Source: Promethearchaeota archaeon (GTDB lineage Archaea > Asgardarchaeota > Lokiarchaeia > Sigyniarchaeales > SOKP01). Taken from it: a stretch of 64,000 nucleotides of DNA. The notes under the pieces are model-generated. The model was given only the letters and a program-made list of their open reading frames with translations, had not been told where the DNA came from and ran no database searches. The stretch is from NCBI GenBank assembly GCA_019894975.1, contig JAGXNO010000002.1, forward strand, positions 64,001 to 128,000, in the 5' to 3' direction. The translations under genes were made by a program, and so were the position numbers. This document shows positions 1 to 64,000 of this stretch, one piece after another (positions within the stretch are counted from its first letter, which is position 1; every line of letters starts with the position of its first letter).

Positions 1-1084
1 TTCTCATCCATTCCGGAAAGGCTGTAGTTATTTGAAGATTTGTTTTCAATACAATATAAGTTTCATCATTATAATCAAGCTCTTCGATTACATCATACTT
101 TTTTAGAAATTCAATGTTTTCCATTAAAGAATCAAGTGATTTTTTCGAAACTAATTTATGTAATTTATCTTTTGAAATTAAACCGTTTCTTAATTCAGAA
201 AGAACATTATATTTCTTCGCATCTGCCATAATTTTAAAGAGAGTGAAGCTGTCTTCTTTAATTTCTTCAGCAGATTTCATCATATATTCACTGAAATATT
301 CTTGGACTTTGGGCAAGAGTAAGTCTATTAATTCGGGTTTATCATCAATATATTCAATCACACTATCAGGAGGAATCCTCTCAGCATTTACTTCTTTTAA
401 TAGAAGCACATATTTTTCAACCAAGCCGATTTGATTTATAAAAATGAATTGCTTATCAACGAGTGTATCTATTATGTCTTCAAAGTTCTTTTCAGGAAAT
501 TCTTCATTAAACCATTCTCTCAACCATTCTAAAAGAATTGGACCTTTTGATAATTTTCCCAATATCTCAAAGATAGGTTTATCATTCAGTAGAATTGCGA
601 TTTTTTCCTCTTCAGTTTTTTCCGATGTAAATTCAACAATGGCCCAGTATAAATTATTCACCCAGGCTTCTATTAGAGCTTCATTCTTAACAATGAGTTC
701 TTTATCATTTTCATCAAAACTATTTAAATCTTTTATATAAAACGCGGTGTATATCTCCTCATTTGATTGTAATCGCTCAGAAAATTCTGCACATAGATTT
801 GATAAAGTTACTTCTATTTCTGTGGGTATTTGTTGATCTAAAATAATTGAAACCATTAACATTTCCTTGTTCCCACGTGCCCAATCAGAATGGATTTCAA
901 AATAATAATTCATAGACTTCAAGTTTTCAAAAGAGTGGGTGAAAAAACCTTCGCTATACTGTTGATCCATAATATTCGCTATTTTAACTGATAAACCCTT
1001 ATCTAAGGAGTTTTTCGGGTAAGAAAAAAAGACTAACGGTCCAATTTTTCTATGAAAATAAGATAATGCGACGATTGGTTTCAA
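1..1084 (-). CDS. uDENN/longin-like protein (NPRL2/folliculin-like N-terminus), 3' end outside window
   Basis: Not in the ORF track because it runs off the window. Hand translation from TTG at 1084 is open to base 1: MKPIVALSYFHRKIGPLVFFSYP...NYYFEIHSDWARGNKEMLMVSII. The F-H-x3-GP-x6-P and ARG-before-strand motifs recall uDENN longin domains. Confidence 0.7.
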   Translation of the reverse strand, partial: MKPIVALSYFHRKIGPLVFFSYPKNSLDKGLSVKIANIMDQQYSEGFFTHSFENLKSMNYYFEIHSDWARGNKEMLMVSIILDQQIPTEIEVTLSNLCAEFSERLQSNEEIYTAFYIKDLNSFDENDKELIVKNEALIEAWVNNLYWAIVEFTSEKTEEEKIAILLNDKPIFEILGKLSKGPILLEWLREWFNEEFPEKNFEDIIDTLVDKQFIFINQIGLVEKYVLLLKEVNAERIPPDSVIEYIDDKPELIDLLLPKVQEYFSEYMMKSAEEIKEDSFTLFKIMADAKKYNVLSELRNGLISKDKLHKLVSKKSLDSLMENIEFLKKYDVIEELDYNDETYIVLKTNLQITTAFPEWMR

Positions 1085-1290
1085 TTAATGAATCTCCGTT
1101 ATGAATATTTTATTTTATAAACAGAACAGCTAATTTAATGATGATAAAATTAAACAAATTAATATTAAAGATTATATATTATTAAAGATAAATAAATTTA
1201 ACTTAACTTAACCTCTAATATCTTTAAACGTTAGAAATAAGCAAATTACTTGCATTAATTTTATAACTTTAAGATAATATTTGAAAAACA

Positions 1291-2046
1291 ATGAAATCTG
1301 TAAAATTAATTGGATTTGATCTTGATGATTGTTTATTCGACTCAACAGGTTTATCAGAACGGGCTAGAATTAAAGGTATAGATGCAATGATTAACTTGGG
1401 TTTAAAAGTCGAGAAAGCTAAAGCAATTCAGTTAATTTATGAAATCGTAAATGAGTATGGATCAAATTCTTCAAAACATTTTAATTATTTTATTAGAAGA
1501 TTGAATCATATGAAAGGTAAGGTAGAAAATATATCCTACAATGCTCGACATAAGTATATAGCTGCAGCAGTTATGGCTTATCATGAAGAAAAAGTAAAAT
1601 CAATTAAGCTTTATGATGATGTTGAGGAATGCTTAATGAGATTAAATAAGTTATCAATAAAAACATCAATTATTACAGACGGTATCCCCATTAAACAGTA
1701 TGAAAAGATTTTAAGGCTTAATATTGATAAAAAAATTGATCTGATAGTAATTTCAGATGAGATTGGTTTTAAAAAACCGAATCCAGAGCTTTTTAGTTAT
1801 TGGTTAAGGAAAACAGGGATTAAAGGGGATGAAGCAATATATATTGGAGATAGGATTGATAAAGATATAACTCCCGCAAATTTAAATAATATTAATACCG
1901 TTTATATTCATAGGGGTGGGAAATATGACATACCTCATATTGATTTAAATACGAAACCATCTCTAAAACCTAATTATGAAATATCAAGCTTAAATGAATT
2001 ATATAATATTATTGATGATATAAATAACAAAAATCGAAGACGTTAA
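1291..2046 (+). CDS. HAD-superfamily hydrolase (subfamily IA)
   Basis: FDLDDCL motif I, ITDG, KKPNP, YIGDRIDKDI motif IV. Confidence 0.92.
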   Translation: MKSVKLIGFDLDDCLFDSTGLSERARIKGIDAMINLGLKVEKAKAIQLIYEIVNEYGSNSSKHFNYFIRRLNHMKGKVENISYNARHKYIAAAVMAYHEEKVKSIKLYDDVEECLMRLNKLSIKTSIITDGIPIKQYEKILRLNIDKKIDLIVISDEIGFKKPNPELFSYWLRKTGIKGDEAIYIGDRIDKDITPANLNNINTVYIHRGGKYDIPHIDLNTKPSLKPNYEISSLNELYNIIDDINNKNRRR

Positions 2047-2054
2047 TCCCTGAA

Positions 2055-2873
2055 ATGAGAGTAGCCTGCATTCAACCACAAATTTTTCAAGACAGAAAGA
2101 AATGTTATTCTCAAATTAAGATCCTGCTAAACCAGTTATTAGAAAAATATCAAAATTGTGAGATTGTATGTTTACCTGAACGATGGGTTCCATATTTTAG
2201 AGATTCGGCAAAAAACTTACAAGAAGAAAGAGGAAATGATTATTCTTTTATTAAAAACCTTGCTAAAGAATTTACCATAAAAATTCTATCAGGAGCAATT
2301 TGGGAAAAAAGAAAAGAGTCAAATAAACCAGTAATCACATGTTATATTTTTGACGAAAATGGTGAGGAAATAGGACGACAAGAGAAAATTCATCTTTACT
2401 CATATGAACGAGAGCAGTTTAATCCTGGAAAAGAACTAAAAATATTTAAGCTAAACAAATTGGGTAATATTGCTGTTTTAATATGTTTTGATATGGCTTT
2501 TTTTGAAACTCCTAGATTAGCTGTCGAAAATGGAGCAGATTTTTTATTTTCACCTACCCAAATTAGAGATGATGGTATGGTTAATTGGGAAATATATCTC
2601 AAAGCACGTGCACTTGAAAACCGAGTTCCAATCGCAGCTTGTAATAGTTTTGGTAGATATTTAAACAGAAAATTTTTAGGAAATAGTAAATTAATTTCAT
2701 TCCATCGAGGAAGCGTTTCTCCATCTAAATTAAAAATTATAGAAGCCCCAATAGATTCTAGTGGATTTATTTATGATGATATTGATTTATCCTTTCCAAA
2801 AAAAATGCGAAAAATTCGATTAGGAGAGCGGATAGATAAAAATAAAATTGGAATTAAAATAATTAATAAATAA
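2055..2873 (+). CDS. carbon-nitrogen hydrolase (nitrilase/amidase) family protein
   Basis: Glu-Lys-Cys triad in CLPE, EKIHL and LICFD; also ARALEN. Confidence 0.92.
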   Translation: MRVACIQPQIFQDRKKCYSQIKILLNQLLEKYQNCEIVCLPERWVPYFRDSAKNLQEERGNDYSFIKNLAKEFTIKILSGAIWEKRKESNKPVITCYIFDENGEEIGRQEKIHLYSYEREQFNPGKELKIFKLNKLGNIAVLICFDMAFFETPRLAVENGADFLFSPTQIRDDGMVNWEIYLKARALENRVPIAACNSFGRYLNRKFLGNSKLISFHRGSVSPSKLKIIEAPIDSSGFIYDDIDLSFPKKMRKIRLGERIDKNKIGIKIINK

Positions 2874-2903
2874 ATGTAATTACATTTCATCCAATACAAA
2901 TAA

Positions 2904-3860
2904 ATGAGTGAATCTAAAGAACTCAAGAAAATACTTTTCTGTGGATTGGAAAATGGGGGAAAAACCTCAATCCTTTTAACATTAGATAAAAAGTTTAGCT
3001 TATTACCAACGGTTAAACCCACCATAAAAGCTAAAAGAACGGTTCATACTAACTCTTTATTGGGAATATCAATCATCAGATGGGATTTAGGAGGTCAAAG
3101 AAGTTATAGAAAAATTTACTTAGGTGAAAAAAGTAGATATTTTACTGAAATGCAGTCTATATTTTATGTTATAGATATTCAAGCACCTGAAAAATTTGAA
3201 GAATCAATAGTATTTTTAAAAGATATTGTTACAATAATTTCAGACAATCATCCAAAAAACTTCCAATTTTTAATACTATTGCATAAATATGATCCTGATA
3301 TCAAAAATCGTGCAGACATTATAGAAAGTATTTCGTATTTTGAAACAGAAATTCCATCAATTATCAAATCAATAAAATTCTCTATAATTAAAACATCAAT
3401 ATATGATGATTCAAACTTGTTGAAAGCATTTTCTGATGGTGCGTTCTATGCTACACATAAATCTAAAATGTTTCAAACTTTGTTAAAGGATTACATGAGC
3501 AAAACGTATAATAGTTCTACGCTTCTCTTGGACCAAAATTGTTTTATTGTTGCGAGTAGATCCACGAATGAGGAGTATCAGAACATTTGTGAGTCCATTG
3601 CTCCTAGATTAACTCAAGCATTGGAAAAACTAGAAGAATGGGATATAGATACAGTAGATATTGTTACAAATATAGAATTTTCACAAAAAAACTCTGAATC
3701 TGCTAAAGAAGGAATAATTTTCTTGAGAAAATTAGACATTGATATAACTCGATTCTATCTAGTAGCACTCTGCTTGAATAAAAACGTGAAAAATAGATCC
3801 TATGAATACTTCCCTCTTTTAGCTGATAATTTGAAAAACCTATTGGAAAGTTTTGAATGA
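2904..3860 (+). CDS. Rag/Arf-like small GTPase with C-terminal roadblock/longin-like domain
   Basis: G1 GLENGGKTS, G2 PT, G3 WDLGGQ, G4 HKYD, G5 TSIYD (Rag-type HKxD/TSI), plus a ~130 aa C-terminal alpha/beta domain. Confidence 0.85.
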   Translation: MSESKELKKILFCGLENGGKTSILLTLDKKFSLLPTVKPTIKAKRTVHTNSLLGISIIRWDLGGQRSYRKIYLGEKSRYFTEMQSIFYVIDIQAPEKFEESIVFLKDIVTIISDNHPKNFQFLILLHKYDPDIKNRADIIESISYFETEIPSIIKSIKFSIIKTSIYDDSNLLKAFSDGAFYATHKSKMFQTLLKDYMSKTYNSSTLLLDQNCFIVASRSTNEEYQNICESIAPRLTQALEKLEEWDIDTVDIVTNIEFSQKNSESAKEGIIFLRKLDIDITRFYLVALCLNKNVKNRSYEYFPLLADNLKNLLESFE

Positions 3861-4027
3861 ATTTTTGATTTTTTATATTAATAGGTTTTTATAGTTTAAC
3901 CTAACCGATGTAATTTTTTGTGTTTTCATTATAGGATACACTTTATTTTTACTTTCAGTGACCCCTCTCTCTGTGTGGGGTTTAAATAGATTCGTGTAAA
4001 AAAAAATTAAAAAAAAATCTTATAATC

Positions 4028-5221
4028 ATGACATTTAAACTAGATATAGATAAAAATTTTGTTGGACCTAAGGCTTTATTCGACCCAAATTATATTCCCC
4101 CCAATTTGTTACACAGAAAAAAGGAACTTAATTCATTAGTATCTATTTTAAATGATTCAATTTCTGATAAATTCTCTCTCAACATACTCTATCAAGGAAT
4201 TAATGGAATTGGAAAAAAAGCAATTGCCAATAAAGTGATTAATGATCTCTCAGATCAAAATAAAGGGATTAATAACATCCATAAAATTTGTATTGATTGC
4301 AAAGAAAAAGATCTTGAAGAATTAATTTTTACAATCCTCCCCGATTTATTAAATATATGTAAATTTAAAATCGACTACGATTCACTATTAAATTCAAATT
4401 TATCGCATTTATGGAACGTATTTAAGCTATTATGTAAAAGAATTAACCATAATCTCTTTTTTATTTTTACTAATGTCGAGTATCTAAAACCTGAGATATT
4501 TAAGAAATTTTTACAAGTTGGAAAAGATACAAATATTACCTCGATCTATACCATAAATAAAATGCTGCAACCGACAACAGTTGATTTATTGCCTGAATTC
4601 GATTTAAAAAAGAAATTGAATTATTTCAATTATAAAGAACTATATTCTATTCTAAAACAACGAATTTTGCTAACACTCTCACATGAAGTGGACGGTGAAA
4701 TAATTAAATATATAACAGATTTAGTTTGTGAGCAATATGTCCCTGTACCAGGTAAAGGGATTGAGATCCTTAGAAATCTTTATCCACATTTGAAAAATAA
4801 AGAGCATATTATGAATTGTGACTTAATAGAGCTTTGTCAGAATCATTTTGATCAAATGCAAATTCATGATGAATTCAGTATGTTAAATTATATTTCTGAT
4901 GAAGATTTTCTCCATATAGTATTCTTAGATAATCTTTCCAATTATTTCATCAGTAAAATGAATTACTATGTTTCTCTAAAAGAATTAGAAGAACTATACC
5001 ATGTTTCTTGTGAATCTTTAGAATATGAAAAAAGTATTAACGAATTTCAGAGTTTAGTTAAAGATTTGTTGAATATCGGTATAATTAGACCCTCAAAGAA
5101 GACTCTAAAAGGAAAAAATACTCTAAAACTAGATAATTTAGAAATTTGTAACGATTATTTTATGGTAATAAGCCCTAACCAATTAAAAGCAATTCTTGAT
5201 ACCTTTTTTGAAAATTACTAA
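4028..5221 (+). CDS. Orc1/Cdc6-family protein with degenerate ATPase motifs
   Basis: FDPNYIPPNLLHRKKEL N-terminus typical of Cdc6; Walker A GINGIGKK; YNxxEL-like YFNYKELYSILKQR; C-terminal winged-helix-like region. Confidence 0.8.
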   Translation: MTFKLDIDKNFVGPKALFDPNYIPPNLLHRKKELNSLVSILNDSISDKFSLNILYQGINGIGKKAIANKVINDLSDQNKGINNIHKICIDCKEKDLEELIFTILPDLLNICKFKIDYDSLLNSNLSHLWNVFKLLCKRINHNLFFIFTNVEYLKPEIFKKFLQVGKDTNITSIYTINKMLQPTTVDLLPEFDLKKKLNYFNYKELYSILKQRILLTLSHEVDGEIIKYITDLVCEQYVPVPGKGIEILRNLYPHLKNKEHIMNCDLIELCQNHFDQMQIHDEFSMLNYISDEDFLHIVFLDNLSNYFISKMNYYVSLKELEELYHVSCESLEYEKSINEFQSLVKDLLNIGIIRPSKKTLKGKNTLKLDNLEICNDYFMVISPNQLKAILDTFFENY

Positions 5222-5347
5222 TCTTTTCATATGTTTTCAAAAATGGAAAAGTGGAGTCAGTTTTTTTTATATATTTGACATGCCTATCATATATATATTG
5301 GTAATTACTCTATTCTTTATATTAAAGATAGAAGCGGAGAGAAAGAA

Positions 5348-8300
5348 TTGACTTATATCAAAAAAATTTCTATGACGGGTTTTAAGTCATTTGGAGATCG
5401 TACTGTAACGATTAAACTTTCAAGTGGTTTTACATGTATAGTAGGGCCTAATGGTGCGGGTAAATCAAATATTATAGATGCTCTATGTTTCGCATTGGGA
5501 AGATTAAGTAAAAAAACAATGAGAGCAAAAAGTCTAGAGGACCTAATTTTTGCAGGCTCTAGAGGGAAAAATCCGTCTCAAAGAGCATCGGTTACAATGT
5601 ATTTCGACAATTCTGAGAACGTTTTTCCAGGTGGAACAGAGAGTTTTGAAATTACACGTACAATAAAAAGAGGTGGGGGTGGTGGTTATAAAATGAATGG
5701 CGTAAAATCCACTCGTCAACAAATTCTTAATGCCTTAGCAGCTGCAAATGTTGATCCTGATGGTAGTAATCAATTTGTTCTACAAGGAAAGATTGTTGAA
5801 CTCACACATATGAATACAGAAAATCGTAGACTTTTCATTGAAGATCTGATAGGCCTTCAAAAATATGATGAAATGAAAGATGCAACATTAAAAGAATTAG
5901 AAAAAGCAGAGAGAGATTTAGGTCAATTCGAAGCAATTTTCAAAGAAGTGTCTTCTCAGCTTAAAAAAGTTGAAAAGGAAAAGAGTGATGCTTTAGCTTG
6001 GAAGGAATTAGATGAAAAAATTAATTTTTTGAATTCACAGTTAATAGCTCTTAAAATTTCGAAGTTAAGAAAGGAAGAGGATGATTTAGAAAAAAAAATA
6101 GAAAATTCACTAAAGTTTATTGAAGAATTTGATGAAAAAATAAGCAGACAAGAAGCTTTGCTTAAACAAGAATCACTTGTTATGGATAATATTCAAAAAA
6201 CTATAAATGAGAAAGAAAAAGAAAGAGAAGAAATTAACGAGAATATTACTCAAATAAAAACAAAAATTTCTTCTAGTCAAACTACCTCAAACCTAGCTCA
6301 AAAATCTATTGAAAAACTTTCCCTTGAAATAAAAACATTAGAAAATTTACAAATGGTGCTTGAAGAAGGGCAAAGTATCGATTTATTAATAGAAGGTGTA
6401 TCAAAAGATATTTCTGAATGTGAGAATAACATAGAAGAATCTAAAAAAGAAATTGAATTAAAACAGCAAACTCAGTCTGAATTAGATACAAAAATAAAAG
6501 ATAATGAGGAAGAAAAATCACTGTTTAATGCTGAAATTTCCAAAATACAGCAAAATATATCTTCAGATAATGCCCAAATCAAAGTCCTTAAGGAAAATAT
6601 ACAAAAGAATGAAAATAAAAGAAATAAGTTAGAAAATGAACTTAATAAATTAATAAAAGAAGCAGAATCCATAGATGAGGCTATAGAGAAAACTAAAAAG
6701 GAAGAAAGCGAAGTTAGAAAACAAATTGATAACTTGAAGGTTAAAATTTCAGAAGAGAATCAAAATCAAAAGGACCTCGAGAATAAAATAACTTCTGTTC
6801 AAGAGGAAAAAAATCAATTAAATCTTCAGCTTTCAAGTCTTCAATCTAATTTATCTTCATTAAATACAGAAATTACTATGAACAACAATAACATCAATGA
6901 TTTGAAAAATAAAAAAAGCGCAATTGAAAAAAAAATCCAAGAATTAAGTAAGGGCAAAGATACAGAGGATGTGGTTAAGGAACTATTACGAGAAAATGAA
7001 AATAAGAATAAAGTTATAATCGATTTAAGAACAAAATTAAAGGAAGAGAATTCCAATTACAAGAAGAATGAGCAGAACTTGGAATTATTAAGAATGAAAA
7101 AATTTTCTTTAGATTCCGAAATTAATGATAATAAAGGCAAAATCGATAATATTAACACAGAGTTAAAGATATTCACAAAAGAAACAACTAATTTGGAAAG
7201 AGAGAAAAATAAACTAGATATCCAGGTTACTACTTTAAATAAGAATCTCTTAGACATTGAAAAAGGTCTCGAAAAATTCACCAGTAAGAATGTAAACATC
7301 CAAAGACGTTTAGAAGAACTTACGAAAGAAAAAGATGGTATTGTGAAGAAAATTGAATCTTCTGACGTGGAATATGAGAAGAATACACAAGATATTACAG
7401 GAATTCTACAGATTTTAAATATGCTCACTCAAAACATTAATATTTCAGTTGAATCTATAAAAAGTAACATACAACAATCAAACGCAGAGGCAATTGAGAA
7501 CTCAGCCGAAGATTTTAAGAAATTCATTTTAGACCTCGTAGATATAATGAAATCTGTTGAGGAAATTGGTGAAGATTCAGCCCAAACAACAGAAACGACA
7601 GAAATGATTGGTTCAATTATGGGGACTTTAAAACTATTTACAGATAATGCGGATAGCACAATAGGGCAGTTAATAGAGAGAGTAAAAGAATCTGCTGATA
7701 TTGAAATTCAAACTTCAACAACCAACTTCGATACTTTCGTTCAAGATCTTATGGAAATTCTCGAAGATGTGTATCTATCCTTAAGAAAATTAACTATGTC
7801 TAAAAGTCAAGAACTCTACAAACAACTTGATGAAATTTCAGAAAACATAAATTCTCAAACAGATGATTTAAATCTTACCGATAAAAGATTAACAGAAGCA
7901 AATATTCAACAAAAACATGATTCTGAAAACCTATCTGCTTTCAATCAAAGGCTTGAAGAAATTAGTAAAAGAAATCAAGAAATTAAAGATAGATCTACAA
8001 AAGTTGAAGAAGAAATCAATGAAAGAAAAGCTACCATTAATGAAAGAGAAAATCAAATTAAAGACGTTGACGCTGAAATAACAAAATTAGAGGAGCTTAA
8101 GGATGCACACTGGCAAAATATATCTAAGATCCAAGAAGATATTGAGAATGCACAAGCAGAATTAGAGAAATTAAGAGCTGATCTACAGGAATTACATGGA
8201 ATTCAAAATTTATTTGAAAATCTAACCGAAATTGATGAAACTATTCAAAATTTGAATCGATCAATCGAAGAAAAAAAGAATGTAATTGCTACTACTCAAG

Positions 8301-9802
8301 AAAGTATTGAAAAAACTCATGAAAATCAGAAATCCTTTCAAAGTGAAATTGATAATCTAATTCAGCAAAAAGAAAAATTTTGGGAAATTAGTGAAAACAT
8401 ACAGAAACAAATTGAAGATAAGAATTCGGAATTAGAGGAAATCCTGGACCGATTACGTGCTCTTGAAAATGTAATGAGAATTATTAATTCAATTGAAGAC
8501 TTAAAAAAAGAAAATACTGACGCTAAAAATAGCATTGATAGTTGTATTAAAAATGTAGAACAATTTAATACTGAAAGCGATAAAATTCAATTAAATGTTG
8601 ATCAAAAGCAGCAGATAATAGATGATTTTCGGAGTGAAAAAGATAAAGAAGTAGAATTACAAAAAGCCGCCCAAAAGAAATTAAATAAATTCAATAACGA
8701 TTTGCAAAAGCATCAAAAAAAATTAAATGAGTTAAATAAAAATAGAGAAAGAGAACAGAAAATCTATGAATTAACCCAGGATATAAGCAATACTGAGAAA
8801 CAAATTGAAGCGCTAATCAAAGAACTAGAAAGCTATCAAACAGAACTAGCCACTGGGAACGAAAAGAAAGACGGAAAACAGGGAGAAATTGATAAATTTA
8901 CTCAAGAAAAAGATGATTCTTGGAAGAAACAGAAACAATATCAAAAAATAATATCAGATTTGAAAGCCGACCATTCTATGGAAAATTCAAAAAAGAACAA
9001 TTTTGAATCCAAAAAACTTATTTGTGCTGATCAAATTGAAACTCTTTTCCATCGCTCAAAAGAATACGGGTCATTACCACCTGTCACAGATGATCTCTCA
9101 GAACCTGAATTGCAATCCGAGATTGTAGAAGTCACTAAGAATAAAAAATCTCTTGAACCCGTCAATTTAAAAGCTATTGAACAATTTGACACCGTAAAGG
9201 AAAGATTTGATGAGATTGATATGCGCCGGCAAACTATTCAGAGAGAGAGAAAATCGATTCTTGACGCTATCGATAAAATTGAGCTGGAAAAAACTCGTAC
9301 CTTCATGAAAGCGTATCATGAAATTAATCGTGAATTCTCCCGTATATTCCAAAAACTCTCTCCCGGGGGTTCCGCTAAGATGATATTAGATCGCCCTGAT
9401 AAGCCCTTCGAGGGAGGGATCAGCATCGAAGCTCGACCCCGAGGTAAAAAAATTTCAAGCCTGGAAATTTTAAGCGGCGGTGAAAAAACACTCGTGGCGC
9501 TCTCGTTTATCTTTGCCGTGCAGGAGTTTTATCCCGCGCCTTTTTATATTCTCGATGAGATTGATGCAGCCTTAGATGGTTCAAATACGCACAGAGTCTC
9601 GATGGTCATACAGGAGTTTTCAAAGCAAGCGCAGTTCTTAGTCATTAGTCACAGAGAGGAGAATATTGTAAATGCAGATCGAATTTACGGGGTTACAATG
9701 CAACAATCGGGTATTACAGATATCTTTAGTGTTGATTTGGAGGAGGAAGCGAAACGTCTACTGGAACTTGAAGATATCGAACCCACCATTACGGAAAATT
9801 AA
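5348..9802 (+). CDS. smc: chromosome segregation protein SMC (long, no canonical hinge recognisable)
   Basis: GFKSF, Walker A GPNGAGKSN, Q-loop VLQG, long coiled coils, PVNLKA, signature LSGGEK, Walker B ILDEIDAALD, H-loop ISH. Confidence 0.97.
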   Translation: MTYIKKISMTGFKSFGDRTVTIKLSSGFTCIVGPNGAGKSNIIDALCFALGRLSKKTMRAKSLEDLIFAGSRGKNPSQRASVTMYFDNSENVFPGGTESFEITRTIKRGGGGGYKMNGVKSTRQQILNALAAANVDPDGSNQFVLQGKIVELTHMNTENRRLFIEDLIGLQKYDEMKDATLKELEKAERDLGQFEAIFKEVSSQLKKVEKEKSDALAWKELDEKINFLNSQLIALKISKLRKEEDDLEKKIENSLKFIEEFDEKISRQEALLKQESLVMDNIQKTINEKEKEREEINENITQIKTKISSSQTTSNLAQKSIEKLSLEIKTLENLQMVLEEGQSIDLLIEGVSKDISECENNIEESKKEIELKQQTQSELDTKIKDNEEEKSLFNAEISKIQQNISSDNAQIKVLKENIQKNENKRNKLENELNKLIKEAESIDEAIEKTKKEESEVRKQIDNLKVKISEENQNQKDLENKITSVQEEKNQLNLQLSSLQSNLSSLNTEITMNNNNINDLKNKKSAIEKKIQELSKGKDTEDVVKELLRENENKNKVIIDLRTKLKEENSNYKKNEQNLELLRMKKFSLDSEINDNKGKIDNINTELKIFTKETTNLEREKNKLDIQVTTLNKNLLDIEKGLEKFTSKNVNIQRRLEELTKEKDGIVKKIESSDVEYEKNTQDITGILQILNMLTQNINISVESIKSNIQQSNAEAIENSAEDFKKFILDLVDIMKSVEEIGEDSAQTTETTEMIGSIMGTLKLFTDNADSTIGQLIERVKESADIEIQTSTTNFDTFVQDLMEILEDVYLSLRKLTMSKSQELYKQLDEISENINSQTDDLNLTDKRLTEANIQQKHDSENLSAFNQRLEEISKRNQEIKDRSTKVEEEINERKATINERENQIKDVDAEITKLEELKDAHWQNISKIQEDIENAQAELEKLRADLQELHGIQNLFENLTEIDETIQNLNRSIEEKKNVIATTQESIEKTHENQKSFQSEIDNLIQQKEKFWEISENIQKQIEDKNSELEEILDRLRALENVMRIINSIEDLKKENTDAKNSIDSCIKNVEQFNTESDKIQLNVDQKQQIIDDFRSEKDKEVELQKAAQKKLNKFNNDLQKHQKKLNELNKNREREQKIYELTQDISNTEKQIEALIKELESYQTELATGNEKKDGKQGEIDKFTQEKDDSWKKQKQYQKIISDLKADHSMENSKKNNFESKKLICADQIETLFHRSKEYGSLPPVTDDLSEPELQSEIVEVTKNKKSLEPVNLKAIEQFDTVKERFDEIDMRRQTIQRERKSILDAIDKIELEKTRTFMKAYHEINREFSRIFQKLSPGGSAKMILDRPDKPFEGGISIEARPRGKKISSLEILSGGEKTLVALSFIFAVQEFYPAPFYILDEIDAALDGSNTHRVSMVIQEFSKQAQFLVISHREENIVNADRIYGVTMQQSGITDIFSVDLEEEAKRLLELEDIEPTITEN
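9584..9802 (+). repeat. left copy of the 219-bp smc 3'-end direct repeat (part of intact smc)
   Basis: Aligns without gaps to 27095-27313. Confidence 0.95.
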
Positions 9803-9814
9803 TAAAAAAAGATA

Positions 9815-10408
9815 AATCTATTTTTTAACAATGAGAAGAAAAAATCGTAACAAGAAATTATCAATTGTCGATCAGGAAAAAATAGAAATTGCTTATAATT
9901 GTTGGCTATTAAGATCCGAAGATAATTTGACTGTTAAGATAGATCTCTCATGGGTTTCTCGAATCTATAGGCTCTTTTCAATCATCCTAATTTTGGGAGC
10001 AATACTTTCTTTATTTTTATGCATAATTTTAAAAGAGATCAATTCAGGATTGGTTGCGTTTGTTATTTTATTTGTTTGCGCATTACCTTTTATTTATAGA
10101 TATGTTTATTTCAAAATTCAGACCCACATTTTAATATTTGATAAATCATCGCAAATGGTTACATTTCTTAAGGTGTTTTCTAATATAAAAAAAAAAATTA
10201 GTAACCTAAATTTTTCTGAAATCGAATCACTAATTTGTGGAGAGGATCCCAGAGATTTAAGCATTTATAAATTAGAATTTGTGATAAGAGATAATAAAGT
10301 TAAGGTGTACTATGGGGAAAAGGATCTCTGTAAAAAACTCGGAAATTATATATCTAATTTCATGCAAAAACCTCTAAAATACAAATAATACTTAATCTAT
10401 TTTTAACA
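9815..10408 (+). repeat. 15-16 bp direct repeat AATCTATTTTT(T)AACA flanking the 9831-10388 gene
   Basis: Copies at 9815-9830 and 10394-10408 differ by one T. Confidence 0.6.
9831..10388 (+). CDS. hypothetical membrane protein (2 TM helices plus small beta-rich cytoplasmic domain)
   Basis: Two hydrophobic segments at aa ~48-92; 185 aa ORF flanked by a short direct repeat. Confidence 0.7.
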   Translation: MRRKNRNKKLSIVDQEKIEIAYNCWLLRSEDNLTVKIDLSWVSRIYRLFSIILILGAILSLFLCIILKEINSGLVAFVILFVCALPFIYRYVYFKIQTHILIFDKSSQMVTFLKVFSNIKKKISNLNFSEIESLICGEDPRDLSIYKLEFVIRDNKVKVYYGEKDLCKKLGNYISNFMQKPLKYK

Positions 10409-10411
10409 CGG

Positions 10412-10465
10412 GTTACTGACGTTTTTAGTGTGGATCTTGAGGATGTGGCTAAACAAAAACTTGAG
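10412..10465 (+). pseudogene. third, decayed smc 3'-end fragment
   Basis: Translates VTDVFSVDLEDVAKQKLE versus SMC ITDIFSVDLEEEAKRLLE (12/18 identical; smc 9713-9766). Confidence 0.85.
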
Positions 10466-10487
10466 TTTAAAATAAAAATAAGAAATT

Positions 10488-12956
10488 TTAGGTTCCTTTT
10501 CTGCATTTACTACAGGGTTCAATGTTTTGGTTAACTAGCCGTTTAAAGTATTTGGGAGTCATCGTAAACTGATGTCGCCTCTGACATGTAATGTGTACTT
10601 TTTTAGTATTGTTTTCGTATTCTGAGCTGAGAGTATATTTCAAGGATTCAATCATCTGGACGAATTCTTTTTTCGCGGTTAGTAGGCGTTCTCTATTCGG
10701 ATGGTTTTCCTCTGCGCAGAATTTGCACCAGCTTCCTTGGTAAACAGCACCTGGGGTGGTGTTCCACGTGTGGTTTTTGTTACATTTTATAGTGATGGGT
10801 CTGAACCGTCCTTTATATGGGGTTACGAGCTGCCCTCCTTTATTCTTAACAAAGTGCTGAAATTTTTCAGCAAATACATCCATATTGCATTTGGGGCAAA
10901 GAAACTCAATATCTTTATAGGTCCTTTTTAACCAATATGGTGACTTTATGGTAAATTTATGTGCTTTTGGACATTTATACATTAATGGCGTTTTAGCATT
11001 AACATATTCACTAATCAATTCACAATTAAACATTTGCCCTATTTCTCGAAATTCTTCTGTTGTACCTTTTTTATTTCCAGCACATTCTGAGCACCAATTG
11101 TCTTTATAAACGGAATCTGGTGTGGTGGTCCACTGGTGCCCCTTTTCACACATAAGAGTTACTTCCTTTTTTTGTGAAAAATATGGTGTTATTAAAGTAC
11201 CTCCTAGGTTTTCGACATATTCTCTAAATTTTTTCGCGTGTTTATTTTCATGAATATTAAATTCTTTATAATCATATCTCGGGATGTCTTTTAGAGTCTT
11301 ACCTGTTTTTCTTTCATATTCTTGTTCGATATAGTCTTGCATGTTATCGTAGGGAACGATTTCGTCATCTGGGATTTGAAGGAGGGTAACTCCATTTTCC
11401 TCGCACAGTTTTAATTTGAGAGCGTCTTCTTTCTGTATATTTTTTAGCTCCTCATCAGTTTTTCGAAAAGCTTTTTTCCGGTGTTGGATTCCTTGATATT
11501 CGAAGGCTAATTGTAGATCTTTGTTGTATCCGTCAAGTTCCATTTGATTCCCGTTTTCATTAATCAACCATTCGGGATAACTTTTTGGGAACGGTCTTTT
11601 AAAAATCTTTTCGAAGAATTTTCTACAAATTGCCTCACTCACGTATATGTGACAATGTGGACACCAAGTGTCTTGATACGCTACGCTTTCATATGTGGGA
11701 AAAAAGTGATGGCCTTCAGCACATTCAAGGTGTAGTCTCGATTTAGCATTTTTCAAGGATTTTGTATGACATTTTCCCTTCTTTTTAGCGACGATTTCCC
11801 TTATGGTATCTATTGAGACATGTGTCTGGGTTCGTACATATTGTTGATATTGCTCTTTAGTGAAAATCCTATTTAATTGGTTTCGAGTGGAAGTATCGCT
11901 GAGTAAGAGCCATTCTTGAAGGTCGTATGCGTTGTATTTACCCGGATTTTCCATCATTTTTGCTTTAATAACCTTGTTTAAAGTGTCATTTTCTCTTATT
12001 TTTGTTGCGAGAGAGGAAAAGTTTGAAATTATTCCCATCTGGTGTTTGATTGTGCTGGTCCTGTCATCCTTGGGCAATTTGGCCAATTTTCTTCCCTTCT
12101 CATCTATGAAGTTGATAAAGGTCTTGGTTGGTTGGAAATTTTTCATCCAATTACCGGATTTATTGAATTCAATGATATATTGTTTTATTGGTTCAATGTT
12201 ATGGAGATACTCTAAAAATCCATCAAATAAGGCTCCTTGAGTCTTAATCGGATTATCATTGCTAATGTTATTCTGTTGATTTCCTAAGGCAGAACTGCTA
12301 AAATCCGATTCAAATGCTTTTAGATCATCTCGTATAACGTGTTCAAATCGAGGGGGTTCAGGATCATCCCACAGCTCAGTGATTATGATAAACACTTCCC
12401 TTATCAACCACCGCAAATAAATGACAAAATCTTGGCAAAACCTCTTATTTACTTTGATTTTTTTTTGTAATAATTTTAGCCACTTATCGAACTCTTTCTC
12501 ACGCATGTTGTATAGGTGTATTAGAAATTTATTTTTAACTCGAACTTGATGGTCCATAATTGGGCTAATCTTTTCGTAGAGATCATTAATGGTCTCTTGG
12601 TTTAATTCCAATTCTCTTCTAATTTGAGTCGTTTCATATTCTAATGATCGTATGTGAGGGAAAACGAGTCGAGCCACCACAATTTTAAAATCATCTCTAA
12701 ACCTTACGGGGAAGTCAGAGTCTTTAAATACCCGTTCTATTGGGCTTTTTCGGTTTCGAAGTCTATTATAAACACTTGAGAAAAAACCATTTGTTTGATT
12801 ATTATTATCGATTTTAATATCAATTTCAGTATCATCCTCTCTTTCTTTTTTGATTTCTGTACCACAATTTTGACAAACAATCGATTCACTGATATTAGTA
12901 GTGTTCAGAAGCTCTGCGGGAAACTTTGTCCCACAGTAATCGCAATTTTCATCCAT
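10488..12956 (-). CDS. multi-zinc-ribbon PD-(D/E)XK (Vsr/restriction-like) endonuclease, homing-endonuclease-like
   Basis: N-terminal CxxC..CxxC; nuclease core SEAICR...ELDGYNKDLQLAFEYQGIQH; five C-x3-H...CxxC repeats (CAEGH, CEKGH, CPKAH, CNKNH, CQRRH). Confidence 0.8.
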   Translation of the reverse strand: MDENCDYCGTKFPAELLNTTNISESIVCQNCGTEIKKEREDDTEIDIKIDNNNQTNGFFSSVYNRLRNRKSPIERVFKDSDFPVRFRDDFKIVVARLVFPHIRSLEYETTQIRRELELNQETINDLYEKISPIMDHQVRVKNKFLIHLYNMREKEFDKWLKLLQKKIKVNKRFCQDFVIYLRWLIREVFIIITELWDDPEPPRFEHVIRDDLKAFESDFSSSALGNQQNNISNDNPIKTQGALFDGFLEYLHNIEPIKQYIIEFNKSGNWMKNFQPTKTFINFIDEKGRKLAKLPKDDRTSTIKHQMGIISNFSSLATKIRENDTLNKVIKAKMMENPGKYNAYDLQEWLLLSDTSTRNQLNRIFTKEQYQQYVRTQTHVSIDTIREIVAKKKGKCHTKSLKNAKSRLHLECAEGHHFFPTYESVAYQDTWCPHCHIYVSEAICRKFFEKIFKRPFPKSYPEWLINENGNQMELDGYNKDLQLAFEYQGIQHRKKAFRKTDEELKNIQKEDALKLKLCEENGVTLLQIPDDEIVPYDNMQDYIEQEYERKTGKTLKDIPRYDYKEFNIHENKHAKKFREYVENLGGTLITPYFSQKKEVTLMCEKGHQWTTTPDSVYKDNWCSECAGNKKGTTEEFREIGQMFNCELISEYVNAKTPLMYKCPKAHKFTIKSPYWLKRTYKDIEFLCPKCNMDVFAEKFQHFVKNKGGQLVTPYKGRFRPITIKCNKNHTWNTTPGAVYQGSWCKFCAEENHPNRERLLTAKKEFVQMIESLKYTLSSEYENNTKKVHITCQRRHQFTMTPKYFKRLVNQNIEPCSKCRKGT

Positions 12957-13144
12957 TTAACTGCAATAGAGTTAGGAGTATATAAAGAAAAAGATATAAC
13001 AATATATTTAATTCAAATATCTTCTCTAATTTTTTTCATTTTTTCTCTAATTATAACTACCTTACACAAAATTCTGCCCGACAAACTATATATAAAGGAT
13101 TTACAATTATCCAAGATTAGTACAAAAATTTAGGTAAAAAAAAT

Positions 13145-14224
13145 ATGAAAACAACACGAAAATTACTATTAATCAGCTTCTTGTGTATACCGCTAACTAC
13201 TCTCCTCCTGATTCCTATGGCACCTGCTCAAGATATTATCTACGATGGAGCGGATACAGAGAATTGTCCATCTTTTTCTGTCTACCCTTCTGAAGTGTAT
13301 GAGTTTAATGTAACTGATGAGAATCCATCATTCCAGAGATTTCCTGAGAGTTATGATAAAATTATAATTCAAAAAGCAAATGTATCGGATCTCAACGTGA
13401 ATACTATTCCACCTCTTATCTATGGGAACGGTGTCAATGTATGGAGTACGATATATGAGATAAATGCGACTTCTGGAACAATCGACTGGTCTCACACAAA
13501 TTGGCTTTCTGCGTATTGGAACGAAAGTCTTGGGTTTTGTGGAACATTGAATTTAGCTTCTTCTGTAGCCCCATTCATCCCGTTGGATAGTGGCACAGGA
13601 ACAGTCTCAGTATCCATTCTAAATGCAGTTATTGATTGGATCAACTATTCTCAAGTTAAGTTTGAGCATAGGAAAATATACCCCGCCATCCATTCTTTCC
13701 ATATTTGGAATGAGTCAGTGACTCATTTTATAAAAGCTAATTACACTGAAGATGGAATCTTACTCAAGAGTGAAAATAATTTTGAATTTGACTGGGCATT
13801 TAATTACTCCTTGATGTCGCAACCAGCCCAATTACCACCTGTGTTTTCCTTTGCAACTACTAGCGGTCTCTCGACGGTACCTTCAAGACATATTTCGCTC
13901 GATCTTACAATTCCTGCTGCGGACAATAATAACGACGGATTGCCAGATACAGACTATCAATACAGTGTCTTTGAAAGTGGAGTGTGGTCAGATTGGGGTA
14001 TAGTGACTCCTTTTATCGACTATGATCTCGGATCAGTTCCGGCAGGGAATTACACTCTCACAGTCGAAGTGAAGAACATGTACGGTATTACCCAAGAGCA
14101 AATCGAAGTTGAATATATTCCTTCCAGCAGTGATGCGATTCCGGGATATTCCGCATTAATCATTTTAGTAATCTTAGGATTTAGTGTTTCTATTCTACTC
14201 GGTAAATATAGAAAAAAGTTGTAA
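13145..14224 (+). CDS. Loki-CTERM cell-surface protein (paralog A)
   Basis: Signal peptide, many NxS/T sequons, Ig-like C-terminal domain, AIPGY + TM + basic tail. Confidence 0.85.
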   Translation: MKTTRKLLLISFLCIPLTTLLLIPMAPAQDIIYDGADTENCPSFSVYPSEVYEFNVTDENPSFQRFPESYDKIIIQKANVSDLNVNTIPPLIYGNGVNVWSTIYEINATSGTIDWSHTNWLSAYWNESLGFCGTLNLASSVAPFIPLDSGTGTVSVSILNAVIDWINYSQVKFEHRKIYPAIHSFHIWNESVTHFIKANYTEDGILLKSENNFEFDWAFNYSLMSQPAQLPPVFSFATTSGLSTVPSRHISLDLTIPAADNNNDGLPDTDYQYSVFESGVWSDWGIVTPFIDYDLGSVPAGNYTLTVEVKNMYGITQEQIEVEYIPSSSDAIPGYSALIILVILGFSVSILLGKYRKKL

Positions 14225-14283
14225 TACTAAATTTATAATTATTTTTTATTCTTTTTTTATGTTCTTTAATAATATTTTCTACT

Positions 14284-14580
14284 CTAGTAATCTTTGTTTA
14301 GAAGCTCTTCTGGGATTTTATAGGTAAGACCCTCAACTCCATGAAATTTAATCATCGTAGTAGCAATTCTTTTCCTTAATTCTAGATAATTTCCTTCAGT
14401 TGGTTGCCAAGCAGATACCGCACTAATTCCCTTTTCATCGGTACCAAAACATAACGGTAAAGGATTCGTCCCGATTTCAGCAGCATCAGGATCAGGATTC
14501 TCAAATAGTTTTTGCAGAATACTTCCTACTTCCACGGACTTACTTGGGGGATACCACATAGTAACAATTATGACTGGCAT
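14284..14580 (-). CDS. small hypothetical protein
   Basis: 98 aa ORF with a GGTGA-type SD upstream and a plausible alpha/beta pattern. Confidence 0.7.
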   Translation of the reverse strand: MPVIIVTMWYPPSKSVEVGSILQKLFENPDPDAAEIGTNPLPLCFGTDEKGISAVSAWQPTEGNYLELRKRIATTMIKFHGVEGLTYKIPEELLNKDY

Positions 14581-14712
14581 TTTTCACCCTCTTTAAATTT
14601 CTAACCATTCTATGAATTTCTCTTAAAAATGATGGTTAAGGAGTTTTGAAGAGTGTATCTTACTTAAACTTTTTTCAATTATGTCTAGAAACAGATTAAT
14701 TTGATTTGGATT

Positions 14713-16710
14713 TCATCTTTTCAAACGCTTTCTACCAAGGTATATGACTTCACAGCAGAATATTCCTGCTAATATGATTATACCATAGAACAGAATATCA
14801 TTTATAGTAATTTGGCTATTAATGGTGATTTCGGTATCACTTTCAGGAGCTTCCTCATATTGAAAGATGTAAAGAGTTTTCCAAGGAACCTTATTTCCGA
14901 CTGTATCTTTTGTGCTGACTCTTAAGTAATAAGTACCGTTAGACACTGAGGGTGGATCGAAAACGGTGTAAGCGGTAAAAGAATTAGAGATTCCGTTGGG
15001 ATCGGTGCCCCAATAATAATAATAACCGGCAACGTCCGTGTGATAATCAGATCCATCTCCCCACACAAAGATGGGATTAGAAACATTATTCTGAGTTACA
15101 CCACTTTGAGTTGAACCCGCTAGTTGATTACAAGTTGTCGGGTTCTCTGGGGCCGTACCGTCATATTTAAAAGTATAATACGTCATCCAGGAAGCATTAT
15201 TTCCAAAGTTATCCTTGGTTTTTATCCGTAAATAATAAATTCCAGTGTTTACTTGCGATGGATCAAGTTCAGGATCTGTTGTGAAAGAAATAGATGTCCC
15301 ATCGGGATCTGTGCCCCAATAATAGTAATATCCTTCCACACCGGCTCCTGAATCTGAGCCACTGGTCCAATTAAAGGAAGGATCATTAACTAGACCTTGC
15401 CATTTATCGCTTTCTGTATTCCCGATTAATTGTTCACAACCGAGTGGGTTAGTTGGAGCAGTTGCATCTATTTCTAATTTATAGTCCGAAATAAAATTCC
15501 CGTTGTTGTTTTCATTGAATTCATCAAGATAATCATCTACATCGATAATCCATCCAACATAGTAATCCCCACCAGGAATATTATCTGGTAAAATACCTGA
15601 CCATTGAGAATCAGTAGATTCAGTAGGAGGGAGAGTGGTTATTACGTCTGTTCCAATCAAATAGTCATCGTCTGAGAAGGTGGTATCAGGTGAAGCATAA
15701 AACGAAACGGTGAAAGGACTTGGTGTAGTTGTTCCAACATTTATGATTTTACAAGAAACTTCAAAATTAGTCACTCCAGCACCACCTAGGGTTGGAGTAA
15801 AACTTGCAAACTCATTACTTTCAGAAGCTAAATCAGGTTTATCAAGTAAAGTCTCATCAGCAGTAATCCAATTATTAATGCAATCGCGTTTATTCCAGTT
15901 AATTCTTGGCCCAAAATTAATTCCCATGCCAATCCAACTGTATGCAACGATAGAAAAGATACGACAGTTTGTTCCATCATATCTATATACGGGGCTTCCA
16001 CTTTGACCCCCTTCAATATCTAAACAATAAGAATGAGTATACTCATGGGCATCAATTCCATGGTCATGAGTCGAATACAAATTTTTTCCATTATCTAAAT
16101 CATACGGATAACCTGCTGTATTAAATATTCCGGTATAAATTGGATTCCAAGGAGAGGTCGTATACAGTTCCATCCATCCAGTCTGTAGTCCAATATCTCT
16201 ATCAAGTGTTAGTACAGCGAAATCATGATTACGATCCTCGTCACTTATCCACCGAGTATAAGTCCGCATGTTGATTGCCCATGCATGCCCAAATGGTTCA
16301 TTTCCATTATCAGCTCCCGGAACAACTTTTACACTATTTGCCCATCCTCCCCGTTCTTGAGAATAGACGCAATGCCCTGCGGTTAGTACGTGATTTTTAT
16401 CTATCATTGTACCTGAGCCATAAGTATTATAATCGTCCCATGACACAAATATTTTAACAATTGAACTCCAAGGATAACTGGTAGTGGGTGTAATTCGTAC
16501 TCTGTCATCAGTTCCACTTACATCACTTGGTACTATAAAAGAATTATCATCTTTTGAAGATTCAGGAACATTATAATTTGTTTTGGAATCAATCAAATAA
16601 TATGAAATTGTGAAAGATGTAATCAAGATGAGGAAAAGAGCCAATTTTTTATAGATAGGTTTTTTATCTGCCTTCTTATTATGATAATGAAATTTTACTT
16701 TTGGAATCAA
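14713..16710 (-). CDS. membrane-anchored trypsin-like (V8/glutamyl endopeptidase-type) serine protease with CARDB-like and two FN3-like repeats
   Basis: LTAGHC, HDFAV, GGQSGSP triad; PDL...DEFNENNN CARDB pattern; two ~100 aa repeats containing GYYYYWGTDP; N- and C-terminal TM segments. Confidence 0.9.
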   Translation of the reverse strand: MIPKVKFHYHNKKADKKPIYKKLALFLILITSFTISYYLIDSKTNYNVPESSKDDNSFIVPSDVSGTDDRVRITPTTSYPWSSIVKIFVSWDDYNTYGSGTMIDKNHVLTAGHCVYSQERGGWANSVKVVPGADNGNEPFGHAWAINMRTYTRWISDEDRNHDFAVLTLDRDIGLQTGWMELYTTSPWNPIYTGIFNTAGYPYDLDNGKNLYSTHDHGIDAHEYTHSYCLDIEGGQSGSPVYRYDGTNCRIFSIVAYSWIGMGINFGPRINWNKRDCINNWITADETLLDKPDLASESNEFASFTPTLGGAGVTNFEVSCKIINVGTTTPSPFTVSFYASPDTTFSDDDYLIGTDVITTLPPTESTDSQWSGILPDNIPGGDYYVGWIIDVDDYLDEFNENNNGNFISDYKLEIDATAPTNPLGCEQLIGNTESDKWQGLVNDPSFNWTSGSDSGAGVEGYYYYWGTDPDGTSISFTTDPELDPSQVNTGIYYLRIKTKDNFGNNASWMTYYTFKYDGTAPENPTTCNQLAGSTQSGVTQNNVSNPIFVWGDGSDYHTDVAGYYYYWGTDPNGISNSFTAYTVFDPPSVSNGTYYLRVSTKDTVGNKVPWKTLYIFQYEEAPESDTEITINSQITINDILFYGIIILAGIFCCEVIYLGRKRLKR

Positions 16711-16813
16711 GATATAACACGAAATTTCATCTAATTAATAGTACTTTTTAGAAAAAAGAATAAAAAGGAGACTATATTTCTTTCAAATATCATTTCTAAA
16801 AAATGATTACCAA

Positions 16814-18595
16814 ATGACAAATAACAAAACTATTACTAAAAAAGGATTAGTTTTCATTTTTCTATTGTTTCTAAATATAATCTCGTCAGTGTCTGTTTCT
16901 TATTCAACAGTAAAAACATCGGATCCCCTCCCCGAACTTTCTTATTCATGGCAGGATACGGTGTTTAGTTTTTCTCAAGAGTTAGATTGGGAAAATGAAA
17001 CGGTTACTATTGAAGATAGTAGTAATTATTCAGAGGTATATAATTCGATTCATTATACCTATAATTATGTTATCAATCGGTATATTGTAGAGAATCGAAC
17101 CGTATATCATACGGCAAATTATTCTTCTGCAATTGAACGAGTAACTACCGGAAATATGACACTTAATATGAATACGGACGTTTACCGAGTTAATATTGAT
17201 TACGGCTCAGGAGTAAAGCTTATATGGTTTGCTATGACACGAGGAACAATTAATTATGAATACTATCTGAAAAAAGATGTAAAAAGTTATACCTATTATG
17301 AACAGAACGACCGCCATATCGTAAGCCATTTTGAGGAACGGGATTTATCTACTGATGTACTAACAGATGAGTGGGATGAGATCTCCGATATCCCTGGGGA
17401 AGTAAATACTACTGTATCAGATAAAAAGGAATGGTATCCCTTTTTTAAGCGTTTATATTGGTCGGCAGACATGGTGAAACCAATGATATTAACCGTCCAA
17501 ATCTTCAATACTGAAAAGAACGATAAAATCGCGTGGGCTCATTTATTTCACGAGCTCTTTATATTTAAAGATAAGAATTCGGATTCCATCCTCACGATTC
17601 ATGATGAGGAAGAGTCGACTTCCCTTCCTACTATTGCTACTGGTACTGAGTTTGCGGGGATTGTGAACCCAATGGCGATAAATCAATACACCGAAAGGGA
17701 CACAAACGAATCGACACCTACACAGTCATGGAGTAGTTTTCCTTCCGATAAGCCGTTAGAAGAGATTGCTTCACAAATTGAGTTTATTCCGCCCACAGAA
17801 ACGTCAACTGCCAATGTGTCATGGGGAATTAAATATCCGAATACTCCGCTTTATTTAGGTCTCTTTGATAGCGAGCAACCTGGGAACAATTATGGTATCC
17901 CTTACAATGCCACCTATGAAGATATGTCTCCAACAAACCTTTCTTATGGGTTTGATTTTAAAGTAGATGAGAGTGAGGCAAATTTAGATATAACTTGGGA
18001 GATGGGAAAGCTCACCAATACTTCGGCATATAACGCAGTTCAGGGCTATGGATTAGTTATGCCCCAATATAACTTCTTCCTTTCGAGTTTTGATATTGAT
18101 GAAGTTGATCAACCGTTTTTATCGGTACCTCGAGATACGTTTTCCTTCATGTCAAATGATACGGTTGTTGCCGAAATTAATATGGGAGCAAGTAAGAAAA
18201 ATTATACACTTTATAATTCTACCGCAAGCATGGAATCTGTATTTCCCTCAGCGGGAGGGAGTATTCATAAAAATGTACTTCAGTTTGTAAGTGAAAATTC
18301 ATTCTACGATAATCCTTTAATAAACGGGATATTCACTTTACGAGACGCGGTCGCTGCAGACACTTCATTTATCGTTCAAGACGACTTATTCAGTATGGAA
18401 ACTCAGAACTATCCTATATGGAGTGGAGAAAAAATCGTCCATGATCCTTCTCTGATAATATATCATGGAGAACCACCAGAAAGTCCTGCTGATGACGAGG
18501 CGATTCCGGGTTATAATCTTCCTCTATTAATAGGGGTTGTAGGTATAATGACTAGCATTATTGTACGAAAGTACCGAAATAAACATAACTCATAA
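16814..18595 (+). CDS. Loki-CTERM cell-surface glycoprotein
   Basis: Signal peptide, beta-rich acidic body, IVHDP motif, AIPGY + TM + RKYRNK. Confidence 0.85.
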   Translation: MTNNKTITKKGLVFIFLLFLNIISSVSVSYSTVKTSDPLPELSYSWQDTVFSFSQELDWENETVTIEDSSNYSEVYNSIHYTYNYVINRYIVENRTVYHTANYSSAIERVTTGNMTLNMNTDVYRVNIDYGSGVKLIWFAMTRGTINYEYYLKKDVKSYTYYEQNDRHIVSHFEERDLSTDVLTDEWDEISDIPGEVNTTVSDKKEWYPFFKRLYWSADMVKPMILTVQIFNTEKNDKIAWAHLFHELFIFKDKNSDSILTIHDEEESTSLPTIATGTEFAGIVNPMAINQYTERDTNESTPTQSWSSFPSDKPLEEIASQIEFIPPTETSTANVSWGIKYPNTPLYLGLFDSEQPGNNYGIPYNATYEDMSPTNLSYGFDFKVDESEANLDITWEMGKLTNTSAYNAVQGYGLVMPQYNFFLSSFDIDEVDQPFLSVPRDTFSFMSNDTVVAEINMGASKKNYTLYNSTASMESVFPSAGGSIHKNVLQFVSENSFYDNPLINGIFTLRDAVAADTSFIVQDDLFSMETQNYPIWSGEKIVHDPSLIIYHGEPPESPADDEAIPGYNLPLLIGVVGIMTSIIVRKYRNKHNS

Positions 18596-18726
18596 TAACT
18601 CATAATTTTTTCTTTCTTTTTTATTTTTTCTTTAAATTTATAGCTCATAAATAAGGAGTAATATAAAATTTATATATAGGGTTTTTAATTATCTATGATA
18701 AGAACAAAAATTTAGGTAAAAACATT

Positions 18727-19770
18727 ATGAAAGCAACACGAAAATTATTTGCAATTAGTCTCTTTGTCATGACTTTGAGTTCTCTGTTCCTAATTACCTT
18801 AGTCCCTGCCCAAGAGATAATTTATGAGGGTGTTGATACCCAGAAAATTCCAGACTTCTCGATTTATCCCTCAGAACGATATATTTGGAATATTTCGGGG
18901 GGAGCGGGTTTCCAAGATGAGGAGTATCGTATAGATCATATTATCAAATCCAATAGAACAGACGAGTTTGAACCAGATTTCGCTACTTACCCCGTAGACG
19001 GGACGAGTGTGTGGGCTGACAGATATGTGATGAATAGTACTTCCAGTGAGATTATTAACCTTGAACCGGAATTACAGGTTATATATTGGAATGAAACAGA
19101 AGATCCTACTAACTTTTATTATCTTCCATTTGAAAGCAGCGCTGTAACGTCAGATAATTTGATCGATTATTGGCGTGATGATCTATATAATCTAGAGGGC
19201 CCTTTTGAAAATGTTCAGAGCTATTATAATATCTACTCTTTCAAGCTTTGGAATGAGTCTTCTAATAACGCCTATATGTTTGTGAATTATTCAAGTCAAG
19301 GAATACTTCAATATATGGAGGCATTTGATGTTAGTATCTTCATGCCAAACATTACTTTGATGTCGCAACCAGCGCAATTACAACCAGCATTTTCTTTTGT
19401 CACTGCTAGCGGCCTCTCGACTGTGACTTCAACGCAGATTTCTCTTGATCTTACAATACCTACTGCTGATAATAATAATGACGGGCTCCCTGATACTGAC
19501 TACCAGTACCGCGTTTTCGAAGATGGAGTTTGGTCAAATTGGAATGTAGTGACTTCTTTTATCAACTATGACCTCGGATCAGTTCCGGCGGGGAATTACA
19601 CTCTTACTGTCGAAGTTAAGAACATGTACGGGATAACTCAAGAGCAAATCGAAGTCGAATATATCCCTTCAAGCAGTGATGCGATTCCCGGTTTTTCTGC
19701 TGTGTTGATATTAGTGATATTAGGATTTAGCGTAACCATTTTACTAAACAAGTATCGAAAAAAGATGTAG
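18727..19770 (+). CDS. Loki-CTERM cell-surface protein (paralog B of 13145-14224)
   Basis: C-terminal ~137 aa highly similar to paralog A; AIPGF + TM + basic tail. Confidence 0.85.
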   Translation: MKATRKLFAISLFVMTLSSLFLITLVPAQEIIYEGVDTQKIPDFSIYPSERYIWNISGGAGFQDEEYRIDHIIKSNRTDEFEPDFATYPVDGTSVWADRYVMNSTSSEIINLEPELQVIYWNETEDPTNFYYLPFESSAVTSDNLIDYWRDDLYNLEGPFENVQSYYNIYSFKLWNESSNNAYMFVNYSSQGILQYMEAFDVSIFMPNITLMSQPAQLQPAFSFVTASGLSTVTSTQISLDLTIPTADNNNDGLPDTDYQYRVFEDGVWSNWNVVTSFINYDLGSVPAGNYTLTVEVKNMYGITQEQIEVEYIPSSSDAIPGFSAVLILVILGFSVTILLNKYRKKM

Positions 19771-19886
19771 CTTAAACTCTTAATTTCTTTTCTTTTATTC
19801 TTTTTTTATAGTTCTTTGATAATATTTTCTACTCCAGTAATATTTGATAAGCTAAAAAGTATATTTAATAAAACTGAGATAAAACA

Positions 19887-29220: not shown

Positions 29221-31821
29221 TTATTTAAAGATATGAATTGATATATTTAGGTCTTCAATTTTTTCTATTAAATCTGGTTTCTGCTTAATAGCAGAGTCCT
29301 CTAAATCTTCAAGAAATTCTAAATTCGCTATTCTAATAGTAGATCTAATATCTTCTTCAAGAACCTTTATCATATCTAACTTTTCTTTATTAGTGAGAAT
29401 TATTACTTGCTTTATTTCTTGATTTAACGGCATTTGCAGTTTTGATTTATTCATCCTTAATAGTTTAATGATTTCAACACCCAACTTTCCACTTTCATAC
29501 ATTTCCATAGAAATATTTTGGTATATCAAAGGCCAGTTTTCCTTATGTATTGATTTTATATTTCTAAATCTACTATAGAGTATTGAATAAATTTCCTCAG
29601 ATATAAAAGGCATTGTAATAGCAATTACTGTTAGCAACTTATAAAACAAATTCAGAGCATTTCTCAAAGAAATTTTCCTTAATTGAAGATCATCAACATA
29701 AAATTTGTATTTAATTGCTTCAATATAATTATCACATATATCATTCCAGAAGAAAGATCGTAAGATCATCATAGCTTCGTGCCAATTATAATCATCTAAA
29801 TTTTTAGTGATCAATTCTAACTTATTATTAAATTCAGAAAAGAAATAGCTATCAACTGCCGACAATTCCGAAGAATTAATATCAAGGGTTTCTAGAGCTA
29901 TTTTGTTTAAATTAAGATTTAAAAATCTGTAAGCGTTCCATATTTTGGTCACAAACCTAGAAGCACCTATTAATTGGTCATATCTTATCCCATACTTCTT
30001 ATTGAATTTATCTTCTGGTAGTTTTTGTTTTTCTTTTAAAATAGTTTGAAGAGAGATTGGTTGTTTTGTATGAAGATTTATCCAATTGAAGTCAAATGGG
30101 TAATCGTCACCTAATGAACCCATAGCTGCCCAGTATCTAATAGCATCTGCCCCAAATTTTGGCATTACATCATCCGGAGAAACAGAATTTCCAAGACTTT
30201 TTGACATGTGACGACCATCTGGGCCTGCTACCATCCCATTTATCATTACTTCATGGAAAGGAGCTTTTCCCGTCAATTTTTTACAGCGGAATAAAGTGTA
30301 AAATAACCAAGTCCGAATAATCTCATATCCCTGCGGTCTATGAACCTTAGCTTTAAGATAAGTTTTCTTAAAAAATTCATCATCTTCTTTCCATTTTGCG
30401 ATTTCTAAAGGAGTTATACTCGAGTCAATCCAACAATCACATACATCTTTTTCTCCAATTATATTTTTGCTGCTACACTTAGGACATTTTTCTATGGTAG
30501 GTTGTGTTTTTACGGGATCTAAAGGTAAGTCTTCACGATTCGGAGAAATAATTTCTCCACATTCTTTACAATACCAAAACGGGATTGGTGTGCCAAAAAC
30601 TCGTTGACGTGAAATAACCCAATTCCAAGTTAAGCCTTCTGCCCAATCTAATAATCTCTGCTTTTGTTTTTCAGGATGCCAATTCATTTTTTCAGCAGAT
30701 TGAATAATTTCTTGTGTAAAATCCTTTACATTAATAAACCACTGATAAACAGGTAAATATTCTATTGGTTTTCGACATGATCCACGTTCAGTATGAACTA
30801 TAATACTATGTTCATACTCCTCTATTTTTTCAATTAATTCCATTTCTTTAAGGTCTTTTACAATTTCCTCTCGAGCCTCAAGAATTGTAAGCCCTTGGTA
30901 TTTAGAATTCTCATTCAGATGACCGTCTTCTGTGAAAATCTGAATCTCATCAAGATTATATTGAATTTTCCAATTAATATCCATTTCATCTCCATAAGTA
31001 CAAACATAAACAATCCCTGTTCCGAAACTCATATCTACTGTATTATCCATATAGACTCGAACAGATCGATCTGTGAAAGGAATCTTTATCTCGGCAGCAG
31101 AAAGATGATAATATCTCTCATCATTTGGGTGAACCATTATAGCAACACATGCTTCCATATATTCAGGTCGTGTCGTTGCTATAGTAACGAATTCATTATC
31201 TCTCTCAGCAATTGGTAGTTTTATATACCATAATTTACCTTGTTCTTCCTGATAACCTACTTCCGCTTTTGCAACAGATGTTTCACAGTTAACGCAGAAA
31301 TGAGTAGGGAATTTATCACGATATAACCAACCCTTCTCGTAAAAATCTAAGAGTGATATTTGAACTTTATACTTATAATCATCGTTCATAGTTCGATACG
31401 TATAATTCCAATCGGTAGAATATCCCAAGTCATCAAATTGTCTTCTCATGTTTCTAATATTGTTGTTAACCCATTCTACACATTTTTCAAGGAATTCTTC
31501 TCTCTGATGTTGAGAGATTCCATACTCTTTTTGAACAGCAAGTTCTACCGGAAGACCGTGGCAATCAAAACCTTGTGGGAAATATACATTTTCTCCTCTC
31601 ATCTTATGATATCTTGCTACAAAATCAATCCATGAATGATTTAAAATGTGCCCCATATGGAGATCTCCACTCACAAAAGGAGGAGGAGTGTCCATTGAAA
31701 ATATTTCGCCCTTTTGATTGATATCAAAAGCATATATATTCTCAATCTTCCAAAAATTTTTCCATTTCTCTTGAACTGCTTTAAAATTGAACCTTTTAGG
31801 AAATACAGTTTCTTCTGTCAT
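29221..31821 (-). CDS. valS: valine--tRNA ligase (archaeal type)
   Basis: DTPPP, HMGH (HIGH), GFDCHGLP, ATTRPE, WVISRQR, HMSKS. Confidence 0.96.
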   Translation of the reverse strand: MTEETVFPKRFNFKAVQEKWKNFWKIENIYAFDINQKGEIFSMDTPPPFVSGDLHMGHILNHSWIDFVARYHKMRGENVYFPQGFDCHGLPVELAVQKEYGISQHQREEFLEKCVEWVNNNIRNMRRQFDDLGYSTDWNYTYRTMNDDYKYKVQISLLDFYEKGWLYRDKFPTHFCVNCETSVAKAEVGYQEEQGKLWYIKLPIAERDNEFVTIATTRPEYMEACVAIMVHPNDERYYHLSAAEIKIPFTDRSVRVYMDNTVDMSFGTGIVYVCTYGDEMDINWKIQYNLDEIQIFTEDGHLNENSKYQGLTILEAREEIVKDLKEMELIEKIEEYEHSIIVHTERGSCRKPIEYLPVYQWFINVKDFTQEIIQSAEKMNWHPEKQKQRLLDWAEGLTWNWVISRQRVFGTPIPFWYCKECGEIISPNREDLPLDPVKTQPTIEKCPKCSSKNIIGEKDVCDCWIDSSITPLEIAKWKEDDEFFKKTYLKAKVHRPQGYEIIRTWLFYTLFRCKKLTGKAPFHEVMINGMVAGPDGRHMSKSLGNSVSPDDVMPKFGADAIRYWAAMGSLGDDYPFDFNWINLHTKQPISLQTILKEKQKLPEDKFNKKYGIRYDQLIGASRFVTKIWNAYRFLNLNLNKIALETLDINSSELSAVDSYFFSEFNNKLELITKNLDDYNWHEAMMILRSFFWNDICDNYIEAIKYKFYVDDLQLRKISLRNALNLFYKLLTVIAITMPFISEEIYSILYSRFRNIKSIHKENWPLIYQNISMEMYESGKLGVEIIKLLRMNKSKLQMPLNQEIKQVIILTNKEKLDMIKVLEEDIRSTIRIANLEFLEDLEDSAIKQKPDLIEKIEDLNISIHIFK

Positions 31822-31902
31822 AATAAATACTATTAGAAGGTTTATTAATTTTAAAATCTATAATACGTGATCTGTTATATATTGTGAATTATTAATGATT
31901 AA

Positions 31903-32004
31903 TGGACCTGACGGGAATTGAACCCGTGACCTCTTGAATGCGAATCATGTAATTAAGCGTCTTGCTTAATTAAATCAAGCAATCTTCCACTGATCTACAG
32001 GCCC
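31903..32004 (-). tRNA. tRNA-Ala(CGC) with a 30-nt intron at non-canonical position 32/33 (intron 31944-31973)
   Basis: Acceptor GGGCCTG/CAGGTCC with G3:U70; T-arm ACGGG-TTCAATT-CCCGT; anticodon arm CTTGA-TTCGCAT-TCAAG after removing the hairpin intron. Confidence 0.93.
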
Positions 32005-32086
32005 ATAAATAATTGTTTATATTTATAAAATCAAAATAACTAAAATCTTTTATTATTTTTCTTTGATTTTAAGAAAAAAAAATTGA

Positions 32087-34465
32087 TTAGTATTCTGTCC
32101 GAGTAATTATTTCATCTTGTGCACTTTTCGATAATTCTGTAAAATATACCGAATATCCAGCGATTCTTACTACTAATCCTCTATGAATCTCAGGATTTTT
32201 TTGAGCTTCACATAGAGTTTGTTTTCCCACAACATTAAATTGGATTTGGTAACCCCCTTCAGGCTCAAAATAAGTTCTAATTAAGGGCATTAGTAGATCT
32301 GGTTTTAATGTATTTGGATGAAAAGATAAAATTAAGGAGTTTCCGTTTGTCATTAACTCATTTTTTAATTTTTTGATAGAATTTAGAATAGCTGTAGGGC
32401 CTTTCTTATCCATAGCACTTGTAGGGCAAAGACCATTTGAAAGAGGATCTGTCTTTTTCCTACCATCTGCTGAAGCTCCTGTAAAAACACCAAATGCTAG
32501 GTGAAATGTTGTGGAGTAAATTCCAGGATTAAACTTCCCTCCCCGAAAATTAGTATGTTTAGAAATTTCTTCACAATAAAATTTTGCAACTTCAACAGCT
32601 ATTTGATCAACATAATCGTTATCATTCCCAAATTTAGGAATTTTATTTACAAAATATTCTCTCCATTCTGTTCCTTTTCTTCCTTGATAAACGCCTCTAT
32701 AATTTTTGGCTAGTAATTGAACTAAATCGTCAAAAGGGAGTAACTTTTCTTCGAAAACGATCTTTTTAATTACAGCAAGGCTATCTGCAACTGTAGCTAA
32801 ACCAACCAATTGAGGGCCTGTAAAGTTGTATATAGCACCTCCCATAGTAATATCTAATCCTCGTTCTATACAATTATCTATAGTTGCTGATAAAAATGGT
32901 TGAGGTGTTAATTCAGCAATAGATTTATCTAGAAAAAACATTATTTTTACCATATATTCAATGAAAAATTTTACCTGATCCTGAAATGTCTTCCAGAGAT
33001 CTTCATACGATTTAATTTCCTTTTTATTCTTAATCCCATATTCTTTCCGAGATAACATATCAACTCCATTATTTAATGTCAACTCTAAACATTTCACAAT
33101 GTTAAATTGGTTTGCGTTTGTTGAACCAAATGACTTGCTGGGGTGCTGGGGTTCAACACATCCTATTGGTGCATATTCTCGAGCATCCTCTAGAGTAAAA
33201 CCTTTATTGATTAGACCGGGTATCATTACTTGATCATTAAGTAAAGCAATACTTGTGCCCTTTTTTATTGATTCCCCAACTGTAATAAGAAATTCTTCAG
33301 AAGTATCTTGATGTATTCGCACGCAAAAAGTAGGTTGCACTGATTTAATATGAGTATAACCTTCCAATATTATAAGAGATAACTCATTCAAGGCATCATT
33401 TCCTTCACGGTCTAATCCTCCAATTACTACATTTTCAGCAATAGGGGGGCCCTCTACAGCAACAACTCCTTTTGAAATAACATAATTCCATAAGGTAGAG
33501 AGTTTGATAAAAAAACATTCTATAAGAAATTGAGCTTTGTCTCTTGTAATTTTTCCCTCTTTTATATCTGCTAAATAGTAAGGATACAAATATTGATCTA
33601 ATCGCCCTATAGAAATAGCAAAGCCACCATCTTCTAAACCACATATTAAATGAGTAAAATATATTAATTGTAAGGCTTCTTCAAAATTTTTTGGGGCTTC
33701 ACTTGAAATATTTTTACAATTCATAGAGATTTCATGAAGTTCTTTTTTACGGATACCAACTTGTTCTTTTTCTGCCATTTCTTCTGCCAAATTTGAGAAT
33801 CTTATTATGAATTTTTTTGCTGCTTTCAATAAAATGATTACAGACTCCAAAAAAGTCTTTTTATCCTTATCTTCGAATTCTCTCTTCATATTTATTTCTG
33901 CTTTTTGAATTAATCCATTGATTCCCACAGCCAATAAATTTTCATGACCTGGAAAAAAATGCCCAATTCCACTAGAAAGTTCTACATCTACAGCAAAAAC
34001 GAGCTTTTCCATAATATTTTTAATATCTTGGCTTAAATAGGATTGAAAACGCTCTTGTACGGTGATTTCTTCATTTTTCCAATAAGGTATTAGTTTTTCT
34101 CTTATATGCTGCCGTTCTTGATCGTTTAGGAAAAGTTTTTGAACGGGACGAGAAGCATAACTATCAATATCTTGCTCTATTGTATCGATTCGAGCCTCAG
34201 GAAAAAGAGGAGTTCCCACATATTTTGTACATCTGTTTCCAACAATATATTCATCTTGCCATATTTTGATAGACATATTTGTTAGATAGTAATCCATAGC
34301 TTTTGCAAACCTAAGAATCGGGTCTTCTTCTTTAGTGTTTTTGTAGGATTCCGTAAACAAATTAGCTCTTTCTATACATATTTCATGAGGGGCGTTAATC
34401 AATTCATTTTTCATTCTCAGCGTGCGTTCATTATATTTGGAGATGGAAATTTGTTCTATTTGCAT
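32087..34465 (-). CDS. glycyl radical enzyme (PflD/dehydratase-like, substrate unknown)
   Basis: SIGRLDQYLYP, Cys loop GCVEP, glycyl motif VRIAGYS. Confidence 0.93.
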   Translation of the reverse strand: MQIEQISISKYNERTLRMKNELINAPHEICIERANLFTESYKNTKEEDPILRFAKAMDYYLTNMSIKIWQDEYIVGNRCTKYVGTPLFPEARIDTIEQDIDSYASRPVQKLFLNDQERQHIREKLIPYWKNEEITVQERFQSYLSQDIKNIMEKLVFAVDVELSSGIGHFFPGHENLLAVGINGLIQKAEINMKREFEDKDKKTFLESVIILLKAAKKFIIRFSNLAEEMAEKEQVGIRKKELHEISMNCKNISSEAPKNFEEALQLIYFTHLICGLEDGGFAISIGRLDQYLYPYYLADIKEGKITRDKAQFLIECFFIKLSTLWNYVISKGVVAVEGPPIAENVVIGGLDREGNDALNELSLIILEGYTHIKSVQPTFCVRIHQDTSEEFLITVGESIKKGTSIALLNDQVMIPGLINKGFTLEDAREYAPIGCVEPQHPSKSFGSTNANQFNIVKCLELTLNNGVDMLSRKEYGIKNKKEIKSYEDLWKTFQDQVKFFIEYMVKIMFFLDKSIAELTPQPFLSATIDNCIERGLDITMGGAIYNFTGPQLVGLATVADSLAVIKKIVFEEKLLPFDDLVQLLAKNYRGVYQGRKGTEWREYFVNKIPKFGNDNDYVDQIAVEVAKFYCEEISKHTNFRGGKFNPGIYSTTFHLAFGVFTGASADGRKKTDPLSNGLCPTSAMDKKGPTAILNSIKKLKNELMTNGNSLILSFHPNTLKPDLLMPLIRTYFEPEGGYQIQFNVVGKQTLCEAQKNPEIHRGLVVRIAGYSVYFTELSKSAQDEIITRTEY

Positions 34466-34568
34466 ATATATCCCTAAATATTATCATAATTCAGATTAAA
34501 TATGATTAAAATTGCATAGTTTAATAAAAATTTCTATTTTATTAAAGAAATTCTGGTACATAATAGAT

Positions 34569-35405
34569 TTAAATATATTTCATTATTTGATTTTTACTTT
34601 CGGGAGAAAATAAGAGTCTGGATTTTCTCTCATCTTGAAACCTTTTAATTGCTACATCTAAATATTCTTTATTTGAGTCTATCCCAATAAATTTTCGTTT
34701 TAAAATACTGCTTGCTATTCCAGTTGTGCCAGATCCTGTAAAAGGATCTAATACTAAATCTCCTTCATTTGAAGAGGATGTTATTATTCTATTTAATAAT
34801 TCTAATGGTTTTTGAGTCGGATGTTTGCCAAATTCTTTTTCCTTCTTAGGTATTAAAGGAATTGACCATACGCTCCTCATTTGTTTATCCTTATTCTTTA
34901 ATTTGTCTTTAGGATTATTCCAAACTTTCATTTCACCATAGTTAAAAGTGTGGTGAGATTCCCTTGATTTTCGTGCCCATAAAACAATTTCGTGGCTGTG
35001 AGTAAAGTACTTACAAGATAAATTTGGTGGAGCATTAGGTTTATACCAGATAATATCATTAATTATATCATACCCATTTTTTTCTAATAGATAACCAACT
35101 TTGTATATATTATGTAATGTTCCAGAGACCCAAATACTTCCATCCTCTTTTAATACTTCCTTACAAGCTTTGATCCACGAATCAATAGACTTAAGATCTT
35201 CATCAAATCCCATAGATTTATCCCAATTCCCCTTATTTACTGAAACCATCTTCCCCGATTGGCATGTAATCCCATCATTTGAAAGTAAATAAGGAGGATC
35301 AACGTAAATTAAGTCAAATTTAATATTGTGCAATTGTTTTAAGATCTTTAAAGCATCACCATGAAACAAACTGAATTCTTCTTCTTGATAATAGGGTTTT
35401 ATCAT
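34569..35405 (-). CDS. orphan beta-class adenine DNA methyltransferase, DpnA/M2.DpnII-like
   Basis: DPPYLLSNDG...SVNKGNWDK, HPTQKP, DPFTGSGTT. Confidence 0.9.
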   Translation of the reverse strand: MIKPYYQEEEFSLFHGDALKILKQLHNIKFDLIYVDPPYLLSNDGITCQSGKMVSVNKGNWDKSMGFDEDLKSIDSWIKACKEVLKEDGSIWVSGTLHNIYKVGYLLEKNGYDIINDIIWYKPNAPPNLSCKYFTHSHEIVLWARKSRESHHTFNYGEMKVWNNPKDKLKNKDKQMRSVWSIPLIPKKEKEFGKHPTQKPLELLNRIITSSSNEGDLVLDPFTGSGTTGIASSILKRKFIGIDSNKEYLDVAIKRFQDERKSRLLFSPESKNQIMKYI

Positions 35406-35553
35406 TTTTTAATAAAAATAGATATAGGTAGTAATAATCTAAGAAATAACTAAGAAATTATAATATCTTTTAATTATTAACTTTAAAGTTTTATATTATC
35501 TAGTACTTAATATTCATGTAATAAGATCAAAACATAGATTTAGAGAACCTAGC

Positions 35554-36495
35554 ATGATAAATAAAGAAAAGTTTGAGAAATTATTTAATCAACACTTAGT
35601 TAAAGATATTTCAGAAGAGCAAATAGATATAGTTCTTTCAGGTCAATATGGTAAAGCTCTTGAATTATTAAGAGACTCAGAAGCAACAGGTTTATTCCCT
35701 GCTCTAGTAGGGCCTCCTGGAGTGGGTAAAACTATCTTATGTAGATATTTTGCCAGCCTTAGAGCTAAGGAAAATAAGAATAAGAGTTTTAATTGGTTAA
35801 CAATGGATGAAAGTATCAAACCCTCGCATTTCCTTGGCTCATTTGATCCTGCAATAACCCTAAAAAAAGGATTTGTATTAGAAGCTTTTAATCCTGGACC
35901 TTTGTTGAATGCGATGCTTGAGGGAGGAACTTTTCTGGCAAATGAAATTAACAGAGCGACAGAATATTCACAAAATACACTATTGGAACCGTTAGAAGAA
36001 GCCTCTATCGGAATCCCGCATTTAGGACGTATAAAAGCGGATAAAAATTTCTTTTTTATATGTGCTATGAATCCTGAAGAATTATCAGGAACCCACCGCT
36101 TATCGGAAGCATTAAAAGATAGAATAAAGGTGTGGATCAAATTAACTTATCCTGATAAATCAACGGAGTTAGATATTATAAGACTTAATTTACCCGAACA
36201 TTTTATTATAGAAGAGTCAGAATTAGAGTTAATATATTCTGTTATAAAGGAAACTAGACAAAATAAAATTGATGTAGAAATTCCAGCTTCAATAAGAGCT
36301 GGAATAGCTATGGCCAAATTGTTAGGAAGAAGAAAGCAGGTTGAAAAAGATAGCAAACTGATAGAAAAAGAATCGATATATACTGCTCTCTCAGAAATTG
36401 CCAAAAATGTCTTATTAGGGAGTATAAAGCCCAAACCTGGCGTTAAAGTTGAAAATATTATAGAAAGTATTATACATAAAACTTTAGGTGGCTAA
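35554..36495 (+). CDS. MoxR-family AAA+ ATPase
   Basis: GPPGVGKT, GPL, FLANEINRA, AMNP, LSEALKDR. Confidence 0.92.
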   Translation: MINKEKFEKLFNQHLVKDISEEQIDIVLSGQYGKALELLRDSEATGLFPALVGPPGVGKTILCRYFASLRAKENKNKSFNWLTMDESIKPSHFLGSFDPAITLKKGFVLEAFNPGPLLNAMLEGGTFLANEINRATEYSQNTLLEPLEEASIGIPHLGRIKADKNFFFICAMNPEELSGTHRLSEALKDRIKVWIKLTYPDKSTELDIIRLNLPEHFIIEESELELIYSVIKETRQNKIDVEIPASIRAGIAMAKLLGRRKQVEKDSKLIEKESIYTALSEIAKNVLLGSIKPKPGVKVENIIESIIHKTLGG

Positions 36496-38983
36496 TTTTT
36501 TGGGGATTTTTCCTGAGAATCCATGTGAATTCGCAGTGGAATTTATTAGAAGGATGAGAAATCATCCAGATATAATCCAGATACCATCTTCAAGACAGGT
36601 TTTATCAATTCCCAAATTAATAGTTTCTAGATATTATCGTAAGGGAGAAGTAACTCCAAATGACTTTATTGAAATAAGTGCTGTTACGTCATTCCCGGAT
36701 AATCAAAATTTAGCAAAGGAAATTGCTTTTGAAGTTTTATTTCCTAATTATAAAAAGAACATAATGAATTCTTTCTTCGAAGATAATGAAATAAGTGAAC
36801 AACCGTTAATGAGTGCAGAAATAAAATCAGAATTAGATCAAATTCAAGATTTAATCGACGAAATCGAAATGTCTGATTTTATAGATACTAATATGATTAA
36901 AGAAATGGAGCAATTTATGGAAGATTTAAACCAAAGAAGGAATGAGGATCTAATAGAAGCTGCACTCAATTTTTTTAATGATGATTCAGAATTATATAAA
37001 GAGGAAATAAATTCATTTGAGAAGTTACTCGAGGAAGCAAAAAGGAAATTAATTCAAAAAATTAATTCTCTAGATCCTGATGATTTAAAAGCTGGTAATT
37101 CTTTAGGATTAAATGACTTAATTCAAGAAAATTCAAAACGTTCTTGGGAAAAAATAGCAAGTAAAGCTCTAAGTAATCAAGATATTTCTAAAGATTTGGA
37201 AAATTTACTTAAATCAGAGAACATGCAAGATTTACTTCAATCAATTAAATTTCTTGATAAAACAAATGCAATATCAAAAGATTATCTTCAAAAATTAAAA
37301 AATAATTTAGAAAATCAAATTAACAATTTAGATCAATTATTTAATGCTGCTAAAACATTAGGAGAAACACCTAAGTTTAATTTAGATAACGTTATTAACA
37401 ATTCTATACAAAATTCCCCATTTGAGCATAACTTTAATTTAGCAAACTCGTTAGATCAATATTTTGGGACAAACTTAAGATCTTCTTTGCTGGATAAATT
37501 TGATCGAAATAATAATAATTTCAACATGAATCTATCACTTGAAACTCTAACTAAAACCGCATTTGCAAATAAATCTTGGAATTCTCTTTTCAATCAGGCA
37601 CTCCAAAATGCAATAAATGAAGCTATGCATCAAAATAAGAAATTTGAAGCTTTTAAATCACTCACACATCAAATTCAACAACTCTCAAATAGTTGTCAAA
37701 ATTTGCATTGTAGCCAAAAACTAACACAAAACCTTCCCAACCTGAGTGATTTAACTTTAGAATCAAGTGAATCTGCGGATCAACTTAAAAATGTCACCGA
37801 ATTTTTGAGAAAGATAGGTTTGAAACCCCCATCAGAAAAAATAGAATCAATGGGTAAGAAACTCTTAATGTCTGATGAGGATATATACGAACTCATTGAA
37901 CCAAATTATCAATTATTAAAGAAATTAGTTGATAAAAAAACAGCTGATTATGACCGTTTAAGTAGTTTATTGAATCAGATTAAGGATCAGATAAACCCGG
38001 AAAGATTTAAGGAATTAATTGCTACTGCTTTAGCTTCAGATAATCGAGAGGCATTAGGAGCATTAGGTAATTTTAATCTAAGTGATGCTTTAAAAGAAGC
38101 CCAACAAATTGGGGGCAAAGAAGCTCAAGATAAAATGATTTCATGCCTCTCGGCAGGGGGTGGAGAGAATTTACTCAAACAATGGTTTATGCATAGATCA
38201 AAGTTACCTGAAAATGCTAAACAGAAAGTTAAAGAATTAGCTAAGAAAGTATTAATTGAATTAGGGATATATTACTCCCGAGCGCGCTTAGGGAGCTCAA
38301 CTACGGGTCCTATTCCTATAAATATAGTAAGACCATTTACGATTGGAGACGATTTTGAAAATATAGATCTTGAGGAAACACTATACAATATATTAGAGAA
38401 GGGAAAGAAGTTAGATCATATTGAATATGATGATTTTTACGTTTTCGAAACTGCAAAAGGTCTTCGAACAGCATGTTTTGAACTTGATATCTCCGGAAGT
38501 ATGACTGGAGATAAACTTGCATACATGGCGATTTGCGTAACTATGCTATGCTACGGATTACGTAAAGATGAACTCGGAATTACCTTCTTTGAATCTAATA
38601 CACATGTTTTAAAAAACCTTGATCAAAAAATTGATCTAGAAAAATTAGCAGATGAACTCCTTTCTGTATCTGCTAGAGGTGGCACTAAGATACAAAGTGC
38701 TCTGGAGTGGGCAAATAAACAATTTAAAGACCATTCATATTCACGCGAAAAATTAAACGTTTTATTTACCGATGCAGAAATCTTTGACCTTCAAGATTCT
38801 ATGCAGGAGTTAAGAATATTGAGATCATTAGGTGTCGATTTCATTCTAGTGTGTCCTGAAACCTCTTATAATTTAAAAGAAGCTAATAAAATGATAAAAG
38901 TGGTAGGAGGGCAATTACTCACCATAAAAGATTGGAATGCATTCCCTAAATTAATATCTGAAATAATTAAATCAAGATTTTAA
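36488..38983 (+). CDS. vWA-domain protein (CoxE/ViaA-like MoxR partner)
   Basis: C-terminal MIDAS DISGSM, GGT, LFTDA; overlaps the moxR stop. Confidence 0.9.
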   Translation: MANFLGIFPENPCEFAVEFIRRMRNHPDIIQIPSSRQVLSIPKLIVSRYYRKGEVTPNDFIEISAVTSFPDNQNLAKEIAFEVLFPNYKKNIMNSFFEDNEISEQPLMSAEIKSELDQIQDLIDEIEMSDFIDTNMIKEMEQFMEDLNQRRNEDLIEAALNFFNDDSELYKEEINSFEKLLEEAKRKLIQKINSLDPDDLKAGNSLGLNDLIQENSKRSWEKIASKALSNQDISKDLENLLKSENMQDLLQSIKFLDKTNAISKDYLQKLKNNLENQINNLDQLFNAAKTLGETPKFNLDNVINNSIQNSPFEHNFNLANSLDQYFGTNLRSSLLDKFDRNNNNFNMNLSLETLTKTAFANKSWNSLFNQALQNAINEAMHQNKKFEAFKSLTHQIQQLSNSCQNLHCSQKLTQNLPNLSDLTLESSESADQLKNVTEFLRKIGLKPPSEKIESMGKKLLMSDEDIYELIEPNYQLLKKLVDKKTADYDRLSSLLNQIKDQINPERFKELIATALASDNREALGALGNFNLSDALKEAQQIGGKEAQDKMISCLSAGGGENLLKQWFMHRSKLPENAKQKVKELAKKVLIELGIYYSRARLGSSTTGPIPINIVRPFTIGDDFENIDLEETLYNILEKGKKLDHIEYDDFYVFETAKGLRTACFELDISGSMTGDKLAYMAICVTMLCYGLRKDELGITFFESNTHVLKNLDQKIDLEKLADELLSVSARGGTKIQSALEWANKQFKDHSYSREKLNVLFTDAEIFDLQDSMQELRILRSLGVDFILVCPETSYNLKEANKMIKVVGGQLLTIKDWNAFPKLISEIIKSRF

Positions 38984-38991
38984 TAATTAAA

Positions 38992-41349
38992 ATGACGATA
39001 AAATCAATATCTAATTTAGTTATTGAAAAATTTGGCTTAGATCTATTTCAACAATCTCTCAATTTCCCGAAAAATAAGATAAATATTTTTTCTTTACGAG
39101 AAGAACCTCTAAAGATTAGAACTATTATCTTTGATAATGATCGTGAATATCATCTTATAATAGATGAGAAAAAAGCGGAAATATTTCATGACTGTCCATT
39201 ATTTTTAATCCATTCAGAAAGAGAAAAGAAAATCTGTGTTCATTTTATTAAATTGCTTTCAATCATAAAACCTCTACATGCTGCTAAACTATTAAAGAAT
39301 CTAGAGAACTATAATCTAACTTCAGATGATTTTGGATTAAAAAAAAAGAGTAAGAATTTCCAATTATTAGCCAATAATTGTGTTAAAAGCAATAACTGGG
39401 TTGAAGCTCTTAACTATTTAAACAAAGCCATTAGTAGTCAATTCGATAGTAACCCAATTATTGAAATTTATTTAACAATTGCAATTGAAAATAATTTATT
39501 TCTCGAATTTTTTGAGTTTTTAAGAAATGCGTATGAAAATGATCTACCACATGTTTTTCCTAAATTCGATGAATTTCTTGAAATAGGTTTTAAAAAATTA
39601 TTAAATGTCATTCATAAATATTCCTTTTTTAATGTACTTAAAATAGCCGACTCAGTCGATTCTATTCTAAAATATAAAGATCCTTCGTTTATATCTCAGC
39701 TTTTTAACAAATTTGAGAAATTAGTTAGAAGCTCGAACTTTAATGAAAATTATTTTTCAATTTATCTAATTAAAAGGAATATAGATGTTTTGGTTAAGCA
39801 TAATCCTGAATATACAAAAATAATTACTCAAGACCAATTGAACTCACTAAAAAACAAACTATTAAACTATTTCTTGTCTGAAATCGATAGTTTTTGTTTA
39901 ATTGACAAATTAAAACTTTTAAAACGTCAATTTAGGGTCATAGAAATTCCAAAAAAAAAATATTATGATGAGTATAAGAAGTATAAAACAGAAATTAAAC
40001 ATCTAGAAAAGAAGTTATATTTGAAGAAATTTGCATTTCTGAAATTGTTATCTGAAAAATACAATGTAAAACAAACAATTGGAGAATTTAAAAAGAAGAG
40101 AAATGCCTATATAGTAAAACATGATGAAGAAAACTTTAAAAATCCTGTCTATAACTATATTATCTCTCGTATCGGTTTTTTTGGATTAAATGAACAAACC
40201 ATAAAGTCTTCAGAAATCGGAATTAACTACTTTATAATGAAAGAACTATTTTCAGACAATTTGGGTACTTTTCAAGATGTAAATTACTACAAAACACAAT
40301 TCTGGGGAGAAAATGAATATTCTATTAACCCACTTGAAGGATTTTCATTACTAACAAAAAATATTGAATATAATTATGAAGATGAACAGAAATATTCTGA
40401 AGATGTAATTATTATTGAATGGGATTTAGCAAGCAAACCTATTCAAGGGAGTATAGTGAATGCTTATGGGGCTCAAATAATTATCCCTGATCAAAATAAT
40501 CCATTATTTCATGATTTAAAGCCTTTTGATCTTTGTTACTGCAAGAAGACACCAGTTAAAATCGAAAGTAATATAATTAAAATTGTTAATGTGATTACTA
40601 AATGTTCATTCAAAGATGCAATTAAAAGTGTATGTAAAGGTATGGATTTTATAGAAGGTTATTATCCTTTGTCATTTGTAAGAGCAGTACTAAATAAAGA
40701 AATGAATCCATTTCAAGCAAATGACATGGTAATTAATAATCCAAATAAAGATTTTATCCCAAACTACAGTAAGTTCGTTCAAACATTTAGAAAGTTCCTG
40801 TTTGATTTTATTTTTAATGAAAAGGATTTAATTTTTGAAGAACTAAAGTCTGAAATTCACGGAAAATCAGATCAAATCTTAATCCTATTAAACTTGACAA
40901 ATGAGTTAAGTGGATTAGACTTACCTTTTTCAGAGTTACTCGAAGATATTGCATGTCCTGAAATTGATTTAATCGAATTTAAATCTAAATTCGTAAAGAA
41001 AATCCATTTATATATAAAAGAAACTCTGAATAAGCGAGATCTCGGAAGTACTAAGATATTTGATTTGAAAAAATTAAGAAATACTCAATTTTTTAAATAT
41101 GCTGATAAAATTTTACTTATTAGAAAGGAAGAATTTGAATCATCAAAAATAATAAAATCTATTAATGAGACTGGGACTCGGTATAATATTTCAGAGATTT
41201 TAAAAACGTATTATGGTCACAAATTCTCGAAGATTCTACAATTAGGAGATGTATCATCTCTAAAACCAGATAAATTCAAGAAATTCCTTGATTTTTCTTT
41301 AAAATTGAAATTAAATTTAAGAGTTATTGATTCCTTGGATGACGCATAA
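38992..41349 (+). CDS. SWIM-like zinc-finger helical protein
   Basis: N-terminal HDC-x12-CVH pattern; 8 bp after the vWA gene. Confidence 0.7.
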   Translation: MTIKSISNLVIEKFGLDLFQQSLNFPKNKINIFSLREEPLKIRTIIFDNDREYHLIIDEKKAEIFHDCPLFLIHSEREKKICVHFIKLLSIIKPLHAAKLLKNLENYNLTSDDFGLKKKSKNFQLLANNCVKSNNWVEALNYLNKAISSQFDSNPIIEIYLTIAIENNLFLEFFEFLRNAYENDLPHVFPKFDEFLEIGFKKLLNVIHKYSFFNVLKIADSVDSILKYKDPSFISQLFNKFEKLVRSSNFNENYFSIYLIKRNIDVLVKHNPEYTKIITQDQLNSLKNKLLNYFLSEIDSFCLIDKLKLLKRQFRVIEIPKKKYYDEYKKYKTEIKHLEKKLYLKKFAFLKLLSEKYNVKQTIGEFKKKRNAYIVKHDEENFKNPVYNYIISRIGFFGLNEQTIKSSEIGINYFIMKELFSDNLGTFQDVNYYKTQFWGENEYSINPLEGFSLLTKNIEYNYEDEQKYSEDVIIIEWDLASKPIQGSIVNAYGAQIIIPDQNNPLFHDLKPFDLCYCKKTPVKIESNIIKIVNVITKCSFKDAIKSVCKGMDFIEGYYPLSFVRAVLNKEMNPFQANDMVINNPNKDFIPNYSKFVQTFRKFLFDFIFNEKDLIFEELKSEIHGKSDQILILLNLTNELSGLDLPFSELLEDIACPEIDLIEFKSKFVKKIHLYIKETLNKRDLGSTKIFDLKKLRNTQFFKYADKILLIRKEEFESSKIIKSINETGTRYNISEILKTYYGHKFSKILQLGDVSSLKPDKFKKFLDFSLKLKLNLRVIDSLDDA

Positions 41350-41351
41350 TT

Positions 41352-42542
41352 CTAATTATTAATTTGCAATTTTCCATAATTGGAATCATAACCGGGCATA
41401 AACCAGAAATTTCCCTTTCTAACGTGGTTTATTGCACTAATTAAATCTTCAGGTAATCCTTTAAAATTGCTTTTTCCTTCCCAAATATTGTATTCGCTAC
41501 CATTATTAGAGATTATTTTATCATACAGAAATAAATTCTTTCTATCATATTCTGTTCCTCCTAAAATAACTGCAATTAGTGAAAGAATTGGCACGATATA
41601 CTGAAAACTAATATTTTCAGTATATTTTTTATCATGTAATTTTTGAACCCGAGAAAGAACTCCTTTAGTTAAACTTTTACCGCAATATGGGCAAATTTCT
41701 AAATTAAGCTTCGGACTACAATAGTAATCTAATTTATTTTCATGACGTTCTTTTTTATGCCCATCATAATAATACTTGCCTGCGGATGGTTTAAATTCAT
41801 ATGTTTTTACAATTTTATTAGCTCTTATTGATTCAATAAGATGACGATAATTTATTTTATTTAAATAAAATACACTTGATTCTCGCCCTAATCTATGAAA
41901 GGCCGTAGAATGACTATCTGAATTGGATATTATAGTAAATCGGTCTAATTCAGAAATCCTCCTTACCATGAAAGGATCTGCACTTAACCCCGTTTCTATC
42001 GCATGAATTAGGTTAATACTTCCACCCAAAGCCTCACCCATGTTCTCAAAATATGATTTTTCACCAAGTATTCCAAAAAAAGGTGTAAAGATGTGAGCAG
42101 GAATAATCTCAATCCTACGGTCTATTGCTTTCAGACCGAAAATAATTGATTCAACAGAAGAATAGATCTTAGGCCTACCATTTTTTCCCAAGTCACCAAA
42201 TCTAGATAAAAACTTCAAAGATTCATTTACTTTTTCAAAGTTGGGAAACAAAATAAGGAAATGAACCCTTTTCAAATGACCATTATATTTCCAAATTAAT
42301 TCAATTTCAGTTTGTAAAATAAAGTATATATTCGGTACTTTATCTAAATAATAAACACCATCTGTGTATTCAATTAAGTTTGTTTTTAAATTATTTAACC
42401 AGGAAGTATGTAAACAATCTCCTGTGCCTAAAATATTTATACCTTTTTTCGCAGAATTTAAAGCTAGGTTAAAAATATTTATATTTCTACTAGCCCCACC
42501 AGAATATTTACTATGGATATGTAGGTCACCTATCATTTGCAT
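41352..42542 (-). CDS. endonuclease Q family (PHP domain) protein
   Basis: DLHIHSKYS, GTGD, PAHIFTP, ETGLSAD, SNSDSHS, CPYCG, PGYD. Confidence 0.9.
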   Translation of the reverse strand: MQMIGDLHIHSKYSGGASRNINIFNLALNSAKKGINILGTGDCLHTSWLNNLKTNLIEYTDGVYYLDKVPNIYFILQTEIELIWKYNGHLKRVHFLILFPNFEKVNESLKFLSRFGDLGKNGRPKIYSSVESIIFGLKAIDRRIEIIPAHIFTPFFGILGEKSYFENMGEALGGSINLIHAIETGLSADPFMVRRISELDRFTIISNSDSHSTAFHRLGRESSVFYLNKINYRHLIESIRANKIVKTYEFKPSAGKYYYDGHKKERHENKLDYYCSPKLNLEICPYCGKSLTKGVLSRVQKLHDKKYTENISFQYIVPILSLIAVILGGTEYDRKNLFLYDKIISNNGSEYNIWEGKSNFKGLPEDLISAINHVRKGNFWFMPGYDSNYGKLQINN

Positions 42543-42789
42543 AAATTATCACTCCATTCTGTAAAAAATTGTAATAAAATTGCGTTAAAAGTATTTAAAA
42601 TCCACTAAAAGTATTAAAAATAACCTAATCAGAAGAAATTAGCTTTTTTTCTGTCTGTGTTTAAAGCTTAATGAAGAAATTAATATCGTATAGATTTTTT
42701 TGTATGATTACCTTTATATTTTGCATAAATTTTATTTAAAATAGAATTGGAAAGTATTATTGAGAAAAAATTAAGAAAATGCTCTAATT

Positions 42790-44079
42790 ATGATAAACGA
42801 TAATTATCAACACCCGTCTAAAGATATACTAGAAAGTAAGGGAACTATCCTTAGAGGAAAAACTATTTGCATGTGTTTAACTGGTTCAGTAGCCGTTATA
42901 ACATCTCCAATTGTTGCAAGGGAACTGATGAGGTTAGGTGCCGAAGTAATATGTGTGATGTCCAAAGCAGCTACAGAATTAATTAATCCCTCTTTGATGG
43001 AATGGGCAACAGGAAATAAAGTCATTACCAATTTAACTGGTGCGGTGGAACATGTTTATTTAGCTGGTGATAGACCAAAAACAATTGGGAAAGCTGACAT
43101 AATACTAGTTTGTCCCGCAACTGCGAATACAATATCAAAGATTGCCAGTGGTATTGATGATACCCCAGTCACAACTGTTGTTTCTACAGCCTTCGGAACA
43201 TCAATCCCAATAGTAATTGTACCAGCAATGCACGAAAGCATGTATCGGCATCCTATTCTTAAACAAAATGAGAATAAGTTGAGAGAATGTGGAGTTGAGA
43301 TATTGCGTCCTAGACTTTCGGAGGGAAAGGCTAAAATCGCGCGAATTGATGATATTATTGATAGAGTAATAGATATCTTAGTAACCAAAAAAGATTTTGA
43401 GGGTAAAAGAGTTTTGATTACTGCTGGTCCTACTAGAGAAGCAATTGACTCAGTTCGTTTTGTTTCAAATAAATCATCTGGAAAAATGGGAATAGAAATA
43501 GCAAAAGAGGCCGCAGCTAGAGGTGCTGAAGTTATTTTGATCGCCGGGGAATGTAGAGCTAAACTTCCAGAATATATTGAAACTATTCATGTTGTATCCA
43601 CAGATGACTTTATTAAAGCAGTCAAAAATGAAATCTCATATAAAACATATGATTTTTTTATCTCAGCAGCAGCTATAAGTGATTATAAACCAATCGAATG
43701 TATTGAGGGGAAGATTTCCTCTGATAACGTAGAAGAATTGCATCTTAATATGAGACTAACACCAAAAATTATAGATGTAGCTAGAAAAAAAGATTATAAT
43801 TTATTTATTGTTGCATTTAAGGCAGAAACAGACGTTTCTAGAAGTGAGTTAATAAATAGAGCCTATAATCGCCTTAAAAAGTCTGAAATAGATTTAATTG
43901 TAGCTAATGATATAGGCAGAGAAGACATTGGATTTAGCAGTAAGTATAATGAAGTTTATATAATTGATAAGAAAAAACACATTACTCATGTTGAAAGAAA
44001 CACTAAAAGATATATTGCTTCAAAAGTTCTTGATGTTGTTTTAGAAGCAAGAAAAACTAAACAAATTAAATCGGATTAA
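42790..44079 (+). CDS. coaBC: bifunctional phosphopantothenoylcysteine decarboxylase/synthetase
   Basis: TGSVA, PATANTISK, PAM, TAGPTRE, NKSSGKMG, AAISDY, FKAET. Confidence 0.95.
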   Translation: MINDNYQHPSKDILESKGTILRGKTICMCLTGSVAVITSPIVARELMRLGAEVICVMSKAATELINPSLMEWATGNKVITNLTGAVEHVYLAGDRPKTIGKADIILVCPATANTISKIASGIDDTPVTTVVSTAFGTSIPIVIVPAMHESMYRHPILKQNENKLRECGVEILRPRLSEGKAKIARIDDIIDRVIDILVTKKDFEGKRVLITAGPTREAIDSVRFVSNKSSGKMGIEIAKEAAARGAEVILIAGECRAKLPEYIETIHVVSTDDFIKAVKNEISYKTYDFFISAAAISDYKPIECIEGKISSDNVEELHLNMRLTPKIIDVARKKDYNLFIVAFKAETDVSRSELINRAYNRLKKSEIDLIVANDIGREDIGFSSKYNEVYIIDKKKHITHVERNTKRYIASKVLDVVLEARKTKQIKSD

Positions 44080-44386
44080 CACCTAAAAGTTCCTATTTCT
44101 CTTTTAGTGTTAATAAGTTTTATATTTAGTTCTCTATTTAAGGAAAATATTTAAATACTAATTTAATTACACTAAAGAGTGAAGAGAAAAGTTAAGTTTG
44201 CATGGTATGTATAAGAGTGAGGTGTAATATGCTTCACATCTATTATAATACAATAACAAATTAACACTCAATGTATTTATAGGTGTATTATGTTTTAGAA
44301 ATTAATGAAAACAAAAGAACAAGAGTGCGTTTAAAATTTCATCAAAAGAAGAAGGACAGATAAAGCAAGGTACGATTGCAGAATTT

Positions 44387-47300
44387 ATGCGAAAGCGTAC
44401 CCAACTAGTAGGCTTTGAATTTGGGTACTGGAAACATGTTCAATATTGCGCAGAGTTTACAGATAATGCCCTTGATGCTATTGAAAGTTTTCAATGGAAA
44501 GAATTGCAAAAACCTGATACAAAAATCAAATTTTCACTTGACCAAGATCTATTCTTAGAAAAATTCTCGATTTTTGAGGCAGCAAAAGAAGAGAAGAAGA
44601 CTCAACACCTAGATAATGAAGCTAAACACACATTAATGCAGGAATTGGGCATCGAAGCTCCAGATCTAGAGGAGACAGCTATAATAGAGCCCGAAACAAA
44701 GGAAGAGGAATCTGGAGAAATAATTGATAAAGATAAATTAGAAATAGAAGAGGAAGTACAGAGAATCATAGATGATATGCAAGAAATCATTAAACCCGTT
44801 GAAAACATTATTGATGTGGAACCAATCGTTATAGTACGAATAAGAGAATTTGAAGCTCCTTCATTTCTAACTTCTGAATTAAGTCAGAAAAATATAAAGA
44901 GTTTTACCTTTGAGGTTTTCGATAATGGAACTGGTATGGCAAAAATTGATTTAAGAAAATTTGGGAGATATCTTGCTTCATCGAAATCATTGGAGTTAAA
45001 ACAGACAAGGGGAAGCCAAGGATTTGGATCACCAAGCGCTTTTAGTGATGCTCAAAATACAACAGGCAAGCCTATTATTGCAGTTTCAAAGTCATCTGAT
45101 AATGTATATGCTACTGCTACCGAATTTTTTACAACATCCAAAAATGAGAAGAAATATTTAATTCACCCAACTGACATTGATAGCCTATTTTTACATGGTA
45201 CATATATAAAATTGAATTATTTGAATGTAAAATACATTAAAGGATATGTTGAGAAGTATATTGAGGAGACTGCTTACATGAATCCTCATATTACAATTAT
45301 TTATTTAGATCCTGATGGAAAAGAAAAAATTTATCGTCGGTTAGCATCTGCTTTCCCTAAAGAACCCAAATATGCAAAACCACATCCGTCATCGATAAAT
45401 ATTGGTGATCTTCAAGATCTTATTTCAAAATCAGAGAACAAGTCTATTGCATCATTCCTAAAAGAAAATTTTGTAAGGATAACTTCAAAAACAGCAAGAA
45501 ATATTATTGAATTGGCTGAGAGAGACCTTCAAGATAATTTGAATCTTCTGATACTAACGAACGGGTTCATAAGTCGAACACATAAAAAAAATGAGACACC
45601 CTATTATCTTAACTTTGAAAAAAGAGTCTTTGGCCGTTCTACTAACCCTAGAGATAAGCTCATAATTTATAAATTGAATTCTGAAGATCTCTTAGAGAAA
45701 TTTTGGAATTTAATCTCTAAATATAATTTAAGTGAAGTGGATAAAGAAAAAATTAACAAGGAAATAAAAAAATTACATAACCGAATCGATAAATCTGATA
45801 CTCTAAAAGAAAAAAAGAATAATGAAAAACAGATAAAAATTTTATTAAATAATATTGAAGATATCAATAAGGATAAAGAAAAAATAAAAAACGAACTAAA
45901 TACTCTCTTCAAAACTTATAAAAATAGTCTAATTGAGCTAAAAAAAATTAAAAATAGAACTGATTTTGAAGACTTAATTAATAAAGTTCAGCTCTCCAAA
46001 ATTAAACCAACTGATATAACTAAAGAACAGTTCAATTCTCTTTTCCGTGCTTTTAAATCTATTAAATATATGTCTCCTCCAACCGATACAGCGATTCCTG
46101 TTGGTGATTTAATTTTGGAAAATACTTTAATTAAAGAAATTGGATTGCGAGTTTCAGAAGGTATAGACGATTTTGATATTCCTGTAGAAAATATAAGTCA
46201 GACTATTGATATTATAAATGAGGAAAAAAAACTTGCCTTAACCAGTGGGGAGTCAAAGAACAAGCCTGAAATTTTAGAGGATCTTTCAATAAATCCAGAA
46301 GAAGTTATTAGTTTAAGTTCTGATATATTAGGAAATATCGATATAGGGGGAGATAAATTAGAAATTCGACAAATTCAAAATTCTATTGATGATCTTCTTA
46401 CATTTTCTGAGATTGAACCTGTTGTTAGTTATGGTGATGTTTTTGAATATTTTATTGAAAATTATACTAAAGATGATGATTTTGTGTCAGCTGAAACCAG
46501 ATCCCCTACAACTGGGAAGGGATTAGCTTATGTTGTGGAAGCAGTTATGGCTTATTCAAGAAATATTGAAGTTCCAAAACGTTCAAGAGATGTATTATCT
46601 AGATTTGTGAATAGAACCCCTAAATTAAGAGATAGTGCCGATTGTGCTATAACCAAAGCTGTTCAGTCAGTGAATTGGAAAAATTATAAACTTGAAACTT
46701 ATGATAATAATTTACCAAAAGGACCAATTAAATTGTTGGTAAATGTCTCTGGACCATTTGTACACCTTATGTTTAAATCCCAATCAAAGAATGCATTGGC
46801 TGATGATGAAAATCTAATTAAAGAAATAAAGTTCTGTCTTGAATCAATAGGAAGAAGACTGAGGATCTACATTAATAGAAGAGCAAACCGTCATCAAAGT
46901 CAAAAGCGAGCTAGTTTAATTGAAAAGTATATCCCCATTTTTTCCCAAAGTATCTACAATATTGCTTCTAAAGGGGAGAGCAAATATAAAGCAGAAATTA
47001 AATTAGAAGAAATTATAAATTCAATGAAGCAAGCAATTGGAAAAAAACCTGTTCCTACGATTGAAGATGAATTGAAAACTGAAAAACCTGAGGATAAAAA
47101 ACTGGATATATCAAAAGAAGTAGTGCAGGAAGAACCAAGTCAGGTTGAAGTAAAAAGTTCTAGAAAAGAAATTGAAGAAAGGTTACCTAAAATAGATTTA
47201 ATTTCTAAAAAGACTTTATTGAATTGGACTGTTGATGAACTTAAAACATATTGTATAGAGCAACAAATAACTTTACCTTCGACTGCAAGGAAAAATCAAA

Positions 47301-47683
47301 TAATTGAGAAGATACTTGACTCATTTGTTATTGAAAAAATTTCAAAAAAGCCTTCTGAACCTAAACCTCAAACAAAGGCAATGATTGTGGAAAAATCTAC
47401 ACCCCCAAAATCTCCAATTAAACGAAAGCCTAAAGAAATTATAGCCCAACCAAAACCCTCAAAACCAAAGTCAACCCAAACTACACTCCCAATGATAACT
47501 TCCGATAGAATTCTGAAAGTATTATCAGACGAATGGCAGACAATAAAACATCTAATTTTCAAATTAAAAATAAAGGATATGATGGACGCGAGATATCTTC
47601 AACTGAAACTTAAAGAACTGGAGCGTAAGGAAGAAGTGCTAGTTGAAGTAAAAATGGGTAGAAAACAATGGAAATTAAAGTAG
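44387..47683 (+). CDS. top6B: DNA topoisomerase VI subunit B, expanded (frame open upstream to ~44309)
   Basis: GHKL motifs EFTDNALDA, DNGTGM, TRGSQGFG; KPHP; RFVNRTP; adjacent to top6A. Confidence 0.92.
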   Translation: MRKRTQLVGFEFGYWKHVQYCAEFTDNALDAIESFQWKELQKPDTKIKFSLDQDLFLEKFSIFEAAKEEKKTQHLDNEAKHTLMQELGIEAPDLEETAIIEPETKEEESGEIIDKDKLEIEEEVQRIIDDMQEIIKPVENIIDVEPIVIVRIREFEAPSFLTSELSQKNIKSFTFEVFDNGTGMAKIDLRKFGRYLASSKSLELKQTRGSQGFGSPSAFSDAQNTTGKPIIAVSKSSDNVYATATEFFTTSKNEKKYLIHPTDIDSLFLHGTYIKLNYLNVKYIKGYVEKYIEETAYMNPHITIIYLDPDGKEKIYRRLASAFPKEPKYAKPHPSSINIGDLQDLISKSENKSIASFLKENFVRITSKTARNIIELAERDLQDNLNLLILTNGFISRTHKKNETPYYLNFEKRVFGRSTNPRDKLIIYKLNSEDLLEKFWNLISKYNLSEVDKEKINKEIKKLHNRIDKSDTLKEKKNNEKQIKILLNNIEDINKDKEKIKNELNTLFKTYKNSLIELKKIKNRTDFEDLINKVQLSKIKPTDITKEQFNSLFRAFKSIKYMSPPTDTAIPVGDLILENTLIKEIGLRVSEGIDDFDIPVENISQTIDIINEEKKLALTSGESKNKPEILEDLSINPEEVISLSSDILGNIDIGGDKLEIRQIQNSIDDLLTFSEIEPVVSYGDVFEYFIENYTKDDDFVSAETRSPTTGKGLAYVVEAVMAYSRNIEVPKRSRDVLSRFVNRTPKLRDSADCAITKAVQSVNWKNYKLETYDNNLPKGPIKLLVNVSGPFVHLMFKSQSKNALADDENLIKEIKFCLESIGRRLRIYINRRANRHQSQKRASLIEKYIPIFSQSIYNIASKGESKYKAEIKLEEIINSMKQAIGKKPVPTIEDELKTEKPEDKKLDISKEVVQEEPSQVEVKSSRKEIEERLPKIDLISKKTLLNWTVDELKTYCIEQQITLPSTARKNQIIEKILDSFVIEKISKKPSEPKPQTKAMIVEKSTPPKSPIKRKPKEIIAQPKPSKPKSTQTTLPMITSDRILKVLSDEWQTIKHLIFKLKIKDMMDARYLQLKLKELERKEEVLVEVKMGRKQWKLK

Positions 47684-47710
47684 AATTATAAAAAAATATC
47701 GTGGTAAATC

Positions 47711-48898
47711 ATGGCTAAAAAGCAAGAAACTAAAATATTAGATTTAATAGCAGCGAGAAATTTATTTCTTGAGTATTTAGAAAGAAGAAGTGACAGAAAA
47801 GAAATTGATCTTCCCCCAGATACTGTTCAGATCGATGATCTTGCGAGAAAGGAAACATTAGAAAGATTATATAAACTTGTAGATAGTGTAATTGAGAAAA
47901 TCTATAGTACAGGAAGACCGTCTATTGAATTACCTTCAAGAACAAGTTCTAATATAATATGGGATGAGGAAAACGATTTATTATTACTCGGAAAGCAAAT
48001 AATGGAAAAACACTTTCATTCTCTTACAAGTGTAGCAGATATAACCAGATTAATGCGAGTTTTAGAAAAAGTTAATGAATTACTCGTTAAAGATCTTCAT
48101 GCAACAAAGAGGGAAATCTTCTATTCGGATGTAAAATTATTCTCAGAGCAAAAAAATAGCGATAAAAGCATTGAAGATGTAGCAAGCATGCTTTACACTA
48201 CACGAAATTCAACACATATCGTTGCATCGGCGAAAGGTGCTTGTATTGGTAGACTCAGAATAAGAGATAGAAGTGATATCATTGATCTTGAGGGATTAGG
48301 AACTGGGGGGTGGATGATAAGCCCGATGCTAGATAATATTGAAATTCTCGAATCTGATGCTGAATTTATTTTAGTCTTAGAAAAAGATGCCGCAATGATA
48401 CGATTATCTGAAGCCAGATTTTGGCGAAGATATCCTTGTATCATTTTAACAGCTAAAGGCGCTGCTGATATTGCTACGAGAATGTTTTTAAAACGATTAA
48501 ATAAAGAATTAAATTTACCAGTATTTAGCTTAGTTGATAGCGATCCTTATGGACATTATATTCATTCTGTTTATTTAAGAGGATCTAAACGCTTAAGCTA
48601 TGAATCTCCCTTCTTAGCAACTCCAGATATAAAACTACTTGGGGTTTTAACAAGAGATTTAGATAAATATAAGATTCCAGATGATTGTAGGATACCCATG
48701 AATAAAACGGATGAGAAAAGAACAAAAGAAATGCTTGAAGAGGATTTCGTAAAAAAGAATAAAGCTTGGGAAACTGACTTGAAATTAGCATTAAAATTAA
48801 AGGTTAAAGCTGAAATACAAGCTCTTTCAAGTCATGGATTTGAATTTCTTACTGATGTATATCTTCCAGAAAAATTAACTACTGGTGATTGGATATAA
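47711..48898 (+). CDS. top6A: DNA topoisomerase VI subunit A (Spo11 family)
   Basis: TKREIFY catalytic Tyr, LEKDA, DSDPYG Toprim, KAEIQAL. Confidence 0.96.
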   Translation: MAKKQETKILDLIAARNLFLEYLERRSDRKEIDLPPDTVQIDDLARKETLERLYKLVDSVIEKIYSTGRPSIELPSRTSSNIIWDEENDLLLLGKQIMEKHFHSLTSVADITRLMRVLEKVNELLVKDLHATKREIFYSDVKLFSEQKNSDKSIEDVASMLYTTRNSTHIVASAKGACIGRLRIRDRSDIIDLEGLGTGGWMISPMLDNIEILESDAEFILVLEKDAAMIRLSEARFWRRYPCIILTAKGAADIATRMFLKRLNKELNLPVFSLVDSDPYGHYIHSVYLRGSKRLSYESPFLATPDIKLLGVLTRDLDKYKIPDDCRIPMNKTDEKRTKEMLEEDFVKKNKAWETDLKLALKLKVKAEIQALSSHGFEFLTDVYLPEKLTTGDWI

Positions 48899-49281
48899 GA
48901 ATTTTTCGAAAAAAAGATGGTGGAATAGTCCAAATTGTTGATAAGGAAAAAATTATGGAATGGCCAATAGAATTCCCTTTAAAATTCGTTGAAGATATAA
49001 GAAGTAAACTTAAAAGTTATCGAGATACAAAAGTTCAAGACGAAATTTCTAAATATCTGGATGAAATTTTAACTACCTTAGCTATCCCAAATATTAAAGA
49101 AGCTCTTGAAAGTGGCACTAGCGAGAATATTTCATCCATGTTAACTTCTTTTGAGGAACTCTCAGAAACAAATGCTGATGCTCTTAAACCAATAACATCT
49201 TTATTAGAAAACTTAACTAGAAATAATAATAAAAGCGTGGCAGGAAGCGCACAAAGGATACTAGATAATATAGAAAGTTGA
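48889..49281 (+). CDS. hypothetical protein (C-terminal HEAT-like helices)
   Basis: 130 aa ORF coupled between top6A and pyrE. Confidence 0.7.
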   Translation: MDIRIFRKKDGGIVQIVDKEKIMEWPIEFPLKFVEDIRSKLKSYRDTKVQDEISKYLDEILTTLAIPNIKEALESGTSENISSMLTSFEELSETNADALKPITSLLENLTRNNNKSVAGSAQRILDNIES

Positions 49282-49302
49282 AATTAAGGTAATTGAATTA
49301 CA

Positions 49303-49974
49303 ATGAAGTGGAAAAAGGATGATTTTTACAATTTTATTATTAAACAAAACGTTGTTGGCTTCTTCAAAGAACCAATAAAATTAAAGTCTGGTAGGCTCTC
49401 ATCTTGGTATGTAAATTGGAGAAATGTTGCTAAAAATGTTCAATCAATTGATAATTTATCCGATTTCATTATAGCATATGTGAAAAGTGTAGGGTTAACA
49501 CCTGATTGTTTTTACGGTGTTCCCGAAGGAGCTACGAAACTCGGTATAATTTGCCAATATAAATGGGCAAAAAGTCAACCAAGTTATAAAAAGACAGACT
49601 ACATGTTATCAATGGGACGAGCTCAACCCAAAGACCATGGGGATCCAAAAGATCGATTTTTCTTAGGAATTCCTCAAGGAAAAGTTATAATTCTAGAAGA
49701 TGTTACTACTACAGGAAACTCTTTAATTGAAACTATCGATAAATTAAACCAGATCGATGTTTCAATAATAGCCGCGATTGGTCTCACAAATAGGAATGAA
49801 TTAAGAGAAGATAAGAAAACTGTAGAGCGGGCTGTAAAAGAAAAGGGTGTTAATTATTATGCCATGAGCAATGCAATAGATCTAATACCATACCTCAAAC
49901 CGGATAAAATAATTGCACAAAAGATTGAAGAATATTTCAAAAAATATGGATCTAGAGAAATTGAATTATCCTAA
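49303..49974 (+). CDS. pyrE: orotate phosphoribosyltransferase
   Basis: LKSGRLSSWYVN, KDHG, PRPP motif ILEDVTTTGNS. Confidence 0.88.
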   Translation: MKWKKDDFYNFIIKQNVVGFFKEPIKLKSGRLSSWYVNWRNVAKNVQSIDNLSDFIIAYVKSVGLTPDCFYGVPEGATKLGIICQYKWAKSQPSYKKTDYMLSMGRAQPKDHGDPKDRFFLGIPQGKVIILEDVTTTGNSLIETIDKLNQIDVSIIAAIGLTNRNELREDKKTVERAVKEKGVNYYAMSNAIDLIPYLKPDKIIAQKIEEYFKKYGSREIELS

Positions 49975-50017
49975 CATAAAATCAAATTGAAGTTCTTGTC
50001 AGTAGCTTTCATAAAAA

Positions 50018-50593
50018 TCAAAGACTATTACTTAAGAAGAAATTCCTCCATTGCTTTATGATATTAAATAAGATATCAAACAATTTCTTCTCAGAAATTG
50101 TCAATCTACGTTCATCATCTAAAGATAATTCGGTTTTAGCTAGTTTTATTAATTTTAACAACCGATTATCTACAATACTCAATAAGTATGAATTATATCT
50201 ATCGAGATTAATCTGAGGTTTTTTTTTTTTTTTAATGTCTTCTACCATAAATTGTTTAAATTCCTTAACTTTGCTTAAGAAAAAATTGTCACTGGGGTGA
50301 ATTAATTTCTGATCATCTCTTTCACTTATAGCATACCTCTGCACATCAACATTATCACATTTTTCCTGCTGAATTATCTCTAAGATGTCATTTTGCATAA
50401 AAGGAACAGCAGAAAATAACTTCATTTTATATTTATTCCCTTTCTCATAAGGACCAAATGATTCCCCAAATAATTTAAACCCATTATGACTTTTAATGCA
50501 CTCAGTAGTGATTATTTCATTTTTAAAGATAAAATTTATTCTATTTAGTGAACTTACAAAGCCTTCTTCAATGGTTTCCAAATAATTTCTCAC
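50018..50593 (-). CDS. GINS23-type (Psf2/Psf3-like) replication protein
   Basis: N-terminal beta domain with FGPY; C-terminal RLLKLIKLA...LTISEKKLF...QWR helix pattern; near mcm. Confidence 0.7.
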   Translation of the reverse strand: MRNYLETIEEGFVSSLNRINFIFKNEIITTECIKSHNGFKLFGESFGPYEKGNKYKMKLFSAVPFMQNDILEIIQQEKCDNVDVQRYAISERDDQKLIHPSDNFFLSKVKEFKQFMVEDIKKKKKPQINLDRYNSYLLSIVDNRLLKLIKLAKTELSLDDERRLTISEKKLFDILFNIIKQWRNFFLSNSL

Positions 50594-50688
50594 TAGACTT
50601 ATTAAATTTTAATAACTTTATACTATATACAAACGTAATACAAGAAATATAATCTTAATATTAAATTATTAATATTCTATAAAAATTT

Positions 50689-53600
50689 GTGAAAATCTTG
50701 ATTATTGAAATAATTCTTTTAATAATTTTTCTCATTTTTTTTGCTTTTGGATTCTTTCTTATATATCGACAAGTTGCTTTAGTAAAAAGGGGAGAGTTCC
50801 GTAATAAAGATAGATTTCAGTGTATTATTTATGGTTTTATTTTTAGTCTAGCGATTATGGTTGTCGTTGCGGTAGGCTTTATTTTTGCTGTAAAAACACC
50901 AGAATTATGGCCAAATACTCCTCCAAATATTAACCCTTTAGTCTTATTAATACCATTCATGTTTAGCCTAGCATATATGACGGTTTATCCCCTTATAGAT
51001 TTTTTGTTTATTGCCTTAAGTAAAGAATCTGATGAGGGATTGACTCCTTTTCAAAGATTTATTAGTTTAAAAGTCATAAACAAATTTAATAAAAAACTAG
51101 TAGCAGTATTGATTGCCCTTTCTTTCTATTTATTAGTATTTATTCTTCCACCAATCATCTTATCAATAATAGGATTACCATTTATAATGATATGGATAAG
51201 CTGGATGCTCGTTTATCCTTTAATGATTCTTACCTTCTATGGCTCAAAAGGATATATAGCAGGAATTTCCAATGCCTATTATCATATTCCTTATATTAGT
51301 CGATCAATGTTTCTCAATTTCGAAGATCCCAAAAGAGGTTTTAAACAGTTTTTCTCTGAACCGGGTCATTATATAATTTTAGGACTAATGTTATTTGTAT
51401 TTGTTTGGGCATGGATTTCTTTATTTCAAACTATCGGTTTCTTTTTTACTGGATCATTAGCCATTTCAACGATGTCTTCTGTCTTTGTCTTTGTTACTTT
51501 ATTTTTTGGAATAATTGGATACTTTACTCGATTTTGGGGAAGGAAAATTAAGTATCGGGGGATCGACATCTACTTTGCTGCTTATTTAATGGCATGTATA
51601 GGTATCAATGTCCTTGTAAATTTTTTAATTGTAAACCCAAGTAAATTGTTTGATACCTTCAATTTATGGAATATCACTAGTCAAATTAACGCCAATTCAG
51701 AAATGTTCGCATGGGCGGCAGTCATTGAGGAAATCGTCCTAATAATATTCACTTCTTACTTTTTACTAGCTCGGAAAAACGAATTTATAAGAAATATTAA
51801 ATTCTCAAAGATAACTGAATCTGGACAGTCTTTTGATCCTATTCCTTTATTCAATTTCATTAAAAATTCTGATCCTAAAATTAGAAAAAATGCAGAAGAG
51901 GCATTAATATTAATGTTTGAAAGAATTCCCTTAAAATCAGATATCGATCTTAATAATTGGAAATTTAAAAACTCGTTACTAGACGGGTTATGCGATTCTG
52001 ATATCGATACAAGAAGGATAAGTTATCAAATTTTCGAACAGCTTAGCAAAGATATTCCTGAGGTTATACTTCCATGGATAATTGAATCATTAGAATCTCC
52101 GAATTATGAAAAAAACATTCCAGTATTAAAAATTCTAATAAACACCGATAAATTCTTTCTTGAAAATATACCTCAAGATATAATTTTTAGCCTATTAGAA
52201 GAACCAGAGTGGAGACTTAAATTATATGGATTAAAACTATTTTCACGATTATTAAAAGGGAAAACAGATTTAATTCAAAAGGTTAATTTTAGAAAATTCA
52301 TGAATGACCCTAATAGCAAGATTCAAATAGAAATTTTAAACATCTTAGCTGAATCTTCAACGAGTCTTCCTTATGATATAATTATTGATAAGATTTTTAA
52401 TGCAAACAATGAGATAAGAGCTGCTGCCATTAAAAATTTGAAAAATCTAAGCAAAGAAGGATTAGATGAAAAAATTGTCTTAAAAATCATCCCAGCTATG
52501 AAAGATCCCTCAAGTTCAGTTAGGGCTTCGATCTTCGGTATTTTCGCAAATGTAGGGAGATTTAAAAAAAATAAAATTCCCCTTTTACCTCTTCTTGAGG
52601 GATTAAGTGATTTTGATGAAGAAGTTAGGAATGCCGCTATTTTAGCATTAATGAAATATTATGAAGAGATCCCAAATCAACTAAATTTGGATGAGATAAT
52701 AAACAAAATTGATCCCAGTAATATTGAAACACTAAACACTATATTAAGCTTGCTTGGAAGACTTTGGAAACATAACCCTGAAAAAGTTTTAACAACTTTA
52801 TTGGAATATATCAAATTTGAGGATGATCAATTAAAAAAAAACATTTCAAATATTCTGGTTGAAAATTATCCTATTAATCCAGATTTAATTATTCAAAATT
52901 TAATTGGTATACCTGACGATTCTGGTTATTTAACAAAAGGAACTATTGCTAAAACTTTTATTGAAATAGGTAGAAAAGATCCTCTAAATTTAATTAAAAA
53001 ACTCATTGATTTCTTAAAAAGTAATAATATCGATGTTAAATTAAACGTTATTAACGTTATTGGGGGATTAGTTGATGATTTACCAAGTAGTATTGATATC
53101 AAACCAATTTTGACAATAATGCAGGAAGATCAAAACAAACAACTGAAAAAAGAAGCCTCAAAATTAATTTCAAGAATTGCTAAAAATGATCCTAATGTTG
53201 TAAAACCTTTAATATCCGAATTCATGAAGTCAATAAGTAATCAAGACTCCTCTGTACAGATTGTACTTTTTAGATCATTACTAGAAATTGCATCTGTGTC
53301 TCCAGAATTAATACCAATAGATACAATAATCAATCATTTATCAGACTCAGACTCCTTCATCCGTGAAACAAATACAAAAATACTTGGACTTATCGGTTAT
53401 CGAAATCCAATAAGAGTTGTTGATGTATTAATAAATATTGCATTAAATGATGAGGAATGGATTGTTCGGGAAGCAGGTGTTTCGAGTCTGGGGAATATTG
53501 TTAGTGTTATTGAGGATAAGAAACAGATTATTGAAAAACTTTCTTCTCTACTTAGCAATGAGGAAAGTTGGGTTCTTAGATCGGTGTTGATAATATTATC

Positions 53601-54036
53601 TAAAATACAAGAAGTTAATGAAGAATACGTGCCTTTTGGAATTCTAGTTAAAAGTATAAGGAGTAATGATCCTAAAGTAAGAGAAGCTTCAGCAAAATTG
53701 TTAAATATTTATAGCAATCAGATTGATGAAATTTTTGATGATATTATTATATTATTGGGTGATAATGTAGAAGAAGTAAGAACCAGTACAATTAATAGTC
53801 TAGTTAAAATTATCCAAGAAGTAGGAATAAATCGAATATTATCGAAACTTCTAAAAAACCTTAGTGATGAAGGTACCATTGAAATTCAGCGGTCAATAGC
53901 TTTACTTTTTGGTCGCACCGCTCAGTATGAAGACGAAAAAACAAGAAAGAGAATTGTTTCATTACTAAAAATCCGGTGTGAAATGAGTCAAGATCCAATT
54001 ATCTGCAACATTCTGCAGAAATTAAAAGAAGGATAA
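50689..54036 (+). CDS. polytopic membrane protein fused to a long HEAT-repeat solenoid
   Basis: ~9-10 TM segments in the first ~360 aa, then repeated D..xxVR..A HEAT units. Confidence 0.85.
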   Translation: MKILIIEIILLIIFLIFFAFGFFLIYRQVALVKRGEFRNKDRFQCIIYGFIFSLAIMVVVAVGFIFAVKTPELWPNTPPNINPLVLLIPFMFSLAYMTVYPLIDFLFIALSKESDEGLTPFQRFISLKVINKFNKKLVAVLIALSFYLLVFILPPIILSIIGLPFIMIWISWMLVYPLMILTFYGSKGYIAGISNAYYHIPYISRSMFLNFEDPKRGFKQFFSEPGHYIILGLMLFVFVWAWISLFQTIGFFFTGSLAISTMSSVFVFVTLFFGIIGYFTRFWGRKIKYRGIDIYFAAYLMACIGINVLVNFLIVNPSKLFDTFNLWNITSQINANSEMFAWAAVIEEIVLIIFTSYFLLARKNEFIRNIKFSKITESGQSFDPIPLFNFIKNSDPKIRKNAEEALILMFERIPLKSDIDLNNWKFKNSLLDGLCDSDIDTRRISYQIFEQLSKDIPEVILPWIIESLESPNYEKNIPVLKILINTDKFFLENIPQDIIFSLLEEPEWRLKLYGLKLFSRLLKGKTDLIQKVNFRKFMNDPNSKIQIEILNILAESSTSLPYDIIIDKIFNANNEIRAAAIKNLKNLSKEGLDEKIVLKIIPAMKDPSSSVRASIFGIFANVGRFKKNKIPLLPLLEGLSDFDEEVRNAAILALMKYYEEIPNQLNLDEIINKIDPSNIETLNTILSLLGRLWKHNPEKVLTTLLEYIKFEDDQLKKNISNILVENYPINPDLIIQNLIGIPDDSGYLTKGTIAKTFIEIGRKDPLNLIKKLIDFLKSNNIDVKLNVINVIGGLVDDLPSSIDIKPILTIMQEDQNKQLKKEASKLISRIAKNDPNVVKPLISEFMKSISNQDSSVQIVLFRSLLEIASVSPELIPIDTIINHLSDSDSFIRETNTKILGLIGYRNPIRVVDVLINIALNDEEWIVREAGVSSLGNIVSVIEDKKQIIEKLSSLLSNEESWVLRSVLIILSKIQEVNEEYVPFGILVKSIRSNDPKVREASAKLLNIYSNQIDEIFDDIIILLGDNVEEVRTSTINSLVKIIQEVGINRILSKLLKNLSDEGTIEIQRSIALLFGRTAQYEDEKTRKRIVSLLKIRCEMSQDPIICNILQKLKEG

Positions 54037-54218
54037 ATAATTAAGGACTATTCCCTAAAGTGGCATTACTAAATCTTTTCTCTCCTATATTTTTTAACTT
54101 TACAGATTTATTCACAGTTTAATAACCTATCCCTTAATATCAGCATTAAAATAATATCAAATAAATAAATAAAATATTCGATTTAATAAAATTAGAGTGA
54201 TTTAACACGACAACCCCA

Positions 54219-56336
54219 TTGACAAACCCTACAATTCCAGTAAACAGAATTCAGAAGTTTGAAGAATTTTATCGGCTATTTCAAGAAAAACCTGGAGAAT
54301 ATAAATACTTGGATCAAATTAACGATATATTTTCAAAAGGAGGAAATACGTTACTTGTCCTTTATGAGGATTTGTTAGCATTCGACCCCCAAATTGCAGA
54401 AAAACTAAAGAAAGATCCCGAAGCCTTATTGGAAGATGCCTTAGAGGCATTTAAAAATATTTTGAAATTCCAAGGTATAGTATTAAATGATCAAAATTAT
54501 TTTGTTAGGATAACAACTAAAGATGACAAGAGTTCATTATTCATACATCTTAGAGGGCTAAGAGCAGACGATATTGATAATCTCATTTGGACTAAAGGAA
54601 TCTTGGTTAGATGTTCAACTATCAGGCCAAAATTAATTAAAGCCACTTTTGAATGCGCAATATGTAGTAGTCAATTTGAAGTAATTCAACTAACTTCGAG
54701 GATAAAATGGCCAAATTTTTGTAATGATCAACATTGCAAAGCTAAAGCTCAATCAGATTTTAGACTTATATCTAAGAATTCAGAATTTATTGATTGGCAA
54801 AGTATTATGCTCCAAGAAATTCCTGAAGATTTACCACCAGGAAGAATTCCAAGATCAGTTCAAGCAATTCTTACTCATGATCTAGTTGATGCTGTTAAAC
54901 CTGGAGACAGAATAAAAGCAATGGGTATATTTAAATCTGTTTTAGCTCAATCAAAACAAAGCTATAATTCAACTTTATTTAAAACATTTATCGATATCAA
55001 TTATATAGATCCTGAAGATAAAACTGAAGATCTTATTGAATTATCAAAGGAGGATAAAAAGAAAATCGAAGAATTATCAAAAGAACCATTGATTCAAAAG
55101 AAAATCGCACGGTCAATTAGCCCTAATATATATGGTCGAGAACAATTAAAAATGGCTTGTGCATTAAGTCTATTTGGAGGAACAAGAAGAAAAAAGCCCG
55201 GGGGTGGATATAAAAGAGGAGATCTTCATTTTCTTGTGGTAGGCGATCCTGGTACAGGAAAGTCAGAAATATTAAAAGGAGCCGTCGACGTTTCACCAAG
55301 GGGGTTATACACTTCTGGAAAAGGCTCAACAGGCGTTGGTCTTACGGCTGCTGTAATAAAAGAAGGTGATACTGGTCAGATGAACCTTGAAGCTGGTGTT
55401 ATTGTCTTAGCAAATGGTGGTGTTGCTGCAATCGATGAATTCGATAAAATGGATACAGCAGATCGCTCAGCTTTACACGAAGCAATGGAACAACAAACAG
55501 TAAGTATAGCAAAAGCAGGAATAGTTGCTACTTTAAAAGCACAAACCGCAATAATTGCAGCAGCTAATCCGCATTCTGGAAGGTATGACAGATACAAGAC
55601 ACCGACTCAAAACATTCGGTTACCACCATCTCTTTTATCTCGATTTGATCTGATTTTTGTTGTCGTTGATAGACCTAATAAGTCAGAAGATGCTCAAATG
55701 GCAGAATTTATATTAAAAAACTCGATGGTTAAACCAGAAGATAATTTTGAAGATTTGGATGAATCCACTGCACCAATACCCAACGATCTCCTCAAGAAAT
55801 ACATTAAACATGCAAGAAGAACATATCACCCCATCTTAACAAATGAAGCTAAAGAAAGAATCAAAGAGTTTTATCTGAATTTAAGGAACCAGTATGATAG
55901 TGAAGATGCGATTATTTCGATTTTAGCAAGAAACTTAGATGCTTTGGTAAGATTAAGCGAAGCACACGCAAAAATGGCTTTAAGAGACTCAGTGAAAAGA
56001 GAAGATGTTGAGGAAATTATCAAGCTATTTAAAAGATATCTTAAAGATACAGGTTATGATGAGACTACGGGTAAAATTGATATGGATAGAATTTTCGTGG
56101 GTCAATCGAGAAGTAATCTAAATAGACTTGAATCTTTAATGAACCGATTGAAAGAAATATTTGATGAGAATAATTGGAGATCTCTTGACAAAAGTAATGT
56201 AGTTCAAATCTTGGAACTGGAGGAGAATTTAGATAAAAAATTTATTGAAAACGCGCTTCAAGAACTAATAAACGAAGGTACCCTTTATGAGCCAAAGAGC
56301 AACTTTATAAAATTCACGAATAATGACGCTCTCTAA
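54219..56336 (+). CDS. mcm: replicative helicase MCM
   Basis: Zn finger, GDPGTGKSE, IDEFDKM, EAMEQQ, LLSRFD; no intein. Confidence 0.97.
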   Translation: MTNPTIPVNRIQKFEEFYRLFQEKPGEYKYLDQINDIFSKGGNTLLVLYEDLLAFDPQIAEKLKKDPEALLEDALEAFKNILKFQGIVLNDQNYFVRITTKDDKSSLFIHLRGLRADDIDNLIWTKGILVRCSTIRPKLIKATFECAICSSQFEVIQLTSRIKWPNFCNDQHCKAKAQSDFRLISKNSEFIDWQSIMLQEIPEDLPPGRIPRSVQAILTHDLVDAVKPGDRIKAMGIFKSVLAQSKQSYNSTLFKTFIDINYIDPEDKTEDLIELSKEDKKKIEELSKEPLIQKKIARSISPNIYGREQLKMACALSLFGGTRRKKPGGGYKRGDLHFLVVGDPGTGKSEILKGAVDVSPRGLYTSGKGSTGVGLTAAVIKEGDTGQMNLEAGVIVLANGGVAAIDEFDKMDTADRSALHEAMEQQTVSIAKAGIVATLKAQTAIIAAANPHSGRYDRYKTPTQNIRLPPSLLSRFDLIFVVVDRPNKSEDAQMAEFILKNSMVKPEDNFEDLDESTAPIPNDLLKKYIKHARRTYHPILTNEAKERIKEFYLNLRNQYDSEDAIISILARNLDALVRLSEAHAKMALRDSVKREDVEEIIKLFKRYLKDTGYDETTGKIDMDRIFVGQSRSNLNRLESLMNRLKEIFDENNWRSLDKSNVVQILELEENLDKKFIENALQELINEGTLYEPKSNFIKFTNNDAL

Positions 56337-56343
56337 GTTTTTA

Positions 56344-56865
56344 TTAGTCTTGTAGGATTGCTTGTTTAGATAACTTTAAAAATGCTAATTCTACATTATC
56401 TCCTGTTTTTGCAGAAGTGAACAAAATCAAATCCGTTTTAATGCGTTTTCCTAACGAGATAATTTCCTGTTCTTCTATTTTATTTAATAAGTCCTTTTTA
56501 TTGGCAAGTAAAATAATTGGAACGTGTGAGCAATAGTTATTTATATCTTGTACCCAAAACTTCTCAATTTGATCAAATGTGTTTTTCCTGTTCAGATCCC
56601 CCACAATTATTACACCTTTAGCCCCTGAATAATATGAGTGCCGCATATTAATCCACCGTTCTTGTCCTGCAATATCCCAAAGTTGAAGAGTTACTATCTT
56701 ATTATCTTCTAACACAACTTTTTTTGTATAGATATTAGTACCAATACTGGAGCGATAATCTTTCGAAAATTTACCCGTTATAAACTTTTTGACTAAACTG
56801 GTTTTGCCAACTGCCGGTTCTCCTATAATAATAATTTTTAATGTGATTTTCTTAGCATTGGTCAT
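56344..56865 (-). CDS. Rab-like small GTPase
   Basis: GEPAVGKTS, WDIAGQE, NKKD, TSAKTG; no C-terminal prenylation Cys. Confidence 0.93.
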   Translation of the reverse strand: MTNAKKITLKIIIIGEPAVGKTSLVKKFITGKFSKDYRSSIGTNIYTKKVVLEDNKIVTLQLWDIAGQERWINMRHSYYSGAKGVIIVGDLNRKNTFDQIEKFWVQDINNYCSHVPIILLANKKDLLNKIEEQEIISLGKRIKTDLILFTSAKTGDNVELAFLKLSKQAILQD

Positions 56866-56982
56866 ATATAATTATCCCTATGAAAAAAGTTTATTAAGTT
56901 TATACATAAATATTAAAATTATTATGTCCTTAAAATTTACAAAGGAATTAATTCTTTAAGAAGAAGTTAGGGTGTATATTTT

Positions 56983-58074
56983 ATGACAGTTGGGATTGTT
57001 TATGACCCTATTTATTTAGATCATCAAACAGGATCTGATCCAGAGAATCCAAGTAGATTAGTAACGATAATGAATTTTTTGGAAGAGAAGGGAGTGCTTG
57101 ATGACCCAAGCTTTCAAATCATAAAGCCAAGAAAAGCTAGTTTAGATCAAATAAGATATGTGCATGATGATAAATTAATAAGAGAAATACAAAAAATCTG
57201 CGAATTAAGCGAAAAAACTCAACATATTCAATATTTAGATGCCGATACAGCAGCTTCTCCTAAAACATTTGAAGCATCGCTATATTCCGTGGGGGGTAAT
57301 TTACAGGCGGCTGATGAAATATTAGATGGAAATATTAGGAATGCTTTTGCGTTAGTAAGACCTCCTGGACATCATTCCAACACCCATAGGTTTGCTGGTT
57401 TTTGTATCTTCAACAATATTGCCGTGACTGCTGAATATCTTTTTAGAGAAAAAGGCATAAAAAGGATTGCTCTAATTGATTGGGATTGTCATCATGGTAA
57501 TGGAACCCAAGATATTTTTTATTACGGTTCAGAATCAGAATCAGGTGAACTTGTGTTGTTCAATTCTCATCAATATGGTTATTTTTATCCTGGAAGCGGA
57601 AATTATGATGAGATCGGTATAGGGAAAGGAGCGGGAAAAATTATTAATTATCCCATGCCTGCAGGAAGTTCCGATGATGTTATTCCGCGATTTTTTAATG
57701 AAATAATTTCCCCCATATGTGATGAGTTTAAACCAGAATTTATCCTCATCTCCGCAGGATTTGATACTCATTGGACAGATGGGTTAACAGACATGAATTG
57801 GACATACCATGCTCCTGCTAAATATTTAGCGATGATAAAAACTATCGCACATAAATATGCAAATGATAGAATACTCATAACACTCGAAGGGGGATATGCT
57901 GTTGATAAACAAGCACGGGCAGTATATAATTGTTTAAAAGTCCTTAATAATGAAGATGATAAACTACTAATGGAAGAAATGAGATCATCCAGAACAGAAC
58001 TGTTAGAATATTTTAGTGAAAGGTTAATCCCTGCATTAAAAGATAAACTAAAACCCTTTTGGAATTGCTTCTAA
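56983..58074 (+). CDS. histone deacetylase family (class II-like) Zn amidohydrolase
   Basis: RPPGHH, GFCIFNN, DWDCHHGNGTQ, SAGFD, LEGGY. Confidence 0.95.
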   Translation: MTVGIVYDPIYLDHQTGSDPENPSRLVTIMNFLEEKGVLDDPSFQIIKPRKASLDQIRYVHDDKLIREIQKICELSEKTQHIQYLDADTAASPKTFEASLYSVGGNLQAADEILDGNIRNAFALVRPPGHHSNTHRFAGFCIFNNIAVTAEYLFREKGIKRIALIDWDCHHGNGTQDIFYYGSESESGELVLFNSHQYGYFYPGSGNYDEIGIGKGAGKIINYPMPAGSSDDVIPRFFNEIISPICDEFKPEFILISAGFDTHWTDGLTDMNWTYHAPAKYLAMIKTIAHKYANDRILITLEGGYAVDKQARAVYNCLKVLNNEDDKLLMEEMRSSRTELLEYFSERLIPALKDKLKPFWNCF

Positions 58075-58192
58075 TATCAGTTCTTCAAAATAATTTTATC
58101 CCGTACTTATGCATTAATTTATAAACTTAAATTCCATATTTATGTTAAAAAACTAAATAATTGAGTTTAAAAAAAAAATTAAGGAGATTAAT

Positions 58193-59095
58193 TTGTCGTA
58201 CGAATATGAGAGAGATGATGAAGAAGAAAAGAAAAAAGAATCATTAACACCTCCTTCAATGCCACCCCCTTCACAAGCACCACCCCCTTCGCAACCTCCA
58301 CCATTTACACCACCTCCTTCAATGCCACCTCCACCACAACCTCCCGCACCTAGTTATGAACCAACTCCACAACCTACTTATGAGCCGACACCAGCACCCA
58401 TATCCGCTCCTGCACAAACAGTTTCTGTGGGACCCTCACAACAAGAATATGATTCTGTTTTAAGTCAACTCCAAGATAAAGATTCTACTGTAAATCAATT
58501 ACAAAGTAAAATAAATGAAGTTAATTCACAATTTTCTACATTAAATGCCCAGCTTATCGAAAAAGATAATCATATCAGTCGATTGACTAATCAAGTTCAA
58601 TCTCTTCAATCCTCATTAGAAGGGTACCAACAGCAAGTAACTCAACTTATAGATGAAAAGGCGCAATTACAAGCACATATCCCTGGCTTACAACAACAAG
58701 TTCAGGAATTACAACAACATAATTCAATGCTACAGCAACAAATAGGACCATTACAAACCCAAATATCAAAATTACAAGAAGAAATCACCTATAAGGAAAG
58801 ACGTATTGAAGAATTAAAAGAACCTAAAGCAGTAATGCCATCCAGCTTAGCACAAGGAATTACTTCACAAGATACACCTGGTTACGGAACAACCCCCTCT
58901 TATTCAACTTCTACCCCCTCAGCAGCTCCTAGTCCTGCTATGCAATCAGGGACCGGAAGAAGAATCTGCCCCAACTGTGGTGCATCAGGTTTTGCTGTAA
59001 AAGAAATTGAAGATAAATCACGGATAATTAGTTACATACCAAAACCTATATATGCGAAGAAGCAAGTCTGCACGAAATGCGGTTTTGAGTTTTAA
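58193..59095 (+). CDS. proline-rich / coiled-coil / C-terminal zinc-ribbon protein
   Basis: Polyproline N-terminus, Q-rich heptads, CPNC...CTKC; GGAG SD before TTG. Confidence 0.85.
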   Translation: MSYEYERDDEEEKKKESLTPPSMPPPSQAPPPSQPPPFTPPPSMPPPPQPPAPSYEPTPQPTYEPTPAPISAPAQTVSVGPSQQEYDSVLSQLQDKDSTVNQLQSKINEVNSQFSTLNAQLIEKDNHISRLTNQVQSLQSSLEGYQQQVTQLIDEKAQLQAHIPGLQQQVQELQQHNSMLQQQIGPLQTQISKLQEEITYKERRIEELKEPKAVMPSSLAQGITSQDTPGYGTTPSYSTSTPSAAPSPAMQSGTGRRICPNCGASGFAVKEIEDKSRIISYIPKPIYAKKQVCTKCGFEF

Positions 59096-59348
59096 GATAG
59101 CAGTTTTCAATTGGAGCTCTGTTTATTTTCTCCCGAACAATATTTTTCTTTCTTGTTTTTCATAAATTATTAATAGGTTGTGAATGTAAAAGTACTTCTT
59201 ACACTATATCATTAAAAATTGCCTCAACTTTCTACTTAAAAACCACTTTTAAAAAATTATTACATTTAAAAGAATTGGTGGAAAATTATATATAGTATAA
59301 TTAAGATTATAATTTCAATTGGAAATTAACAGCTCATTGTAGTTTAAT

Positions 59349-62300
59349 ATGTCGGATATAAGGGATGAATTGTTAGGGAGCACTATTAATAAAAAGAGAG
59401 TAATTGGGGTAATATTAGTAGCTCTGTTGTTAGTTTCCGTATTTGCTTTCTCAACAGCTTTCTTTAGTTTTTTATTCAACTCACAAAGACCAAGTCCTAA
59501 TAAACAAAAAGATGGATTGGATTATGAGTACGCCGATCCAACACCTCCTCCTTACCCTTTTGATGAAGATTTCTGGCAAGATTTACTCGATCAAGTTGAT
59601 CCCGAAGATATTCCAGAGCTTCTTGATATGCTAGAAGAGATGTTTGATGGGGATATTGATGATTTAGATCTCGGTAATTTTTCTGAAGGATTACTTGATC
59701 TATTATTTTCTGGAGCAGGTGAAATGGAAGTATTTCGAGTTTATGATTATTTATCGTTTTCTAATATGTCAGATGTGTTATGGAAGTATGAAAGTTTTGA
59801 TCAATATACCGGTACAGGTTGGGAATCCACAGCTGGTTCTGATCCTTATAATTTTTTCACTTACGGGGATTATTATTCCAATTACTTCCCCGATCCTGAA
59901 CTTTTAACTCTAAAGATGCCAATATCTCCAAATATTGGATCCAATAACCTGATAATGCCTTCATTATTTTCTATTCCCTTTATTATGGAAGGCAGTATTT
60001 CTGCTCCAAATTTAACTGGTTCAGAACAATTATACAAAACTGATTTTAATTCTACAACAATGGAACTTTCTTTTACATCAGATGTTGATATCAATATGAC
60101 TTTTGAATTATTTGGAGAACATCTTAAGTCTCCTTTTATAATTAATAGTTCCGCGGTGGAAGCAAGTTGGACTCCTGCTCCCATACAAAGCAAATATCTT
60201 CAATTACCTCCCACTATTGAGGTTTATAAAAGCAATAATCCATACTTTTCAAATCACACAGACATTTTAAATCAGACAATTATAGATGCTAATGATAATG
60301 CATTTGAAGTAGCTGACAAGATTAGGATATATTTGCAAACTCAATTTTCCTTTCCAATGTCTGCTGATGATTATGATCCTGCTCCAGATGGTATGGATGT
60401 TGTAGAATGGTTCTGTGAAACTCAACAGGGTGTCTGGTCTGATTTTGCTTCGGCTTTTTGTGCATTTACTCGAGCTTTTGGGGTATCGAGTCGATTTATT
60501 GATGGTTTTAATAGTATATTGATCGAAGAATTTTTTGATAATGATGAAGGGAAGGATGGATTTGCAATTAAATATAAAAATCTTTATAGTTGGTCAGAGA
60601 TTTTTGTTCCCACAGATGTTTCAGGGAATGGAGAATGGGTCCAAATAGATGTTTTTGATAGCTTTGGAGCAGGGGGGAATCCATTTTTGGGGGGGAATTA
60701 TAATATTACAGTCACACCAAATAAATTTTGGGCTAATAGACCAGATGTGATAAATATAACAGCTACCATGTCTTCCAATGTAGGAGATCCAATAGATAAT
60801 AATAGATTAACTTTTACTGATTTGACTACTGGTCAAGAAATCGGTCAAGATTACACAGATTCATTTGGGAATGCATCAGTTCTTTACAATATTAACAATT
60901 CTCACGTGATAGGACCACATATAATCGAAGCAAGATATGATTTCTTTACCGCAGGGTTAAACCTCATAACAATCTTAGGTAATATAGGAGTCAACCTTAC
61001 AAATGTAAATCCTATGTTGGTGAATCGTTCCGATGCTCTTCCAGACGCAGTCAATATTCAGGGTAATTTATATGATCCCTTAAATAATGAGCGAGTTATG
61101 GATGCAAGTGTCAATATCCTGTTGTTTCAAATAGGGACAAGTACTCAAGAATTTGGTGCATTTATTCCGTCTTCAATATTAACAGATAATAATGGTGTGT
61201 TTGATGCTCTTTTAGATTTAAATCCCTCAGTTTCAGCAGGGCAATATGAGGTCAGAGCAGATTTTAATGGGACATGGATATTGTATGGCTTTCCTTTCAA
61301 TGTTCCTACTATTAATGATTCAAGTACTAGAATTGGTTTAAATGTTACTACTGCGTTAACCACTTGGTTTTATATTGATGGTGTAGCATCAGGTAATCCT
61401 AACTTACCATCTGTTGCGCGTTATCAAACTTTAAATCTTACAGCAAGAGTGATAGAAGAAAGTTTTGGTCCAGTTTCTAATAAAAGAGTATATTTTTTTG
61501 ATTATACTAGAGGAGGAATCCCAATTGGATCCGATGTTTCAGATGCACAAGGTTACGCCTCAATTAATTATTTAGTTGGGGATAATAGTTCAACAGGACC
61601 AAATTTATTATATTCAACAATTGGTTCACAAACCAATTTTTCATATTATGTTTTAAATGAAGAACCTATAATTCATGCTATTTCGGGTCCAAATCCCCAA
61701 GTTATTAATCGTACTGGGGCGGGAATTACCCAATTTAATATTATAGGGAATATTACTGAAAGTGGGGATATAACTAAACCCCTCAGTTACTCAGTAATTA
61801 CTTTAACATTGTTAAATGGTGGATCTAATTATTCAGCATATTTAGTCCCATTAGAAGGTTATCCATATCAAACAGATTCATCTGGCTATTTTGATCTGAC
61901 TTTTGGAGTTGCTCCAAATACACCTCCTGGAAATTATACCCTAAGATTGGATTTCAATGGAACTGTTAACTTAATGAGCTATCCTTATCCTTACCTTTTT
62001 AATTTACCTTATATTAATACCTCTTCATTTTATAGTTTTGATTTAGAGGTTCAAGCTGATTCTTCTTTCTTATTTTGGATAGATGGTCAGCCTTCTGATG
62101 ATGCTTACAATCCGATAATTAACAGAAATGATATCTTAAATCTCACAACCTATATCCATCATGCAGGTACTCCTATTGTAAATGGAGAGTGGGTTTATTT
62201 CTTTGATGCTACTCAAGATAATCTATTCATTGGTGCTGATCAAACAAACGCAGGATACGCTCAAGTCTTTTATTCCACAAACTTAAGCACAACAGCCGGA

Positions 62301-63779
62301 CCTCACCTAATTTATGCTACTTGGAACAATAAATATAATTTTTCATATTTTATCCTCGATGCTCCCATAAATATTAACCTTGATATAAGTCCAGTACCTA
62401 GAGAAGTAAATCGATCTGGCACAATTGGAAGAAATTTCTTAATTCATGGATATTTAAACGATACCTCAAATGGAAATCATATAAGATTTAGTCAAATAGA
62501 AGTTCGTCTGTATAACGGCCCGACGGATGTCTCTTTTTACTTAAATGAGCCAAGATTCGTACAGCTTGGGGGAACAGGAGAAATTGATCTAACCTATTCT
62601 GTGTCTGCCTCGACGCCGGCAATAAATTACACTATCCAAGTGCTTTTTAATGGAATTTTTATTTATACAACTCCGTTCTATCCTCAATTCTTCAACCTAA
62701 ATTTTCTTACCAATATGACGGATATTGCAATCTGTTCTTATGATTTGGAAGTATTTGATCCGGATGATATAGCTATTAATTTCTTTATCGATGGAAATCC
62801 AACCTTACCATTTTATTGGGATGGAGAACCTCCTGAACGTTATACTGCAGGTGCTTCTGTCAACTTCAGTGTTTCTGTACTGCAAAGTGGAGTTCCAGTT
62901 ACTTCAGGCACAGTATCGTTTACTGATATTTTTACAGGTGATCCATTAGGAAATCCACTTGTAGTAGATGGATATGCTTCAATTTTAGTGGATACCTCAA
63001 GTTGGCACGGAGGTCTTCATCGAATAAGAACTCAATGGTCAGGCGCTGTTGCATTTAATATAACATATGTAATTATTAATGAGACAGTCAACATATTTTC
63101 TTCAATTGATAAAGCCTCAATATTGAGATCTGTTGATAGTTTCCGGGTTTCAGGAACTGTCCAAGAAGGGGGAGAATTTTTAACTGGATTAAGAGTTAAC
63201 TTAATCCTTTTAGATAGTACTTATAGTGACGTATCAGGATATTTAATTGGGCCTCAAACTTTAACCACAAATGCAGTTGGATATTATCAATTTGATAATA
63301 CAATAGATATTAGTTGCCCTCAAGGACAATACTATATCAGGATAGATTTTAATGGGACAATTGATGCTCCTGGTATATTCATGAGCGATTACATGATTCA
63401 TAATAGTAGCGTGCTTATTCCAATTGATATTATTGCTGGAACTACCATTAGTGGCAATTATGAAACTAATATTGTTAAAGATGATTGGTATTTTGGTGAC
63501 GATTGCTACGTTTATGGTTATTTAAATTGGGATAATGGAACTCCTATGGCAGTGATGGAAATCAATGTTACTATAAGGGATGGTACAGGTTCCATTCTAG
63601 CTACTCAAACCGGATTTACAGATGGGTTTGGTTTCTTTAATCTAACCTTTGTTGTAGGGGACTGGCCTGATAATGCAGAAGTATGGGTATACTTTTTCCC
63701 TGAGGATCCAATAAATTTTGGTATTCCTAATGGGTATTATATTCTAACTATACAAAAAGAATTTTTTAGAGCACCATAA
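59349..63779 (+). CDS. large membrane-anchored surface protein with inactive transglutaminase-like domain and tandem Ig-like repeats
   Basis: N-terminal TM; GVWSDFASAF / SRFIDGF / YSWSE / WVQID TGase fold pattern; repeated TDxxG.F and G.Y...DFNG units. Confidence 0.85.
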   Translation: MSDIRDELLGSTINKKRVIGVILVALLLVSVFAFSTAFFSFLFNSQRPSPNKQKDGLDYEYADPTPPPYPFDEDFWQDLLDQVDPEDIPELLDMLEEMFDGDIDDLDLGNFSEGLLDLLFSGAGEMEVFRVYDYLSFSNMSDVLWKYESFDQYTGTGWESTAGSDPYNFFTYGDYYSNYFPDPELLTLKMPISPNIGSNNLIMPSLFSIPFIMEGSISAPNLTGSEQLYKTDFNSTTMELSFTSDVDINMTFELFGEHLKSPFIINSSAVEASWTPAPIQSKYLQLPPTIEVYKSNNPYFSNHTDILNQTIIDANDNAFEVADKIRIYLQTQFSFPMSADDYDPAPDGMDVVEWFCETQQGVWSDFASAFCAFTRAFGVSSRFIDGFNSILIEEFFDNDEGKDGFAIKYKNLYSWSEIFVPTDVSGNGEWVQIDVFDSFGAGGNPFLGGNYNITVTPNKFWANRPDVINITATMSSNVGDPIDNNRLTFTDLTTGQEIGQDYTDSFGNASVLYNINNSHVIGPHIIEARYDFFTAGLNLITILGNIGVNLTNVNPMLVNRSDALPDAVNIQGNLYDPLNNERVMDASVNILLFQIGTSTQEFGAFIPSSILTDNNGVFDALLDLNPSVSAGQYEVRADFNGTWILYGFPFNVPTINDSSTRIGLNVTTALTTWFYIDGVASGNPNLPSVARYQTLNLTARVIEESFGPVSNKRVYFFDYTRGGIPIGSDVSDAQGYASINYLVGDNSSTGPNLLYSTIGSQTNFSYYVLNEEPIIHAISGPNPQVINRTGAGITQFNIIGNITESGDITKPLSYSVITLTLLNGGSNYSAYLVPLEGYPYQTDSSGYFDLTFGVAPNTPPGNYTLRLDFNGTVNLMSYPYPYLFNLPYINTSSFYSFDLEVQADSSFLFWIDGQPSDDAYNPIINRNDILNLTTYIHHAGTPIVNGEWVYFFDATQDNLFIGADQTNAGYAQVFYSTNLSTTAGPHLIYATWNNKYNFSYFILDAPININLDISPVPREVNRSGTIGRNFLIHGYLNDTSNGNHIRFSQIEVRLYNGPTDVSFYLNEPRFVQLGGTGEIDLTYSVSASTPAINYTIQVLFNGIFIYTTPFYPQFFNLNFLTNMTDIAICSYDLEVFDPDDIAINFFIDGNPTLPFYWDGEPPERYTAGASVNFSVSVLQSGVPVTSGTVSFTDIFTGDPLGNPLVVDGYASILVDTSSWHGGLHRIRTQWSGAVAFNITYVIINETVNIFSSIDKASILRSVDSFRVSGTVQEGGEFLTGLRVNLILLDSTYSDVSGYLIGPQTLTTNAVGYYQFDNTIDISCPQGQYYIRIDFNGTIDAPGIFMSDYMIHNSSVLIPIDIIAGTTISGNYETNIVKDDWYFGDDCYVYGYLNWDNGTPMAVMEINVTIRDGTGSILATQTGFTDGFGFFNLTFVVGDWPDNAEVWVYFFPEDPINFGIPNGYYILTIQKEFFRAP

Positions 63780-63807
63780 ATTTAGAATAGAGGTAGAATT
63801 TCATAGA

Positions 63808-64000
63808 ATGGTAAAACATAAAATAATAGGAAAAGCTAACCATCAGCGTTCTAAAAAGAAAACTTTAACCTCTCTCCTAATTCTTATATTTTTTATATTA
63901 TCTATTAACTTTTTCACTATATTCAATTTTTTCACAGAGCCCAACAATTCATATAATGAAAAGCACCCGAAAATGTCCTGGTTTTGGGCTACATTGGAAC
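63808..64000 (+). CDS. 5' part of a secreted or membrane protein (runs off window)
   Basis: MVKHKIIGK...LLILIFFILSINFFTIFNFF; open to the window end. Confidence 0.6.
   Translation, partial: MVKHKIIGKANHQRSKKKTLTSLLILIFFILSINFFTIFNFFTEPNNSYNEKHPKMSWFWATLE

Follow-up and report, generated by a model that had tools for sequence, protein, structure and literature searches.

A decayed smc 3' end beside an endonuclease gene points to serial tail replacement in a Promethearchaeota island

The island in smc and its endonuclease gene

The window, i.e. the whole 64,000-nucleotide stretch of DNA analysed here, carries an island that is inserted at codon −76 of smc in a genus of Promethearchaeota. The genome of the window is referred to as G000, G-numbers denote the genus genomes (54), and L069 and L070 are metagenome contigs; all compared sequences are MAGs or metagenome contigs. 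In G000, smc is completed by a live, element-borne replacement 3' end (9572-9802, plus strand), which supplies the last 76 codons and the stop. The displaced original (host) tail of 72 codons and a stop lies at the far end of the island (27095-27313, plus strand), and is followed by scpA-like and scpB genes. A first-pass annotation of this DNA had described a third smc tail in addition to these two, and both of the others are indeed present, the live one ending at 9802 and a 72-residue copy at 27095-27310. Displaced and live tail are 94% identical in amino acids and 81-85% in nucleotides, with mostly synonymous differences and a longest identical run of about 20 nt.

The cargo of the island is variable (6-37 kb), and its right end is a conserved segment of about 130 nt (26963-27094; alignments A5, A7 and A8) that is common to G000, G017, G007, G043 and G069 and truncated in G011, the cargo differing among them. 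Five genomes have a precise right junction, at codon −76, and the left boundary of foreign sequence in smc varies between genomes by more than 100 nt. A displaced 3' fragment is present in G000, G017, G007, G011, G043 and G069, absent in G023 and unassembled in G062. In G017, G069 and G007 this fragment is nearest to the tail of the host's nearest relative, and identity to that relative falls at or upstream of codon −76. The nearest neighbours of smc differ between segments, the 5' and 3' parts being discordant. The right-end tail fragments have retained open frames, with a start codon in three of five genomes, so that they may have a function. An empty-site allele of smc is present in G024. 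No integrase or recombinase Pfam family was found in the 10 largest ORFs of the G000 island, and no gene other than that of the endonuclease is common to the islands among the eight compared.

The only gene common to all islands at this site encodes a predicted endonuclease of 822 amino acids (10488-12956, minus strand); its G017 counterpart has 694. The predicted domains are a Vsr-like PD-(D/E)xK core, a Zn ribbon on its N-terminal side and four treble-clef Zn ribbons towards the C-terminus. Of the Pfam families, the protein matches DUF4379 (Zn ribbons) and, weakly, DUF2726 only, and neither Pfam nor fold comparison found a LAGLIDADG/Hint-derived nuclease domain in the protein. A sequence search of the nuclease against PDB chains gave no match, and Foldseek against PDB returned weak matches only (probability 0.75). 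With an exhaustive aligner, an AF2 model covering residues 395-590, in which positions 50-170 of the domain have pLDDT above 85, aligns at 98/98 residues with I-Bth0305I (3r3p_B, Z 9.2, rmsd 3.2), and reaches Z 8.7 with Vsr (1cw0) and Z 7.6 with 3hrl. Residues E441, D475, E486 and H492 are invariant in a four-sequence alignment (A2) that includes the distant G011 homologue. As modelled, the core fold is Vsr-like and nearest to that of a homing endonuclease. A paralogue of the endonuclease N-terminus on contig C94 was considered as a similar locus and set aside, as it belongs to a row of genes that all run in one direction and no tail is duplicated there.

An smc tail relic and its counterparts in related sequences

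Between the working end of smc and the endonuclease gene lies a further piece of smc tail (10409-10487, plus strand), which is probably what remains of the previous end of the gene. On this strand its first part (10409-10453) corresponds to tail codons −31 to −16, the second (10454-10471) to the old tail's last codons and stop, following a deletion of 31 nt, and the third (10472-10487) to the old 3' spacer. The first-pass annotation had read 10412-10465 on the plus strand as VTDVFSVDLEDVAKQKLE, and both this translation and an identity of 12/18 to the live smc tail are correct; an ORF listing contains no plus-strand ORF of at least 40 amino acids over the interval, and the convergent endonuclease ORF ends at 10488, at the reported distance of 22 bp. 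The match of 18 codons stands for codons 1-14 (VTDVFSVDLEDVAK), which occupy the same tail positions and are preceded by two codons that also match the equivalent positions at the DNA level, but not for the last four residues (QKLE), which represent the very end of the old tail after the 31-nt internal deletion (alignment A9).

The similarity is significant against shuffled sequence, the score of the relic being reached by 0/600 shuffles. An ungapped BLOSUM62 comparison of the last 72 amino acids of SMC with the island interior in all six frames peaks at the relic with a score of 64, against a mean of 35.3 and a maximum of 50 in 300 Markov shuffles of the island, a maximum of 63 (in one shuffle) in 300 query shuffles, and a best score of 53 in the remainder of the window. 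A nucleotide profile built from 29 live tails matches 10410-10467 with an E-value of 4.6e-6 (about 190 kb, both strands). That the relic is the more diverged copy, as had been noted, is seen in its pN of 0.20-0.22, live tails averaging 0.037 over these codons and not exceeding 0.127; in this sequence comparison the raised pN is counted as apparent relaxed constraint. A search for the smc allele closest to the relic singled out none, all 29 tails matching at 32-39/54 nt of the first 18 codons, and the relic type is recognisable only by its ending, as seen in L069 and G043. An Rfam search of 9000-28000 gave no match, and a promoter and terminator scan of 9700-10600 found nothing exceeding shuffles.

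An endonuclease gene abutting a tail occurs in 8 of the 54 genus genomes, the Promethearchaeota MAG L058 and two metagenome contigs, with gaps of 12-80 nt. From live tail to endonuclease the gap is 16 nt in G017, 14 in G023, 23 in G043, 79 in G007, 32 in G011 and about 12 in L070. In G000 the endonuclease gene abuts the relic and not the live tail. The closest relative of the G000 element is L069, the endonucleases being 80% identical over residues 2-821 and the working tails 89% identical upstream of codon −31. L069 has the order working tail, 27-nt flank, full relic, 27 nt, endonuclease stop. Its relic is full-length (26 codons and a stop, reading VSAVFSVDFEAEAKWLLELPDVPTKI; profile E-value 7.5e-9), and equals the live G043 tail in length and in its unusual ending, with 18/26 residues matching. 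The live G043 tail ends in LLELPDVPSQI; the old tail, ending in PDVPTKI, is of this type, and the new tail ends in EDIEPTITEN, the common type. The relics of G000 and L069 match at 34/42 nt, that of G000 being 31 nt shorter. Vestiges are found in G069 and G062, where the start of the relic is kept 10 nt after the smc stop and its end is also kept, with the middle missing; the 12-mer of the relic start has, at up to 2 mismatches, only 2 unrelated matches in 505 kb. Further genomes with a third smc tail, which the first-pass annotation had made a test of its reading, are thus L069 (full) and G069 and G062 (vestiges). G057 was rejected as a genome with a second tail, its smc being merely split across two contig ends.

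Composition of the live tail and order of insertions

The live tail is a mosaic. Up to 9706 it is nearest to the tails of long-endonuclease elements (L069 89%, G069 82%), and from 9707 (codon −31) it is nearest to the G017 tail (89%), synonymous sites among tails being near saturation (pS about 0.8), so that the assignment of donors rests on few sites. Informative sites place the G000 breakpoint at nt 807-810 of the last 903 nt, codon −31 starting at nt 808, and the switch to G017-likeness in the G000, G069 and G062 tails lies at nt 807-819 of the last 903 (Fisher p 0.0012, 0.0017 and 0.0002, respectively, for three genomes that are not independent). The switch point at codon −31 is exactly where the relic begins.

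The 3' flank of the new tail (9803-9830) is homologous to the G017 junction, and comprises a second stop, a spacer, and the minus-strand stop and last codons of a short-type endonuclease gene. The roughly 30 nt after the working stop of G000 resemble the G017 tail-to-endonuclease junction with a local alignment score of 16, which is reached by 0/2000 shuffles and 0/2000 AT-rich window 33-mers, and are unlike the resident flank of the relic (p 0.4-0.7). Judging from these alignments, the flank came with the new tail. The switch at the start of the relic, in combination with the G017-like flank, argues for a second replacement that overwrote the last 31 codons and displaced the old ones downstream. 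Between working tail and relic there is neither another endonuclease gene nor a pseudogene of one, just some 13-15 nt that resemble the end of such a gene, and none of the sequences shows a second element in full. The displaced host tail of the genome itself was also considered as a repair template for the live tail, and was rejected on the grounds that the sequence after the new stop differs from that after the host fragment.

The same flank holds a gene for a predicted membrane protein of 185 amino acids (9831-10388, plus strand), which in G000 is bracketed by two direct repeats of 15-16 nt. The left repeat (9815-9830) is part of the flank of the new tail, and the right one (10394-10408) is a copy of it with one T missing, which itself resembles the G017 junction (score 15, reached by 0/2000); the motif is unique in the window at up to 2 mismatches. 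The protein belongs to no Pfam or PHROG family, and has homologues of 22-39% identity elsewhere in the genus. An origin of the repeat in a tandem array is unsupported, as the repeat was not found beside these homologues. The first-pass annotation had the gene arrive together with the new tail, which does not hold: L069, G069 and G062 carry tail and relic without the gene, and the flank found to the left and right of the gene in G000 is present in L069 as a single, uninterrupted orthologous copy, indicating that the gene is a third, later insertion.

We consider it likely that the relic is the decayed remainder of an earlier working smc end, and that homing elements replaced this end serially in the following way. 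An island at smc codon −76 supplies a diverged replacement tail and then a convergent endonuclease gene, and the host tail stays at its far end. In the long-endonuclease lineage (G000, L069, G069 and G062), the first tail was of the type still live in G043. Its last 31 codons were overwritten by a G017-type allele that brought its 3' flank, and the old 31 codons moved downstream against the endonuclease gene, where they decayed; all 26 codons and the stop are present in L069, 31 nt are lost in G000, and the middle is lost in G069 and G062. The 185-residue protein gene entered afterwards in the G000 lineage, between the duplicated flank copies of 15-16 nt. In homing, the endonuclease would cut smc alleles without the resistant tail, and repair would copy tail and element from the donor; the second event may have been partial homing by a rival element, aborted or later trimmed, of which only the tail and the last few endonuclease codons would be left. 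We infer homing because no integrase was found, the endonuclease is the sole common gene and has a Vsr-like core, the left breakpoints vary, and the host tail follows the host phylogeny. The first-pass annotation had already proposed an earlier unit of smc tail and endonuclease gene, an arrangement which is live in other genomes and agrees with the full relic and its G043-type ending in L069. Its further proposal, that a new tail was later placed in front through a different crossover, agrees with a breakpoint at codon −31, compared with codon −76 for the island.

Alternatively, the last 100-130 nt of smc could have been duplicated in tandem within the resident element, through slippage or unequal exchange and without any second element, the downstream copy having decayed. 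Such a duplication would fit the lack of a second endonuclease gene between the two copies, and also the spacing from stop to relic in G069 and G062, which is only 10 nt and in frame. However, the different endings of the old and new tails mean that the copies were non-identical at origin, the flank of the new tail resembles the G017 junction rather than the flank already resident, the nearest relative of the live tail changes at codon −31, and the L069 structure argues against it; we regard this explanation as quite improbable. A similarly low probability attaches to a joint arrival of gene 9831-10388 and the new tail in a small cargo unit, from which the gene was later lost in L069, G069 and G062. 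The position of the gene in G000, exactly between new tail and relic, would suit this, but the single flank copy of L069 has the signature of an empty site, and an exact loss restoring a single repeat would be needed there, and again, differently, in G069 and G062.

A site-specific recombinase could also be envisaged, as in e14/icd-like integrative islands whose attP carries the 3' end of a gene, the relic then being a hybrid att site from tandem or repeated integration. Replacement of a 3' end, the old one surviving as a pseudogene, is the classical outcome of e14 integration at icd, where icdC is left (PMC13626634), and the precise right junction in five genomes is in line with this. A recombinase of an undescribed family may reside on the island. 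Against this explanation, which we hold to be unlikely, stand the lack of an integrase family in the large ORFs of the G000 island, the endonuclease as sole common gene of eight islands, an identical run of about 20 nt at the longest between the two tails, a left boundary that varies by more than 100 nt, and a relic boundary (−31) unlike that of the island (−76). Chance similarity in AT-rich sequence rich in Glu, Lys and Leu is extremely improbable, even though 1/300 query shuffles scored 63 against the observed 64 and the last four residues of the alignment are not positionally homologous: it has to contend with the profile E-value of 4.6e-6 and with a relic whose position and strand are exactly those of the tails in other islands, and is contradicted by the full-length orthologous relic in L069.

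Comparison with known systems and significance

The proposed serial replacement by homing elements has its closest analogue in the WHO elements of Torulaspora and Lachancea yeasts, whose authors assign homing elements that replace a gene's 3' end to a third, rare category, known from only a few yeast genera (Coughlan et al. 2020, PMC7282813; Osborne et al. 2026 preprint, 10.64898/2026.08.13.744650). In both systems an endonuclease gene lies directly downstream of an essential host gene, the 3' end of that gene is swapped for a diverged copy (about 85% nucleotide identity), the former 3' end is displaced downstream and decaying, the 5' and 3' parts of the host gene have discordant phylogenies, and 3' fragments from repeated events are stacked with the newest beside the full-length gene. 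The targets differ (FBA1 in yeast, smc in the archaeon), as do the nucleases, which are intein-derived LAGLIDADG enzymes in WHO and a predicted Vsr-like PD-(D/E)xK enzyme with treble-clef Zn ribbons in the smc island, so that the likeness is one of mechanism and not of protein family. Unlike WHO, the smc island has an endonuclease gene convergent with its target, a variable cargo of 6-37 kb with a conserved 130-nt right end, and a newer unit that would have lost its endonuclease while that of the older unit is intact.

The e14 prophage (and phage 21) at icd of E. coli leaves the icdC fragment (PMC13626634, citing Hill et al. 1989). There too a mobile element gives a housekeeping gene an alternative 3' end, and the original C-terminal part is left as a pseudogene beyond the other end of the insertion. 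Integration of e14 depends on a site-specific recombinase and a core att site; in the smc island no recombinase was found, the left boundary varies and the nuclease is conserved.

By fold of the catalytic core, the closest proteins are I-Bth0305I of the EDxHD family and Vsr-like homing endonucleases (3r3p and 1cw0; Z 9.2 and 8.7), the family of the former having a role in homing. The smc island endonuclease differs from I-Bth0305I in being free-standing and much larger, with multiple Zn ribbons and a sequence identity of about 21%. I-Bth0305I is encoded in a group I intron inside a phage gene. Mobile endonuclease ORFs that are fused to or follow mitochondrial genes (e.g. Allomyces atp6) carry a duplicate gene end, and, as in the smc island, the foreign endonuclease-linked C-terminal part replaces the gene's own and the old end is kept downstream. 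Unlike the smc island, these systems are organellar, with GIY-YIG or LAGLIDADG enzymes and no cargo.

Genetically, this archaeal locus is built like a WHO element, with a nuclease of unrelated type and with the essential chromosome-maintenance gene smc as its target, and combines a replacement tail that would be resistant, a displaced host tail, a stacked older tail, and intermediates in related genomes. With the relic, what looked like one insertion becomes a series, in which the old tail is live (G043), overwritten (L069) and decayed (G000, G069 and G062), and the preservation of these states makes the model testable, since it predicts which tail alleles each nuclease should cut. Serial replacement would explain the mosaic evolution of the smc 3' end in the genus, which is relevant to smc-based phylogenies, and would let surface-protein cargo of 6-37 kb pass from one Asgard genome to another with no integrase involved. 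We suggest, more tentatively, that rival endonuclease islands compete for the smc 3' end, each with a tail that resists its own nuclease, as an archaeal counterpart of WHO, and that the relic may record one round of this competition, in which a G017-type unit overwrote a long-type tail at a second target near codon −31. If this is true, 3'-end-replacing homing would be a general strategy across domains, and a route by which large cargos of envelope genes spread between Asgard lineages.

A third smc-tail sequence beside the endonuclease gene

On the plus strand, window positions 10412-10465 translate as VTDVFSVDLEDVAKQKLE, which agrees at 12 of 18 residues with the C-terminus of SMC (smc stop at 9802). 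The stretch is covered by no plus-strand ORF of 40 aa or more, and it ends 22 bp short of the point where the convergent endonuclease-like gene (822 aa; 10488-12956, minus strand) has its stop codon (10488-10490). A tblastn search of the window with the SMC C-terminus hit three places only: smc itself, a 72-aa copy at 27095-27310 with 94% amino acid identity, and this stretch. Without gaps the stretch scores 64, more than any of 300 shuffles of the island (maximum 50) or 300 shuffles of the query (maximum 63); elsewhere in the window the best score is 53. A nucleotide profile of 29 live tails (smc 3' ends in use) matches 10410-10467 (E 4.6e-6). By these measures the match is not due to chance, confirming the first-pass annotation, which had reported a third tail-like stretch outside the ORFs at this distance from the endonuclease stop. 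The pN of the remnant against any live tail is 0.20-0.22, compared with a mean of 0.037 between live tails at the same codons, indicating that it evolved without protein-level constraint.

The neighbouring endonuclease-like protein carries treble-clef Zn ribbons (DUF4379; PHROG 559, E 1.6e-43), and the structures that its core model resembles most are the catalytic domain of I-Bth0305I, a homing endonuclease (Z 9.2), and Vsr (Z 8.7). The counterpart in G011, another genome of the genus, is very diverged (28% identity in the core). A 1226-aa ORF on a second contig of the present genome, G000 (C94, L045:7140-10820), is 69% identical to endonuclease residues 1-221 only, a region comprising the Zn ribbon plus a helical region. 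A second large protein thus makes use of the N-terminal module.

The island at the smc 3' end

G000 is a MAG of the Promethearchaeota (Asgard). Its island-free relatives have a 318-aa gene no more than about 90 nt past smc, with scpB next in line; in G000, 17.3 kb of island (9803-27094) lies between smc and these two genes. Islands occur at the same spot in 8 of 54 genomes of the genus, one further MAG and two metagenome contigs. Their cargo varies, and the only gene common to all is the endonuclease-like gene, always at the smc-proximal edge and convergent with smc. No integrase family was found among the 10 largest ORFs of the G000 island. In the congeneric genomes G017, G069 and G007 the displaced tail (the host's own smc end, at the far island edge) most resembles that of the nearest relative of the host, whereas the tail in use is foreign; the point at which foreign sequence starts in smc differs between genomes. 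Features of this kind fit repair-mediated homing better than core-site integration.

A conserved non-coding stretch of about 130 nt lies at the far end of the island, immediately before the displaced tail (window 26963-27094; about 10465-10592 in locus L039 and about 7995-8125 in L040; also in L051, L052 and L041), and is common to islands whose cargo is unrelated. It matches no Rfam family and terminates in three of five genomes in an ATG that opens the ORF of the displaced tail (76 codons). The smc-scpA-scpB operon is interrupted by the island, and for this reason the right end may hold an outward promoter for scpAB. In the G011 island (L041:2950-3330) its last 25 nt or so are missing and the displaced tail begins at codon -41 (counted back from the gene end), which fits a junction deletion.

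The islands of G000 and G011 (L041) have three cargo genes in common (within 13145-24181 of the window) despite very different endonucleases. They encode a trypsin-like protease (54% identity), a protein of 1009 aa that has a prenyltransferase-like match (45%) and one of 115 aa. The island of G023 (L046, L053; G023:C7:42274-78980) is about 36.6 kb, with no displaced tail detectable upstream of its scpA-like gene. Some island-free genomes (G004, G019 and G012; loci L028, L030 and L026) have element-like smc 3' regions, with Leu replacing the Met ahead of the Walker B DE and with tails most like those that elements carry, which suggests past conversion or island loss.

From working tail to remnant

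In G017, G023, G043, G007, G011 and metagenome contig L070, the working smc tail adjoins the endonuclease gene across a gap of 12-80 nt, and the remnant in G000 (10409-10487) holds the position taken elsewhere by that tail. A second metagenome contig, L069, has an endonuclease 80% identical over its whole length; there 27 nt separate the working tail from a complete relic, and another 27 nt separate that relic from the endonuclease stop. With 26 codons and a stop (VSAVFSVDFEAEAKWLLELPDVPTKI; profile E 7.5e-9), the relic agrees in length and in its unusual ending with the tail that is live in G043 (LLELPDVPSQI), matching it at 18 of 26 residues and 55 of 84 nt; the G043 tail itself lies 23 nt from a long-type endonuclease gene. 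The G000 relic matches that of L069 at 34 of 42 nt and lacks 31 nt. G069 and G062, also of the genus, keep the first 12-13 nt of the relic, 10 nt past the smc stop, and its last part, the middle being lost; the relic-start 12-mer has only two unrelated matches (<=2 mismatches) in 505 kb. The genomes can be arranged as a series, with the old tail live (G043), overwritten but complete (L069), and decayed (G000 and, differently, G069 and G062). Beyond its position, these three lines of evidence show that the remnant is the former working smc tail.

In L070 (Ga0209977_10064330) a long-type endonuclease gene lies ~12 nt from a common-type smc tail with no relic between them, probably through deletion between the A-rich runs 3' of tail and relic. 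In another Promethearchaeota MAG, Spart_079 (L058:4980-5260), the smc frame ends early (LEEEFY) and overlaps the 3' end of the endonuclease gene convergent with it, and the last 20 or so SMC residues therefore seem dispensable.

Serial events and a proposed homing-like mechanism

In G000 the working tail has a mosaic structure: over codons -72 to -32 its nearest counterparts are the L069 (89%) and G069 (82%) tails, with only 74% identity to G017, whereas over codons -31 to -4 the nearest is G017 (89%). Informative sites place the best breakpoint at nt 807-810 of the final 903, and codon -31 starts at nt 808; the same switch occurs in G069 (807/808) and G062 (810/819), with Fisher p of 0.0002 to 0.0017 across the three genomes. 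The smc homology of the relic starts at this same codon. The 30 nt past the G000 smc stop argue against simple tandem duplication as the source of the two tail copies. They lack similarity to the resident flank next to the relic and are instead homologous to the junction in G017, made up of a second stop, a spacer and, on the opposite strand, the last codons and stop of the short-type endonuclease gene (score reached by 0 of 2000 shuffles and 0 of 2000 AT-rich window 33-mers). This points to a G017-type donor that left nothing but its tail and, from its endonuclease gene, a vestige of 13-15 nt.

The first-pass annotation had linked the 185-aa gene at 9831-10388 to the arrival of the new tail, which does not hold. 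The gene is absent from L069, G069 and G062, and the flank that is a single uninterrupted copy in L069 is present in G000 as 15-16 nt direct repeats on either side of it (9815-9830 and 10394-10408); the gene is therefore a third, later insertion. The repeat resembles a target duplication, and terminal inverted repeats are not obvious in the 563-nt insert. At least three events are recorded at the locus: the island entered smc at codon -76, the tail was overwritten at codon -31, and the 185-aa gene was inserted later. The first-pass proposal that successive events crossed over at different points in smc is supported (codon -76 versus codon -31).

We infer a homing step at smc, including cleavage by the endonuclease. 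Tail replacement also occurs with e14 at icd, which is described as integrase-based and leaving icdC (PMC13626634), whereas no recombinase was found in the smc island. The anatomy is the same as that of yeast WHO elements, described as an endonuclease gene just downstream of an essential gene, whose 3' end is swapped during homing for a diverged, resistant copy, the old 3' end being pushed downstream and repeat events stacking fragments (PMC7282813; 10.64898/2026.08.13.744650). The nuclease families are unrelated, and the likeness to WHO would therefore be one of mechanism, not of membership.
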